Of a stretch of 64,000 nt of DNA, positions 1 through 64,000 are shown one piece after another. The notes beneath the pieces were generated by a model that ran no database searches, was not told the origin of the DNA, and worked only from the letters and a program-made list of their open reading frames with translations. This DNA is from an uncultured bacterium (GTDB lineage Bacteria > Zixibacteria > MSB-5A5 > JAABVY01 > JAHJOQ01): positions 43,225-107,224 of the forward strand of contig CBDUQR010000003.1 of the NCBI GenBank assembly GCA_965369655.1. Reading direction: 5' to 3'. The translations under genes and the position numbers were made by a program. How positions within the stretch are numbered: the stretch's first letter is position 1; the number at the start of each line of letters is the position of its first letter.

Positions 1-717
1 ACATCCGAGTTGACATCGAACAGCGTATCGGGCGCTGTCACTGATGCTGCCGGCAATCCGCCGGGCGACAGTTCGTCGGCTGTATCAGTAATACTCACGT
101 TCCCGGACGGGTCAGGCGGCACCACTAATTCTTCAATCACTGTTTCGTCGGGAGGATCGTTTTCGTTTTCGAATAGCATTCCCATCGGGAATCATATGAT
201 CCGGTCGGTCTACTCCGCTACAAGTGATACTGTTACAGCATATGTGTCTGTAATGCCTAACAGCGAATCATTTGCCAGCATGAGGTTCCCAGGCGCGCTC
301 TGGGCGGCCTCAGGTGGTGGCGGTGGAAGCGGGGGGCTCGAATATGTTACCGGCTCGGCATCATGTCCCGGAGCTCAGAACGATGAAGTTCAATTCAACA
401 TCCGCAACAGCGGCTCGACCAGTATAAGCGTGAGTTGGCTTGTTGCAACATACAGTCACACTCCCACATCCTATTTTCAGAAAGTGTGGTGGGGAAGCGA
501 TCAGGTATTCAATTCTCCAAATCCGAGAGCCGCATCCGGAGATATGATCTCCTTCAATTCCAATAAATCAATCGGAGCATCGTCGACTGAGACAATCAGG
601 CTTGAGATGTTCAGGGATTCCCAATCCGGCGGAGGATCCTCAGTCGACATGACGAATACCGACTTCACGATTACATTCAGCGACGGCTCTGTCATAACAT
701 TCAACTCCGGAACATAG
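1..717 (+). CDS. 5'-truncated secreted/pilus-associated protein (Ser/Gly-rich, beta-sandwich-like C-terminus); possibly the C-terminal part of a minor pilin/pseudopilin
   Basis: Frame is open from position 1. Ser/Thr/Gly-rich with a GGGGGSGG linker. Directly upstream of PilM/N/O/P/secretin-like genes. Confidence 0.5.
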   Translation, partial: TSELTSNSVSGAVTDAAGNPPGDSSSAVSVILTFPDGSGGTTNSSITVSSGGSFSFSNSIPIGNHMIRSVYSATSDTVTAYVSVMPNSESFASMRFPGALWAASGGGGGSGGLEYVTGSASCPGAQNDEVQFNIRNSGSTSISVSWLVATYSHTPTSYFQKVWWGSDQVFNSPNPRAASGDMISFNSNKSIGASSTETIRLEMFRDSQSGGGSSVDMTNTDFTITFSDGSVITFNSGT

Positions 718-765
718 TATCATGTCCCAGGAATCCATTCACAATAAAAAGCGGCATATTAAATC

Positions 766-814
766 GTGGCATGGGCATCTTGCCCATGATTCACGGGCAG
801 GATGCCCATGCTAC
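766..814. repeat. REP-like palindrome doublet (GTGG/GTAG-tagged)
   Basis: GTGGCATGGGCATCTTGCCCATG-ATT-CACGGGCAGGATGCCCATGCTAC: two inverted hairpin units with GTGG and GTAG (reverse strand) termini, intergenic. Confidence 0.8.
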
Positions 815-857
815 TATAAAAGAATATATGAACATATATCCGGGACACGACAATAGG

Positions 858-2483
858 ATGCATCCCGAAATAGCGCCATCGAATCCTGTCGAAGCAGAGA
901 TCCAGCGGAACGACGACCTTACCGGTATGCCCAAAGCTGATTGTCCCATGCTTTTCGTTATTGAACTCGGCGAGGAGAGTCTCTCGTGGACAATCGTCTC
1001 GCGCAGCAGGAAAAAGAACCGACCGATGCATCGGGGAGGGGTCGAACTCGGGTACGGTGATATCGATAGCCTCAGCCAATGGTTCGAGCATTTCTGGGAT
1101 GCTGCGGGAGACTACGACCACGAAATACATCTGGTAGTGACAGGACCAGAGACACTCGAACGTACTTTTGTAATCCCTGCCGTCCCGAAATCCGAGTTGG
1201 CCGTAGTCGTGAAGAGTCAGGCTAAGAAGGTTTATCCGCTAAATATCGAAAAAGGCCTTTTCGGGTGGAAGGTAATAGGCAAAGTAGAGAGAGCTACCGG
1301 AGAGAAATACCAGATATATTCGCTGCTGCTGGGCGACCACTGGTATGACTGGCTGAAGAAGATTTTTGGAACATGCATGAACTGCGTAACTCTTATCACA
1401 TCAAGCGGCCAGCAGTTCGAGACTCTTCTGAACGAGACCGAATCGAAGTTCAAATCAGAGGATTCTTATCTGATCAGACTGAAATCCAATGTTGTAGAGA
1501 CAGGATTCTTCCATAACGGATATCTCGAATTCTTCCGTGAGGTCCCGGTTGACAGCCTTTCAGACGACGGAACGGTAGCCGAACTCAGGCGAATCGTAGG
1601 AATCGAAGAACAGGCGGCGGAAGATTCTGAGCCGGATCGCGACCTGGTAGTGAACGAACTGAGATCGATTATTGTTGATGCACTCGACTACTACCAGGGT
1701 CAGTTCGGACAACGCAGAATCAACTCGGCGTATCTCTGTATGCCGGGCATATTCTCCGATCCTGTGACAGATTTTGTGCAGTCGACGTTCGGAACAGATG
1801 TGGTCAACCTGTGCGACAAAGAGAGGGTGGCTGCCCACTGTAAGCTGGCTGGAGTAGAGACGGCATCTTATTCATATTCGTCGTGGGCAACGACGTTTCC
1901 GAAAAGAAAGATCGGCCGCAACCTGCTGAATCTCGTTCCGGAAACAATCAAGAGCAGAAAGAAAGAGATCGGCCGTTTTCGCTGTAGTTGGATGGGACTC
2001 GCACTGGTACTGATTACGATCTCCGTGCTTTCCGGTGTGAAGATGGTCACGACTAATTCTATCAACGAGAGGTTGCTTGAATACCGAGCAATGATCGCCG
2101 ACGTGGAGTCGTCACCAACTCTCTCCACGCTGACAGAACGCAAGATGTGGATCGACGAACTGACGGAGAGTTATTCACAGATTTACAGCGAATCCCGTTC
2201 GAGTTTCAAAGCTCCGCTTCAAATTCTTTCGCATCAAAGCGCTGATGTCGTGCGATTGAACTCAGTGACTATTGATTACGGTTCCTCCGGTGAATCTACG
2301 GTGGAAATCGAGGGCGAGGTGATCGGCGCTGTTGATCGTCAGGAAGCGGTTCTCTACATGTACTTGTCAAATATCGAGAACCATCCGGCGGTACGGGAGT
2401 TCGAGTTGACGAGCAAGGGGACTTCCACCCAGTTTGGAGTGAAAAAGACGAGTTTCAGTCTCAGATTGGTGGTACGGTCTTGA
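858..2483 (+). CDS. PilM-like/PilN-like fused pilus (or T2SS GspL-like) assembly protein
   Basis: PilM-like cytoplasmic region (ELRSIIVDALDYYQGQF), LNLVP motif, one TM helix and a PilN-like periplasmic C-terminus. Start uncertain (828/858/927); the 771 ATG lies inside a REP. Confidence 0.7.
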   Translation: MHPEIAPSNPVEAEIQRNDDLTGMPKADCPMLFVIELGEESLSWTIVSRSRKKNRPMHRGGVELGYGDIDSLSQWFEHFWDAAGDYDHEIHLVVTGPETLERTFVIPAVPKSELAVVVKSQAKKVYPLNIEKGLFGWKVIGKVERATGEKYQIYSLLLGDHWYDWLKKIFGTCMNCVTLITSSGQQFETLLNETESKFKSEDSYLIRLKSNVVETGFFHNGYLEFFREVPVDSLSDDGTVAELRRIVGIEEQAAEDSEPDRDLVVNELRSIIVDALDYYQGQFGQRRINSAYLCMPGIFSDPVTDFVQSTFGTDVVNLCDKERVAAHCKLAGVETASYSYSSWATTFPKRKIGRNLLNLVPETIKSRKKEIGRFRCSWMGLALVLITISVLSGVKMVTTNSINERLLEYRAMIADVESSPTLSTLTERKMWIDELTESYSQIYSESRSSFKAPLQILSHQSADVVRLNSVTIDYGSSGESTVEIEGEVIGAVDRQEAVLYMYLSNIENHPAVREFELTSKGTSTQFGVKKTSFSLRLVVRS

Positions 2484-3061
2484 TCCAACAGATAGTTAAA
2501 CACAGGGTTGTGCTGACGATAGCTTTGTCGGTCGCTGTTGTCGTAACGTGGTTTTTCCTATTGTATTATCCTCAGACAGGCAGAGAATGTGCGCTGATCG
2601 AAGAACGTGAGTCGATTATCAGGAAGCTCGACCTGGCGAGCATGCGACTTCATGAAGCCCGGACGGTGACGTCTAGTCTAAGCGATATTGAATCCAAGTG
2701 GGACCAGTTGCGATCCAGCCTCGTTCATCCAGACAGCGTGGAAACAATCATAAAGAAAATCCGGACTATCGCCTCCAAACAGAACCTGAAGTTGCTATCC
2801 GTTGACCTCAATTTTGATCCGCTCCTAGATAAGATTGGGGGCGAGGACCTGATGCTTTCTATCAACAGGGTGCGGCTCGATGTGGAAGGCAAGGGCCGCT
2901 TTTTCGATATTGGCGATTTCATTGGAGTCCTCGAAGAGGAAGTGCTGGTCGCGGGCATAGACAAGCTGGAGCTCGCTTATCAGGAACTGATCAATCCCAG
3001 GATATATTTCTCGCTCGAACTCGAGGTCTTCATATTGTCGGAAGAAGGAGAAACGAATTGA
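2480..3061 (+). CDS. pilO: PilO-like pilus assembly protein
   Basis: N-terminal TM, coiled coil, 'LDVEGKGRFFDIGDFIGVLE' PilO/GspM-type motif, operon position. Confidence 0.7.
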   Translation: MIQQIVKHRVVLTIALSVAVVVTWFFLLYYPQTGRECALIEERESIIRKLDLASMRLHEARTVTSSLSDIESKWDQLRSSLVHPDSVETIIKKIRTIASKQNLKLLSVDLNFDPLLDKIGGEDLMLSINRVRLDVEGKGRFFDIGDFIGVLEEEVLVAGIDKLELAYQELINPRIYFSLELEVFILSEEGETN

Positions 3062-3528
3062 TGTCTGATAAGCGCAGAAAAATCATTGTATTCTCGATCC
3101 TGGCCATTGCCATAGTCTGGGGAATCTGGAACAACCCGCTGTCGTCGAAAAAAGAGACGAGGCAGTCGGAGGAGCAGCCTGCGGTTCGGGGTGAAGCGGA
3201 CATACCGGATGCCAGTGAACCGGCCATGAATGCGGCGGCTGCGCCTGACAGGTCGGAAGAGAGCATGCTTGACGGATGGAAAGGCGATCCATTCAGGAGA
3301 AAGATCGTCTCTCGGACGGTTGCTGCGCCTGCACGGATTAACAAAGATGAGACATTGAAGCTGTCGGCAATATCAACTCAGGGGAGCAATTCGATGGCGA
3401 TAATAAACGGCAAGGTCCTGAGCAGGGACGGCGTTATCGATGGCTGGGCGGTAGCTGAGATCGACGCCGAGTCTGTGCTGCTCGTGAAAGGATCGAGGAA
3501 TCTCAAGTTGAATCTGAAGCGGAGATGA
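3061..3528 (+). CDS. PilP/GspB-like assembly protein
   Basis: N-terminal TM, 'DPF' motif, 'LKLSAI...AIING...GWAVAEI' beta domain; lies between pilO and the secretin. Confidence 0.6.
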   Translation: MSDKRRKIIVFSILAIAIVWGIWNNPLSSKKETRQSEEQPAVRGEADIPDASEPAMNAAAAPDRSEESMLDGWKGDPFRRKIVSRTVAAPARINKDETLKLSAISTQGSNSMAIINGKVLSRDGVIDGWAVAEIDAESVLLVKGSRNLKLNLKRR

Positions 3529-4808
3529 ATATGAAACAGTTTGGATTGTGGAATATACTTGTGCCAGCCACCCTGATCTTGATCTATTCCTGGGCCGGTG
3601 TTGCCTTGGGCATCGATCGGGCCGAGATGGATCAGACGCGAGTCAGCGTGACGATTGAGGAAGGGGCTGTCGTCGACATTCTGAAATTGCTTGCTATGCA
3701 AAACAATTTCAATCTGTCGGTTTCGAGTCAGGTCGAGGACTTTGTGACAATTTCGCTAACCGATGTATCTCTGACGGATGCGCTGGATGTCATCACTTCG
3801 GCAGTTGCGGCGTCATGGTATATCGCAGGCAGCGTAGTTGTCGTGAAGCCTCTGGGACAGATGGACCTGCGCGAGTTCGAGACAAAAATCATCAGGCTGC
3901 AACACATACCGGCTGACGCGGCAAAGACAATTATCACTCCAGTGATTCCCCAGGGTGGGGCGGTGGAGGTCCTGTCTCGCCGAGGTGAGTCCAGTTCGCG
4001 CGGCTGGGACGAGTTTATCGAGATTCGCACGTATGCGGCAGCGATGGAAGAAGCTGAACGACTCATTGAGCAGATCGATGTAGAGAGGCCTATGGTCGAA
4101 ATCGAAGTCAGGATCATCGAGACCACAGTGCGTGACGAGAGCAAACTCGGTCTCGATTTCCCGGAGAACTACTCGGTCAGGTTTGGTGACCTCGATGATG
4201 ACGAACTCGAACTGGAGGGTCTTGTCACGCGATCCTTCGAGACCGGAAGTGTGACGTGGGGGCGCATGACAGCTCAGGACGTGACGCTGTATCTCGACCT
4301 GCTCATCAGAAATGGCAACTCGAAACTGATCTCGAATCCGAGGGTGACTACACTGTCGAACCAGGAGGCGGAGATCGAGGTCTCTACCACGATTCCGGTC
4401 GAGACCCTGAACAGATTCTCAGAAGCGGGCGTCGTGCAGGATATCGTGTCGTTCCAGGATCTCGATGTCAGCATCAAACTCAAGGTTACGCCGCGCGTCA
4501 GCGATGATTCAACCATTACGCTCGATGTGGCATCGGTGGTTGAAGAAATAGCGGGCTACACCGGTCCTGCAGACAATCAGCGCCCGATAACATCGCGAAG
4601 ATCGGTGACATCGTCCGTGACAATTAAGTCTGGCGAATCGCTCGGGCTTGGTGGTCTAATGAAAGAGGTTGAACACAAAACAATAAGTAAGATTCCGATC
4701 CTTGGATCGATTCCGGTTATCGGCAGGATTTTCCAGCATCACAGCACGACAACAGAGAAGACCGACCTGACGATACTGATCACACCGCGCATTTTGGGCG
4801 AAAGCTAA
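3525..4808 (+). CDS. Type II/IV secretion secretin (PilQ/GspD family, short form)
   Basis: Signal peptide, N-domains, secretin motifs 'MVEIEVRIIE', 'ISNPRVTTLSNQEAEI', 'KIPILGSIPVIGRIF', 'LTILITPRI'. Confidence 0.92.
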   Translation: MNMKQFGLWNILVPATLILIYSWAGVALGIDRAEMDQTRVSVTIEEGAVVDILKLLAMQNNFNLSVSSQVEDFVTISLTDVSLTDALDVITSAVAASWYIAGSVVVVKPLGQMDLREFETKIIRLQHIPADAAKTIITPVIPQGGAVEVLSRRGESSSRGWDEFIEIRTYAAAMEEAERLIEQIDVERPMVEIEVRIIETTVRDESKLGLDFPENYSVRFGDLDDDELELEGLVTRSFETGSVTWGRMTAQDVTLYLDLLIRNGNSKLISNPRVTTLSNQEAEIEVSTTIPVETLNRFSEAGVVQDIVSFQDLDVSIKLKVTPRVSDDSTITLDVASVVEEIAGYTGPADNQRPITSRRSVTSSVTIKSGESLGLGGLMKEVEHKTISKIPILGSIPVIGRIFQHHSTTTEKTDLTILITPRILGES

Positions 4809-4816
4809 GTACTATT

Positions 4817-4894
4817 GTATGTCACGCTTGATGGGGCGTGACGCCTCAAACTCGTCTGGCTCGTGCGCGGCAGATGTGGACATCTGCCGCGCAC
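4817..4894. repeat. REP-like hairpins; may terminate the convergent transcripts
   Basis: GTCACGC-N8-GCGTGAC (4821-4842) and a perfect 15-bp stem GTGCGCGGCAGATGT-GG-ACATCTGCCGCGCAC (4863-4894). Confidence 0.7.
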
Positions 4895-4941
4895 AAACAA
4901 CCGCTGAGTCGCTCAAGTTATGTTTGTCCTGGGATTGTAGC

Positions 4942-5916
4942 TCACTTATTGTACCTGCGGAATATAGGCGAATCGTCAGACCAGCCTTTCCATTTGAAAA
5001 AGGGTCCCGCCAAGTAGGTCAACGACTCGAGTTCACCTGATTTGAGAAACACAAGCTGCCACTTTGCTACCTCTATATGCTCGACGTAGGTACATATTGT
5101 TACAGTGTCTCTCGTATCACCAATGGCGATGATAGGAGCATGAAAAGACATACTGTCTCTAAGTTGAGATCGGTCAAGCGCCCTCTTGAGGTAGTCATCA
5201 CCTAATGCTCTGATATCTCCAACCAACGCTGAATCAAATGAAGCATTTGATACTAAGAGACGATGGTTGTAGATGTCATCTTTCTCCTGCCCCATTGCCC
5301 TGAGCCTCCGCCATGTGGGTGCATATGCAAGATCATCATATGAATGCAATATGTGCAGGGGGGATGTTCGATACTTGGCAACAAGAATGACCACTGAACG
5401 ACATAACATGGAAATACCAGTAAGTGAATCAGAACTGGCAGCAACAAGCAGGTTGAAACTCTTTTCGGTGGTTGATCCAATCTCGTCCGACAAGCAACAT
5501 ACATACTCTGATTCAGGCAAATATCCTACGAGTAAATGGCCTAACTCCCGGACTCGGTACCTTAGCAAACGAAAAGAGTTCTGTCCAAAACTATAAATCG
5601 ACATAAGCCTGAATGATTCTTCGCTAAAGCCATTGTCTGCCAATATTGATCCTGAGTACTTCTCAGCGTAGGCAGAGATGCACGGAAAAAGTTGTTGAAT
5701 GAACTCACTCCTAACACAGAGAGAAGATATTGAATGTTCGAGATCTAAGGAGTCGGGATGTGTGAAGTCAACTATCTTAGCCGTATCATCATAGCTGGGC
5801 CAGAACACTTGGATATCAATATCACAGGTCTGTGTTCCAGCACTCAAATGAAGCTCATCGCCTTGTCCACTCGAAACAGCAATCAAACACATTAGAAAAA
5901 CCAGTGTGTAAATCAT
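4942..5916 (-). CDS. Hypothetical exported protein
   Basis: 324-aa ORF with a signal-peptide-like N-terminus. Visibly more AT-rich than its neighbours. No family recognised. Confidence 0.6.
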   Translation of the reverse strand: MIYTLVFLMCLIAVSSGQGDELHLSAGTQTCDIDIQVFWPSYDDTAKIVDFTHPDSLDLEHSISSLCVRSEFIQQLFPCISAYAEKYSGSILADNGFSEESFRLMSIYSFGQNSFRLLRYRVRELGHLLVGYLPESEYVCCLSDEIGSTTEKSFNLLVAASSDSLTGISMLCRSVVILVAKYRTSPLHILHSYDDLAYAPTWRRLRAMGQEKDDIYNHRLLVSNASFDSALVGDIRALGDDYLKRALDRSQLRDSMSFHAPIIAIGDTRDTVTICTYVEHIEVAKWQLVFLKSGELESLTYLAGPFFKWKGWSDDSPIFRRYNK

Positions 5917-5925
5917 AACATTCCT

Positions 5926-5950
5926 TCAAACGCCAAGGCGTTTGACCTAC
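5926..5950 (-). repeat. GTAG-tagged REP-like hairpin
   Basis: Minus strand GTAG-GTCAAACGCC-TT-GGCGTTTGA. Confidence 0.65.
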
Positions 5951-5970
5951 AAGAAAATGCCAATGTCAGC

Positions 5971-7956
5971 CTACTTCTTCCCTTTCAGATACTTATCAAA
6001 CCATTTCAATATCCACTCAAGCCGAGCGATTCGTCTGTCTGGGCGGCCACCGCGTGAGAGGCCGTGCGGTTCGCCCGGGAATCGTACCATCTCGACCGGT
6101 CGTTTCAACATCTTGAGTGCGATGAACATCTGCTCACCCTGCTCGATCGGGCAGCGCAGGTCCTGTTCGGAGTGGATCACAAGAAGCGGCGTCCTGCAGT
6201 TGCGGACATGTTTGATTGGCGACATCTCCCACCAGTCGTCCGTATCCGTGTATGGCGATCCTTTGATTTCGCGCGCAATATTGAAACCTATGTCGGATGA
6301 TCCGTAGAATGAAATGAAATTCGACAACGATCTCTGTGTTACTGCCGCGCTGAAAAACTGCGTGTGAGTGACAATCCAGTTGGTCATGTAGCCGCCGTAA
6401 CTTCCGCCCGTCACACCCATTTTCTTTGGGTCGATATATTTCATGTCAGCCATATATCGTGCCATCGACATGCAATCCTCGTAATCGAGGCTGCCCCATT
6501 TGCTGACAATACACTCCGCGTGCTCCCGCCCGTAGCCCTGCCCGCCGCGCGGATTGCAGTAATATACGACATAGCCCTGAGCCGCAAGGTACTGCATCTC
6601 ATGGAAAAAGCTGTAGCCGTACTGCACTCTCGGCCCGCCATGAATCTGCATGATCGACGGGTATTTTCTCTTCGGATTGAAATTCGGCGGCATGAGTATC
6701 CATCCATGTATCGGGTAACCGTCGTGCCCGCGCACGATGATCTCTTTCGGCCTCCTGACATCGAGTTTTCTGAGAATATCACGATTCAGACTGGTCAATT
6801 GCTTCGGCCTCGAACCGGCGGCGACTCCCGATACACAGACTTCCGCAGGCGCAGTCGGAGTCGCAATCACGGCTGCAATCGAATTCCCTCTGCCCGCCAT
6901 CGATGCAGACTTGACATGGAGCTTGCCAGAGATCACTGTAGTGAAGTTCCGACCGCCCGCCGTCACCGAGCAGACATGCGTCGCGCCGGAAGTTGAGATC
7001 ATAAAGTACAACCGCTTGCCATCGGGTGACCAGTGCGGGCGCATCATGCCGAAACCCTCGCCGCTGTCGGAGATGGTCAAGTCAAAAGTCATTCGGTCGA
7101 GTTTCGGAGTCAGATCGGTTGCCGTTCCAACCGCAACGGGGACTTTCCAAACATGGTAGTTCGTCACTCCCCACGCATCGTTCGGCTCATCGTGACCCAC
7201 AAATGCTATGAACCTGGCGTCAGGTGAAACCGAGAGCGCCCAGGATGGTCCGTCAGGCTTGTTCAGTCTGCGTGGCTTCCCACCGCTGGTCGAGACGATA
7301 AAGATGTCGTCCTTCAGGCTGTCGCGATCAGAATCTCTCTGAGTGTTCGATATGAATGCGATGCGTCTACTGTCCGGGAACCACACCGGCGACCGCTCGC
7401 CGTTCCGCATGTTAACTATCCGTTTGCCTTTGCCGGTGTCGATGTCATAGAGATAGATATGCCCACGATCCTTAGGAAGGAATCCTGCGCCATCGAACTT
7501 GTAGAAAAGGCGCGTAATATGCCTGTAAACCGGCTCCTCTTTCTTGCCCTTCTTGTCTTTCGGCAGTTTATCCGCTTTGGCAAACACACAGAGGATTTTC
7601 CTGCTGTCAGGCGAAACAGAGATGTCCGAAAATGATCCGTCCGACTCGACAAGAAGCTTCGCTTCGCCCCCTGATGTCGGCATTCGATATATGCCCTTTT
7701 TCTCTCCTCGTTTTGAGAGGAACACTATCCATTCGCCGTCCGGTGAAAATACCGGCGCACTGTCGGACACTTCACCAAACGTGTATTGTTTCAGATCAGA
7801 GCCGTCGGTGTTGACAATGTAGATATGCGAGAAGTATTTCTTTTCGGACACAGTCGAAGCCGTAAACATGATCCTCGACTCATCCGGGGACATTGCAACA
7901 CAGGTTACGAACTTGAGCTTTCGCAGGTCCTCTGCAGTGATCTTACTCTTTTTCAT
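5971..7956 (-). CDS. S9 family peptidase (acylaminoacyl/dipeptidyl peptidase-like)
   Basis: Beta-propeller with SPDG repeats, IHGGP, nucleophile GGSYGG, catalytic Asp (EQDLRC) and His (EPHG). Confidence 0.93.
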   Translation of the reverse strand: MKKSKITAEDLRKLKFVTCVAMSPDESRIMFTASTVSEKKYFSHIYIVNTDGSDLKQYTFGEVSDSAPVFSPDGEWIVFLSKRGEKKGIYRMPTSGGEAKLLVESDGSFSDISVSPDSRKILCVFAKADKLPKDKKGKKEEPVYRHITRLFYKFDGAGFLPKDRGHIYLYDIDTGKGKRIVNMRNGERSPVWFPDSRRIAFISNTQRDSDRDSLKDDIFIVSTSGGKPRRLNKPDGPSWALSVSPDARFIAFVGHDEPNDAWGVTNYHVWKVPVAVGTATDLTPKLDRMTFDLTISDSGEGFGMMRPHWSPDGKRLYFMISTSGATHVCSVTAGGRNFTTVISGKLHVKSASMAGRGNSIAAVIATPTAPAEVCVSGVAAGSRPKQLTSLNRDILRKLDVRRPKEIIVRGHDGYPIHGWILMPPNFNPKRKYPSIMQIHGGPRVQYGYSFFHEMQYLAAQGYVVYYCNPRGGQGYGREHAECIVSKWGSLDYEDCMSMARYMADMKYIDPKKMGVTGGSYGGYMTNWIVTHTQFFSAAVTQRSLSNFISFYGSSDIGFNIAREIKGSPYTDTDDWWEMSPIKHVRNCRTPLLVIHSEQDLRCPIEQGEQMFIALKMLKRPVEMVRFPGEPHGLSRGGRPDRRIARLEWILKWFDKYLKGKK

Positions 7957-8059
7957 CGGAGGACGCTCCTTGTGAGTTCGGGCTTAGGCATATCTTACAA
8001 ACCTGCAGTGACAAAAGCAACGCTTGAACATTCATTCGTCTAAGCTCCGAGGCTGCTTT

Positions 8060-9292
8060 TCATTGACTTGACAGGTGCCGGGAGCTGTGCGTTGCGGCCA
8101 CACGCATGGCAGTGCCGAGTCCTATGCCGACGAGTAGGTTTGTCAGATTGAATATCTCCTCGTCCGAGAAATGGCATTCCAGCACCGACGAGATGCACAG
8201 GAAGATCAGCGAGTAGAATGCTCCCGCTACGAAAGGATCCGCCAGCCTTTCCCCCGTCCAGGCGATGGACGAAAGCAGCCGCCGGAAGATGATAACGAGT
8301 ATTGCGATGAAAGCAGTGAAACCGAGGATGCCGGTCGTCGAGAGAACCTCCAGATACTGGTTGTGCGCATGAGCGGCAGGGGCAAGGTCCGGCGATGATT
8401 TCCACAGCTCGAACGCAGCCGTGAATGCTCCCGGTCCGATCCCGAGAATCGGGTTCTGCAGGAAGAAATCGACAGCCGCTTTGACAAAAGTGAACCTGAG
8501 AGAAAATGTACTCATGATCACGGTGTCTTTGAAAGCGTGACTTATGAGAGAGACAAGCTCAGGAAGAAAGAGCAGAGTTGCCACAACGACCAGGACAAAA
8601 ATCGATATCAGGTGAATGATATATTTCCGCTGGCGCAGGACAAACAGGGCGCCGGTAAGAGCGGCTGCAACAAGTCCTCCGCGAGCATGAGTCAGGACAA
8701 GCGCAACAACCAGCAAGAGCAAGACCAGCAAAAGAGCGGAACGGAACCGTTTTGTCTTTTCCGACAGGAACGGCAGGAGAAAGAACAAAGCCATGCCGTA
8801 GAAGCCGGAATATGTCAGGCTGTTGGAAAATGTACCCTTGATGCGAGGAGGAACTCCCGGCTTATGCATTGCCTGTCTGCCCAGAATTCCGTAATCATTG
8901 AAGTATTGCACTATCCCATTGATTGCGCCGAAAGCCACAGCAGCCATAAACAGATAGAGGTGGCCCTTTGTGAACATCCCTCTTCGACCCATGTAGATAC
9001 CAGCGAACAGGAATATGTATAACAACAAATGCCCGACTTCATTGATCGATTTCGGGTTGATCTCGCAGAGGAGCGCGGATACGAGCGAGATCAGAATATA
9101 GGCGACTACAGCATATAGAAGTGACGACTTGAACTCAGCAAATGCCCCGCAGACAGCCACATGAGCAAGCACGCCGAGTAGCAGTATCATGATGAATATC
9201 TCGGAGAAGGCAATCGAAAACGGAAGGAACAACACGACGCCGTACAGCGCGGGTCCGATCCAGTATTTCGATATGTTGTCAGCCGATACCAT
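8060..9292 (-). CDS. O-antigen ligase/Wzy_C family membrane protein
   Basis: Multi-TM; 'RIKGTFSN', 'THARGG', 'NPILGIGPGAF', 'HAHNQYLE' motifs. Start probably ATG 9292 rather than 9400. Confidence 0.85.
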   Translation of the reverse strand: MVSADNISKYWIGPALYGVVLFLPFSIAFSEIFIMILLLGVLAHVAVCGAFAEFKSSLLYAVVAYILISLVSALLCEINPKSINEVGHLLLYIFLFAGIYMGRRGMFTKGHLYLFMAAVAFGAINGIVQYFNDYGILGRQAMHKPGVPPRIKGTFSNSLTYSGFYGMALFFLLPFLSEKTKRFRSALLLVLLLLVVALVLTHARGGLVAAALTGALFVLRQRKYIIHLISIFVLVVVATLLFLPELVSLISHAFKDTVIMSTFSLRFTFVKAAVDFFLQNPILGIGPGAFTAAFELWKSSPDLAPAAHAHNQYLEVLSTTGILGFTAFIAILVIIFRRLLSSIAWTGERLADPFVAGAFYSLIFLCISSVLECHFSDEEIFNLTNLLVGIGLGTAMRVAATHSSRHLSSQ

Positions 9293-9521
9293 CAGCCGCT
9301 TGTCCTCTCTTTTGGCAGAACCCTTCGCGGAACGCCATCCTCGCTTCGAATCCGAGCTTCGTATAGACACGAACGGCCTGTTCGTTATCTTTTTCCACAT
9401 TTAGTCCTGCAAGATCATGGCTTCTCAGGAGCGCCACAACCGCCTCCGAAGTGACCCGGCAGGCCAGTCCCCTCTTCCTGTATTTTCTAAGCGACTTGTC
9501 GGTTACTCTTCGGAGTCGCAT
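9279..9521 (-). pseudogene. C-terminal half of a GNAT acetyltransferase
   Basis: 'YRKRGLA' acetyl-CoA motif A and 'LNVEKDNEQAVRVYTKLGF' motif B. No room for an N-terminal half: the gmhA stop is 26 bp upstream. Confidence 0.6.
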
Positions 9522-9547
9522 CGCTCGAATATCCCCGGTATCTGTCG

Positions 9548-10141
9548 CTATGCCTCGGGTGAGAGCGACGACTGGACCAGTTCGACGACCTGGTGGAGTA
9601 TGAATAGGTGTTCTTCCTGAATCCTCGTGACCGACTGCGATGGCACAACAATGCTGAAGTTGGCGATTTCAGCCAGTTCTCCACCACCCTTGCCGAGAAG
9701 CGCAGCTGTCTCGATCTGAATATCTTTCGCAGTCTTGACGGCATTGACGACATTGTCTGAATTGCCCGATGTGGACAGCGCAAGGAGCAGATCGCCCTTT
9801 CTTCCGATCGCCTCAACCTGTCTCGCGAATACTCTTTCGAAACCGTAGTCGTTGGAGCAGGCGGTGATAACCGATGTGTCGGAGGTCAGCGAGATCGCCG
9901 GAAGTGCGGATCGCTCGACCTTGGCGGTGAGCCTGACCACCATCTCAGCCGCGAAATGCTGACTCTCGGCAGCTGAACCACCGTTGCCGCAGATAAGAAT
10001 CTTGCCACCGCCGCTGATAGTCGACGATATCATCTGGGCCAGGAACACGATTTTCTCCGGGTAATCGTTCTTGCCGGCCAGCAACAGTCGTTCTTTCTCG
10101 GCTAATGCTTCTAACGTCGATTCACGCTCAGTCTCTGTCAC
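9548..10141 (-). CDS. gmhA: D-sedoheptulose-7-phosphate isomerase
   Basis: 'CGNGGSAAESQHFAAE', 'NDYGF', 'STSGNS', 'RIQEEH'; AAGGAGG RBS before the GTG start. Confidence 0.95.
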   Translation of the reverse strand: MTETERESTLEALAEKERLLLAGKNDYPEKIVFLAQMISSTISGGGKILICGNGGSAAESQHFAAEMVVRLTAKVERSALPAISLTSDTSVITACSNDYGFERVFARQVEAIGRKGDLLLALSTSGNSDNVVNAVKTAKDIQIETAALLGKGGGELAEIANFSIVVPSQSVTRIQEEHLFILHQVVELVQSSLSPEA

Positions 10142-10185
10142 GGTTCTACCTCCTTGTCATTGCACCGTGGGCGGCAGACGTCCCT

Positions 10186-10350
10186 TAGGTTGTACCACAA
10201 GACGCGAAAAGCAGGTAGTCACACCTGCGAAAGCAAATAGTGTCATTCCCGCGAAGGCCCTTCGCTGTGCTCAGGATATTACGGGAATCTATTGAATGCG
10301 TTATAGTTAAATGGACTCCCGCCTTCGCGGGAGTGACATAGGCCGCTTGA
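10186..10350 (+). mobile_element. Degenerate MITE-like element copy 1 (right TIR lost), inserted in a GTGGGCGGCAGAC REP
   Basis: Aligns by eye with 50898-51123. Degenerate TIR TAGGTTGTACC follows GTGGGCGGCAGACGTCCCT (10167-10185). Internal GTCATTCCCGCG...CGCGGGAGTGAC palindrome pair. Confidence 0.75.
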
Positions 10351-10363
10351 CCTACATAGACCA

Positions 10364-11128
10364 TCACTGTTCCACCCCCATTGAAGATCGAACATGCACT
10401 GCGTCGGCGAATTCAGAAAGCATATCCCAAGACGATTCTTTCTCGAAGTGATTTCCGATCACGACAAACGATGCACCTGAAATAACCTTGCTGTGAGCTT
10501 CCTCCGGACATTCGATACCGCCACCGACGATCACCGGGCGAGAGATGTACTCGGTCACTTCCTCGACCATCTCGTCGGGGACAGACTCTTTCGCGCCCGA
10601 CCCAGCCTCGAGATAGATCAGCTTCATCCCGAGATATTCACCAGCAAGAGCATGGACCTTCGCTATGTCCGGTTTGTCTCGCGGGATCGGTAGTGTGTTC
10701 GACATGAATTCCACCGAAGTGCGATTTCCCGAATCGACGAGTATATACCCAGTCGGTATCGCCTCGATGCCGCACGCTTTGACAGCAGGCGCGCCCTTGA
10801 CCTGCTCGGAAATCAAATAGTCGGGATTTCTCCCTGATATCAGCGATAAATACAGTATCGCGTCGGCTTCCGGCGCGATTTGTCTCCAGCTGCCGGGAAA
10901 GATAATCGCCGGAATTTCGGATACTCTCTTGATCGTTTTGATAATCTCGGATGCGTTCGCATCAGTCAGAAGTGATGTTCCCACGAGAAAGGCATCGACA
11001 CCCGCATCGACAGATTGCTCGACGAACGAAGGCAGACGATCCGCATTGACCCTATCCGGGTCGATCAATACGAGAAAACCAGCACCCTTCAGATTCCTGG
11101 TTTTCAACAGATGATCATAAACAATCAT
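10364..11128 (-). CDS. pcrB: Geranylgeranylglyceryl/heptaprenylglyceryl phosphate synthase (PcrB family, group II-like)
   Basis: 'LIDPD', 'FPG', 'SLISGRNPDYLI', 'YLEAGSGA', 'VGGGI', 'VIGN' motifs. Confidence 0.92.
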   Translation of the reverse strand: MIVYDHLLKTRNLKGAGFLVLIDPDRVNADRLPSFVEQSVDAGVDAFLVGTSLLTDANASEIIKTIKRVSEIPAIIFPGSWRQIAPEADAILYLSLISGRNPDYLISEQVKGAPAVKACGIEAIPTGYILVDSGNRTSVEFMSNTLPIPRDKPDIAKVHALAGEYLGMKLIYLEAGSGAKESVPDEMVEEVTEYISRPVIVGGGIECPEEAHSKVISGASFVVIGNHFEKESSWDMLSEFADAVHVRSSMGVEQ

Positions 11129-11168
11129 GTGACGTCCTCTTCTCTACGCCGTGGGCGGCAGACATCCC

Positions 11169-11367
11169 GAGGTTGTCCCAAGAGTGATGGTTGACTCAAG
11201 TGAGAAGCCAAGTCCGTCACTCCCGCGGAGGCGGGAGTCCATTTAACAAAAACGCATTCAATAGATTCCCGTAATATCCTGAGCACAGCGAAGAGCCTTC
11301 GCGGGAATGACCGTATTTTCTCTTTCAAGCATAATCACCTACTTTTCGGGTCTTTTAGGACAACCTC
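11169..11367 (-). mobile_element. MITE-like element copy 2 (inverted), overlapping the alaS 3' end
   Basis: Ends GAGGTTGTCCC (11169) and AGGACAACCTC (11367). Reverse complement aligns with 50898-51123. Preceded by the REP half GTGGGCGGCAGACATCCC. Confidence 0.8.
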
Positions 11368-13920
11368 TTTCAAAATCTGTTCCAGATCATCCAGACTGAA
11401 ACTCTTTTTCGAGCCTCCCTGTGCAAACGTATCTTTTCCACCGCCCCTGCCGTCGAGCTTTTCGTTCACGCTCTTTATGATCGACATCGCCGATACTCCG
11501 TCATCGGTAGCTGCTTTCGACACAGCGATGAAGTAATTGGAATCCTGCTTCATGCAAACGATGATCTTCCTCGAATCATTCTTAACATTATCGAGATACT
11601 GCTGCGCCTCTTTTCTGCCATCGATCTCGGCAGTCATGAAGTAATAATCGCCGGCCTGAGTCAGGTTGCCAAGATTCGATTTGATCTTCTGGTCACCGTC
11701 AGCCTGCTTGAACTTGTCGATCTCTTTCTGCTGTTCTTTGACCCTGCTGACTAAGTTCTCCACTCGATCCGTCAACTCAGACTGCGTCGATTTCAACAGA
11801 GCCGATATTCGCTGCACGCTGTCCCGATAATTCGACATGAGATGATACGCGCCCTCGCCCGTGACAGCCTCCATCCTGCGCATCCCCGCAGCGATAGCGG
11901 TCTCCTGAGTGATCGCAAACAACCCAATCTCGCCGGTCGATTTTACATGCGTGCCGCCGCACAACTCGCGGGAGTAGTCATCTATTTCCACCATCCTGAC
12001 TCGCTCGCCATATTTCTCGCCGAACAGCGCCATCGCGCCGGCAGCCTTCGCATTTTCGAGCGACGTTACTTTCCATGTCACAGGATAATTGGCCATGATT
12101 GATTCGTTTACGCGCTGTTCTATCCGCTTCAGTTCATCCGGCGTCACCGCCTTGAAATGCGTGAAATCAAAGCGCAGTCTTTCGGGATCGACATGCGATC
12201 CAGACTGCTCGACATGCTCGCCGAGGACCTCACGCAGTGCCTTGTGAACAAGATGCGTCGCGGTGTGGTTGCGGGCAATCGCCTTCCTGCGTTTCACATC
12301 AATCTCTGCACAAACTTTCTCAGTCTCCAATGCACGGATGTCGCCCTGCAGATTCTTCCCGATGTGAAGTATTGCCTCACCACTTTTCAGAGTATCAAGT
12401 ACTTCAAAAATAAGCCCATCAGCTACTAATCTGCCTGTATCGCCAACCTGTCCTCCCGACTCGCCGTAGAATGGCGTCTTGTCCAGCAGCACTTCCAGCC
12501 TGCTATCCTCCCGCTCCTTCACCTTTAGCACGGTGACCTCACTGCATTGCACTGAAGAATAGCCGGCAAATTCGCTCTCTTCCTTATACGAACTAACAAT
12601 GAAACCTACTGAACCGCGCGCTTCTCTGCTTCGGCGTTTTTGTTCGGCCATGTACTTCTCAAAACCCGGCATATCGATTTTCAAATCGTTCTCGCGAGCC
12701 ATGACCTCAGTCAGATCAGGAGGAAATCCATAAGTATCGCACAGTTTGAACACATCGTTTCCCGGAATGGTGTCGCTTCCCTCAGACTTCACTTTCTTCG
12801 CGACCTTGTCGAACAGCGCGAGACCGTTGTCGAGCGTCTCATTGAATCGTTCCTCTTCTCCCCGTATCAACTCGGTAACGTGCTTAGCTTTCGATTCGAG
12901 TTCCGGATAGGCGCCACCCATTATTTCTCGAACGACAGGCGTCAATTTATACACAAACGGTTCCTGAACACCGAGCAGTCTCCCGTGACGCGCAGCTCTT
13001 CTGAGAATGCGGCGCAACACATATCCCCTGCCCTCGTTGGATGGCACTGCGCCATCGGAGAACGCAAATGTCAATGCCCTGAGATGATCGGCGACCACTC
13101 GGAACGATGTCCCTTCTGGACCCGCTTCATATTTCCTGCCGCAGCGACTTTCCAGCGCACCGATAATCGGCATGAACAGATCGGTATCGAAATTTGTCTC
13201 TGCATCCTGCAGTATACAAACAATTCTTTCGAGACCCGCGCCCGTGTCTATCGACGGCCTCGGCAATGGCGTGACGTTGCCGGCGGCGTCTTTGTCGAAC
13301 TGCATGAACACGAGGTTCCATATCTCCACGAATCGATCTGTCTCGCCATTCACGACATCATTCGGACCGTTTCCGTAACCCTCACCCCTGTCGAAATGAA
13401 TCTCGGCGCACGGTCCGCACGGCCCGGCGTCACCCATCGACCAGTAATTCTCTTTCTCATCGAATCTGAGAATCCGACCTTTCAGCTCAGGAACGATCTT
13501 CTCCCACAGCTCATACGCCTCGTCATCGTCCTGAAACACGGTCGCCCAGAGGCGGTCTTTCGGCAGTTCGACAACTTTTGTCATGAATTCCCATGCGAAT
13601 TCGATTGCCTCAGCCTTGAAATAGTCGCCGAAAGAAAAATTGCCGAGCATCTCGAAAAACGTATGGTGTCGCGGTGTCTCACCCACATTTTCGAGATCAT
13701 TGTGTTTGCCGCCGGCGCGAATACATTTCTGACTCGATGCAGCCCGCTTATACGGCCTCTTTTCATCGCCGGTGAAAACCAGCTTGAACTGATTCATACC
13801 GGCATTGGTGAACAGGAGCGTCGGATCATCGACAGGAATCAGCGATGACGACGGGATTACCTTGTGATCGTGCCTCTCAAAATAATCGAGAAAAGACTGT
13901 CTGACTTCCGAACTCTTCAT
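11335..13920 (-). CDS. alaS: Alanine--tRNA ligase
   Basis: 'DPTLLFTNAGMNQFK', 'HHTFFEMLGNFSFGDYFK', editing 'HTATH...ELCGGTH', C-Ala 'GRGGGK'. Confidence 0.99.
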   Translation of the reverse strand: MKSSEVRQSFLDYFERHDHKVIPSSSLIPVDDPTLLFTNAGMNQFKLVFTGDEKRPYKRAASSQKCIRAGGKHNDLENVGETPRHHTFFEMLGNFSFGDYFKAEAIEFAWEFMTKVVELPKDRLWATVFQDDDEAYELWEKIVPELKGRILRFDEKENYWSMGDAGPCGPCAEIHFDRGEGYGNGPNDVVNGETDRFVEIWNLVFMQFDKDAAGNVTPLPRPSIDTGAGLERIVCILQDAETNFDTDLFMPIIGALESRCGRKYEAGPEGTSFRVVADHLRALTFAFSDGAVPSNEGRGYVLRRILRRAARHGRLLGVQEPFVYKLTPVVREIMGGAYPELESKAKHVTELIRGEEERFNETLDNGLALFDKVAKKVKSEGSDTIPGNDVFKLCDTYGFPPDLTEVMARENDLKIDMPGFEKYMAEQKRRSREARGSVGFIVSSYKEESEFAGYSSVQCSEVTVLKVKEREDSRLEVLLDKTPFYGESGGQVGDTGRLVADGLIFEVLDTLKSGEAILHIGKNLQGDIRALETEKVCAEIDVKRRKAIARNHTATHLVHKALREVLGEHVEQSGSHVDPERLRFDFTHFKAVTPDELKRIEQRVNESIMANYPVTWKVTSLENAKAAGAMALFGEKYGERVRMVEIDDYSRELCGGTHVKSTGEIGLFAITQETAIAAGMRRMEAVTGEGAYHLMSNYRDSVQRISALLKSTQSELTDRVENLVSRVKEQQKEIDKFKQADGDQKIKSNLGNLTQAGDYYFMTAEIDGRKEAQQYLDNVKNDSRKIIVCMKQDSNYFIAVSKAATDDGVSAMSIIKSVNEKLDGRGGGKDTFAQGGSKKSFSLDDLEQILKEVVLKDPKSR

Positions 13921-13971
13921 GATTCAACAAACTTCCCGACATCCCCTCCAGACACAGGTCTTAAGAGAGAT

Positions 13972-14631
13972 TCACTGATCGTTGTCCGGGCAGAATTCCC
14001 TGAGAAATCTCGCGGATGCGCCCATAATCGTCTCCGAACTGAACCCGCGATACCGCAGAAAATTGTTTATTTTTCGCTTTGTGTCAACCGAATTGTCCCG
14101 AAGGAATCTACTCGGTCGTCTTTCGAGAAGCTCAAACGCAAGATTTGTCTCATCCGTTCCCGACAGCTTCTCGTCCAGCACGTGGGCGATCACCGACCTG
14201 GACACTCCTTTAGCGGCAAGCTCAGCCTCGAGCATTCGTCTGCTTCTCGGCTTTAGCGCCATTCTGCTGCTTATCCAATCCTCGGCAAATTTCTCGTCGG
14301 ATACATAACCATTCTTCCTGAATTCCGCGATCAGGGAATCGATACGCTCATGGTCGTATCCTCTCTGCCTGAGTTTCTGGATCAACTCTTTCTCGGAATG
14401 TGATCGGCGGGAGAGAATCCGGTATGCTGTATCTCGAAGCTTCTGATCGGTCAGCGATTCTTTGAGTTGATTGAGTTCCGATGATGAGAGGGTTCTTCCA
14501 TCCCTGAGCCCAAGTTGAGCCAGCATGCTGCTGTCGACAGAGGCGAAGAACTCCCCATCAATATAGACTGAAAACCTGCCCGATACTCTCTTTGAAGGAA
14601 TAATCGCTGTTACGGCAGTTCGGCTTCTCAA
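13972..14631 (-). CDS. recX: Regulatory protein RecX
   Basis: '[11 protein letters not shown]', 'DEKFA', 'FLRYRGF'; directly downstream of recA. Confidence 0.92.
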
Positions 14632-15671
14632 GTCTTGCTTTCGTCGTCCTTCTTATCGGGCTCTGTCTTTGTGCCAAACAGGGCATCTCTGACACGACTG
14701 GCTAACTCGTCTCGCAATTCCTTGTTCTCGTCAAGGAATGCTTTGACATTCTCACGACCCTGGCCGAGCCTGTCGCCACCGTACGAGTACCATGCGCCCG
14801 ATTTGTCCACAATGCCATGCTCGGCGGCGATATCGACTATCTCGCCTTCGAGAGATATTCCCTTGCCGTAGATTATGTCGAATTCCGCCTGCTTGAACGG
14901 GGACGCGACTTTGTTCTTGACCACTCGCACCCGCGTGCGAGAGCCTATGATACTCTCGCCATCCTTGAGCGCCGAGATCCTCCGGATGTCCAACCTGACT
15001 GTCGAATAGAATTTGAGGGCATTGCCGCCAGTCGTCGTCTCGGGGTTCCCGAACATAACTCCGATCTTCATGCGAATCTGATTTATGAAAAGCAGGCTTG
15101 TTTTCGATTTCGAGACAGTCCCGGTCAGCTTCCTGAGCGCCTGAGACATCAGTCTCGCCTGGAGCCCCATGTGCGCATCGCCCATCTCGCCCTCGATCTC
15201 GGCACGCGGAACCAGCGCGGCGACAGAGTCAATCACCACAATATCGACAGCGCCGGACCTTATCAGTGTGTCGGTGATCTCGAGCGCCTGTTCGCCATGA
15301 TCCGGCTGCGAGATCAGCAGATTGTCAGTATCTACGCCAAGAGCCTTTGCGTATAATGCATCGAGAGCATGCTCTGCATCGATGAATGCAGCGATCCCGC
15401 CCTGTTTCTGAGCTTCGGCGATAATATGCAGGGCGAGTGTGGTCTTGCCCGACGCCTCGGGACCATAGATTTCTGTGACACGTCCGCGCGGGATACCGCC
15501 GACGCCGAGCGCATAATCCAATCCGAGCGATCCGGTCGGGATTATCTGCAGACCCTCTACCCGCTGGTCTGATCCGAGCCTCATTATCGAGCCTTTTCCG
15601 AACTGGCGCTCGATCTGGACTACAGCCTGGTCCAGCGCTTTCTTCTTGTCGGGTACAGCCTGATTACCCAT
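14628..15671 (-). CDS. recA: Recombinase A
   Basis: 'GPEASGKTT', 'DSVAALVP', '[14 protein letters not shown]', 'GGNALKFY'. Confidence 0.99.
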
Positions 15672-15673
15672 TA

Positions 15674-16252
15674 TCAGTCTCCTTGTGTATTTAGCAGATC
15701 AAATGTTTTCAATGGCGTATATATCGGTCCCTCGGGACGCAACGTGCTCCGATATAAGACGACTTCGGTAACTAATGAACTCTCCGATACAAAGTCAATC
15801 ACGGATAGCTCGTTCATTAAGATATCTATATTCCTGTTGTCCTTGACCCTGCCAATCGTCAGATGCGCGGAGAACCTGCGCTTCTCCGGTTTGAATCCGA
15901 ACGGCCTGACCGCTTGATCTATCCTGCTCGACAATGCCCTCAGGCTCTCGTATCCTTCTTTAATGCCCGCCCAGATAACCCGAGGATTTCGAGCATTTGG
16001 AAACTGCCCAACCCCTTCGAGTGAGAAATCGAAAGAGAGGCTGTCTCCGATGGCATTCTCGATAGACTCATATATCTGTGGAAAGATATCTTCGTCGGTA
16101 TCCCCGAGAAACTTCAGGGTGATATGAAGGTTCTCCGGTTTGACCCACTTGACGCGAACATCGAGTTTTTTGAATCTTTCAAGAATACCTGCGACTGCTT
16201 GTCTCTGCTGGTCGGAAATATTCACTGCCACGAATGCACGCACCATAGTCAC
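15674..16252 (-). CDS. thpR: RNA 2',3'-cyclic phosphodiesterase (2H phosphoesterase)
   Basis: Two HxT motifs ([14 protein letters not shown]); cinA-thpR-recA context. Confidence 0.92.
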
Positions 16253-17487
16253 ACCCCCAGAATTCGCTTCCTGAGCAGATTCAGGAGAGTATATGCGGAC
16301 CTGATACGGATAACATCGCGGTCGCCGGAGAATGATCGTTTCGTCACACTGACTCCTCCGCTGTCAGCCACACCGAGATAGACAAGGCCAATCGGTTTTT
16401 CGTCGGTCCCGCCCCCCGGTCCAGCGATTCCAGTCGACGCGAGAGCGTAGTCAGTACCGGCAGTATGTCTCATGCCTTCCACCATCTGGCGGCAAACCTC
16501 TTCTGAGACAGCGCCGCACGATTCAATAGTTTTGGGATTGACCTCAAGCCGGTCTATCTTCGCCTCGTTGGCGTATGCTACCACACCCTGTATGAAATAC
16601 TCCGAACTTCCGGGAATATCGGTCAGCAGCTTCGCAATGATTCCGCCGGTACATGACTCTGCAACGGAAACAGTGGCACTATTCTCTCTAAGCAGACCCG
16701 CGACTTTTTCCACAAGATTCTCGGAATCGGTCGAGAAAACAAATTCTTTGACAATCTCGCATACTCTTGAGACGTTTTTGTTCAGTATCTCGCGAATTTC
16801 TTCTTCGTTCTCGCCTTCGGCGCGCAATCGAATCAGAATACCAGAATATGACGGCAGAAACGCGAGCCTGATTCCATCGGGTCGATATCCCGCTTCCTTC
16901 AGCCTTGCGGCGAGCTTGGATTCAGGCATACCGAATGTCGAAATATCCTGATAGACTATGACATTGCCTGTTCCTCTTCTCTTGAGAAACGGAATTAGTC
17001 CATGATCCACGAGTGCTCGCATCTCTGATGGCACCCCCGGCAGCGAACAGAAGAGGGTCTCCTTGCGCTCAAATACTATACCCGGTGCGGTCCCGAGGGG
17101 ATTGGTCAACAGGTGTGCGCCTTCAGGCTGAAGCGACATCTCTCTTGCAATATCTGACATGGTCATACCGAGCTGCCTGTAACGGGCCTTGAGTACTTCG
17201 AGGGTCTCCTCATGCTCTACAAGACGAGTGTCAAATGCCTCGCAGATGACTTCTTTTGTGATGTCATCGTCGGTAGGCCCGAGACCGCCTGTGACTACTA
17301 CAAGATCATATTCCTCAAGCGCCAGATTGATCTCGCGCAGCATATCTTCGCGGATGTCGCCAACCGATGATAGCTTCCTGACATCGACGCCGATTGCTAT
17401 CAGCGCCTTTGCAATATACGTGGCATTTGTGTCGACAGTGGCGCCGGAGAGTATCTCGTCACCGATTGTTATGATTATTGCGTCCAT
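16249..17487 (-). CDS. cinA: Competence/damage-inducible protein CinA (MoCF-like domain + NMN deamidase)
   Basis: 'IGDEILSG...DTN', 'GGLGPTDDD', 'LPGVPSEM', 'AESCTGG', 'TGIAGPGGG'. Confidence 0.96.
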   Translation of the reverse strand: MDAIIITIGDEILSGATVDTNATYIAKALIAIGVDVRKLSSVGDIREDMLREINLALEEYDLVVVTGGLGPTDDDITKEVICEAFDTRLVEHEETLEVLKARYRQLGMTMSDIAREMSLQPEGAHLLTNPLGTAPGIVFERKETLFCSLPGVPSEMRALVDHGLIPFLKRRGTGNVIVYQDISTFGMPESKLAARLKEAGYRPDGIRLAFLPSYSGILIRLRAEGENEEEIREILNKNVSRVCEIVKEFVFSTDSENLVEKVAGLLRENSATVSVAESCTGGIIAKLLTDIPGSSEYFIQGVVAYANEAKIDRLEVNPKTIESCGAVSEEVCRQMVEGMRHTAGTDYALASTGIAGPGGGTDEKPIGLVYLGVADSGGVSVTKRSFSGDRDVIRIRSAYTLLNLLRKRILGV

Positions 17488-17493
17488 GCCAGC

Positions 17494-17937
17494 CTAAGTC
17501 AGATAGATCACAACCTGCAGGAGCAGGTTCGCGTAAATACCGGCAACAATATCGTCGATTGTCACGCCCCAGCCTGATGGCAGGGATTCAGCCTGTCGCG
17601 CAGGAAACGGTTTCAGTACGTCCATTGCGCGAAAGAACACAAACCCCACCAAGTAATAATACCATACTCGCGGTACGAACACAAGGGTTACAAGCATCCC
17701 GGCGATTTCGTCTATTACTATCGGCTTGGCGTCATGCCCGAAGTCTTTCTCCGCGAATGAAGCGAGCACGATCGAGAGTATTGTCGCCACGACAGCCATC
17801 AGCGCCTGATAAATGACCGGCACATCGAAGAAAAATATGCAGATTATCAGGCCGGGAAGCGTTCCCCATGTCCCCGGAATGATCGGGAATTCACCGGTGT
17901 AGAATCCTGTAACAAGCAGTCGCACAACAGATTTCAT
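17494..17937 (-). CDS. pgpA: Phosphatidylglycerophosphatase A
   Basis: 'PGTWGT', 'IVIDEIAG', 'FRAMDVLKPFP', 'DDIVAG'. Confidence 0.95.
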   Translation of the reverse strand: MKSVVRLLVTGFYTGEFPIIPGTWGTLPGLIICIFFFDVPVIYQALMAVVATILSIVLASFAEKDFGHDAKPIVIDEIAGMLVTLVFVPRVWYYYLVGFVFFRAMDVLKPFPARQAESLPSGWGVTIDDIVAGIYANLLLQVVIYLT

Positions 17938-18525
17938 CTACGACAGCGTACCTTTCAGCAAGTAGAAGTTCTTCACGACATAATCGATACCGGACCATAC
18001 AGTCACGACCATCGTGACGAACAGCATGATGTCAAATGTAGTAATCACTCTGGGGTCCGTGAATATCCCCCAGTTGATATCCCAAACCGGCAGGAAAGTC
18101 TTGAGGTTAATATAGACGAGAATCACCCCGACAACTGTCATCTGAAGGAATGTCTTCACCTTCGCGAAACCGCTGGTCATGATTACCACTCCTTTGTATG
18201 CAGCGAGCGATCTCAGGCCGGTAATGAAAAAATCGCGCGCGATGATTGGCACCACCATCCATGTGCGGGCGTAACCGAGAGCGATAAACGCGATCAGGGC
18301 GGACGATACGAGTATCTTATCCGCCAGCGGGTCCATGAACTTGCCAAACCCTGTGGTAATGTTATATTTGCGTGCGAGCCAGCCATCGACGAGATCGGTC
18401 AGCGCCGCAATCGCGAATATGATCAGCGCCGCGAGCCGTGCATAGACATTGTCGATGAGAAACAGGAACACAAACAGCGGGGCAAGGAATATCCTGGTGA
18501 GTGTGAGACGGTTCGGCCAGTTCAT
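17938..18525 (-). CDS. pgsA: CDP-diacylglycerol--glycerol-3-phosphate 3-phosphatidyltransferase
   Basis: 'PNRLTLTR' and the CDP-alcohol motif 'DLVDGWLAR...GKFMDPLADK'. Confidence 0.95.
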   Translation of the reverse strand: MNWPNRLTLTRIFLAPLFVFLFLIDNVYARLAALIIFAIAALTDLVDGWLARKYNITTGFGKFMDPLADKILVSSALIAFIALGYARTWMVVPIIARDFFITGLRSLAAYKGVVIMTSGFAKVKTFLQMTVVGVILVYINLKTFLPVWDINWGIFTDPRVITTFDIMLFVTMVVTVWSGIDYVVKNFYLLKGTLS

Positions 18526-18546
18526 ATACGGCTTCTCAAATGCGGT

Positions 18547-18575
18547 AAGCTATCGGATATAGGAGTACGTGTCAA
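18547..18575 (-). promoter_or_regulatory. Putative sigma70 promoter of the pgsA operon
   Basis: Minus strand TTGACA-N17-TAGCTT. Confidence 0.6.
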
Positions 18576-18641
18576 GTTCATAGACTCTTGGGTTTTAGGA
18601 AAAGCATCTTACTTGTAAGCACCCATCCGTTCACCACTCTC

Positions 18642-19790
18642 TTAAGCTTCCTCGAGTACTTCGAAAATGTCCGGCGCCACGTATTTCTTGGGACGTACAC
18701 TCTTTTGGGATTCTTGGAGAATGCCAACCTCAACAAGCTTGGAGACCGCTGTCTTGACAGTTGGATAACTAACATTCCAATGGTGGCTAAGCTCTGATAT
18801 CGACACTACAGGATTAAGAAAAAGTTCTTCCATGGCTCGTATAGTATTTTTCGGCAACCTGCTTCCCTCGAGCTTTTCTAAATAGTCTAAACGTAACTTA
18901 ATCAACTTGTCCGACAAGTCGGTGGCATGATCTGCTTGAGTAATGATTGCCCTGAGAAAAAACTCAATCCACTCTCGCCATCGGCCCTCCCTGCTGACCG
19001 AAAGGAGATGGCTGTAATACTCATTGCGATGCCTTTCAAAAAACGCACTCAAATAAAGCAATGGCTGTGAAAGGTATCCCCGTGAGCATAGGAATAATGC
19101 AATCAACAGTCGTCCAATACGTCCATTCCCATCAATAAAAGGATGAATCGCTTCGAATTGATAATGCATGAGAGCGCATTTGATCAACGGGGATTCATCT
19201 GATACGTCGTTCATGTACTTCTCCCAGTCTGAGATAGCATCTTTCATCTCAGCAACTGGTGGAGGAACATACGTGGCATCTTTCAGCAAACAGCCGGGTG
19301 ATCCAATCCAGTTCTGTGTGGTTCGGAATTCGCCGGGATATACTTCACAGCCCCGCACGCCTTGAGTCAGGATTTCGTGTATGTCCCGAATCAAGCGACC
19401 ACATATTGGGAGCTCTTTGATTCCTTCCAACCCTGCTTCCATTGCCCGAATGTAGTTCCTGACCTCCTTCACATCACTGTTTACTCCAGAGACTCGAGAA
19501 GTTGCCTCGTCGAAGTATACATCGCTCAGCGTAGCCTCAGTACCTTCAATGCGCGAACTGAGCACCGCTTCGATTCTTAAGAATGGTCCTATGAGAAGAT
19601 ATGGGTTGGGTAAATGCTTTCCCACACCTGAGAGCAATCCTAACTTACGATCCGCCTCAGAGAGAAGAGCGACAAGATCGCTGTCATAGTCAAGCTTGGG
19701 AGGCAGGGGATTAGGAATGAATGCCCAATATTTAGCAGGTGTTTTTACAACTCTACCTGCTCCGCTTGCTTTGAAATCCTCAGGGTTCAT
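18642..19790 (-). CDS. Fic family protein (class II, N-terminal inhibitory helix, C-terminal wHTH)
   Basis: Canonical HPFIDGNGRIGR motif, inhibitory SSRIEG motif, C-terminal HTH-like 'SISELSHHWNVSYPTVKTAVSKLVEVGIL'. Confidence 0.93.
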   Translation of the reverse strand: MNPEDFKASGAGRVVKTPAKYWAFIPNPLPPKLDYDSDLVALLSEADRKLGLLSGVGKHLPNPYLLIGPFLRIEAVLSSRIEGTEATLSDVYFDEATSRVSGVNSDVKEVRNYIRAMEAGLEGIKELPICGRLIRDIHEILTQGVRGCEVYPGEFRTTQNWIGSPGCLLKDATYVPPPVAEMKDAISDWEKYMNDVSDESPLIKCALMHYQFEAIHPFIDGNGRIGRLLIALFLCSRGYLSQPLLYLSAFFERHRNEYYSHLLSVSREGRWREWIEFFLRAIITQADHATDLSDKLIKLRLDYLEKLEGSRLPKNTIRAMEELFLNPVVSISELSHHWNVSYPTVKTAVSKLVEVGILQESQKSVRPKKYVAPDIFEVLEEA

Positions 19791-19874
19791 CGGTAATTCC
19801 CCTCATTCAGATCTGACTCTGTTTCAAGAGCACTCTCAGACCTGATTCTATTCAGCAAAATTTGAAATGCTGCC

Positions 19875-20128
19875 ACCTTTAATCCATATTAATTGGATTA
19901 AAGAAAAATACTATTACCTTTAATACAAACTAATTGGATTAAAGAAAAATGTCAAAACCTTTAATATGAATTGGTTGAATTAAAGAAAAACGCCGGAATC
20001 TTTAATTCAAATCAAACCAATTAAAGAAAAAAATGTAACCTTTTATTCAAGAAAATTAAATTAAAGAAAAGTGCTAAAACCTTTAATTCAAATCAACTGA
20101 ATTAAAGGGAACTGCAATAACCTTTAAT
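19875..20128. repeat. Tandem array of 6.5 x 41-bp units, each with a CTTTAAT-N13-ATTAAAG inverted repeat
   Basis: Units start at 19875, 19916, 19957, 19998, 20038, 20079 and 20120 (half unit); conserved half-sites, variable spacers. Confidence 0.92.
19927..19955 (-). promoter_or_regulatory. Putative sigma70 promoter of the Fic gene, inside the repeat array
   Basis: Minus strand TTGACA-N17-TAGTTT pointing at the Fic ATG; same form as the pgsA and rsgA promoters. Confidence 0.55.
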
Positions 20129-20294
20129 TGAGAAATAACCTGTTGTATTACTCAATAGACTGCCTAATATCATATATAACAGACAATTACGACATCATCA
20201 CTTGCATGCAGATTGCCAGGAATCACCCGCCAGCAACTGCAAATCCATAACCAACTGCACCACAATATGATATGGCCAGATTGTTCGCCGCTCT

Positions 20295-22112
20295 TTACTT
20301 TCCCGCTAACTCCACAAACGGCTCGACATCCGCCAGCATGCGGTCGACTGCTGCTGTCCAGAAATCATCTTTGGTCAGGTCGACTCCGAGATGTTTCTGT
20401 GCAAGGTCTTCGGTCGTCATCGAACCGGTATCATGCAACAGCGCGTGGTACTTCTCGAAGAACCCTTTGCCTTCAGTCTTTGCCCGATCATAGACTCCGC
20501 CCGCAAACAGAAATCCGAACGTATACGGGAAGTTGTAGAACGGCAGTCCGGTCAGGAAGAAATGCAGCTTCGATGCCCAGAAGAGTGGATGATATCCACT
20601 TTCGTCGAGCGTATTTCCAAACGCTTTCTTCTGCGCATCGACCATGATCTCATCGAGCCGTTTTCGAGACACAATGCCATTCTTCCGCTCTGAATAGAAA
20701 GCCTTATCGAAGATAAACCTCGCCTGCAGATTGCAGAACATCACATGAGTCCGCTGCAGCTTCTGATCGAGCAGCATCAATTTCTGATCCGGATCGCCCG
20801 CTTCATTGAATGCCGCGTCGGTCACAAGAAGCTCATTGAAAATCGACGCTGTCTCTGCGAGATTCGCCGGATACTCCGCGGCGAAATACGGAACATCTCT
20901 CAGCACCCAGGTGTGCCAGGCATGCCCAAGCTCATGCGCCAGGGTCATCATGTCGCCGAAGGTATCGAGATATGTCATGAATATGCGGCTCTCTTTGACC
21001 GGACCAAATCCGGTACAGAATCCGCCACCAGCTTTGCCGGATCGATTCTCGGCTTCAATCCATCTCTTGTCGAACGCCATCTGCGAGAATTCCGCCATTT
21101 CGTCGGAGAATCCCCCAAGATGTTTGACGATGAACTTCTTCGCTTCATCCCAACTCATCTTCTGGTCTGATTCTCCGACCGGCGCCGATTGATCGAACCA
21201 ACTGAATTTGTCGATTCCAAGCAGCTTTTTTTTCGTCTCGATGTATCGCTCTAAGCGAGGCACACCCGCAGCAACGGCATTCCACATGGCATCGATAGTC
21301 TCCTCTTTCAGCCGCCCCATGACGAGTGGTTCATACAGGATCGAATCCCAGTTTCGATTGCTGTAGAGCGACAACCTGAAACCTGCGAGAGAGTTAAGAG
21401 TCATAGCTGCGTATTCGGCGCGCGTTTCCCATGCCGCTTCGAGTTTCTCGAACGCCTGCTTCCTGATCGATCTGTCGGAACTGTCCATCTTGCTGGCGAG
21501 CTGCCCGAGCGAGATCTCGGTTGTTTTTCCATCCTCGTCGAAATCGACACGAAGATCCCCCGCCATCTTATCGTAAAGCCGGTTCCAGGCATGGTAACCG
21601 CTCACGGCTAATTCGTTCGCAAACGCCTCGAATTCCTCGGACATCTTCTTACGAGCGTTTGTGCGGAGTTCATCCAGCGAAAAACGAATCCCGGACAGCT
21701 CGGGATCATCGAGAAGCGCCGCCCATGCCGCATCATCCTGTCTGCGAGCATACGATTCGATCCGTGTCTGGAGTTTGTACCAGTCAGATATGAGAACATC
21801 GATCTCCTGTTTGATCTGCAATGCCGGCATGTCATCGACATTCTGCGCAGTGAGACATTCCGCGAATGCAGCCACGAGTTCGATATCCGTCACAAGCCGC
21901 TGATATTCCAGAATTGCCGACCTGCACTTATCGCTTTTGGAATGCTCCAGTTTATCGGGTAGCTGCGCAAACTGTTCAGCGGCTGCCGCGAGATCCTTTT
22001 TCAGTTTCTCACGGTAGTCAGAGAATTCTTTCGAGCCGGAACCTCCCGGAAAAATCGAATCGAGATTCCACCGCATAACGAGAGCGACATTTTCAGAAGC
22101 ATCAGAACTCAT
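20295..22112 (-). CDS. pepF: M3 family oligoendopeptidase (PepF-like)
   Basis: 'WNLDSIF', 'GKAGGGFC', zinc motif 'TLAHELGH', 'AETASIFNE', 'FYNFPYTFG'. Confidence 0.92.
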   Translation of the reverse strand: MSSDASENVALVMRWNLDSIFPGGSGSKEFSDYREKLKKDLAAAAEQFAQLPDKLEHSKSDKCRSAILEYQRLVTDIELVAAFAECLTAQNVDDMPALQIKQEIDVLISDWYKLQTRIESYARRQDDAAWAALLDDPELSGIRFSLDELRTNARKKMSEEFEAFANELAVSGYHAWNRLYDKMAGDLRVDFDEDGKTTEISLGQLASKMDSSDRSIRKQAFEKLEAAWETRAEYAAMTLNSLAGFRLSLYSNRNWDSILYEPLVMGRLKEETIDAMWNAVAAGVPRLERYIETKKKLLGIDKFSWFDQSAPVGESDQKMSWDEAKKFIVKHLGGFSDEMAEFSQMAFDKRWIEAENRSGKAGGGFCTGFGPVKESRIFMTYLDTFGDMMTLAHELGHAWHTWVLRDVPYFAAEYPANLAETASIFNELLVTDAAFNEAGDPDQKLMLLDQKLQRTHVMFCNLQARFIFDKAFYSERKNGIVSRKRLDEIMVDAQKKAFGNTLDESGYHPLFWASKLHFFLTGLPFYNFPYTFGFLFAGGVYDRAKTEGKGFFEKYHALLHDTGSMTTEDLAQKHLGVDLTKDDFWTAAVDRMLADVEPFVELAGK

Positions 22113-22336
22113 GGCTTTCTCCCTGGCAATTTTACCACAGCGGCCGTTCCGCTGGACATAGAGGTCAAATAAAACAACTATTTTTCAAGAGTATATAACA
22201 TACGGATGGCGGTTTTTCAAGCCGTTACTGCTGTCAGCGGACTTGATGTGGTTGTTTTATATGTCCTGGTCTCCAGCAGATTGGCGTTCCGCAGCAGGCC
22301 AAGCCTGTCAGCGACCGAAAACCCGACTTCCAGATT

Positions 22337-22385
22337 GGGGCAGATCCTTCGAAGCTCAGGACTTGCGAGGACGTCTGCCGCCCAC
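22337..22385 (-). repeat. GTGG-tagged REP (GTGGGCGGCAGACGTCCTCGTCTGCCCC) with a 21-bp insertion
   Basis: Removing TCCTTCGAAGCTCAGGACTTG (22345-22365) restores the same REP that is reconstructed from 50859-51137. Confidence 0.75.
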
Positions 22386-22706
22386 TCATAGCACTCATCC
22401 GGGCAACTACAGAGCAATGGATCAAGGTCATTCTTTGCACAGGTTGGCGTGACGTACTAAGCGACTCTTGTCTCATTCCGATACACTCAGCAAGGTCCAG
22501 ACATCGTTGCACGGTATGATCGGTCCTGGACCAGCACAGCAGGGATTGCTTACGCGTTCGATCAGGATCGAACAAGAGTCGACTCGGAAGAGAAATTCTC
22601 CGCACTCGACACAGAATACCTCAACAAGCTGAATCTGACCGACAAACTCAAACACCTGCAACGCATGTCCGCAGCCGGTGTGGCATAAGCTATATTCTCA
22701 CGAATA

Positions 22707-23585
22707 TCAGAGTGACATGAGTATCAGTACAGTCGCAAACCAGAGCAGCACATTGACGAGCAGCGGCAGATCGGTGAGCAGGACTCGCGACGGCGAGCCT
22801 CCTTTTTCCTTCTTGTGGATCAGATAGAGATACCTGAATATCCCATACACCACGAACGGCACGGATATTTCGAGATGCTCAACCCCGAGTTTCTGTTCGA
22901 CTTCAGGTGAAAGAGTGTAAAATGTATAGGCGATGACTACGGAAGCCGTGACAACAGAAGTCATCTGATCGAGGAAATAGACCGAATAATGTTCCAGAAT
23001 TGCCCTGTGTTCACTTGCCGCCTCCTTGAGTGATTCCAGCTCGTGCCGCCTCTTTCCGAAGGCGAGAAACAACGCCAGAAGAAACGTACAAACAACCAGC
23101 CATGAGGATATCGGCACGGAGATAGCAATACCTCCGGCGATCGCCCTCAGGACAAATCCCCCCGCAATCGTCATCACATCGACTATAACAATATGCTTCA
23201 GGACAATCGAATAAAGGATATTCAGCACAGCATAACAAACAAGCAACACCAGTGTTTGCGGATTCAGGAAAATCCAGGCGGTCAACATTGCGCCTGCCAT
23301 GAAAAGAGCCGACAGAACGATGGCAGTACTGCGAGGGACAACGCCGGATGCAATCGGACGATTCGACTTTGTCGGATGAACCCGGTCTCTTTCATAATCG
23401 AGAACATCATTGAACAGATAGACAGAGGACGAGGCGAGACAGAATAATCCGAACAGGATGATCGATGATTCGATCAGTTGAAGATCAGTGAAGCTCTTTG
23501 AGAAAACCAGCGCTCCAAAGACGACCAGGTTCTTGGTCCACTGTTCGGGTCTGAGGCTCCGGATCAACCCTGTCGCAAAGTTCAT
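22707..23585 (-). CDS. UbiA-family prenyltransferase, decaprenyl-phosphate phosphoribosyltransferase-like
   Basis: 'LRPEQWTKN', 'NDVLDYERDRVHPTKSNRPIASG', 'KRRHEL', 'YGIFRYLYL', 'GGSPSRVLLTD'. Confidence 0.88.
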   Translation of the reverse strand: MNFATGLIRSLRPEQWTKNLVVFGALVFSKSFTDLQLIESSIILFGLFCLASSSVYLFNDVLDYERDRVHPTKSNRPIASGVVPRSTAIVLSALFMAGAMLTAWIFLNPQTLVLLVCYAVLNILYSIVLKHIVIVDVMTIAGGFVLRAIAGGIAISVPISSWLVVCTFLLALFLAFGKRRHELESLKEAASEHRAILEHYSVYFLDQMTSVVTASVVIAYTFYTLSPEVEQKLGVEHLEISVPFVVYGIFRYLYLIHKKEKGGSPSRVLLTDLPLLVNVLLWFATVLILMSL

Positions 23586-23609
23586 GGATACAAGATACCG
23601 ACTGAGTGT

Positions 23610-24251
23610 TTAGAACGGCAAGCTGTTTTCTATCGACTCGTGAATTGATGCCAGGAAGTCCTGGAGTATCGTATCCGCAGCAGCTTCATCCGGGCCGCGC
23701 ACATTGACCACAAGTCGGATCAGAGCCGCATCTGTCGGCCTGAGTCGCACCGAGTTGAGAACAAGGTCGAACTTGAGGGCATACTCATTGGTCAGAACAC
23801 CTGATCTGGTCCTGAACCAGTAATAGACTACCTGTCGCATCTTCTTGTTGCCGATCACAACACGATTGACCGAGAACTCCTGTCCGTTTATCTCAATATC
23901 GTGCGGACTCGATTCGAGAATACCCCAGCCGCCTCCGGGAAGGCAGTGTTTCGGCGAATGAATCTGCGAGCCATACTTCTGATCATCAAAGTAACCTATG
24001 AACAACGATGCTTCAGCTCCATCCGGTCTGCGATATCGCCTCGAGGTCGTACTGGTCGCCTTGAGAACCTCGAGAGTGAAATCGGACAGCGCATACTCGG
24101 TACCGTCCCAGCCGTCGATCTCGAGTGGAATCACAGAGAAGTCCGACGGTCTCTCCGGATGCACGCGAACATAACGGAGCATGACAGTCAGCGCTCCTGC
24201 AACCAGAAGCAATCCGATTACTATGTAGTATCTATAGGCAGACTTTTCCAT
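23610..24251 (-). CDS. epsI: EpsI family exosortase-associated protein
   Basis: N-terminal TM, 'IPLEIDGWDG', 'IHSPKHCLPGGGW', 'VYYWF', 'DAALIRL'. Confidence 0.9.
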   Translation of the reverse strand: MEKSAYRYYIVIGLLLVAGALTVMLRYVRVHPERPSDFSVIPLEIDGWDGTEYALSDFTLEVLKATSTTSRRYRRPDGAEASLFIGYFDDQKYGSQIHSPKHCLPGGGWGILESSPHDIEINGQEFSVNRVVIGNKKMRQVVYYWFRTRSGVLTNEYALKFDLVLNSVRLRPTDAALIRLVVNVRGPDEAAADTILQDFLASIHESIENSLPF

Positions 24252-25087
24252 CTCAGAATAGAACTCACTATCAAAAGCATTATCATCGAGAACAGAAACA
24301 CCAGCATTCCGGCCATCTCGTGCAGCGTTCCCTCAACGAATTTCTCACTGATCGCGTATGTCCCGACGGTTGTGAAGATTATCCTTACGACATTCCCGAG
24401 GATTGCAATCGGAATCGTAGACAGAAACAGAACCACCGCTTTCGTTCGGTTGTCCTGAGTGAAATAGGCCATCAGCGCACCCAGCGCAAGAAGCGACATT
24501 ATCGATCTGAGGCCGCTGCAAGCCTCCGCGACCTCAAGCGCCTGCCCCCCCGGCAGATACAGCACATTTCCGAGCCTCACAAGCGGCAGACCGATCAGGC
24601 TCACAGCAGACGATGCAATCTGTGATGCGAAAAGCTGCATCGGGAAAGTCAGGGAATAGTAAATAACATACGGTATCGGAATCATAAACAGCAAAAATGC
24701 AAATGCAAACCAGATTCGCTTGAAAACTCGAGTGCCGAAAAAGCAGAGCGCAAGTGATGAGAGCAACAGCACAAAGGAAAACCGTACGCTGAAGTATTCG
24801 GCTCCCGCCGTACCGATTATGAATATCAGCAGCGCTGCCAATATCCCTGCAAATCCGACATTGCTCCACTTGACGGGAAGTCTCGATATCTCCGCTCTCT
24901 GTCGCCAGATGAACCAGATCGACACCGGGATTATCAGGAAGCCGTGTGAATAGTTGGAATCTTCGTACCAATCCAGCACGAGGTCTTTCAGAACGGGCAG
25001 ATATATCAGAAACACAAGTCCCAGTATCAGGTAGAGCCTGCGGTCGATTCCTGGCTGATTCTCTGCGATTGCAGCAGATTGGGACAT
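24221..25087 (-). CDS. Exosortase (EpsH/Xrt family)
   Basis: 'YSHGFLI' and the catalytic Cys-Arg-His in 'VAEACSGLRS', 'NVVR', 'LHEMAG'; multi-TM. Confidence 0.93.
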   Translation of the reverse strand: MSQSAAIAENQPGIDRRLYLILGLVFLIYLPVLKDLVLDWYEDSNYSHGFLIIPVSIWFIWRQRAEISRLPVKWSNVGFAGILAALLIFIIGTAGAEYFSVRFSFVLLLSSLALCFFGTRVFKRIWFAFAFLLFMIPIPYVIYYSLTFPMQLFASQIASSAVSLIGLPLVRLGNVLYLPGGQALEVAEACSGLRSIMSLLALGALMAYFTQDNRTKAVVLFLSTIPIAILGNVVRIIFTTVGTYAISEKFVEGTLHEMAGMLVFLFSMIMLLIVSSILRWKSLPIDTT

Positions 25088-25094
25088 AGTGGTA

Positions 25095-26048
25095 TTAGCT
25101 GGCCGGCGCCTTTTCAGGAATCCTGCTCCTGAAATATTCGATCGTGCGCCTTAATCCTTCCCTGAAATCGACAGTGATCTCGAACCCGAGTTCCTTCTCC
25201 GCCAGAGATATGTCTGATCCCGAGTGCCTGATATCGCCCTGTTTCTCCGGTTTGAACACCGGTTCCACATCAACACCGAGCAGTTCTTTGAGCACTTCGA
25301 GCAGATCGAACAGGGTGAACCGAACTCCACCCGCGATATTGTAAACTTTGCCGGCCACATCCGGCGCTTCAGAGGCAAGAAGATTCGCGGAAACCACATT
25401 GTCAACATAAACGAAGTCTCTCGACTGCAGGCCATCACCGAAAATAACAGGCTGTTTGGATGTCAGAAGAGCATTCATGAACTTCGGGATCACAGCCGCA
25501 TAATCGCTGGCCGGATTCTGGTTCGGACCGAATACGTTGAAGTACCGCAGTACGACTGTCTCAAGGCCGTACAATTCATAGTATATTCGGCAATAATCCT
25601 CGCCGACGAGCTTGGCTGCCGCATACGGAGATAATGTCTTCAATTCAGACTGTTCCGTCTTGGGCAGATCGGCAAGATCACCATAGACCGCCGATGAGGA
25701 CGCGAACACGAATCGCTTGATTCCCGCAACCCGTGCTGCTTCCAATAGATTTATAGTACCGGATATATTGACTTCGGATGACCCGACCGGATCTGCGACC
25801 GAGAGCTCGACGGAAGGAATGGCCGCCTGATGGAAAACGATGTCGACCCCCGACATTGACCGGGCGACTGCGTCAGAATCCCTGATGTCTCCCTTAATCA
25901 GCTCGATCTTACCTTTGATCCGCGAGATGTTCTCCATCCGCCCGGTGGAGAAATCGTCTAAGATTCGGACAGTCTCGTCACGATTTACAAGCTCGGCAAC
26001 GATGTTCGAGCCTATGAACCCGGCTCCTCCGGTCACCAAGTATTTCAT
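25095..26048 (-). CDS. NAD-dependent nucleotide-sugar epimerase/dehydratase (WbpP/GalE-like SDR)
   Basis: 'TGGAGFIGS', 'SSSAVYG', YxxxK (YAAAK), 'RYFNVFGP'. Confidence 0.93.
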   Translation of the reverse strand: MKYLVTGGAGFIGSNIVAELVNRDETVRILDDFSTGRMENISRIKGKIELIKGDIRDSDAVARSMSGVDIVFHQAAIPSVELSVADPVGSSEVNISGTINLLEAARVAGIKRFVFASSSAVYGDLADLPKTEQSELKTLSPYAAAKLVGEDYCRIYYELYGLETVVLRYFNVFGPNQNPASDYAAVIPKFMNALLTSKQPVIFGDGLQSRDFVYVDNVVSANLLASEAPDVAGKVYNIAGGVRFTLFDLLEVLKELLGVDVEPVFKPEKQGDIRHSGSDISLAEKELGFEITVDFREGLRRTIEYFRSRIPEKAPAS

Positions 26049-26257
26049 CTATGTACCTTTAGTTCGAGTCTTTTTGTAAGTATCGACCAAAACTGTCAGC
26101 TTTTGAGCGCTTGATCACAGATTAGCCGGAATGAGAACAGACGACACAGATTCTGACCCGCAAACGGCGTTTCCGGCATGATTCTGAACAATCGCCAGGA
26201 TTGATCGTTCCCCATGCATGCCCAGCTTACAGCATCAGAGAGCATTACGCAGGCATG

Positions 26258-28771
26258 TCAGCTTTCGTCTGTGGCCGATTCATCGCCCGCTTCGCCATTA
26301 TTTTCAGCTTGTGGCGCATCCGCATCGCCGTTCTGAGAACCGTTGTTTCCTGTCACAACTCTGGCTACGTCGACAACTGTATCGCCCTCGTCGAGATTTA
26401 TGAGTTTTACGCCCTGCGTAGCACGGCCGATGGATCGAATCTGCCTTATCGGTGTGCGAATGATGATTCCATTCTGCGTTATGATCATCAACTCGTCATT
26501 GTCGACAACCTCTTTTACAGCAACGACTTCGCCATTCCTGTCGGATGTCTTGATGTTGATTATGCCTTTTCCGCCTCGGTTCGTGACGCGGTAATCGTCG
26601 ACGGCTGATCTCTTGCCGAATCCATTCTCTGTCACGGTCATAACCCAGGATTGACGCTTGATGACCACCATCGATACAACGTAGTCATCACTCTCGAGGT
26701 TTATGCCCTTGACGCCGTATGCAGTACGTCCCATCGCACGGACTTTATTCTCCGGGAATCGTATCGCCTTGCCGAGACGGGATGCGAGCACGATCTCGTT
26801 GGTACCGTCGGTGATCGAGGCGTCGATCAGCTCGTCTTCACCCTTGAGTATTTTGATCGCGATAATGCCGTCGCGTCGCGGGTTCGAGAATGCCGTCAGC
26901 TCGGTTTTCTTGATCTGACCATTCCTGGTAGCCATGACCACAAAATGACCCGGCTCGAATCGTCTCACCGCCTGGAATGCGCAGATCGATTCGCCATCGG
27001 AAAGCTGAATCATATTCGTAGCATGCCGTCCCTTGGCAGCTCGGCCACCGACAGGAATCTCGTGCACTTTTATCCAGAAACATTTCCCGAACGATGTGAA
27101 GAACAGGATATAATCATGCGTCGATGCAATGAACAGGTGCTGGATGAAGTCGTCATCTTTTTTGTCCATCCCGATCACACCGCGCCCACCCCGATGCTGT
27201 TTGTGGTATGACGATATCGACAGCCTCTTGATATGGCCGCCGTGTGTGATCGTAATGGCCATGTCTTCTTCAGCAATCAGATCCTCGAGCGACAGCTCTT
27301 CTTCTTCGTCTGTGATCAGCGTCCGACGCTCATCGCCGAAGCGATCTCTGATTTCATCGAGTTCCTCGCGAATCAAACTCATGCGCTTCGGATATGACGC
27401 CAGGATGTTCTTGAGCCGCTCGATCGTCTGGATCAACTCGAGGTATTCCTGTTCTATCTTGTCGCGTTCGAGTCCGGTGAGGCGCTGCAGGCGCATATCG
27501 AGAATAGCCTGAGCCTGAATCTCGCTCAGCTTGAATTCCTTCATCAAGCCCTGTTTCGCGTCGGCGGGCGTCTTCGACGCCCTGATCAGCGCAATCACGG
27601 CGTCGATATTATCAAGGGCGATTTTCAATCCTTCGAGTACGTGCGCCCGTTTTTCGGCCTCGTCCAATTCGTATTTCGTGCGACGAGTAATAACTTCGTG
27701 CCGATGCTTCAGGAACTGTTCGAGAATTGTCCGCAGGCTCGTACGCCTCGGAATACCGCCGATCAATGACAGCATGTTGACGCCGAACGTCGTCTGCATC
27801 TGCGTATGCTTGAAGAGCTGATTCAAGACAATAGTCGCTTGGGCATCGCGACGCAACTCGACGACAATCCGCATACCGTCGCGGTCCGATTCATCCCGCA
27901 GATCGGTGATACCTTCGAGCTTTTTCGCGCGAACAAGATCTGCAATCTTTTCGAGGAGATTAGTCTTATTGACCTGGAACGGTATCTCGGAGACGATAAT
28001 GAATTCCTTGCCGTTTTTTTGCTTTTCGATATTTACCTTCGCTCGCACGATGATTCGCCCCTGACCTGTCAAATGGGCGTCACGGATACCATCCCTGCCA
28101 TAAATAATCCCACCGGTCGGGAAATCGGGACCGGTGACAATCTCCAGAAGTTGTTCGTCCTCGACCTCCGGGTCATCGATTATCTTAGTCAATGCATCGC
28201 AGATCTCGGTCAGATTATGAGGTGGGATGTTCGTCGCCATTCCGACTGCGATACCTGATGATCCGTTGCAGATAAGATTCGGAAACTTGCCCGGGAGAAC
28301 GACAGGTTCGTCCCGCGTCTCGTCATAGTTCGGCTGGTAATTAACCGTGTCTTTCTTGATGTCCGCCAGCATTTCCATCGCGATAGGCGTAAGACGAGCC
28401 TCTGTGTATCGCATCGCCGCCGCGTTGTCGCCGTCGATCGAGCCGAAATTCCCCTGGCCATCGACAAGTGGGTACCGCATAGCGAAATCCTGCGCCATTC
28501 TCACCAGTGTCGGATAGACTACCTGCTCGCCGTGAGGATGATAGTTGCCGGATGTGTCGCCGGCGATCTTGGCGCACTTACGGTATGGTCGTCCCGGCGC
28601 AAGATTCAGGTCGTTCATCGCGATCAGGATTCGCCGGTTGGATGGTTTCAGTCCGTCGCGAACATCAGGCAGCGCCCGCGCGGTAATGACGGACATCGAG
28701 TAGTCGAGATAACTCGACTTCATTTCCTCTGCGAGAGGCTGACTTAGAATATTCTGCCGATCACTCACCAT
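26258..28771 (-). CDS. gyrA: DNA gyrase subunit A
   Basis: '[12 protein letters not shown]', 'AAMRYTE', GyrA-box 'QHRGGRG', C-terminal beta-pinwheel repeats. Confidence 0.98.
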
Positions 28772-28800
28772 GATTTATATCCTTGATACATTCAGTGTTC

Positions 28801-29817
28801 TCAATTAGACTCACCTTTCCCTGGTGGTTGCCAGGGAGTACCATCTAGTAATTCATCTGGGTGCTCAATCCACTGATTGATTTCACGAAACCAAATTTCA
28901 AACTCATGATCCTCTTTCAAATCTGTTTCGCTCAGTTTTGCTAAACTGGATGAGAGCATCTCATGGTATTTTGGATTGACTTGCGAGAAGAGAGCATATT
29001 TCCGCGCAAGACAATGGATACCGTCCAACGCTAACCGCACGAGGTTTCTAAACGGGATTTCCTCAGGTTTAATTATCGGAGACCGTGTTATAATCCAGAT
29101 GGACATTGTCCAGTGTTTAATGGCTTCCAACGCATAATCTATTTTCTCTTCATCTCTTTGGCTTACCTTGGATGCGACGAGGATGGCCGCTTGGATATGA
29201 TGATCCTGCGCCGAGAACATTAGTTTCAAAGTCCCCTCACTGTCAGTGAACTGCTTTTCAAGCTGTGTCTGCATTTGCCTATATTCGTCGCGCAGTTCCT
29301 TCTGCAACTGCTCAAGTGCTGACCCTAGCTCCGTGCGATATTCTTCTCTCAATTTCTGTTGATAATTTTTTAGCATAAGTCGAAATATTGCTAAATATGA
29401 AATGCCCACAAAAGTTAGCAGTCCAGCAACGAGAATGCTCGCATACCAAAGAACCTTTGTCATGTAGTCTTCTTGGTTTCGAAGAACCAAATCTGTCTGG
29501 CTGCGTTGCGTATCAAGAAGGTGTCCAAGAAACTCGGCTTTGATTGAATCAGCGACAGACTGAGCGATCCAAACCGTATCCTGCTTCACAACTACAACTG
29601 TATCCGCTTCCCCCTTCGCCGTTGGTTGCGTAAGGAGGAACAGTGCCAGAAGCAGTGTGATGTATAAGGTCAGTTTACCGACTTGTCGTCCCCGCGAAGG
29701 CGGGGAACCATTGTATGACATTCGATTGTTGGAATGGATTCCCGCATGCGCGGGAATGACAGGACTGAAGCTCTTGACAGTATTAAAGCTCCCATTGCAA
29801 CAGGAAGTGTGCTTCAT
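28801..29817 (-). CDS. Hypothetical membrane protein (signal/TM segment, second TM, coiled coil); passenger downstream of the GIY-YIG gene
   Basis: 338-aa ORF, more AT-rich than gyrA/gyrB. Start uncertain because the N-terminus is read through a REP dimer. ATGA overlap with the GIY-YIG stop. Confidence 0.6.
   Translation of the reverse strand: MKHTSCCNGSFNTVKSFSPVIPAHAGIHSNNRMSYNGSPPSRGRQVGKLTLYITLLLALFLLTQPTAKGEADTVVVVKQDTVWIAQSVADSIKAEFLGHLLDTQRSQTDLVLRNQEDYMTKVLWYASILVAGLLTFVGISYLAIFRLMLKNYQQKLREEYRTELGSALEQLQKELRDEYRQMQTQLEKQFTDSEGTLKLMFSAQDHHIQAAILVASKVSQRDEEKIDYALEAIKHWTMSIWIITRSPIIKPEEIPFRNLVRLALDGIHCLARKYALFSQVNPKYHEMLSSSLAKLSETDLKEDHEFEIWFREINQWIEHPDELLDGTPWQPPGKGESN
29685..29760. 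repeat. GTC-terminated palindrome dimer (REP-like)
   Basis: GTCGTCCCCGCGAAGGCGGGGAACCA-N24-TGGATTCCCGCATGCGCGGGAATGAC. Confidence 0.85.
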
Positions 29818-30116
29818 GCCCCAGAACCTCCCGTAATCTCAATGTACAGATCTTTCCACTCGGGATTCATCTCTTCGATGAGATTGATCTTCCACTGACG
29901 ATTCCACTTTTTCATCTGCTTCTCACGAATGATCGCTGCGTTGACATCGGAATGAGTCTTATAATAAACCAACTTGTGAACGCCATATCTTTTTGTGAAC
30001 CCGTCCACTACATCAGACTTATGCTGATGCACGCGCTTAACAAGGTCACTGGTAATCCCAATGTACAGTGTTCCGTACGTTTTGCTTGTGAGGATGTAAA
30101 CATAGTACTGCGACAT
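29814..30116 (-). CDS. Small GIY-YIG nuclease family protein
   Basis: 'YYVYIL...LYIGIT..LVKRVHQH...REKQMKKW.R.WKI.LIE..NPEW.DL'. Confidence 0.93.
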   Translation of the reverse strand: MSQYYVYILTSKTYGTLYIGITSDLVKRVHQHKSDVVDGFTKRYGVHKLVYYKTHSDVNAAIIREKQMKKWNRQWKINLIEEMNPEWKDLYIEITGGSGA

Positions 30117-30126
30117 TGCTTTCAGA

Positions 30127-30285
30127 TGGATTCCAGCTTCTGCCGGAATGACACCTCGTATTCATATCACGAACAACAAGCCTCGTTATTCAGCCACATC
30201 ACCCGACCTGTCTTCCCCGCGGAGGCGGGGAACCATTACACGACGCGCGCTAGAGACAATGGATTCCCGCCTTCGCGGGAATGAC
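30127..30285. repeat. Three REP-like palindromes upstream of the GIY-YIG gene
   Basis: TGGATTCCAGCTTCTGCCGGAATGAC (30127-30152), GTCTTCCCCGCGGAGGCGGGGAACCA (30210-30235), TGGATTCCCGCCTTCGCGGGAATGAC (30260-30285). Confidence 0.85.
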
Positions 30286-30367
30286 AGCAAGAGCAACGGG
30301 AATGACGGCAAGAGCGGTAGGAATGACATCAAGAGCGGCGGAAATGACATCAAGAGCGATAGTAATG
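30277..30367. repeat. 21-bp tandem repeat (4.3 copies) starting with the REP terminus
   Basis: GGGAATGACAGCAAGAGCAAC / GGGAATGACGGCAAGAGCGGT / AGGAATGACATCAAGAGCGGC / GGAAATGACATCAAGAGCGAT / AGTAATG. Confidence 0.9.
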
Positions 30368-30389
30368 GTTTAGAGGGTAAATACATCAT

Positions 30390-32652
<2,263 letters not shown>

Positions 32653-32762
32653 CGTAAGAATCCCCGTAAACTATTATTATAAATGAAATTAAACAAATCG
32701 GCAAGCAAAATATCACCCGATTTCGAGGATTCTTCACGTATAAGATATTGTATAACAATGCC

Positions 32763-33890
32763 TTACGACTGCGGAGTATACATGGCCACTCGTCCAGAGT
32801 CAACCATGAGTATAGTTTCAAATATACTTAAGTCTCTGATGTCTCCCAACTTAGATGTCGTCATCATCACCTGCGAAAGCCCTGGCAGAAGAGAAAGAAG
32901 GCAATCGAGACGATTTCTGTCGAAATCTGAGAATATCTCGTCGAGCAGCAGGATCGGAGTCTCGTCGCAGTTGTGTCTGATGTACTCGCAGAGGGCGAGT
33001 TTGACCGAGAGTACCACAGTCTTGACCTGTCCCTGAGAGGCAGAATTTCTGCAGTCCTGGCCGTGAAGCCTGAAAATAATATCGTCTCTGTGGGGGCCAT
33101 ACATGGACTGCCGCATGGCGAGCTCCCTGCCGCGACGTGACTTCAGTTTCTCGCTCAGACACTCCGTAGAGTACTCATCCAGTTTTGGAGAAGCTTCATA
33201 ACAGATCGTCAGGGCTGAATCGGACTCCGACATCTTCTGATGGTATTCTCCGGCAAGTTTCATAATCTCTCGGATAAACAGACTGCGTGTTGCATGTATA
33301 TCGACTGCGATTTCGATCAGCTTCTGATCCCACACCTGCAGAAGCTCCTCCCCCTCCATTGCACCGATCGAGTCGTAGGCATCTCCGAGTTCTTTCAGCA
33401 GGGCATTTCTCTGGGCGATCACTTTCTTGTATTCCCACAACTGAGAGATATACCCTCGCTTGACCTGGGCGATCGATATGTCCAGGAATCGTCGCCTGAT
33501 GGTTGGCGGGCCATAGACTAACTCTACATCTCCCGGACCGAATGACACAGCCCGAAATCTTTCATATAGCGAGGCTACGCGTTTCTCTACAACGCCGTCT
33601 ATCTTGATATGTCTTTTCTCGCCCGGTCTGTACGCAACTTCGACCGTAACCGGCTCTTCGAATATTAGACCCGTACCGGCTATGCGAAACAGATCTGAAT
33701 CGTGACACTTGATTGCCTCGTCCGCTGCGCTGCGAAATGACTTAGCCGTGCAAAGATAGTAGATCGCTTCGAGCAGATTAGTTTTCCCTGCCCCGTTCAA
33801 ACCAAATATCAGATTCGAACCTGTGGCAAAATGTACAATCTGCTTATCAAGATTTCGGAATCCGGTTATGTCAAGCGAATCCAAATGCAA
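32763..33890 (-). CDS. recF: DNA replication/repair protein RecF
   Basis: 'FRN', Walker A 'GLNGAGKTN', 'GPHRDD', 'SQGQ', 'LLLDEIFSDFD'; probable TTG start at 33890. Confidence 0.95.
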   Translation of the reverse strand: MHLDSLDITGFRNLDKQIVHFATGSNLIFGLNGAGKTNLLEAIYYLCTAKSFRSAADEAIKCHDSDLFRIAGTGLIFEEPVTVEVAYRPGEKRHIKIDGVVEKRVASLYERFRAVSFGPGDVELVYGPPTIRRRFLDISIAQVKRGYISQLWEYKKVIAQRNALLKELGDAYDSIGAMEGEELLQVWDQKLIEIAVDIHATRSLFIREIMKLAGEYHQKMSESDSALTICYEASPKLDEYSTECLSEKLKSRRGRELAMRQSMYGPHRDDIIFRLHGQDCRNSASQGQVKTVVLSVKLALCEYIRHNCDETPILLLDEIFSDFDRNRLDCLLSLLPGLSQVMMTTSKLGDIRDLSIFETILMVDSGRVAMYTPQS

Positions 33891-33932
33891 ATCTGTCTCA
33901 TTGATGTTTGCGGGCCAGTTCTCAGTATCAGT

Positions 33933-33956
33933 AAAAAGCCCGCCTTGGGCGGGCTT
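33933..33956 (-). terminator. Intrinsic terminator after dnaN
   Basis: Minus strand AAGCCCGCC-CAA-GGCGGGCTT followed by TTT. Confidence 0.75.
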
Positions 33957-33985
33957 AGCCATATCTTGTAACAATTGTTACATCT

Positions 33986-35095
33986 TTACTCAGCAAGTCG
34001 CAGCGGCATGATCAGACAAAGATAATCCTCGGTTCGGTCAGCAGAGAAAACAATTCCAGCAGAGACAGGTGACGATAATTCAAACACAACCTCATCGCTG
34101 TCCATCTGTTTGAGAATCTCTTCTATGTATGTCGCGTTGTAACCGAGTTCCATCTTCTCATGCTTATATTCACAGGTCAATTCTTCCTTTGCTTCCCCGC
34201 CAAGGTCGACATTGGTCGCCGACAGGACCATCTTGTTCTTGCCGATCGAGAGTTTCACCTGATGAGTAAGGGAATTAGAAAGTATCGACACACGCCTGAC
34301 AGCAGACATCAGTTCATCTTTCTGGATCACGAGCCTCTTATCATTATCAAGTGGAATCACCTGATCGAAATTCGGGTATGGTCCCTCAAAGAGCTTGGAT
34401 GAGATTACACTCGGACCAACTCTGAACATTATATTCTTTTCGCCGAAGACTACTCCGATCTCCTTTTCATGTTCGGCAATCAGTTTGACCACAGCGTTCA
34501 GTGCCCTGGGCGGGACGATCAAATCATCAGCCAGGCCGCGCAATTTGGTATTGTCAATGGCGATCTTTGCCAATCTGTGTCCATCAGTGGCGACCATAAC
34601 CATCTTATCGCCCGAAGTTTGCCACAAAACACCGTTTAGAGCCGGGCGTGATTCATCCTGGGAAACCGCAAAAGATGTCTTGCGGACCATATTTACAAAA
34701 TCCCCAGCGGGCAAGCGTATTTCTTTTGCAGTATTGTATTCCGGAATGCGAGGAAACTCATCACCAGGAATTCCGGATATCTTGAATTCTCCTGTCTTAG
34801 TCAGCATCACCAGTCTGTTCTTATCAGCACTTACAGTGATCTCTGTCTCCGGCAACTCCCTGATAATATCTGTCAATGTCTTGGCATGTACAGTTAGTGA
34901 TCCCGCTTCTTCGACCTTCATCTCAAGAACAGTAGAAATTGATATTTCCAGATTTGTTGCCGCAAACATTATCCCCGCATCGCGCGCCTCGATCAGTACA
35001 TTCCCCAGAATCGGTAATGCGGATTTAGTTGGAACTGCTCCGAGAACAATATTCAGGAATTCAAAGAGTTTGGACTTTGCTATCTGGAACTTCAT
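33986..35095 (-). CDS. dnaN: DNA polymerase III beta clamp
   Basis: 'LPILGNVLI', 'ATNLE', 'SRPALNGV', 'VATDGHRLA', 'LIMPLRL'. Confidence 0.98.
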   Translation of the reverse strand: MKFQIAKSKLFEFLNIVLGAVPTKSALPILGNVLIEARDAGIMFAATNLEISISTVLEMKVEEAGSLTVHAKTLTDIIRELPETEITVSADKNRLVMLTKTGEFKISGIPGDEFPRIPEYNTAKEIRLPAGDFVNMVRKTSFAVSQDESRPALNGVLWQTSGDKMVMVATDGHRLAKIAIDNTKLRGLADDLIVPPRALNAVVKLIAEHEKEIGVVFGEKNIMFRVGPSVISSKLFEGPYPNFDQVIPLDNDKRLVIQKDELMSAVRRVSILSNSLTHQVKLSIGKNKMVLSATNVDLGGEAKEELTCEYKHEKMELGYNATYIEEILKQMDSDEVVFELSSPVSAGIVFSADRTEDYLCLIMPLRLAE

Positions 35096-35099
35096 CGTT

Positions 35100-35338
35100 G
35101 ACTCCTAAGACTATCCACAGTTCTTTTAGTATCTAAGATCATATATGAATATAATATAATAATCATAATGGTGTTGAATATATTAACAACTGTTGTAATG
35201 TATTCTCATGCTGTAAATTACCTGAGTCCAATATTGTTGACAATATTGGATAGTAATCACCAATCAACTCAACCTGTATACATATAACAAATTGATAATA
35301 CAAATTCAACCCTTTTCAACATTACAGTCCACAGCGAT
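35100..35338. other. Putative oriC, dnaA-dnaN part (degenerate DnaA boxes, AT-rich unwinding element)
   Basis: CTATCCACA at 35111-35119 plus several degenerate boxes. Very AT-rich 35125-35170. On the minus strand, TATTCAACA is followed by CAT-TAT-GAT-TAT-TAT (DnaA-trio-like). Confidence 0.75.
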
Positions 35339-36709
35339 TCAGACATAAAGTGAGTCTATCAACTGATCGATTCTGAGTTTGAGGTTCACATCTTTTTTCA
35401 TCATACCAACGATAGTTTTATGCGCATGTATTACAGTTGAATGATCCCTGCCTCCGAAAGCAACTCCGATTGTCTTCAGAGAAGAGTCCGTGAGCATTCT
35501 GCAAAGATACATGGCGATCTGACGAGCCAGGGCGACTTCAGCGGTCTTTTTTCTGGCGTGCATCATTTCAGGACTGAGATTGTATGACTGAGCCACACGT
35601 TTCTGGATTTCTTCGATGCTGACCGACTGCTTTGCATGCGGCAGTGAATCCTTCAACACCTGCTGGGCAAGATCGACTGTAATTTCGCGTCCGCGAAGTG
35701 AAGCATATGCCAGGAGTCGGGTAAGACAGCCCTCGAGAACCCGAATATTGCTCGTCACAGAATCCGCAATGAATGTGAGCACATCGCCGGGTACCTGAGT
35801 ACCATCAGTTTCTGACTTCTTACGAAGGATTGCGATCCTTGTTTCCAGCGATGGAGGCTGAATATCAGTAACAAGTCCCCATGAAAAGCGTGAAAGAAGC
35901 CGTTCTTCAAGACCCTTGATGTCTCTTGGTGGACGGTCTGCAGTTAATACAAGCTGCTTGCCGTTCTGATGCAGAGTATTGAAAGTGTGGAAAAACTGCT
36001 CCTGAGTCGATTCTTTTCCAGTGAAAAACTGAATATCGTCAATGATAAGCATATCTGCTGAGCGATAGCGACTCGTGAAACTAGTGACTGACCGAGTCGT
36101 GATAGAATCGATGAAATCGTTGGTGAACTTTTCCGATGTGACATAGATGACCTTCGCCGATGCGCTGTTATCGACCATGTGTTTACCAATAGCCTGTGCC
36201 AGGTGTGTCTTGCCTAATCCGACCCCTCCATAGATAAAAAGTGGGTTGTATCTGGTGCTTCCGGGTGCCTTGGCGACTGCAAGACTTGCGGCATATGCAA
36301 ACTCGTTGGAATCTCCGACGACAAAGGTATCAAACCGGTATCTCTCAGAAAAACTGGAGTTCACCTGCGGTCGGGCAGCTACCTGATGTTGTGGTTGAAC
36401 AGGCGTCTTTTCAAGCTCTGCTTCGTCCTCGAATATATCTGTTTGAGCCGCAGCCTGTGACGGACAGACTACGAACTGATATGAGCAGTCCATATCTGTG
36501 ACAGATCTCAGTGCGTCGACTATCAAGTCGCCATAGTGCTCCTGGAGCCAGTCAGCAACGAACCTGTTCGGTACCCCGATATGGATATCTCCGTTATCCC
36601 CGCCAACGGCGGTGGTAGGTTTCAGCCAAGTGAAAAAGCTTTGCTTTGTCACCTTTCTGGACATGAATGATAGACACTCGGACCATATCCGGCTTTGGTC
36701 GACAGACAT
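35339..36709 (-). CDS. dnaA: Chromosomal replication initiator DnaA
   Basis: 'YNPLFIYGGVGLGKTHL', 'IDDIQF', 'RLLSRF', 'FGGRDHSTVIHA'; probable ATG 36709. Confidence 0.99.
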   Translation of the reverse strand: MSVDQSRIWSECLSFMSRKVTKQSFFTWLKPTTAVGGDNGDIHIGVPNRFVADWLQEHYGDLIVDALRSVTDMDCSYQFVVCPSQAAAQTDIFEDEAELEKTPVQPQHQVAARPQVNSSFSERYRFDTFVVGDSNEFAYAASLAVAKAPGSTRYNPLFIYGGVGLGKTHLAQAIGKHMVDNSASAKVIYVTSEKFTNDFIDSITTRSVTSFTSRYRSADMLIIDDIQFFTGKESTQEQFFHTFNTLHQNGKQLVLTADRPPRDIKGLEERLLSRFSWGLVTDIQPPSLETRIAILRKKSETDGTQVPGDVLTFIADSVTSNIRVLEGCLTRLLAYASLRGREITVDLAQQVLKDSLPHAKQSVSIEEIQKRVAQSYNLSPEMMHARKKTAEVALARQIAMYLCRMLTDSSLKTIGVAFGGRDHSTVIHAHKTIVGMMKKDVNLKLRIDQLIDSLYV

Positions 36710-36736
36710 CTTGTCCCCCAATGTATTTATTAACAT

Positions 36737-36952
36737 CTGTGGAAAACTGTAACCTTAAAGCTCTCAGTCAGTTGTATACCGCGGTGTATGCCGGGCCACA
36801 GGTTTATCCACAAAGAGTAACATGAAACAGACAGAACCATCGTAATTTGTACGAACTTTCAATCAGTGACTGGTGTTATCAACACGTTGTTAACATATTA
36901 GCAATCAACAAGTTCTGAGGATAAACTTGGCGGAATCGGAGCCAAATGTCAA
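36737..36952. promoter_or_regulatory. dnaA upstream DnaA-box cluster and promoter (second part of a bipartite oriC)
   Basis: Perfect TTATCCACA at 36804-36812; one-mismatch boxes at 36738-36746, 36876-36884 and 36916-36924; minus-strand TTGACA at 36947-36952. Confidence 0.75.
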
Positions 36953-37099
36953 GAACTTGGTGAAAAAAAATAGCGAGTCAGAAGTCCATTGACTGCAATG
37001 GCTTACAAGGGCATTACTTCGTAGACATCCTCGGGCTGGTTTCCGGTTGGGTGCAAATAGCTATTATTCCCTGATGACATAGACGTTTATTGAGAACTC

Positions 37100-38146
37100 C
37101 TAAAACGTGTCGAGTATTTCAGTACAGATGTGACGATATGGGTCGGCTACATCGCCGTCAGGACCGTCGAAGAGAGACTTGCCGCTATCGGCATGTTCTC
37201 GGATCGATTTGAGGAGCGGAACCTCGCCGAGGAATCTCGTGCTGATCTTTTTAGCGAGTTTGTGGCCCCCCTGCTGGCCGAATATGTACTCCTTACTACC
37301 ATCGGGAAGGAGATAGTATGACATATTTTCTACGACGCCCAGTACCGGAATATTAGTCTTTTTCGCCATTGCGGCCACTCTGCTGGCGACTTCCGCCGCT
37401 GCCGGCTGAGGTGTGGTAACGACTATCATCTGCGAATCGGGCAGCTTCTGGCTGATCGTAATGCTTACATCGCCCGTACCGGGAGGTAAATCCATCAGGA
37501 GAATATCCAGTTCTCCCCAGACAGTGTCGGTGATGAATTGGGAGATGGCCTTGTGCAGCAACGGACCTCTCCAGACGACCGGTTCACCTTCAGGCACAAA
37601 AAATCCCATTGAGACAACCTTGATGCCATCCTGTTCTGCGGGGATTATCATATTGTCTATGATAGTCGGATCTGAGTCGATGCCGAGCATTCCTGGGACG
37701 GAAAATCCGTACACATCGGCATCCAGCACGCCGACTCGCAGCTTCTTTTCTGTAAACGCTCGTGCGAGATTTGCGGTGATCGTCGATTTGCCGACCCCAC
37801 CTTTTCCGGACGATATTGCGAGAATATGATCGGCGATGTGCTGGACCTTTTCTTCGCTCGGTTCGCCGAGAATCTGCTTGCGAATATCTGCTCTCTCCTG
37901 TTCGTTCATGGAGCCGAATTCGACTCGCACCTCGTCGATACCGTCAAGCTCAGAGACTGCCTTCGATACGTCATCGCTAATCCGTACTTTGAAAGGACAT
38001 CCGGGAATAGTCAGCTTAATTTTGATTACTGCCAGTCTGCCCGTAACCTGTATATCCTCGACCATTCCGAGGTCAACTATGGATTTGTGCAGTTCGGGGT
38101 CTTCGACCGGCTTCAACGCCTGCAGGATTTCATCTTTCGCAACCAT
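37100..38146 (-). CDS. mrp: Mrp/NBP35 (ApbC) Fe-S cluster carrier ATPase
   Basis: N-terminal DUF59 'DPEL..SIVDLG', 'SGKGGVGKS', 'DADVYG', 'WRGP', 'DLPPGTGD', 'ENMS'. Confidence 0.95.
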   Translation of the reverse strand: MVAKDEILQALKPVEDPELHKSIVDLGMVEDIQVTGRLAVIKIKLTIPGCPFKVRISDDVSKAVSELDGIDEVRVEFGSMNEQERADIRKQILGEPSEEKVQHIADHILAISSGKGGVGKSTITANLARAFTEKKLRVGVLDADVYGFSVPGMLGIDSDPTIIDNMIIPAEQDGIKVVSMGFFVPEGEPVVWRGPLLHKAISQFITDTVWGELDILLMDLPPGTGDVSITISQKLPDSQMIVVTTPQPAAAEVASRVAAMAKKTNIPVLGVVENMSYYLLPDGSKEYIFGQQGGHKLAKKISTRFLGEVPLLKSIREHADSGKSLFDGPDGDVADPYRHICTEILDTF

Positions 38147-38555
38147 CTTTTTCCTCTTCTTTCTTTGAAGTAACCAGATCTTGAAGAGTCGTAGACTCCA
38201 GAATGTTGTCGACCGCGTCCTGAAACTTTTGCCAGATGGTCTTCAGTGAGCAATCCTCAGCGATCTCGCACTGCGGAATGCCAACGAGGCATTCATAAGC
38301 CACTATGGGACCCTGAACCGCATCGACGATAGCCTTGAAGGTAATCTGGTCCGGTCTGCCGCTTAAGATAATTCCCCCGCCATACCCTCGCGAAGTCCTG
38401 ACGATTCCTGCTCTGGCGAGATCACTCAGTATGTGCGGAAGGAATTTCGGCGGGATACACTGACTCTCCGCGATCTCTTCCGATCTCATCAGGTTGTTCG
38501 TCCTGGCGAGCTCTGCCAGTGCCCTTATTGCGTACTCAGTCCGGTTCGAAAACAT
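38130..38555 (-). CDS. Rrf2 family transcriptional regulator (three Cys, IscR-like)
   Basis: 'YAIRAL', 'IPPKFL', 'RGYGGG', C-x6-C-x5-C cluster. Confidence 0.92.
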   Translation of the reverse strand: MFSNRTEYAIRALAELARTNNLMRSEEIAESQCIPPKFLPHILSDLARAGIVRTSRGYGGGIILSGRPDQITFKAIVDAVQGPIVAYECLVGIPQCEIAEDCSLKTIWQKFQDAVDNILESTTLQDLVTSKKEEEKDGCER

Positions 38556-38597
38556 AATAACGCATAACTCAATCTACGATCACATATTTGCCGCGTG

Positions 38598-38625
38598 AAG
38601 ATAACACATGAATCCGTGATGTCAA
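38598..38625 (-). promoter_or_regulatory. Putative sigma70 promoter of rrf2-mrp
   Basis: Minus strand TTGACA-N16-TATCTT. Confidence 0.5.
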
Positions 38626-38668
38626 CGACTTTTGGAGGGGTTCGCGATGCGAAAAGAGCCGGACTACT

Positions 38669-39002
38669 TCAACGGGTTACTCGACCTTGTTTTCCTGTTC
38701 TCTCGTAATGCTTTCGAGCGACTGATCGAGATTCTTATTCGGGAGTATAATCTGCATTACAGCTTTCTCAATCGCCTGGGCTACGTTGTCCACGAAAACA
38801 AACTCGATGTCGTTCCTGATTTCGTCGGGGGAGACGGACCCATCTCTTTTTCGTTGAGAGTGGGCAGGAATATCTTTCGTATGGATGATCTGTGAGCTCC
38901 AAACGCCTTTTCCTCGATTCCTTCGACCGGGTAGATCTTTCCGTGCAGGGTTATTTCACCGGTAAATGCGAAATCGTGATGTACGGGCATCTCAGTCAGC
39001 AG
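38669..39002 (-). pseudogene. Frameshifted C-terminal fragment of a Lon (S16) protease
   Basis: 'AFTGEITLHGKIYPVEGIEEKAFGAHRSSIRKIFLPTLNEKE' continues in another frame as 'PDEIRNDIEFVFVDNVAQAIEKAV'. No catalytic-Ser region or AAA+ domain. Confidence 0.8.
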
Positions 39003-39041
39003 CCAGATCCGCTCGATAGGGTTGAGGTCGGGTGAGTTCGG
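39003..39041 (-). mobile_element. Tiny IS630-family transposase remnant
   Basis: Encodes PNSPDLNPIERIW (the IS630/Tc1 'SPDLNPIE..W' motif), in frame with the Lon fragment. Confidence 0.6.
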
Positions 39042-39201
39042 TCAGTCGAATCTTATCTCTGTATATATCAGCCTGCATCATATCGCTGTAGTACTCCTGA
39101 TCGGTGCATAAAGTGCATGCGACTGTCGTCGTGAAAATAGTATCGGAGCACTATCGTGTCCAGGGAATCCTGCCATCTGTGTCACGATTCTGATGCGTTG
39201 A

Positions 39202-39765
39202 TCAACTTGTCTGCAGGACTTGAGGAACACGAACAATGAGCTTGAAGCCGGGGTGTCCGTTGTCAGATGGTATTACTTTGAGGCGTAATCTTCGCTTCAA
39301 ATTGACGAACGCAAATCGCTCGGCGCTCGATTTCAGCAGTTCTATGACATTGTTTGCTGCATATGCGAGGTCATCTAAGCATCTCGGTTCAAATTCTATC
39401 AGGCTGTAATCGTCGATTACCTTGATCATCGGTTCACCAGGATCCTGAGCAAGAAAGTCGGATACTGAACTGCCGTCGCACTCGTTCAGGTTCTTGATCA
39501 CCCTGATTTTTGATGTGCCGGGTACTGTCCGTTTCAGTATCTTGGAAGGCACTCCCAACCCCAGTATGAAGCTCGAAAGCGATTGTGGAAGTGGTATGGC
39601 CATGATAGGAATAGATTTCATCACAATCCGTATGTCATCTTTCTGACAGTGCTGAGCCAGCATAAACTTAATTGTCTCTGTCACCTCACGGATGTCATCG
39701 ATTGAGACGATGAGATAATGGATAGTTTGCGGCTCGCCGTATAGTTCTGATACTTGAGTGTCCAT
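39202..39765 (-). CDS. Hypothetical protein
   Basis: 187-aa ORF filling the intergenic space; no family recognised. Confidence 0.6.
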   Translation of the reverse strand: MDTQVSELYGEPQTIHYLIVSIDDIREVTETIKFMLAQHCQKDDIRIVMKSIPIMAIPLPQSLSSFILGLGVPSKILKRTVPGTSKIRVIKNLNECDGSSVSDFLAQDPGEPMIKVIDDYSLIEFEPRCLDDLAYAANNVIELLKSSAERFAFVNLKRRLRLKVIPSDNGHPGFKLIVRVPQVLQTS

Positions 39766-39881
39766 AGTGCTTATCAGTAAATATCGGCAGTCTGTCGCAA
39801 AACTTTTGCGCCGTGGAGGAACGCTTTGAAAATCGGGTCAAAACAGTCGCATTCCGGTGTTTCTCAGATCGGGTACAAACG

Positions 39882-39913
39882 AAAAGGCCGCCTCTGCCTT
39901 AGCAGAGACGGCC
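39882..39913 (-). terminator. Intrinsic terminator after the PorV-like gene
   Basis: Minus strand GGCCGTCTCTGC-TAAG-GCAGAGGCGGCC-TTTT. Confidence 0.8.
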
Positions 39914-39932
39914 AGTTCGGAAACAAGTCACC

Positions 39933-40835
39933 TTACAGGTCGAATGTCAATCCTATCCTGTGATTTTCGCCGAAGGCATCTCCCTGTTCGGAGATGTAGG
40001 CGTAATCAAGACTATACTTATTGGCGACCTTAAGGCCTGCGCCAAGCGTGAATTCACCATTGTTGACGCCGCCACGAACGGCAGCAAAGTAATCCTCCGC
40101 GAATTGGTAGGAATACTCGGCGCCGATACGAAGTTTGATCTCAGACTTGTGCTGGATCTTCTCGATGTCGACGGGAACGGTAAATCCTTCGACCGGGAAC
40201 AGGGCCACACCGACACGGAAAGTGGCGGGTACGGTCTTGTCGAGCTTGGTTCCGAGATCGGACGCGGTTACGCCGAGATTCATCATCTCACTGATGGCGT
40301 ATCTGACGCCCGCATCGAAACCGACGCCGGTCTTAGTATAGGTGTCATACTTCTGGTAGGCAACTTTGAAGTTGAATCCAACCATCAGATTTTCCATCTG
40401 ATTGCCGTACGACATGATGAAGACGTGATCGTTAGCATCGAAATTCTCCGGTACGGAGGTCTTCGTCTCACGTTTTTCAATATCGCCGGTCCCGGCATTC
40501 AGCCAGGAGAACCCGAGCGCACCGAACTCGAACTGCCCGGCAAATGCCAGGTAGTTGTACTTCCGGTCGCAGTCCATGTTAGATGCGATCATGCTTGAGA
40601 AGGAGAACTTCTCAACCTGTGACAGGCCGGCTGGGTTCCAATAGCCTGCTGTAGCATCATTTGCTACGGCAACGTAGGCGCCACCCATTGCAAGCGCGCG
40701 CGCCCCCACGCCCATGCGCATCATCGGCATAGCGTGGTTGAATTCAGTGGCTATGGCAACCTGCGAGCAACCCACCACCAGCAGGATGAAAAGCGCCAAA
40801 CTCAAAGTCGGCGTCTTTCTTGAGTTTCGTTTCAT
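39933..40835 (-). CDS. PorV/PorQ-like (UPF0164) outer-membrane beta-barrel
   Basis: Signal peptide, 'GVGARALAMGGAYVAVANDATAGYWNPAGL', amphipathic strands, 'DYAY...HRIGLTF' C-terminus. Confidence 0.88.
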   Translation of the reverse strand: MKRNSRKTPTLSLALFILLVVGCSQVAIATEFNHAMPMMRMGVGARALAMGGAYVAVANDATAGYWNPAGLSQVEKFSFSSMIASNMDCDRKYNYLAFAGQFEFGALGFSWLNAGTGDIEKRETKTSVPENFDANDHVFIMSYGNQMENLMVGFNFKVAYQKYDTYTKTGVGFDAGVRYAISEMMNLGVTASDLGTKLDKTVPATFRVGVALFPVEGFTVPVDIEKIQHKSEIKLRIGAEYSYQFAEDYFAAVRGGVNNGEFTLGAGLKVANKYSLDYAYISEQGDAFGENHRIGLTFDL

Positions 40836-40864
40836 TGTTCAATCACCCTTCGCTAAAGGTTTCC

Positions 40865-40894
40865 GCAGGACCGGGGGATTATCCCCGGCCCTGC
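40865..40894 (-). other. GC-rich intergenic stem-loop without a U-tract (mRNA stabiliser or attenuator)
   Basis: GCAGG-A-CCGGGG-GATTAT-CCCCGG-C-CCTGC between the giant gene and the PorV-like gene. Confidence 0.55.
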
Positions 40895-40901
40895 TGGTGA
40901 G

Positions 40902-43900
40902 CTACTTTCCTATGACAGCAATCTTGACGACTTTCGGGTCCTTATCCGGAGCCGTACAGTATGCAAAATAGATACCGTTGGCGACGCGCACACCGTCGTT
41001 TGTAGTCCCGTACCAATTGACCTCGCCATCAGTACTGTTGAAGGTTTTCACCAGTTCACCACCAAAGTCGTAGATCTTGATGGTGATTGCATCATTGCCC
41101 TTGAGTCCAGGGTTGATTGTGGTGAAACCATCCACGGACGGATCAAACGGGTTCGGGTAGTTGTACGGATCGCCCGCATCTGTAGCCTCGCCGGGACCGT
41201 ATGCAGACCATGTCCGCTCACGCGAATTGCCTACGTTATCGGTAGCGACGATTCTTGTCCGGACACCGCTGGTCTTGCAGTATCTCAGGTAACCGCCATC
41301 GAGAATGTACTCGCCGGCTCCGAGATCACCGTCAGCTTCGGAGATGAGAACATCGTCCTCATAAACGAAGACTTCGTTGATACCCGAACCGTCGTCGGCT
41401 ATAGAGATCAAGACCGGACAATCATTCGGCAGCGCATCGAATTGCGACCACTGCGTCTCGCCATCGGCAAGGATCACCGGACCGTCGTAGTCGACAGGCA
41501 AGTACTGATCCCATGGATGTGCCGTATTGCCTACACAATCGTGTATGCCATGATCCCTGAGATAGTACTCATCCCAGTCACCATAAGCAACCGGATCGCC
41601 GGTGCTATAGTAGTCAGACCTTTCGCCTCTCACGCCATCGTAGACAGCGACGATGATTCCGCGTTCATCAGCGAGTTCGTAGTGAGTCGTTATCGTCACT
41701 ATGCCGGTCACATCATCATAGTAGTAACCGACCTGACCCGGGAAGAACGTGCCAATGAAGAAGAGGTTGTCATCCTGGTTTGGACGCGCTGAGTTGGTGT
41801 CGTTCTTTTCAACTGCTATGACGTCGACGAAGACCTCATCCCAATCGATGCCGGATTCCGAATCCGATATGCTGAAAGTGATAGTCGGGTTCTTTCCTAC
41901 ATAGTAGTTATCAAACACGACAACCGGCGGAGTACAATCGACGTTGAACGTCCAAGTCGTATCATTCCACGCGCCCTGGTTGTTCTTCGCCTCAATGTAC
42001 AGAGTATTCACACCACATTCAAGCGGCGGTGCGCTGTACTCGCCACCTTCCTCGTACTCATCATCATAGTCGCTCGTCATGTAGATATCGAGCAAGCCAC
42101 TAACGGCATCCCAGTGCGTATACCATCTGTCAGCATCGCCACCGGTCTCCCAGTTGTGGATAGTGATGCCACCAATCTTGATGACAAAGCGATCATCATC
42201 GATCTCGGTGAACTCGTGAGTTGTGATGTGTAAGGTGAACTTGGGCGTCAATCCGTCTTGAACCGGACTGGTGTAGCAAACCTCTTCATCATCGCAACAC
42301 CACGGATAGGCGTCGACTTCAAAGACGACATCGCCAGGCGTCGGATCTACCTGCTGGGCAACTGCAAAGATGCCGTACAAGCAATCGGACGAGAACTGAA
42401 CAGTGTGATTCTCGGTGTCGAACCACGCATCAGCGCTCAAATTGAAGATGCCGTCGGATTCCCATACACCATAATAGGGATCCCACTTGAGAACTGCGAG
42501 TTCAGAAGCGGGCAGATCTATGGAAAGATCGTACGACATTTTAATCTGGGCGTAACGGTTGTAACCGAAGCAGCAACCGCTCGATGTAATAGCGGTCAGA
42601 TCGTCACCGCCATCGGTCTTAGGCGCCAAGTCTAACTCGTAGCCGCAGCCGATGTAGTTGACGTATATTCCACCGTTGTGGTTTGCAACCGGTACCCAGT
42701 CATCCTGAGGCTCGCCTGATCTCGGTAGCCAGGTTTCCATGATAACCATACAGCCGCTGTGATCGCCGTCGGGCAGACCCACTGTGACTGTGCCGCCGTT
42801 GCCTGTGTAGGTCGAGGGCAGATCATCCCAGTACGTGAATGTCTGGATCATGGTCATGACCGCGCCGGTACCGTCAGCGGAACCAACGAAGTAGATCGAG
42901 TAGCCGCCGCAGATAACGTCGTAGTCAGGATGGACATCTTCCTGGAAGACTGAGTCACCCGGCGAACTCGGATTGAGATCAACGGCCTCGTAGACGAAAC
43001 CAGGAGGATCGTTGAAATCAGTCTGATACACCGCGAGTGCGACCGGCTCGTTTGCTGACGGAGCGGTCACACGGAGAACACCCTCGAAGATGTCATTCTC
43101 GTAGTTCTTCAGAACGACGAGATCTTTCAGTTCGCCATCGACGAATGTCAGACCACCTTCGCCATCAGCTGTACCGATGATCAGTATGGCCGTCGCCTCG
43201 TTCGAATTGGTTCCATCCGAGGCGAGCAGGCGGAAGTTATGAGTTCCGCTGATCGAGGATGCGTTGAACTCGGTCCACCAGTAATTGCCTGTCGCAACAG
43301 CGCCGGTTCCGATACCGATCCATGCGTCGCCGTCCTGGTACTGGAAGAGTACCTCTGTGGCGTCACCAGACCAGTCATAACCATACAGCCTGTTACCATA
43401 GTATCCAATCACGGAAGTGACCGGAGGTGTCTGATCGGTAATGTAGCCGTTGACCGGACCAAACGTGGTCATGTTACCGACCAGATCCCAGGCGTAGAAG
43501 TAGAACCTGTACGTGCCTTCGGGAAGACCGGAGATGTTGAACGAACTTGTCTGCTCGCCATCAGTCGCCGGATCAACCGTCTGGTAGTACATAGCGGATC
43601 CACTACTGTTTCTCAATTCGAACGCGACCTTGACGATGCCGGAGTTGGCGCCGCTCCAGGAACCGTTGTCCTGGAACTCTCCGAAGAGTTCGGCGACCGG
43701 CATGCACGCGTTTAGATCGAGAGCCGGATCGTTGTTAGCTTCAACGTCCTGTTCACAGATCATTGTCGCGGCAATCGTCGGATTGGTCTCGTCGTTGTAC
43801 AGTGTCCAGAAGTCAGAATCGACGAATCTTCCGGCGCGGTTGTAAGCGCGCACTCTGTAGTGGAATGATCCGTCGCTCGTGATCGTGTCTGACCACATTG

Positions 43901-46900
43901 CATTGTATGGCGGGTAGTAATCTCTCGACCAGGTGTGCCATGTACCCGAAAGAACACTCTTGTACATGAACAGCACCGAGTCGATCGGTATATCCGGATT
44001 ATCGTGTGATGCACTTGCCACGAATATGGTGTTGTGCCCGATAAAGCCGGAATCTGACACGGCCGCGTTGCTCGGCAATGTTACGCTTTGCAACGTAGCG
44101 TTCGGCCGTTCATTAGCGATGAAGATCCTGGTCGAAACCGGATCCGTATCGACGTTGAACGATGAATCGGTCAGAACCGCTCTCACCCAGACCCAGCCGT
44201 CCGGAACCGCACCAAGCGTCTGCCAGTTAGCCGGGAAATTGCCAGTCACATCATATGATGTGGCGATTGTGTCCCAGGTCGATTCACCTTCGATCTGATA
44301 CTCATATGTCACGGAGTACATATTGTACGCATTCAGAGCGCCGGCGGTCAGTGAGATGTTACCCCAGTAGTAGTTCTGCCACAAGAGGCTCGTGATAACT
44401 GCCTGGTTGGCGTTGACGTCAAGAATCGTGATCTTGATCGTGTCAGTCACAACCGGCCTGTTGAGCACATCGAGCTTCTCGACGACGATCCAGGCTACAG
44501 TGAACCTGTTCATAATGTCATCGTCAGTGTACAACCCAAGTGTGTATGGATTGAACGTGGCAGTGTACCACGGATCTGCTGCGCCCTGTGCCACCCATGT
44601 GACAGTGCCAGGATTCGCAGGCAGCCATCCGTACCTGATGCTCGCAACCTCTACGCTATCCGACATCGGGATCGTCTGCGACCAGACGGTAATATCCACA
44701 TCTTTCGGAGCATAGACTTCGCCGGTGCCTCCCAGCTTGGTCGATGGCGTGTAGAATGTGACACCATTCGCCTCAAACTGGTTGAAGGCTATCGGAGCCG
44801 CCATGTTGTCGACAAACCATCTCTTGTCAGAGTGGTGGTTGCTACTGGTTGGATCGAACGTGTTATCATCGAAGAATCCGTCATCATCCCAATCCCACAT
44901 CACGTTGTTGGTGATGTCGGTTGCGATAACTCGGAAATCCCAGAAGATGTTGCTCGTCAGACCAGCGGTGTTGTACCCGTACCAGACGTATGTACCTTCG
45001 TCTGTAGCGGGTCCCATTTCACCGATTAGCGTGTAATTAGCGAATACATCCGGATCGGTCGTCTTCCTGACATATAGTTCGAGTTTCGAGAAGTCGTTAA
45101 ACGCTTCCTGAATCTCGGCGTGGAAGTCGACCATACCGGCAAGTGTCGGTACACCGTTGACATCCACAGCCTGCACACACGTCAGGACGATATCCGTCGC
45201 AAACGCATCAAGATAGACCGTGATGTATGGCGTCGCCTGGGTGTTATTCAGGTTATCAAAGAATACCGCGCGAACGAGGACGGTGTCGCCGTCAACGAAC
45301 GCCATGTTATTCCAGTTTCCCTGGAAAGTGTCACCCATCGCGGGCGCCGTCTGAATATCAAACACATTGAACGCCGACTCGCCATTTGTCATGTAGTCGG
45401 AGAACAGTGCGTGCTCGAATTCGACACGGGTAACCGGTGACGGATCATATGCCCAATTGTTCACTCTCGCCCAGACATTGAGCGGACGCAGAGTGGAGTT
45501 CATCTTGCGAACTCTCTGACCGTCGATCGGGAAAATAATACCGGCTGACGGGGCGGTGGTGTCGGGAGCACAGGCTGCGAACGAGAACGCCGCGGTGTTG
45601 CCATCGTCTCGCGTCACCCTGATCCATACCGTGTTTGTGCCCTTCCAGAAATTGGTCGCGTTCATGTAGAACGTGAAGGGCATTGTCGCGACATCTTCAT
45701 AGTAATTGATTCTCTGCGTAGCGTCGCCGAGAGTCGTGTGGAAGACATCGACCGTGAAAAGATTGCCGGGAGTGAAATTCGAAACAGCAATCTCGACGAT
45801 GTTCATCGTGTCGAGAGTGACATCGAATCCACAGCCGCTCTGTGGAGAGACCGCACCGTTGACCGAAATCAGCGATGCCGGAAGTCCCACATAAAACCAT
45901 GTGAATTCAAACGTATCACAAACGAGCGCCTGATCCCAGGTCTGGCCGTTGCCGACCGTATCGAGACCAACCGTCATCGCCTGATACAAATCCTCAGCCG
46001 GAGCGCCCGGGAAGAGCGGACTCATTGTACCATTTGTGATCGTGAAGATGAACTGTAGTCCGCCACCCACACGATTCATCATGCTCATGAACTTCCAGTC
46101 TCCGGGAGTACCGGTGCCAACGTCCTTATTGCGGACGTACAGCGAACATGCAGCGATGTCGAGATCGCTCGTCTGAGCGTAGATTGGCAGTGGTGATGAG
46201 AAGCCGCCGAATGCATGGGCTGCGTCCGGAGCGTTGATGCAAATTGCCGGTGGCTCGCAATCGGCGGTGGCTGACACACGAATTGTATTCCATTCGCGAT
46301 TGTCACCCTTGTCGATCACGCGCACTATGAACTGATATGTCGTGCCGTGAACCGGAACGACTGTGCCGTCGGTAGTCCAGATAGTGGCCGGATAGTCGGC
46401 AGTACCGAGCGTATCCGTTGTCGTATCGGCAACATCCCAGCCGTCACCGCCATCCCAGAAAATAACGTACAGACTGTCGTCCGTGCCGTCAGTCGGGTGA
46501 GCAGTCCAGTTCAGCTCTAACGTGCAGTTGGCTCTGGCAGTAGCCCAGAGATTCACTACACCGTCAGGCGGGTCGGTGTCGACCTTCTGAGTGATTGCTG
46601 GCGAAGTCACGGCAACACTGTTACCGGCGTGGTCATAGAGAATGAGATCTACCGTGTGCGTTCCCGCAGGCGCATTCACCTGCATGTCGCTCGGCAACAC
46701 AGTATGTATATACTGATAGATCTTCCAGCCGTGTGTCGTCGAGTCTGTCGCGCACTGTTCCGCGTTGCCGCCCAGACCGTTGTTGTATAGATCCAACTCG
46801 ACAGGGCAGGGCCAGAACAGCGAATCCTGCGTGAGGGAAGCGTCGACAACGAGTTCGACCTGATCGTAGAAATTGATCACGTTGTTTGAATCGAGATCAA

Positions 46901-48353
46901 GTTCACGCTCGTAAGTCACTACCGGCGGATCCGGAGGAACAAGATCGACTGCGAACGTTGTCGAATCCTTGGCAAAGTCGAAATTGCCTGCGTTGTCCTG
47001 CGCCGTCACCCAGAGAGTACACGGAGATGTGCTGTCGGCGTTGACGTCCAGACCGGTGTTAGATTGAATCAGCTCAAGTCTGAGTTCCCATCTGTTGTCA
47101 CCGGCCGGGTCGGTCATAGCGAGATTGCCCCAGGTCGTATGCCAGTTAATCATGTTAACTGCTATGGCCTCAATCTCGCCGTACGAGTTGCTCGTCATGT
47201 AGGAGAAGACAACGATCGAGTCGCCGATAGCGGCTGTACCGTCACCGTTCTGATCCCACAGAAGCTCAACCCAGACGCCGTTGTCGGACACATTGTCGAA
47301 CAAAGGCTGCTGGTTGTCAATGAGATGATTGAAGACAACCTCTTGCGACGCCGTGTTGCCTACTGAGTCTTCTCCTATGACAAATACCGAATAGAAGCCG
47401 GAGTTGACGTCCAGCGGTACCGATGTCACAGAGGTCTCCGGCAAGCGTTGAGTAATCCTGAACACGTCTCCGACCTGAGTATCATCGCTTTGCGACGCTG
47501 TTCCACCGAATGCTCTCATATCGGTGGTGATCTTCTCCAGGGTGTCTAACGTAACATTGCTCTGTGCCCAGATTTCAATCGAATCCTGGAGGTTGATGAC
47601 ACCCGCTTTGAAGAAGTCGTGCCCGGAAATCGGGAAGGTGTAGTCTGCCGTGAAATCCGGCGGCCTGGTGTCTAAACGGAGCGCTCTACCATCGTTGTCG
47701 ATGCCATACTCCGTTGTCATCAGGCTCGTATAGCGCAACGTATCGGTGAGAGCCTGAGGAGCGTATCCGCTCTGTGCAGCCCTGAGACTTGCACGATGGA
47801 ACTGCAGACCAGCCTTCAGGTCATCGTAGGTCAGATCGACATTGGCATCGTCGATATCAACCTCGAAGTAGTAGAACACTGTGTCGCCGTTCGGGATGGT
47901 GTCGTTGATGTTTGCGAATAACAACGAATCATTCTCTGAGAATGGCGTTGACACAGGATTGATCGTCACCGTCTTCAGCAGAGTAGGACTCGTTAGGTTG
48001 TTGTTGTAGGAGCGGTAGAGCGAAATGCTCTTGAACATGTTCTCCTTATCATTATAGGAGAACACCATGATAGAGTTGAGCGTGTCCTGTGCGCCGGTGC
48101 TGTTCAGGACCATAAACCTGAACGCCATAACATCGGTCGATACCGCCGACACCGCTTCAATGGTGTCCGACGAATCGCACACAACCAACTCCACCGTCAG
48201 ACTCGCGTCGTCGGTAAAGGCGTCGCTGGTTATGGTCGCAAGCGACAGATCGTTACCGCCTCCTCCGAGCGAAAGGTCTCCCTGCGCCCAGGCGCTGCCG
48301 GAGAGCATTAACCCGGCTACAAGGAGAAAAAGAAAGGTGCGAACGTATTTCAT
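40902..48353 (-). CDS. Very large acidic secreted surface protein with Ig-like repeats and a C-terminal FlgD-Ig/T9SS-like sorting domain
   Basis: Signal peptide MKYVRTFLFLLVAGLMLSGSAWA; recurring 'DxxGN' and 'DxxPP' repeat junctions; C-terminus 'YNYPNPF...IKIYDFGGELVKT...WYGTTNDGVRVANGIYF'. Alternative start 48419 (AAGGAGGT upstream). Confidence 0.85.
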   Translation of the reverse strand: MKYVRTFLFLLVAGLMLSGSAWAQGDLSLGGGGNDLSLATITSDAFTDDASLTVELVVCDSSDTIEAVSAVSTDVMAFRFMVLNSTGAQDTLNSIMVFSYNDKENMFKSISLYRSYNNNLTSPTLLKTVTINPVSTPFSENDSLLFANINDTIPNGDTVFYYFEVDIDDANVDLTYDDLKAGLQFHRASLRAAQSGYAPQALTDTLRYTSLMTTEYGIDNDGRALRLDTRPPDFTADYTFPISGHDFFKAGVINLQDSIEIWAQSNVTLDTLEKITTDMRAFGGTASQSDDTQVGDVFRITQRLPETSVTSVPLDVNSGFYSVFVIGEDSVGNTASQEVVFNHLIDNQQPLFDNVSDNGVWVELLWDQNGDGTAAIGDSIVVFSYMTSNSYGEIEAIAVNMINWHTTWGNLAMTDPAGDNRWELRLELIQSNTGLDVNADSTSPCTLWVTAQDNAGNFDFAKDSTTFAVDLVPPDPPVVTYERELDLDSNNVINFYDQVELVVDASLTQDSLFWPCPVELDLYNNGLGGNAEQCATDSTTHGWKIYQYIHTVLPSDMQVNAPAGTHTVDLILYDHAGNSVAVTSPAITQKVDTDPPDGVVNLWATARANCTLELNWTAHPTDGTDDSLYVIFWDGGDGWDVADTTTDTLGTADYPATIWTTDGTVVPVHGTTYQFIVRVIDKGDNREWNTIRVSATADCEPPAICINAPDAAHAFGGFSSPLPIYAQTSDLDIAACSLYVRNKDVGTGTPGDWKFMSMMNRVGGGLQFIFTITNGTMSPLFPGAPAEDLYQAMTVGLDTVGNGQTWDQALVCDTFEFTWFYVGLPASLISVNGAVSPQSGCGFDVTLDTMNIVEIAVSNFTPGNLFTVDVFHTTLGDATQRINYYEDVATMPFTFYMNATNFWKGTNTVWIRVTRDDGNTAAFSFAACAPDTTAPSAGIIFPIDGQRVRKMNSTLRPLNVWARVNNWAYDPSPVTRVEFEHALFSDYMTNGESAFNVFDIQTAPAMGDTFQGNWNNMAFVDGDTVLVRAVFFDNLNNTQATPYITVYLDAFATDIVLTCVQAVDVNGVPTLAGMVDFHAEIQEAFNDFSKLELYVRKTTDPDVFANYTLIGEMGPATDEGTYVWYGYNTAGLTSNIFWDFRVIATDITNNVMWDWDDDGFFDDNTFDPTSSNHHSDKRWFVDNMAAPIAFNQFEANGVTFYTPSTKLGGTGEVYAPKDVDITVWSQTIPMSDSVEVASIRYGWLPANPGTVTWVAQGAADPWYTATFNPYTLGLYTDDDIMNRFTVAWIVVEKLDVLNRPVVTDTIKITILDVNANQAVITSLLWQNYYWGNISLTAGALNAYNMYSVTYEYQIEGESTWDTIATSYDVTGNFPANWQTLGAVPDGWVWVRAVLTDSSFNVDTDPVSTRIFIANERPNATLQSVTLPSNAAVSDSGFIGHNTIFVASASHDNPDIPIDSVLFMYKSVLSGTWHTWSRDYYPPYNAMWSDTITSDGSFHYRVRAYNRAGRFVDSDFWTLYNDETNPTIAATMICEQDVEANNDPALDLNACMPVAELFGEFQDNGSWSGANSGIVKVAFELRNSSGSAMYYQTVDPATDGEQTSSFNISGLPEGTYRFYFYAWDLVGNMTTFGPVNGYITDQTPPVTSVIGYYGNRLYGYDWSGDATEVLFQYQDGDAWIGIGTGAVATGNYWWTEFNASSISGTHNFRLLASDGTNSNEATAILIIGTADGEGGLTFVDGELKDLVVLKNYENDIFEGVLRVTAPSANEPVALAVYQTDFNDPPGFVYEAVDLNPSSPGDSVFQEDVHPDYDVICGGYSIYFVGSADGTGAVMTMIQTFTYWDDLPSTYTGNGGTVTVGLPDGDHSGCMVIMETWLPRSGEPQDDWVPVANHNGGIYVNYIGCGYELDLAPKTDGGDDLTAITSSGCCFGYNRYAQIKMSYDLSIDLPASELAVLKWDPYYGVWESDGIFNLSADAWFDTENHTVQFSSDCLYGIFAVAQQVDPTPGDVVFEVDAYPWCCDDEEVCYTSPVQDGLTPKFTLHITTHEFTEIDDDRFVIKIGGITIHNWETGGDADRWYTHWDAVSGLLDIYMTSDYDDEYEEGGEYSAPPLECGVNTLYIEAKNNQGAWNDTTWTFNVDCTPPVVVFDNYYVGKNPTITFSISDSESGIDWDEVFVDVIAVEKNDTNSARPNQDDNLFFIGTFFPGQVGYYYDDVTGIVTITTHYELADERGIIVAVYDGVRGERSDYYSTGDPVAYGDWDEYYLRDHGIHDCVGNTAHPWDQYLPVDYDGPVILADGETQWSQFDALPNDCPVLISIADDGSGINEVFVYEDDVLISEADGDLGAGEYILDGGYLRYCKTSGVRTRIVATDNVGNSRERTWSAYGPGEATDAGDPYNYPNPFDPSVDGFTTINPGLKGNDAITIKIYDFGGELVKTFNSTDGEVNWYGTTNDGVRVANGIYFAYCTAPDKDPKVVKIAVIGK

Positions 48354-49177
48354 TCGACAACCCCCTGCAGTAGGTTGTAAGGTTACTGGTTTCTTTTCCG
48401 TCATTGGGTTTTGGTTCATAGGCTTGGTGCCTACCTCCTTTCCTCTCTTAACTCTTAGTTTCATATATTACTTCTTATCTATTCTTAAACTTCAGTTCGA
48501 AAAACCGTGTGAACAAAAAAGCACAAACTCGTCACGGTATCATTATTAAGATCGAACATAACCTCTGCTGTTCGTTCTCGCGTTTGGGAAGATCAATTAT
48601 AAACTGGAACCAGAAGGTTCTCTTCCCTGAGCGATAGGTTGCAATCCATTAGAGACGCAAAAGACCCAGCCGTCGGGGATACCAATCGAACTCCCCGATG
48701 CCGAGTGTACTGCTCGTTCTCCCTATCTCTCTTTAGCCAAAAAGCCTAATAACCTAATTCAATCAAACCGGTTCATCCATTCATCCGGCAAATTATCGGC
48801 GCAAAGTAAATCCAACGTTACCAAAAAAGCAAGTTCTTTTTTTCACACCTTTCAAAGTGTTCATTGGCACTTGCACCGAAATTTTCGGAATTCTATCAAG
48901 TTGTTGATTCTTTGTCAAGTAATAAAATGCAAACCTTTCACTTATGAACGGCAGTTAAACCATTCTTGTCGATTCCGACTTTTAACTGACTGTCTCACAC
49001 ACAATCGTACGTCCGCGCTACTGTGGAACAGTGCGCCGCCGCACATATCATCTGCGACCATCGCTTGTACCAACTCATGTATATAAAGCATGGTCATTTA
49101 GTCTATCGGCACGCCACTTCAGATATTTAGTTTCATTTTGTAACAACATGCTCGCAATGAATCAATTCTCAGCCGGG

Positions 49178-50593
49178 TCATATCACGTCCGATGGGACTG
49201 CTTCGGCCTTATCCCGCTTTCGCAGGAGAGATATTTTCAGGAGCGGTGGCGTCACCAGCGTGGTAATCATAACCATTATTACGACAGCCGAGTATGTGGA
49301 GCTTGAGACTATGGGTACGCCCGCCAGAGCAAGGCCCGCGCCGATCTTCGCGAAAATGAGACCGACCTCGCCTCGCGGTATCATGCCGAGTCCGACAGCA
49401 AGCTTGTTGGTATCTTTATCCCAGACTCCGAGCGAACAGACTTGTTTGCCGATTATAGCCGCAGCCGTGAGCACAGCCGCAAATCCCAGGATGCTCGGAT
49501 CGGAGAAAGTCGTGAGATCGACCAACATCCCCATTCGGACGAAAAAAATCGGCACCAGGAAAAGGGCTATCGGTCGGATAAGGTCATCGAGACCGTGCTC
49601 GCCTCTTTCGACATAGCCGCGGTAATGGACGTCATCCATGATCAGCCCGGCAGCAAACGCTCCCACGATGGCTGCGAGGCCTATTTTCTCGGCGAGGAAT
49701 GCGAGCAGGAAACAGATGGAAAGCGCGATAGTCAGCAGCACGCCTGTCGCTTTCACCCTCAGTCCGAATTTCATTATCTTTGGCACGAGGTACGAGCCTA
49801 ATATCAACGCGCCCACAATGAAGCCGACAGCTTTCAAGATTGATATCAGAATCGTGCCGGAGTCAATTCCTTCCGTACCGGATCCGGCAGCGCTGATCAG
49901 GCCGGTTATAACCGACAGCACTATCAGCCCCATGATGTCGTCGATGACCGCAGCTCCGAGGATTATCTGACCTTCCTTGCTCTTTACCTTATTGATGTCT
50001 CTTAGCACTCGCGCGGTTATGCCGACTGAAGTTGCGCAAAGAGTAGCGCCGATGAATACGTGCGTATAAATTGATTCAGCCGGCAGGAACCATGCCGCAA
50101 CTCCCCATCCGAGAAAGAACGGAACGATCACTCCAAGCGCAGCCACTACGAAGGCTGACGCGCCGACAGCGAGCATTTCCTTGATGTTGGTCTCCAGCCC
50201 GACCTCGAAGAGCAAAAGCATTACGCCGATCTCTGCCAGCACTTCGAGCGGAACATTCTCCTTGAGGAATTCAAGGCTATCTATCCCGATAAGTGCGAGA
50301 TTGCCAATTATTACACCGATTATCAGCTCCCCGAGGACCGCCGGTTGACGGAAACGCTCAAAAGCATCCCCCCCGATCTTAGCCGTCACAAGCAGTATAA
50401 TCAGTGCAAACAACACCGGTACGACCACGGATTCCGGATGACCGCCGCCTGACGCGTGTTCGCCGCCGGCAGTCTCGTGTATCGCTTCGCTGACTGTTTG
50501 TGGATGACTGTCGGGTTCGGAATAGACTGCATTACTGGCGATCGCGACGATCACCACCAGGAGCGCTGTGAATGTGATGAACGATCTTCTCAT
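49178..50593 (-). CDS. Cation:proton antiporter (CPA2, NapA/KefB-like)
   Basis: 'QPAVLGEL', 'LLFEVGLE', 'ATSVGITARVL', 'AAVIDD', 'GMIPRGEVGLIF'; His-rich N-terminal extension. Confidence 0.93.
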   Translation of the reverse strand: MRRSFITFTALLVVIVAIASNAVYSEPDSHPQTVSEAIHETAGGEHASGGGHPESVVVPVLFALIILLVTAKIGGDAFERFRQPAVLGELIIGVIIGNLALIGIDSLEFLKENVPLEVLAEIGVMLLLFEVGLETNIKEMLAVGASAFVVAALGVIVPFFLGWGVAAWFLPAESIYTHVFIGATLCATSVGITARVLRDINKVKSKEGQIILGAAVIDDIMGLIVLSVITGLISAAGSGTEGIDSGTILISILKAVGFIVGALILGSYLVPKIMKFGLRVKATGVLLTIALSICFLLAFLAEKIGLAAIVGAFAAGLIMDDVHYRGYVERGEHGLDDLIRPIALFLVPIFFVRMGMLVDLTTFSDPSILGFAAVLTAAAIIGKQVCSLGVWDKDTNKLAVGLGMIPRGEVGLIFAKIGAGLALAGVPIVSSSTYSAVVIMVMITTLVTPPLLKISLLRKRDKAEAVPSDVI

Positions 50594-50798
50594 GCCTAAT
50601 CTCACACCTTGTGATATGACACCACATAGTCCGATTGTGAATCGCGAACAAACAAGCAATTGCAGATTCGATTGCAAGTTTTTTTATTTCCGCGCCCACA
50701 GAACGCAGTCGATCGAATTATGTGCAAGCCTGTTTTAATCTATATCGGTTACGGGAGGACAAAATGATGCGAATAGTTTCGATTCACTCGTGCTCGTC

Positions 50799-50852
50799 GT
50801 AGCTGTGCTCCGACGAAATGCGCAGAGGCACAGCCTCTGCGCGTACAAGAAT
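50799..50852 (+). repeat. REP-like repeat, inverted third copy of the family at 58453 and 59245
   Basis: TGTGCTCCGACGAAATGCGCAGAGGCACAGCCTCTGCG; its reverse complement matches 58469-58506. Confidence 0.75.
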
Positions 50853-50897
50853 CGTACAGTGGGCGGCAGACCCTTCGAAGCTCAGGGCAGACGTCCT

Positions 50898-51123
50898 GAG
50901 GTTGTCCCAAAAGACTCGAAAAGTAGGTGGTCATGCTTGCGAAAGAAAGTACGGTCATTCCCGCGAAGGCCCTTCGCTTTGCTCAGGATATCACGGGAAT
51001 CTATTGAGTACGTAATCGTTAAATAGACTCCCGCCTTTCCCTCAGGATCGGGATCAGCGACCGACGCGGGAGTGACAGAGTCAGCTTCTCGCTTGAGTTA
51101 ATTAGCACTTACGGGACAACCTC
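50898..51123 (+). mobile_element. Complete 226-bp MITE-like element (11-bp TIR, 4-bp TSD) inside a GTGG-REP
   Basis: TCCT|GAGGTTGTCCC...GGGACAACCTC|TCCT. The flanks rejoin to GGCAGACGTCCTCGTCTGCCCC. Confidence 0.85.
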
Positions 51124-51276
51124 TCCTCGTCTGCCCCGTTGAATCTGTAACTGCCGGCCACAGAATGCGTTGAATGGGCTGTTGACTATATCAGTCACAG
51201 GAAGACAAGATTGTGCGATAGTTTTATTACAATAATATATATATAGAGAAAGATCGTTGTCTCCGTCGCTGCCTGA

Positions 51277-52200
51277 CTATTTCCCAATCTCCTGAAGTAT
51301 CTTGATGTAACTCTCGTATCTCTCGGGGAATATCTTCCCGGTTTTGACTGCATCTTTGACTGCGCAGTCAGGTTCGGTGTGATGGCTGCAATCGGAGAAT
51401 CTGCACTGTCTCGAAACTTCGGCTATCTCAAAGTAGAACTGGTCGATATCCTGTCGGTTGAGTCTGGTCAGTCCGAGGGCGCGCAGTCCCGGAGTATCCA
51501 CGACATATCCGCCGCATTCGAGCGGGAAGAGTTCGACGACAGTAGTTATGTGTTTTCCCTTTCCGGTCTTGTCGGATACCGTTCCCGTACGGAGCCTGAG
51601 ACCAGGCTGCACGGCGTTCAACAAGCTCGACTTGCCTGTGCCGGACTGTCCCACAATTACTGATTCCCTGCCGCTCAGTTTATTCCTGAGTTGATCGACG
51701 CCGAGACCTTCAGACGCGCTCGTCAGTATTACATCGATACCGACAGAGCGGTAAATCTTCTCGATCCGGCCGAGATTGATAGTATGTGCCAGATCCGTCT
51801 TGTTGATCACAACCACTGGCTGCATCCCGCCCTGGATCGCAGTAATGATGAATCGGTCGATGAGGCGCAACCTGAACGGGGGATCCTTGACCGATGCCAC
51901 AGCGATCATCTGATCGATATTTGCGGCAATTAGTTGTTGCCGCTCTTTTCTGAGTGTCGTCTTTCTTTTTGCGAAGTATGTCTTTCGCGGAAGCACTTCT
52001 GTTATTACGCCGGTACGCTGCTCGCCGTCCGACGGCGGATTTGGATCAGTCTCGATTCTGACATCATCGCCGACCACAACCGGCGAGAGCTCGAACTCGG
52101 CGCTCTTCTTCACCGACCCCCTGACAGAACAGAGCACAATCTCATCCGACAGCTTCACGTGGAAAGTACGCCCTGCGATTTTTATTACTCGACCTGTCAA
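51277..52200 (-). CDS. rsgA: Ribosome small subunit-dependent GTPase A
   Basis: 'VVGDDV', 'ANID', 'NKTDL', 'GQSGTGKSS', 'GKHITT', 'DTPG', 'CRFSDCSHHTEPDC'. Confidence 0.96.
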   Translation of the reverse strand: MTGRVIKIAGRTFHVKLSDEIVLCSVRGSVKKSAEFELSPVVVGDDVRIETDPNPPSDGEQRTGVITEVLPRKTYFAKRKTTLRKERQQLIAANIDQMIAVASVKDPPFRLRLIDRFIITAIQGGMQPVVVINKTDLAHTINLGRIEKIYRSVGIDVILTSASEGLGVDQLRNKLSGRESVIVGQSGTGKSSLLNAVQPGLRLRTGTVSDKTGKGKHITTVVELFPLECGGYVVDTPGLRALGLTRLNRQDIDQFYFEIAEVSRQCRFSDCSHHTEPDCAVKDAVKTGKIFPERYESYIKILQEIGK

Positions 52201-52270
52201 ATAGTTTCTGCTCTCTGTGTGGTCTCTCGATCTGTCGCCTTATCAACTCCCACAGATCATTTGATGATTA

Positions 52271-52299
52271 AGTTTACAACTTATAAACACTGCTGTCAA
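52271..52299 (-). promoter_or_regulatory. Putative sigma70 promoter of rsgA
   Basis: Minus strand TTGACA-N17-TAAACT. Confidence 0.6.
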
Positions 52300-52399
52300 T
52301 CTCAAGATTCTCGGCCTTAAGACAGCGACCTCTCGAATTCGCTTTGCACTTATGGCCTCTGAAGCATATTATCACTTTCTGGAGGTTTTGGACGACTAT

Positions 52400-53413
52400 A
52401 TGCAATCTGACCAACTGCCACAGGTTTCGATTCTGCTCGCTATTCGCAACGAGGAAGAGCATCTTGACAGATGCCTCGCGTCAATAGTGTCACAGGACTA
52501 TCCACGCGACAGTATCGAGATCATCCTCGTCGATGGCATGTCGATCGACATGACGCTGGAAATCATCGAGAGTTGGAAAAGAAAAGACTCCCGCATTCGA
52601 TCGCTGCAAAATCCTCGAATGATCGTCTCGACCGGTATGAATATTGGCATCGCGGAGGCGAGCCATGACCTGATCCTCTGGACATCGGGTCATGTCATCC
52701 TGCAGCCCGATCACATCAGGCGATGTGTGGATACGATGGAGAAAACGAATGCATCTGCCGTCGGCGGGGTGCTACAGGCAGCCGCCCTTACATCAACAGG
52801 TAAGATTAATGCCGCTGTCCTGTCGTCACGCTTCGGCATAGGCAACGCGCCCCACAGAGTTGCGACGAGATCCGGGTGGGTGCCAGCGGTTACGATGGCA
52901 TTATACAGGAAGCAGGCTATTATCAGGGTCGGCGGGTTCGATGAGTCTCTTCCGCGCAGCCAGGATAACGATCTACACGATCGCATGAATAGAATCGGCG
53001 AACGATCGTATCTTGACGTCAATATCAAACCGACCTATCTCTGTCGGGAAACATTCGGAGGATTCCTGAAGCAGGCATGGACCAACGGCCTCTGGAATAT
53101 AATAATCACAAAGACGGGCGGGCGCGGTTTCAATCTGCGCCACTTCGTGCCGATGATCTTTGTCGGCGTCATAGCTCTGTTGCTCGTACTGCTGGCCTTT
53201 ACTGATCTGGCTCTCTATCCGTTGCTCGGTATTTTGGCTGTATATGCTTGTGTAACTTTGGCTTCGTCGATTGTCGTAGCTCTTTCGAGATCCATGACCT
53301 GGCAGATTCTGGTAATACCAATGTGGTTTCTCAGCCTGCACCTGACCTACGGCGCAGGCTCATGGGCCGGACTGATCCGGCCATCTGATTCCGCGCCTGA
53401 AAAACAGCGCTAA
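52400..53413 (+). CDS. Glycosyltransferase family 2 (ExoA-like)
   Basis: 'VSILLAIRNEE', 'VDGMSID', 'GGFDESL.RSQD', C-terminal TMs 'RHFVP...HLTYGAG'; GGAGG upstream of ATG 52400. Confidence 0.9.
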   Translation: MQSDQLPQVSILLAIRNEEEHLDRCLASIVSQDYPRDSIEIILVDGMSIDMTLEIIESWKRKDSRIRSLQNPRMIVSTGMNIGIAEASHDLILWTSGHVILQPDHIRRCVDTMEKTNASAVGGVLQAAALTSTGKINAAVLSSRFGIGNAPHRVATRSGWVPAVTMALYRKQAIIRVGGFDESLPRSQDNDLHDRMNRIGERSYLDVNIKPTYLCRETFGGFLKQAWTNGLWNIIITKTGGRGFNLRHFVPMIFVGVIALLLVLLAFTDLALYPLLGILAVYACVTLASSIVVALSRSMTWQILVIPMWFLSLHLTYGAGSWAGLIRPSDSAPEKQR

Positions 53414-53552
53414 TTTTAATGCATTGTATCGCAATGGGTTGTAGGGGGGGGCTCGATGGGTTGGTTGTTGTTTGCCCTATGTTTTGGAAATACCTGTCGC
53501 TCAGGGGCTTAATAATTCTCTCGCAAGAAATCGGAAGCCTGCACTGATGACT

Positions 53553-53600
53553 CCACAATATGATGTGGAATACAACATCCTGAACCACAATATATTGAGA
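53553..53600. promoter_or_regulatory. Tandem NrdR boxes upstream of thyX-nrdJ
   Basis: CCACAATATGATGTGG (53553-53568) and CCACAATATATTGAGA (53585-53600), 32 bp apart, resembling the acaCwAtATaTwGtgt consensus. Confidence 0.75.
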
Positions 53601-53940
53601 ATTTCCCAAGATTATTGACAAAAAAACCTTGCCGATTCAATTGCACTGGTATAAATTAACTGCGCCATGAGAATAATGGCAAGCTTCAGCTTATTACGGT
53701 AACTTCTTGTTGTCTATTATAATAGCTGGAATGGAAAGAATGCGGTGGTGGGTGATTGTGTGTCGGAATCAAGTAAGGACCTAATATGATGATACATAGT
53801 TACTTGCATAGCCCGGCAAATCGAAACAACTGTGCGCTTGAAAATGATTGTCATATACGAGGTTTGAAATAGGTTTTATACGCGATGTTGGAATATCCGA
53901 CTCTACATAGATTGACTGCTTATCGAGAGGGTTTCAACCA

Positions 53941-54636
53941 ATGGAAGGTCAGTTGACTGAGAAACAACAGGACACGGAAGTCCGAAAAGCTGTCCCGGAG
54001 GTTATCCTGGTGGCGATCACGCCTGATGGCGAGGATGTCATCGAGCGCGCCTGCCGGACATGCTATCTGTCATTTCACAGATATGACCCGCCGGCATCGA
54101 CCGATGTGCTGATCAGGAAGGTCATCTGCAAGGGTCATCATTCAGTGCTTGAGCATGCGTCCGCGACATTCAGGATCAAGGGAGCGTCGCGCGTATTTAC
54201 TCATGAGATGGTGAGGCACAGACTGATGTCGCCATCGCAGGAATCTCAGCGGTATGTGCACTATGGCTCGCGCAAGCCGTTTGAGGTTGTTCTGCCTGCG
54301 TCTGTTGCTGAGGCGGGATTTGCCGAGAAATACCTCGGAATGTCCGGCGAATGCTATCGGCTCTATCAGGAGATGGTCGATGCGGGAGTGCCGAAAGAGG
54401 ATGCGCGATATATCCTGCCGGGAGGAATAACCTCCGAGATCGTCGTGACCGCGAATTTCAGAGAGCTCCGGCACATTTTCTCCATCCGGTGTACCGAACG
54501 TGCACATTGGGAGATCAGGAAAATCTGTCTGGATATGTTGAGAATCATGAAGAAAGAGGCTCCGATAGTGTTCCGGGACTTCGAAATTGACGAGGAAAAG
54601 GGTATAGCCTTTCGTGTAGATGAGGAGGATAATTGA
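53941..54636 (+). CDS. thyX: FAD-dependent thymidylate synthase
   Basis: 'HHSVLEH', 'RHRLMSPSQESQRY', 'EDARYILP', 'AHWEIR'. Confidence 0.96.
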   Translation: MEGQLTEKQQDTEVRKAVPEVILVAITPDGEDVIERACRTCYLSFHRYDPPASTDVLIRKVICKGHHSVLEHASATFRIKGASRVFTHEMVRHRLMSPSQESQRYVHYGSRKPFEVVLPASVAEAGFAEKYLGMSGECYRLYQEMVDAGVPKEDARYILPGGITSEIVVTANFRELRHIFSIRCTERAHWEIRKICLDMLRIMKKEAPIVFRDFEIDEEKGIAFRVDEEDN

Positions 54637-56912
54637 TGCGTACAGATAAAAAACTGCAGCTTTCTGAGAATGCCATGAAGGTGCTTGAGCGCCGTTATCT
54701 GATAAAGGATAATGAAGGCCGTCCTGTTGAGACGCCGACAGAGATGTTCGCGAGAGTCGCAAAGACTATCGCTCTGGCGGACAAGAGCTATGGTGCATCC
54801 GATGAACAGGTCGAGGAGATTGCCGAGCATTTCTTTGGAGCGATGACGGATCTCGAGTTCCTGCCGAATTCGCCGACCCTGATGAACGCAGGTCGTCCGC
54901 TCGGCCAGTTGTCCGCTTGTTTCGTCCTGCCGGTGGGCGATTCGATGGAGGAGATATTCGATACCATCAAGCATGCTGCTCTGATTCACAAGTCGGGCGG
55001 CGGGACCGGGTTTGCATTCTCGCGTCTCCGTCCTCGCAACTCGGTGGTAGCATCGACATCGGGCGTGGCGTCCGGGCCGGTGTCATTCATGAAGGTCTTC
55101 AACGCCGCGACGGAAGCTGTCAAACAGGGTGGTACGCGTCGAGGCGCCAATATGGGTGTGCTCCGCGTCGATCATCCGGATATTCTCGAATTCATTTCGT
55201 GCAAGGACGATGTCAAAGAGATAACCAATTTCAATATCTCTGTGGCTGTGACCGACGAGTTCATGCGGGCTGTCGAGGAAAAACGGGAGTACGCCACGAT
55301 CAATCCGCGCACAAACGAGGTATTCATCCGGGATGGCAAGCCGTTGTATCTGGACGCCGTAGATGTTTTTGAGGAGATAGTAAATCATGCGTGGAAGACA
55401 GGTGAGCCTGGAATTATTTTCGTCGACAGGATGAACGAGTCGAATCCTACAAAAAAAATCGAGCAGATCGAAGCCACCAATCCGTGCGGCGAACAACCGC
55501 TTCCACCTTATGATTCCTGCAATCTCGCATCGATCAACTTAAGCAAAGTCATGCTCGATCCGCTGCCCTCGGATTACTCGCCAAGGGAACCTGAAAAGGG
55601 AATCGACTGGAGCAAACTGCACGAACTCGTCAAGCTTGGCGTGCATTTCCTCGACAATGTGATCGACCAGAACAGGTATCCCATCCGCGAGATCGAGGAA
55701 CAGACTCACGCGAGCAGGCGAATTGGTCTGGGCGTAATGGGCTGGGCGGACCTGCTCGTCCAGTTGCAAATACCATACAATTCCGAGGCTGCGCTTGATC
55801 TGGGCGAGAAGGTCATGGAGTTTATCAACACAAAAGGCCATTTCCATTCCTCCGAACTTGCCAAATCGCGTGGGAAATTCCCGAAGTGGTCATACTCCAT
55901 TTTCGCCGACGATGGTGTTGCGATGAGAAATGCCACTGTCACGACTGTAGCGCCGACAGGCACGATCTCGATCATATCAGGCTGTTCATCCGGCGTCGAG
56001 CCGTATTATGCCGTGTCATTCGTGCGCAACGTGATGGATAATACTAAGTTAGTCGACGCCAATCCATTCTTCGAAAAGGTTGCGAAAGAGCGCGGATTCT
56101 ATTCTCCAGAGTTGATGGAAAAGGTCGCCAACAGCAACAGCCTACGCGGTTTTGATGAGATTCCCGAGGATGTCAAACGCGTATTCGTAACTGCCGCAGA
56201 CGTTTCTCCTGAGATGCATGTCAGGATGCAGGCGGTCTTTCAGAAACATTGCGATACGAGTATCTCGAAAACGATCAACTTCCCATCGGATGCCACGCGC
56301 GATGATGTGAAAACGGCGTACTGGCTCGCGTTCAAGCTTGGCTGCAAAGGCGTGACGATCTACCGCGACGGCAGCCGTACCGATCAGGTTCTGTCGACAG
56401 GAGCCACGCCCGGCTCCGAGTCGTCGGGCGCTGCTGCGGAACAGGAATCAACGGTCTTTTACAAACCGGTGGTCATGGCCCGCCCAGACTGCCTGAACGG
56501 GATTACCGAGAAAATCAGGACAGGTTACGGGAATCTCTATATCACCATCAACACCTATGATGACAGACCGTTTGAGGTGTTCGCGCAAATCGGTAAATCC
56601 GGCTTTTCCACGATGGCCGATACCGAGGCCGTCTGCCGTCTAATCTCACTGTCGCTAAGATCAGGCATCTCCGTTGACGATATAATAGAACAGTTGCTCG
56701 GCATCGGCGGCGCATCGCCCATCTACCAAAACGGTGGAGTGGTGATGTCGATCCCCGATGCAATCGCTAAAGTTCTCAAGAAGCATTTCGGAAACGGGGA
56801 GCAGGGTGTCAACGGCCAGAACGTCTATGATGTCTGTCCTGATTGTGGCGGACGAGTTCAGCACGACTCGGGCTGCGTGGTTTGTCCATCCTGTGGTTTT
56901 TCGAAATGCTGA
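54636..56912 (+). CDS. nrdJ: Vitamin B12-dependent (class II) ribonucleotide reductase with C-terminal TSCPD/Zn-ribbon
   Basis: '[10 protein letters not shown]', 'LSACFV', '[10 protein letters not shown]', 'TNPCGEQ', 'CNLASINL', 'APTGTIS', C-terminal CPDC...CPSC; no R2 gene nearby. Confidence 0.93.
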
Positions 56913-56927
56913 TCTGATCAGCATCCG

Positions 56928-57539
56928 ATGAACAGGTTTCTGCCTGCGGGACGGCTCTCGAAGGTCACCGAAGACGGTGTACTGCTGCAGATTCAGACCG
57001 AGTTCTCGTGGCATCCCAATCCTCGTGTGGCTACGACTGTCTGTCTCGATGGGGTGGTTCTTCACAAGATTCAGAAAGACTGGGATGCTGCCGTCGAAAC
57101 GGAACCGCAGCAGAGAGCGGTCGAGAATTTTCTAAACAGACAGCACGACGAGATCGTGTCGGTTATCCAGTCTCAGAAGGCGGAACTTGTCCGGGGGCAT
57201 CGCTCAAGAGACATCGTAGCTATACTCGATCAACTCTTCGAGATTCGTGGCGTAACCGCCGCATGGTGTCTTAACGATGTCGGGCTTGTGGCTGCGAGGG
57301 CGAGTGACGACGAACCGGAGCCTCGCAATTATGATCTGTCGCGCAGTCTGACATCCATGTGCGGTTTCCTGTGCAATGTCTCAACTCTCGGGGATACGAT
57401 CGAAGGGGCGGCGGTTTTAGATGACTACAGTTTGATAATCGTGCGCCGTGAGTCGGATTACTATGTGGTCGAGTTCGATTCCGGTGTTGATTATACCGGA
57501 ATCCTCAAGACAGTCAGATCGATAATGGGGAACGCCTGA
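56928..57539 (+). CDS. Hypothetical protein with a possible C-terminal roadblock/LC7-like domain
   Basis: 'ILDQLFEIRGVTAAWCLNDVGLVAA' resembles a roadblock-fold N-terminus; recognised by eye only. Confidence 0.5.
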   Translation: MNRFLPAGRLSKVTEDGVLLQIQTEFSWHPNPRVATTVCLDGVVLHKIQKDWDAAVETEPQQRAVENFLNRQHDEIVSVIQSQKAELVRGHRSRDIVAILDQLFEIRGVTAAWCLNDVGLVAARASDDEPEPRNYDLSRSLTSMCGFLCNVSTLGDTIEGAAVLDDYSLIIVRRESDYYVVEFDSGVDYTGILKTVRSIMGNA

Positions 57540-58294
57540 TGGACAGAATCTTAGAACAGATTCGCGGCGTGGCGGGAGTGATCGGGGTCCTTGTATATGA
57601 TCGAACTTCAGCCGGAATGTTCCGCCTTCTGCCCTCGCGGTTTGATGGCCGCATATCAGATGAGTTGGAATCGAGATTGAAAGAGATAGTGGACTATCTC
57701 ACCGAGGATGCTTCAGCCAATATGAGAATGCGTTTCGAGTCAGGATGGCTGATCATACGGTCGGCTCGCCGCTTCGCGGTGCTCGTCATCGCCAGGGAAG
57801 AAGTGAACATCGATACGTTGAATCTCGTACTGAAAGCGTCGTTTGCCACGCTTCAACACACGCACAGCGCAATCATCGATGCAGCGGTTGTGCACGAATA
57901 CAATCCCGCTTCTCCTTATATTCTGATCGAAGCAATGAACAGAATCGTCGAATTCCTCTCGATGACCACAGCAAAGGGTCCGATGACGATGGCTGGTATG
58001 CTGCGCAGGACAAAAAATGCGCTTCTCGAATCTCGTCCGGCCCTGAAACATTTCTCGGTCGACAACAATGGTCGTGTCGGGCTCATTCGCGGATCTGAGA
58101 AGCATCTCGATGTGTCGATAGTCGAGGCATTCGCGCACTGGACTCATGCGATCAAGGAGACTGTTTCATCTTCAGTGCCGATTTTCGGATTCGATATAGT
58201 CGAAATCACGAAAGATTCCGAAAGCGATCTGACACGCCTCGGATTCTACTCCGCTTTCCGTAGAGCAACCGCAAAACCAGTCAGCAAGAGCTGA
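57539..58294 (+). CDS. Hypothetical protein with a possible N-terminal roadblock/LC7-like domain
   Basis: 'MDRILEQIRGVAGVIGVLVYD'; TGATG coupling to the upstream gene. Confidence 0.5.
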   Translation: MDRILEQIRGVAGVIGVLVYDRTSAGMFRLLPSRFDGRISDELESRLKEIVDYLTEDASANMRMRFESGWLIIRSARRFAVLVIAREEVNIDTLNLVLKASFATLQHTHSAIIDAAVVHEYNPASPYILIEAMNRIVEFLSMTTAKGPMTMAGMLRRTKNALLESRPALKHFSVDNNGRVGLIRGSEKHLDVSIVEAFAHWTHAIKETVSSSVPIFGFDIVEITKDSESDLTRLGFYSAFRRATAKPVSKS

Positions 58295-58452
58295 TCAATT
58301 CGGGATATCCAATATCCACCAAGTAGCGCTTTGTGCGCAAAGATATCAGAAATATGCTTAAATGAGGGAAATAAGTAAAGTATACTTACCTTAATGAGCA
58401 GTTTCTGTGACTCTGGATAGCAAACAACAGATTTGTATGTCGGAAATAAGGC

Positions 58453-58506
58453 ATGCAAATTCTGTGTTCGCAGGGGTTGTGCCCCTGCGCCTTTCGTCGG
58501 AGCACA
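58453..58506 (+). repeat. 54-bp direct repeat, left copy
   Basis: 45/54 identity to 59245-59298 by manual alignment; contains the hairpin GCAGGGG-TTGTG-CCCCTGC. Confidence 0.85.
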
Positions 58507-58516
58507 AACACATGGC

Positions 58517-59092
58517 CTATTTGACTGATTTTAGAAAACGGTCTGTTCCTAATTCTCTTAAAGCGTGGCAAGCGGCATCGAAAGCCCATGTTACCTTATC
58601 AATAGCAGCTTTGCCTTCAATGATCGCAGCAATGTGTGTACTGAATTCCCACAGCAAAGTGCTCTTTGGAATCTCATCTTCTGAAGGCCATAGCTTTCGG
58701 CATTTTGAAAATTGATCCATAAAGTTTTTATAGTTCAAGTAACACTCATCTCTTATGGACTCCAGCATCTCTTGTGGTAAATTGCTATTCAGTCTCGAAA
58801 TCAAGATTTCAATGGTTCTGCTCGCAAGAATGTTTCTTGAATCGAGCCGCTGTTTAGGTGTGCAAACCGCTTCAAGCTCCCTATCTATATAGCATAACTG
58901 AAGAAATGTATATTCGCTACATAAACGAAACCATGTAGCGGCACTCAACTTAAGTTCGTAATCTTCTTTGGTATTAGATATTGACGAATGGAGTATATTA
59001 ACTGATTCAAATGCTATTGAGATAATCTGCTTTGCGAATTCATCAGCAAGTGCAATTGAGTTACAATTGTTGTCAGTCTCATCGGTGCTCAT
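58517..59092 (-). CDS. Hypothetical protein (AT-rich) between 54-bp direct repeats
   Basis: 191-aa ORF with a GAGG RBS; composition differs from the flanks. Confidence 0.65.
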   Translation of the reverse strand: MSTDETDNNCNSIALADEFAKQIISIAFESVNILHSSISNTKEDYELKLSAATWFRLCSEYTFLQLCYIDRELEAVCTPKQRLDSRNILASRTIEILISRLNSNLPQEMLESIRDECYLNYKNFMDQFSKCRKLWPSEDEIPKSTLLWEFSTHIAAIIEGKAAIDKVTWAFDAACHALRELGTDRFLKSVK

Positions 59093-59244
59093 TGGTTTAA
59101 TTCCTCAAGCCATAATCCCAGTGCTCGAAGTATTGGGATTGTAACAATCTACATCTGACTTATTCTACATTTCAGTCTCGATCAAACAGTGCTGGTCTTT
59201 AGCGAAGTTAATCAATCACTCCGTCTGGAACAAGCGGATTGTGG

Positions 59245-59298
59245 ATGCGAATTCTGTGCTCTCAGGAGCTGTGCCCCTGTGTCTTCCGTCGGAGCATA
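59245..59298 (+). repeat. 54-bp direct repeat, right copy
   Basis: ATGCGAATTCTGTGCTCTCAGGAGCTGTGCCCCTGTGTCTTCCGTCGGAGCATA. Confidence 0.85.
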
Positions 59299-59328
59299 GC
59301 TCCGAGCGCGTGGGACCTAATTAACTTC

Positions 59329-61446
59329 TCAAGTGAGTTCGATGACGCTGTCGGTCAGACCATCGTAGTGGTCGTGGCATGTCAGCAGGAATATCTGGTA
59401 ACGGTCGGCGAGTCGTTTGATGACATCAAGCGCGTTGCCTCGGCGCTGTTCATCGAATGTGATGAACGGATCGTCGAGAATGATTATCGGGTGCTTCTCC
59501 TCGGAGATTATCCTGACAAGCGCGAGCCGTGCGGCCAGGAAAAGTTGATCGACTGTCCCGCGCGAGAGGTGTCCCTGCGGATCGACCCAGTCCTCAAACT
59601 CGCTGGAGTAGACCTCGAATCTGAGGCTCTGTCGGTCGAATCGAACCTTTGAATACTTACCGTCGGTGACTTCGCTGAGAATCTGCGAGGTCTCATCGTC
59701 AAGCTGCTGCAACGTTGATTTGAGCACATCCTTGCGCGCTTTCTCGATGAAATCTCTGGTCTTTTCGAGAACGCGCAGGCGCCGATTCTTGCGAACCAGC
59801 ATTGAATCGATCTCCTCGATACGCTCTTCGATCGATGCCTGGTGTTCGATTCCCGATTCATCGTATTCGAGATGACGCTCCACAGTACTGAGATCAGATT
59901 CGAGCTTTTTCCTGCCCAATTCGAGCGCCTTGACCGAGTTCTCGAGTTCGGCGAGTTCGTCCGACTTCATCGAGTATACTTTCAGTTCCCGAAGTTTCTC
60001 GCTTTCCACCGCGAGATCTCTTGTCACTTCCTTGAGTTCATCCTCGATATCTTTCAGGCTCTTATCGCTGAGATGCTCGTCATATCGACGGACTTCGTTT
60101 TGGATTTCCTTTTCCAGCTCGGATCGCCTGTCGAAGCTTTCGCGCAATGATTCCGTGTCATCGAATTCGTGTTTGTCGAGTACAGTGTCGATAGACACCT
60201 GAGTTGATGTAATATCTTCCAGCATCTCATCGAGCCGGGCTTTTTTCACGGCATATTGAGCTCTAATCTCGGTACAGTTCCGGCTTCTCTTCGACCAGAA
60301 AAAGGCGAAGATACTGAACAAGGCGAGAGCGACTCCTGCGCCAATAAGGAAATTGACGTCAGTCATGCCGGTGAACTTGTACCAGTAGAAAGCTGCTCCA
60401 CTTGATCCGACAAAGGCGAGGTTAGTCAGCATCTTGATTGCGAATGACGGTTTGGACAGATCAATTCTCTCTGTCAGTTCATGAACTTCGGTCTCGGTGG
60501 TTGTCTTTTTGGCATCGAGATATCTTATCTGCGCACTCTGGTCCTCTGCGATTCTCAGGTCGGATTTCTCAATCTTCGGAAGTTCTGCCACTTCCTCGCG
60601 CAGCCTTTTCACAATCTGCTCTGAGCTTTCGACAGTACTTATACGAGACTTCAGGTCTCCAAACCGATTTTCGAGATCTGCGACTCTCTCTTCGACAAGA
60701 AGCGCTCGTCTGGAGTTCTTGTTCTGGATCGACTTGATCTCGAGTTCTTTATTCACGCGGGCAAGATTGTTTCTGATCTCCCTGAGCTTAGCCCTGTTGC
60801 CGCTGGTCGAATCGATCTCTCTTTTCGACTTGTCGAGTTCGTACTTTAACTCATCTCTGGTGATCTGAAACCTGGGGATATCTCCCTTGTGCTTATGGCC
60901 ATCCTTTGTCAGTTCCCTGATATGGGCTTTGATCTTGTCGATAGCTATGGATGCGAGCGCTTCCTCCTTGCCGCCTGTGATAAGCGCTTCGAGTCTGTCC
61001 TTGATAGCCTCGGGCGAATCGGATATTCTGGCGATCTCATCCTGTCTGATACAGGCGGTCGCGAGAAAGACTTCTTTATTCGAGAGACCGAGGTTGCCGG
61101 TTACGACAGAATCGATTCTTTTGCGATCATCTATCGTTTCTCCGGATGACTTTTTCAGCAGGCTGACATCGCCCGATTCGAAATCCTTTGACAATGTGTA
61201 TGTCAACCCCTCTGACTCAAAATCGAGGCTGATCTCGAAATCCTGCTCGGATCCCCAGCTTGTGCGCGCCTTGACCTCTTTTCGTTTCGTCTTCGGGTTC
61301 TCGAAAAGGGCGTCGGTCAGGGCATCCACGAGCGTCGACTTGCCGGCTTCGTTCGGTCCCTTTATCAGGTTTATGCCGGGTCCGAAATCGGTGGAAAACG
61401 ATTTCAATTTGCCGTAGCGACTTATTTCACACTTCTCAATACGCAT
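59329..61446 (-). CDS. YhaN/Rad50-like SMC-family ATPase with central TM helices
   Basis: Walker A 'GPNEAGKST', long coiled coil, signature 'LSRGTVDQLFLAARL', Walker B 'ILDDPF', 'LTCH'. Confidence 0.9.
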   Translation of the reverse strand: MRIEKCEISRYGKLKSFSTDFGPGINLIKGPNEAGKSTLVDALTDALFENPKTKRKEVKARTSWGSEQDFEISLDFESEGLTYTLSKDFESGDVSLLKKSSGETIDDRKRIDSVVTGNLGLSNKEVFLATACIRQDEIARISDSPEAIKDRLEALITGGKEEALASIAIDKIKAHIRELTKDGHKHKGDIPRFQITRDELKYELDKSKREIDSTSGNRAKLREIRNNLARVNKELEIKSIQNKNSRRALLVEERVADLENRFGDLKSRISTVESSEQIVKRLREEVAELPKIEKSDLRIAEDQSAQIRYLDAKKTTTETEVHELTERIDLSKPSFAIKMLTNLAFVGSSGAAFYWYKFTGMTDVNFLIGAGVALALFSIFAFFWSKRSRNCTEIRAQYAVKKARLDEMLEDITSTQVSIDTVLDKHEFDDTESLRESFDRRSELEKEIQNEVRRYDEHLSDKSLKDIEDELKEVTRDLAVESEKLRELKVYSMKSDELAELENSVKALELGRKKLESDLSTVERHLEYDESGIEHQASIEERIEEIDSMLVRKNRRLRVLEKTRDFIEKARKDVLKSTLQQLDDETSQILSEVTDGKYSKVRFDRQSLRFEVYSSEFEDWVDPQGHLSRGTVDQLFLAARLALVRIISEEKHPIIILDDPFITFDEQRRGNALDVIKRLADRYQIFLLTCHDHYDGLTDSVIELT

Positions 61447-61454
61447 GGCGCTGC

Positions 61455-62573
61455 CTAAAGCACATCCTTGCCCGAAAGCATCGCAAATCCGGTCTTGAGG
61501 CTCTCCGAGAGGAGCGCCTTTTCATCGGGATCCTGAGCTTTCTCTATCTCATCGGTCATCTGGTTTATGAACTGCCCGAGTATGGTCGTCGGTGGGAAAT
61601 TCAGTTTTTTCAGGTCATCCGGGACCGCCGAAGTCGTATCTGCTATATCGAAATAGAGAAACTTGTCTGTCAGGTTCGCGTGGAGTTCGTCCAGACTGAT
61701 GATGTTCTCCGAGGAGGCGAGCCCGGTAAGTTTGACTCTCACGAGCCGGTCTTCTCCAACGTATTTCAGGAGCTCCCGCTCGACCTCTATCGTGTACTGG
61801 AAATTAGCCGTTGACAGCTCGATCTCCTGCCAGTTGGTTTTCCCGACTCGGCGTTTCTCGATCTCGACTTCCTGATCCAGTTTGACTATGAGATAATGCC
61901 CCGCACCGGTCTGATCAAACGCGACGGTCTCCGGTGCTCCGCTGTAGATTGCTTTGGTATTCTTAGTCGGCAACTCGAAATAAGAATGCCAGTGACCGAG
62001 GGCGATATAGTCGAATCCGGAATCGTCGATGTCATCCAGCCCGAATGGGTGATCGTCCTCAGCGGTCTTCTGTGGTATCATATACGATCCATGAGCGAGG
62101 AGCACATGCTTGCCGTCACCCTCGATACGCTTCACGGATGAAATCGGATTCTTCTTCGATCGTCTCGATACGTTCGGTGTCCCGTAGAGAATCAAATCCT
62201 GATCCTCAAGACGAATAACCGGGTCTTCAGGATCGACAAATATCTTCAGGTTGTCCGGCTTTTCGTTCTCATCGAGGCTGAGGTAGACGGCTCCCTGTTC
62301 GAGGCAGTCGTGGGTTCCGGGGAGAATCACACATGGTATTTTCCCGAGCCTCTCGATTTCGCTCAGGGCGAATCTGATCAGCGAATTGGACACCCGATTT
62401 GAATCGAACAGATCACCTGCGATCAGGAAAGCATCTACGTTTTCCTTGATCGCAGCATCGATCATGTCGGAAAACGATCTTTTCAGGGATGCCCTGACTC
62501 TGTCGCCCGACTTACCGAGGCCGGACAGCTTGATGCCGAGATGTATATCGGCGGTGTGGAGTAATTTAATCAT
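61455..62573 (-). CDS. YhaO/SbcD/Mre11-like metallophosphoesterase DNA nuclease
   Basis: 'HTADIHLG', 'AGDLFD', 'PGTHD', 'AHG', 'YIALGHWH', 'YSGAPE'. Confidence 0.92.
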   Translation of the reverse strand: MIKLLHTADIHLGIKLSGLGKSGDRVRASLKRSFSDMIDAAIKENVDAFLIAGDLFDSNRVSNSLIRFALSEIERLGKIPCVILPGTHDCLEQGAVYLSLDENEKPDNLKIFVDPEDPVIRLEDQDLILYGTPNVSRRSKKNPISSVKRIEGDGKHVLLAHGSYMIPQKTAEDDHPFGLDDIDDSGFDYIALGHWHSYFELPTKNTKAIYSGAPETVAFDQTGAGHYLIVKLDQEVEIEKRRVGKTNWQEIELSTANFQYTIEVERELLKYVGEDRLVRVKLTGLASSENIISLDELHANLTDKFLYFDIADTTSAVPDDLKKLNFPPTTILGQFINQMTDEIEKAQDPDEKALLSESLKTGFAMLSGKDVL

Positions 62574-62690
62574 GCGACTCTGCGAACGTTCGTGAACGGT
62601 TTCGATTTGCTACTATTATCGGAATGATTGTGCCCAAAATCAACCGTATCCTGCCTGCGCCGGCAAAAAACTGAGCCAAATGGCGATAAA

Positions 62691-64000
62691 TCAGTCTTTT
62701 TCAAGGCGATTCACCGTTTCCACGTGAAAAGTCTGAGGAAACATGTCGACCGGTATACAATCCTTCAGGCTGTAGCCCCAGAGCCGGAATTGTTCGAGAT
62801 CGCGCGCGAGGGTCGAGGGATTGCAGGAAACATACACTATCAGCGGAACTTCGAGTCTCGCAAGTCGCCGAACGACCTTGTTGCCCATTCCGGCTCTCGG
62901 CGGGTCGACAACCACCCTGTCGAACTTCGCTTCACCTTGCACCTGCGTTTGCAGGAAACGGGCGGCATCTGCGGCTACAAAGCTGCAATTCGTCACGCCG
63001 TTCTCCGGTGCATTCCGTTCGGCCAGATGAACAGCTTTCTCATCTACTTCGACTCCCAAAACCGATCTGACGTACTCCGAGATATAGAGTGAGATCGTTC
63101 CACAGCCACAGTACAGATCGAGGACTTCCTGGTCGCCGGAAAAATCAGCCAGCTCTAATATCTGATCGTAAAGCAGCGGTGTCTGTAACGAGTTTGTCTG
63201 CAGGAATGTGGTCGGGGCAACAGCGAACTTGTGCGAACCGATCGTCTCGTAGAGCGCTTCGCTGTGCCACAGTAATTCTTCTCGTTCACCGGTTGCGACA
63301 TTGGCCGGGGTCGAGTTGATCGTCCTGTAGATTGCCGCTATCTCTGGGAAGCTCTCGGCGAGCGTCGAGACAAGCTTATCGAGCTGGGAAGATTCGCCTT
63401 CATTCGTGACTATGTTGACGAGGACTTTGCCTGTGCATTTGCTGTCTCTGATAACAAGAAACCTGATGAAACCTTCGTGCCGACTGATATGATACGTGGG
63501 AATTCCGAGTTCGTTGACAAGTTTGCGCGTCATCTGCACGATCTCGTTCGATTTCGGGGACTGGAGAAGACACTCATCGACGTCGAAAACTTCGCTCCAT
63601 TTCCCGCGCACATGTAAGCCGAGTCTCGCCGGGGCGTCAGGCATCGGGAGAAAGGAGAACTCCATTTTGTTTCTGTAGAACAACTGCTCACCGCCCGCTA
63701 TGATCTTCCTGATCGGCGGGTCCTCGATTCCCCCTATCCGTACAATAGCGTCGCGGATGAATTCTTCTTTGTATTGTAGTTGTTTCCCGTACGGTACGAT
63801 CTGAAAACTGCACCCTCCGCAGATATCGAAGTGCCTGCACTGCGGATGGATTCGATCAGGCGACGGTTCGAGAATCTCTTCGACCCTCGCTTCGAAATAG
63901 GATTTCTTTTTTTTCGTTATTGTCGCGAGGACTCTATCGCCAGGAATTCCACCCGATACGAATACGACTCTGTTATCGACTCGACCGACGCCCCTTCCGG
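62691..64000 (-). CDS. rlmD: 23S rRNA (uracil-C5)-methyltransferase RlmD (5' end outside the window)
   Basis: Frame open to the window edge: TRAM domain, 'CRHFDICGGC', 'YRNKMEF', 'DLYCGCG', 'DPPRAG', 'YVSCNPSTLARD', 'DMFPQTFHVE'. Confidence 0.95.
   Translation of the reverse strand, partial: GRGVGRVDNRVVFVSGGIPGDRVLATITKKKKSYFEARVEEILEPSPDRIHPQCRHFDICGGCSFQIVPYGKQLQYKEEFIRDAIVRIGGIEDPPIRKIIAGGEQLFYRNKMEFSFLPMPDAPARLGLHVRGKWSEVFDVDECLLQSPKSNEIVQMTRKLVNELGIPTYHISRHEGFIRFLVIRDSKCTGKVLVNIVTNEGESSQLDKLVSTLAESFPEIAAIYRTINSTPANVATGEREELLWHSEALYETIGSHKFAVAPTTFLQTNSLQTPLLYDQILELADFSGDQEVLDLYCGCGTISLYISEYVRSVLGVEVDEKAVHLAERNAPENGVTNCSFVAADAARFLQTQVQGEAKFDRVVVDPPRAGMGNKVVRRLARLEVPLIVYVSCNPSTLARDLEQFRLWGYSLKDCIPVDMFPQTFHVETVNRLEKD

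Follow-up and report, generated by a model that had tools for sequence, protein, structure and literature searches.

The closest described systems to the locus analysed here are Fic proteins that carry a DNA-binding domain of their own, and what is said of them below follows the accessible portions of their reports. SoFic is listed as an anti-phage system (bioRxiv 10.1101/2022.05.11.491447), and homologues of the studied protein AMPylate EF-Tu and protect against phage (PMC12249575; bioRxiv 10.1101/2022.05.11.491447; bioRxiv 10.64898/2026.07.09.737422). The dimeric SoFic of Shewanella oneidensis specifically binds its first 100 upstream bp (bioRxiv 10.64898/2026.07.09.737422), and leaky expression of the wild-type E. 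coli Sofic suffices for toxicity (PMC12249575). How this toxicity is restrained and how phage triggers it are stated to be open (PMC12249575; bioRxiv 10.64898/2026.07.09.737422). CccR of Yersinia pseudotuberculosis, a secreted T6SS effector, represses its own promoter via a palindrome near −35/−10 and has recognition helices 70.2 Å apart (PMC9755527, PDB 7XUX). Finally, CbFic2 of Coxiella burnetii, described as acting on host histones, shows an activity that responds to DNA via its HTH, random DNA having been tested (PMC10628234, PDB 8CIL).

In this study, we compare with these systems a gene found in a window of 64,000 nucleotides (the whole stretch of DNA that was analysed) from an uncultured bacterium of the Zixibacteria (Table 1). 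The gene is a member of the SoFic-family class II Fic-wHTH proteins, a protein family already known: its Fic_N and Fic domains are Pfam matches, the PADLOC SoFic match is a full-length family match (E 5e-118), and the HPFxDGNGRxxR and SxxxEG motifs recognised in a preliminary description of this DNA are both intact (HPFIDGNGRIGR at 216 and SSRIEG at 78). The structure model (mean pLDDT 90) predicts an N-terminal helix at residues 37-59, the element through which SoFic proteins form the homodimer already solved for the family, and a winged helix at the C-terminal end, in which helix 342-354 precedes the wing and residue 343 lies in its first turn; following the general winged-helix fold, we take helix 342-354 as the predicted recognition helix. 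Among solved structures, those of the E. coli and Shewanella SoFic proteins are the best matches (TM 0.75-0.77, 28-30% identity), and the three-part architecture, motifs and fold of SoFic (PDB 3EQX/3ZCN) and E. coli Sofic (PDB 9VJC) are shared with the studied protein. The clade of SoFic proper combines an Arg-Gln helix with ATCGACA, whereas the studied protein combines Pro343 with ATTAAAG; in the S. oneidensis protein the helix reads KRQTAS. Moreover, the studied gene stands alone between pgsA and pepF and outside a defence island, whereas SoFic systems typically lie in one. The accessible text of the SoFic and E. coli Sofic publications describes no operator sequence, no array and no test of transcription. 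Only 116 bp separate the Fic stop from pgsA, with one overlapping 65-aa ORF that by eye is unlike the 47-aa AS1 ORF of E. coli.

Table 1. Features of the Fic locus and its neighbours, in window coordinates
Feature	Coordinates	Strand	Basis
pgsA, CDP-alcohol phosphatidyltransferase, flanking, outside the unit	17938..18525	-	
SoFic-family class II Fic gene, 382 aa; Fic_N (41-122), Fic (132-234), C-terminal winged helix	18642..19790	-	
Predicted recognition helix, codons 342-354, contains Pro343, which tracks half-site bases 5-6	18729..18767	-	structure model; covariation
Fic catalytic motif HPFIDGNGRIGR, codons 216-227	19110..19145	-	
Inhibitory motif SSRIEG, codons 78-83	19542..19559	-	
Leader of 86 bp, free of half-sites, separating array and start codon	19791..19876	-	
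Phased array, 13 half-sites, CTTTAAT-N13-ATTAAAG-N14, period 41 (one 40)	19877..20128	no strand	
CTTTAAT-type half-sites (n=7), starts	19877, 19918, 19959, 20000, 20040 (variant CTTTTAT), 20081, 20122		
ATTAAAG half-sites (n=6), starts	19897, 19938, 19979, 20020, 20060, 20101		
Candidate sigma-70 promoter TTGACA-N17-TAGTTT; half-site 19938-19944 between boxes	19927..19955	-	
pepF, oligopeptidase F, flanking, outside the unit	20295..22112	-	

As far as the accessible text of the CccR report goes, CccR and the studied protein are both class II Fic proteins with a C-terminal HTH and a palindrome at their own promoter, here a candidate promoter that the palindromic site overlaps at the sequence level. 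The distance of 70.2 Å between the CccR helices equals about 20.6 bp at 3.4 Å per bp, near the 20/21-bp lattice of the present array; because CccR is distant in sequence from the studied protein (E 1e-15) and its dimer is, according to its authors, unlike that of SoFic, this match is only suggestive. A single 10-N26-10 operator is reported for CccR, in contrast to 13 half-sites in a 7-N13-7-N14 lattice at the studied locus. As printed, the halves of the CccR operator have centres 36 bp apart, which is about 122 Å, against the 70.2 Å linked to them (PMC9755527), and inner sites at a distance of 20-21 bp may have escaped notice. CbFic2 is a Fic-wHTH protein like the studied one, but no cognate site is known for it from the accessible portion of its report. 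The preliminary description knew of no comparable Fic-plus-array unit; in view of the autorepression by CccR (PMC9755527), the promoter binding by SoFic (bioRxiv 10.64898/2026.07.09.737422) and the DNA control of CbFic2 (PMC10628234), it overstated the novelty of Fic regulation through a DNA site. Our literature search, mostly confined to sources other than subscription journals, returned no paper that describes the features reported below, namely the lattice, the rule that links residue and base, the ~590-bp array of E. coli and the cognate arrays after stop codons. For the SoFic family, the analysis supplies candidate binding sites, their geometry and a putative specificity residue.

The orientations of the half-sites alternate along the array in steps of 20 and 21 bp, apart from one pair of equal 20-bp steps. 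The six full units and one half unit counted in the preliminary description, with an alternation of ~20.5 bp, correspond to these 13 half-sites, its unit starts lying 2 bp earlier because an AC prefix was counted in. The inner spacer is 13 bp in all six units and the linker is 14 bp in five of six and 13 bp in one; TRF gives a period of 41, 6.2 copies and a score of 165. Conserved half-sites and drifting spacers had also been noticed at the outset, and identity between units is indeed 98% for half-sites compared with 53% for inner spacers and 61% for linkers, which indicates selection on the half-sites. Within the 2.99-Mb genome, the five exact and six near-exact CTTTAAT-N13-ATTAAAG units all lie inside the array; no exact CTTTAAT/ATTAAAG unit with another spacer of 5 to 24 and no further cognate pair with at most one mismatch was found there. 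An identical array is present in contigs of three marine-sediment samples from one study, one of which may be the source of this DNA. The view of gene and array as one AT-rich module stands for the array (25-31% GC) and not for the gene (41-51%), the genome mean being 52%. The same genome has a second SoFic paralogue (L014, G000:C72:6461-7555) with Pro343 and a degenerate TTTAAAA-N14-TTTTAAA site, so that cross-talk with the long array is possible.

TTGACA-N17-TAGTTT is the sole 9/12 promoter match facing the Fic gene. The promoter that had been proposed to point at this gene is present on the minus strand, but its −10 box is weak (3/6), which is why a stricter, standard promoter scan omitted it; that scan returned a single 9/12 match on the plus strand, no better than chance. 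Between the end of the array and the Fic ATG the distance is 87 bp. Two near-identical 10-bp palindromic boxes (TCAGGTCTGA and TCAGATCTGA, minus strand) lie about 29 bp apart in the leader. Among the 72 upstream arrays found at homologues (see below), promoter-like sites face the gene in 33 and point away in 12, and a half-site falls between the promoter-like boxes in 23, these being raw counts without shuffle control.

With regard to its surroundings, the unit lies among genes of the PgpA, PgsA, PepF and UbiA families. Homologues of the Fic gene occur in 13 of 41 related genomes, including that of this DNA, which marks it as an accessory gene. In one relative (G005) pgsA and pepF are 132 bp apart and the site is empty, in another (G003) an unrelated gene separates them, and two more (G001, G004) show other neighbours. 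The empty site in G005 and the other genes in G003 and G001 bear out the earlier proposal that Fic gene and array were inserted as a unit between pgsA and pepF, and point to a recent arrival. No recombinase was found among the scanned flanking genes, and no flanking duplication was seen. The interval between pgsA and pepF (18526-20294 of the window) is a variable slot, which holds other accessory genes or an IS-like element depending on the relative (L136, L137, L135, L147, L138), and a pgsA promoter-like sequence just upstream of 18525 is retained.

Comparison of upstream regions indicates that homologues keep the spacing and change the half-site. Of the homologues selected by protein, the 76 whose flank reached 150 bp or more formed the training set; the query and three rows that were broken or distant were excluded. 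When the upstream regions were searched de novo for any 7-mer fitting a 20/21-bp-type lattice, 47 of the 76 scored at or above the cut-off of 2.6, compared with 4 of 380 shuffles; the controls reached the same score in 7/76 cases with half-turn-shifted spacings, in 0/68 downstream regions and in 2/113 other AT-rich upstream regions of the genome of this DNA. The motifs found de novo started with RTY in 55/76 loci and in 23/380 shuffles, a start that the search did not impose. Because the spacing rules had been taken from the training loci themselves, a fresh set was fetched from four phyla and viral contigs (120 loci, 116 usable; two training repeats and one unpublished genome left out). Lattice scores of at least 2.6 were reached in 32 of the 116, a weaker result than in the training set. 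Exact 7-mer repeats at 40, 41 and 42 bp were present in 15, 20 and 13 of the fresh loci, where about 1 is expected for each, and inverted pairs peaked at 15-28 bp. The conserved spacings of 11, 20/21, 31 and 41 are multiples of the helical turn, direct repeats included. When a looser lattice with a cut-off of at least 3 (0.4% of shuffles) was applied to 184 loci, arrays were found upstream in 72, downstream in 10 and on neither side in 103.

Across homologues, the half-site is correlated with residue 343 and tracks it. Proteins with Pro343 have ATTAAAG-like half-sites, those with Asn ATTGCAG or ATTTCCA, those with His ATTGAAG and those with Thr343 ATTACAA or ATTTTCG, to which the Arg-Gln helix of SoFic proper adds its ATCGACA. 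With the rule fixed beforehand, the fresh set showed an ATTAAAG chain for 10 of its 32 Pro343 proteins and for 2 of the remaining 84. Pro343 was present at 26/26 loci picked by DNA alone, several of which are near-identical kin, compared with 59/191 loci picked by protein. The covariation of half-site and wHTH helix that had been anticipated is apparent from both comparisons. When 357 alignment columns were ranked over 36 confident loci of <70% identity, residue 343 came first for half-site base 5 (z 8.2, next 4.4); it was not near the top for bases 2, 3, 6 and 7. At the same level of identity, AA occupies half-site bases 5-6 in 16/16 Pro343 proteins and in 2/20 non-Pro proteins. When the wHTH was left out of the tree, residue and half-site changed 7 and 6 times, 7 jointly. 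The nearest tree relatives of the studied protein (55-58% overall identity; 63% over the Fic part for L049) have Asn343 and ATTGCAG, and the protein has Pro343 and ATTAAAG and falls in a clade of 5 with Asn/Thr relatives that use other half-sites. Two independent-pairs tests had too few pairs and were not significant (2.8 same and 0.3 opposite, median p 0.5; 3 same and 0 opposite, p 0.25), and the strict ATTAAAG chain is absent in 32 of 60 Pro343 proteins.

Judged by its distribution, the array belongs to the Fic gene, and the link is family-wide. An exact DNA search of GTDB with two consecutive units, one genome per species, returned 33 loci from many phyla, 26 of them beside a SoFic-like gene, with the array upstream of the gene in 25 and downstream in one (L037). 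The other 7 of 33 are without an intact adjacent Fic gene: two are at contig ends (L030, L043), two (L033, L024) retain decayed Fic 5' ends, by eye, and three are orphans. A profile search for Fic remnants at these seven loci gave none that was significant. The genome of one orphan (L042) has a Pro343 SoFic with a similar array elsewhere. Two cyanobacteria-related genomes (L018:3001-3080, L040:2990-3080) have orphan ATTAAAG arrays upstream of one shared gene type, which we take to be TPR-like; no cognate SoFic was found in either genome at E<=1e-30, and these arrays may be relics or targets in trans. In Hyphomicrobiaceae (L030:38-300, L043:2635-3138) the array adjoins the 3' end of one gene, presumably argininosuccinate synthase and in L030 apparently a detached copy, an arrangement suggestive of insertion with a long target duplication.

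The array is likely, with a probability of roughly 0.7, to be an expanded operator: the winged helices of the enzyme itself would dock there and repress the predicted promoter within it. The position of the array beside its own gene, the covariation of half-site and helix and the precedent of CccR make autorepression, as first proposed, the likeliest role. Each Fic dimer would bridge a pair of half-sites separated by two helical turns. Residue 343, near the beginning of the recognition helix, would contribute to the recognition of bases 5-6, and the −35/−10 spacer would be hidden by as many as six dimers along a single face of the DNA. Such feedback would keep a toxic AMP-transferase scarce, and the toxicity of wild-type E. 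coli Sofic at leaky expression, as given in the accessible text, provides a reason for tight repression (PMC12249575). The extra copies probably came from block duplication and were then kept at half-sites only, and they may tighten repression or buffer free enzyme.

In its length, the studied array is the extreme of a recurring trait, not a new system. It scores 12.6, the top of 208 loci (next 8.4, median 2.8), and the median homologue has about three half-sites, most having 2-4. Long arrays recur (L162, L198 with about 300 bp of repeats, and E. coli) and were not found to lie consistently between divergent genes. Plasmid iterons and centromere arrays are helically phased multi-site arrays, from which the studied array differs in its inverted, alternating half-sites, in an array length that is not conserved within the family, and in that no Rep or ParA/ParB/ParM gene is among the flanking genes. 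Iteron- or centromere-like polymerisation, offered in the preliminary description as the defining feature, is not supported in a family with a median of about three half-sites; the centromere picture is weakened by the finding that expansion, though recurrent, is dispensable. Because two half-site types alternate in the array of E. coli sofic, it is missed by the strict one-mismatch score (4.4), so that the array counts are lower bounds. This E. coli array (L281:534-1122, NZ_CP095540.1) extends over about 590 bp with a 70-bp period made of 20, 20, 10 and 20-bp steps, and its half-sites are TGTCGAT/ATCGACA and ATGTTTA/TAAACAT. The sofic gene behind it matches all 12 numbered 9VJC residues checked, and shorter versions occur at L280, L282 and a Salmonella plasmid gene (L276). 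The E. coli array region is covered by 232 of 5426 genomes, and two among the 25 listed appear 140 bp shorter. A long array before a common E. coli sofic allele makes the question of restraint and triggering testable in laboratory E. coli. The idea that the published AS1 antitoxin is operator DNA was rejected, the 47-codon ORF after E. coli sofic being without a cognate half-site.

About 2 of the 10 downstream arrays look like unrelated repeats. Arrays after the stop codon were observed at L037, L132, L165, L167, L170, L174, L177, L179, L183, L184, L187, L223, L247, L252 and L254. Several downstream arrays begin at the stop codon and have the half-site that their helix or clade would predict (L037, L132, L165 group). 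Downstream arrays are more frequent at genes that lack an upstream gap (3/22 vs 7/162). Several of the Fic genes concerned presumably lie inside type I/III restriction-modification operons. An array after the stop codon cannot cover the gene's own promoter; such arrays may serve to repress the gene that follows, may have been left behind by rearrangement, or may act as an allosteric or parking site. It is conceivable, though doubtful, that SoFic and its arrays form a family-wide lock-and-key with a helix-to-base code in which the array works as a DNA antidote or sensor regardless of its position, and equally doubtful that array-parked dimers are harmless and that loss or dilution of the array in phage infection frees the AMP-transferase. 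If true, it would provide the activation step so far missing from the account of SoFic defence.

We regard it as unlikely that the main role of the array is that of a DNA ligand or parking site which sets the dimer state and the balance of AMPylation and deAMPylation, its loss or titration, for example by a phage destroying host DNA, releasing activity. Arrays right after the stop in 10/184 loci, their greater frequency at genes without an upstream gap and the recurrence of long arrays would fit this, and so would, in the accessible text of the reports, the alteration of CbFic2 activity by DNA through the HTH (PMC10628234), the need of SoFic AMPylation for a dimer (bioRxiv 10.64898/2026.07.09.737422) and the requirement of the C-terminal domain for E. 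coli Sofic toxicity (PMC12249575). However, the downstream arrays are possibly next-gene repressor sites or rearrangement leftovers, 72 of 184 loci have the array upstream and often across promoter boxes, most homologues have only 2-4 half-sites, and the CccR authors, in the accessible portion, state that toxicity and repression are independent (PMC9755527).

It is quite improbable that the half-sites serve some other DNA-binding protein, be it a host regulator, a nucleoid protein or a recombinase, or that the Fic cassette moves by recombination at them. An accessory unit inserted at a variable site would suit a moving cassette, and downstream placement could reflect circular permutation, but no recombinase was seen among the scanned flanking genes, no duplication at the flanks and no other cognate pair in the genome. 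Similarly, 7/33 motif loci without an adjacent intact Fic gene would allow for another binder; against this, ATTAAAG accompanies Pro343 in many phyla and close relatives with another helix use another half-site, and since the half-site follows the Fic helix a host factor is a poor fit. That the array works through a structured or processed RNA, either CRISPR-like or an antitoxin RNA, is very improbable: its predicted transcript folds better than shuffles (z −6.4), but any palindromic array would do so, the spacings are multiples of the DNA helical turn with direct repeats included, the spacers of 13-14 bp are 53-61% alike and thus unlike the unique spacers of about 26-50 bp that separate CRISPR repeats, no Rfam match was found for the array at E<=1, and a candidate promoter inside the array would leave most of it outside the message. 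A separate 21-bp tandem repeat with 4 copies (TRF score 112) is present at 30275-30367 of the window.
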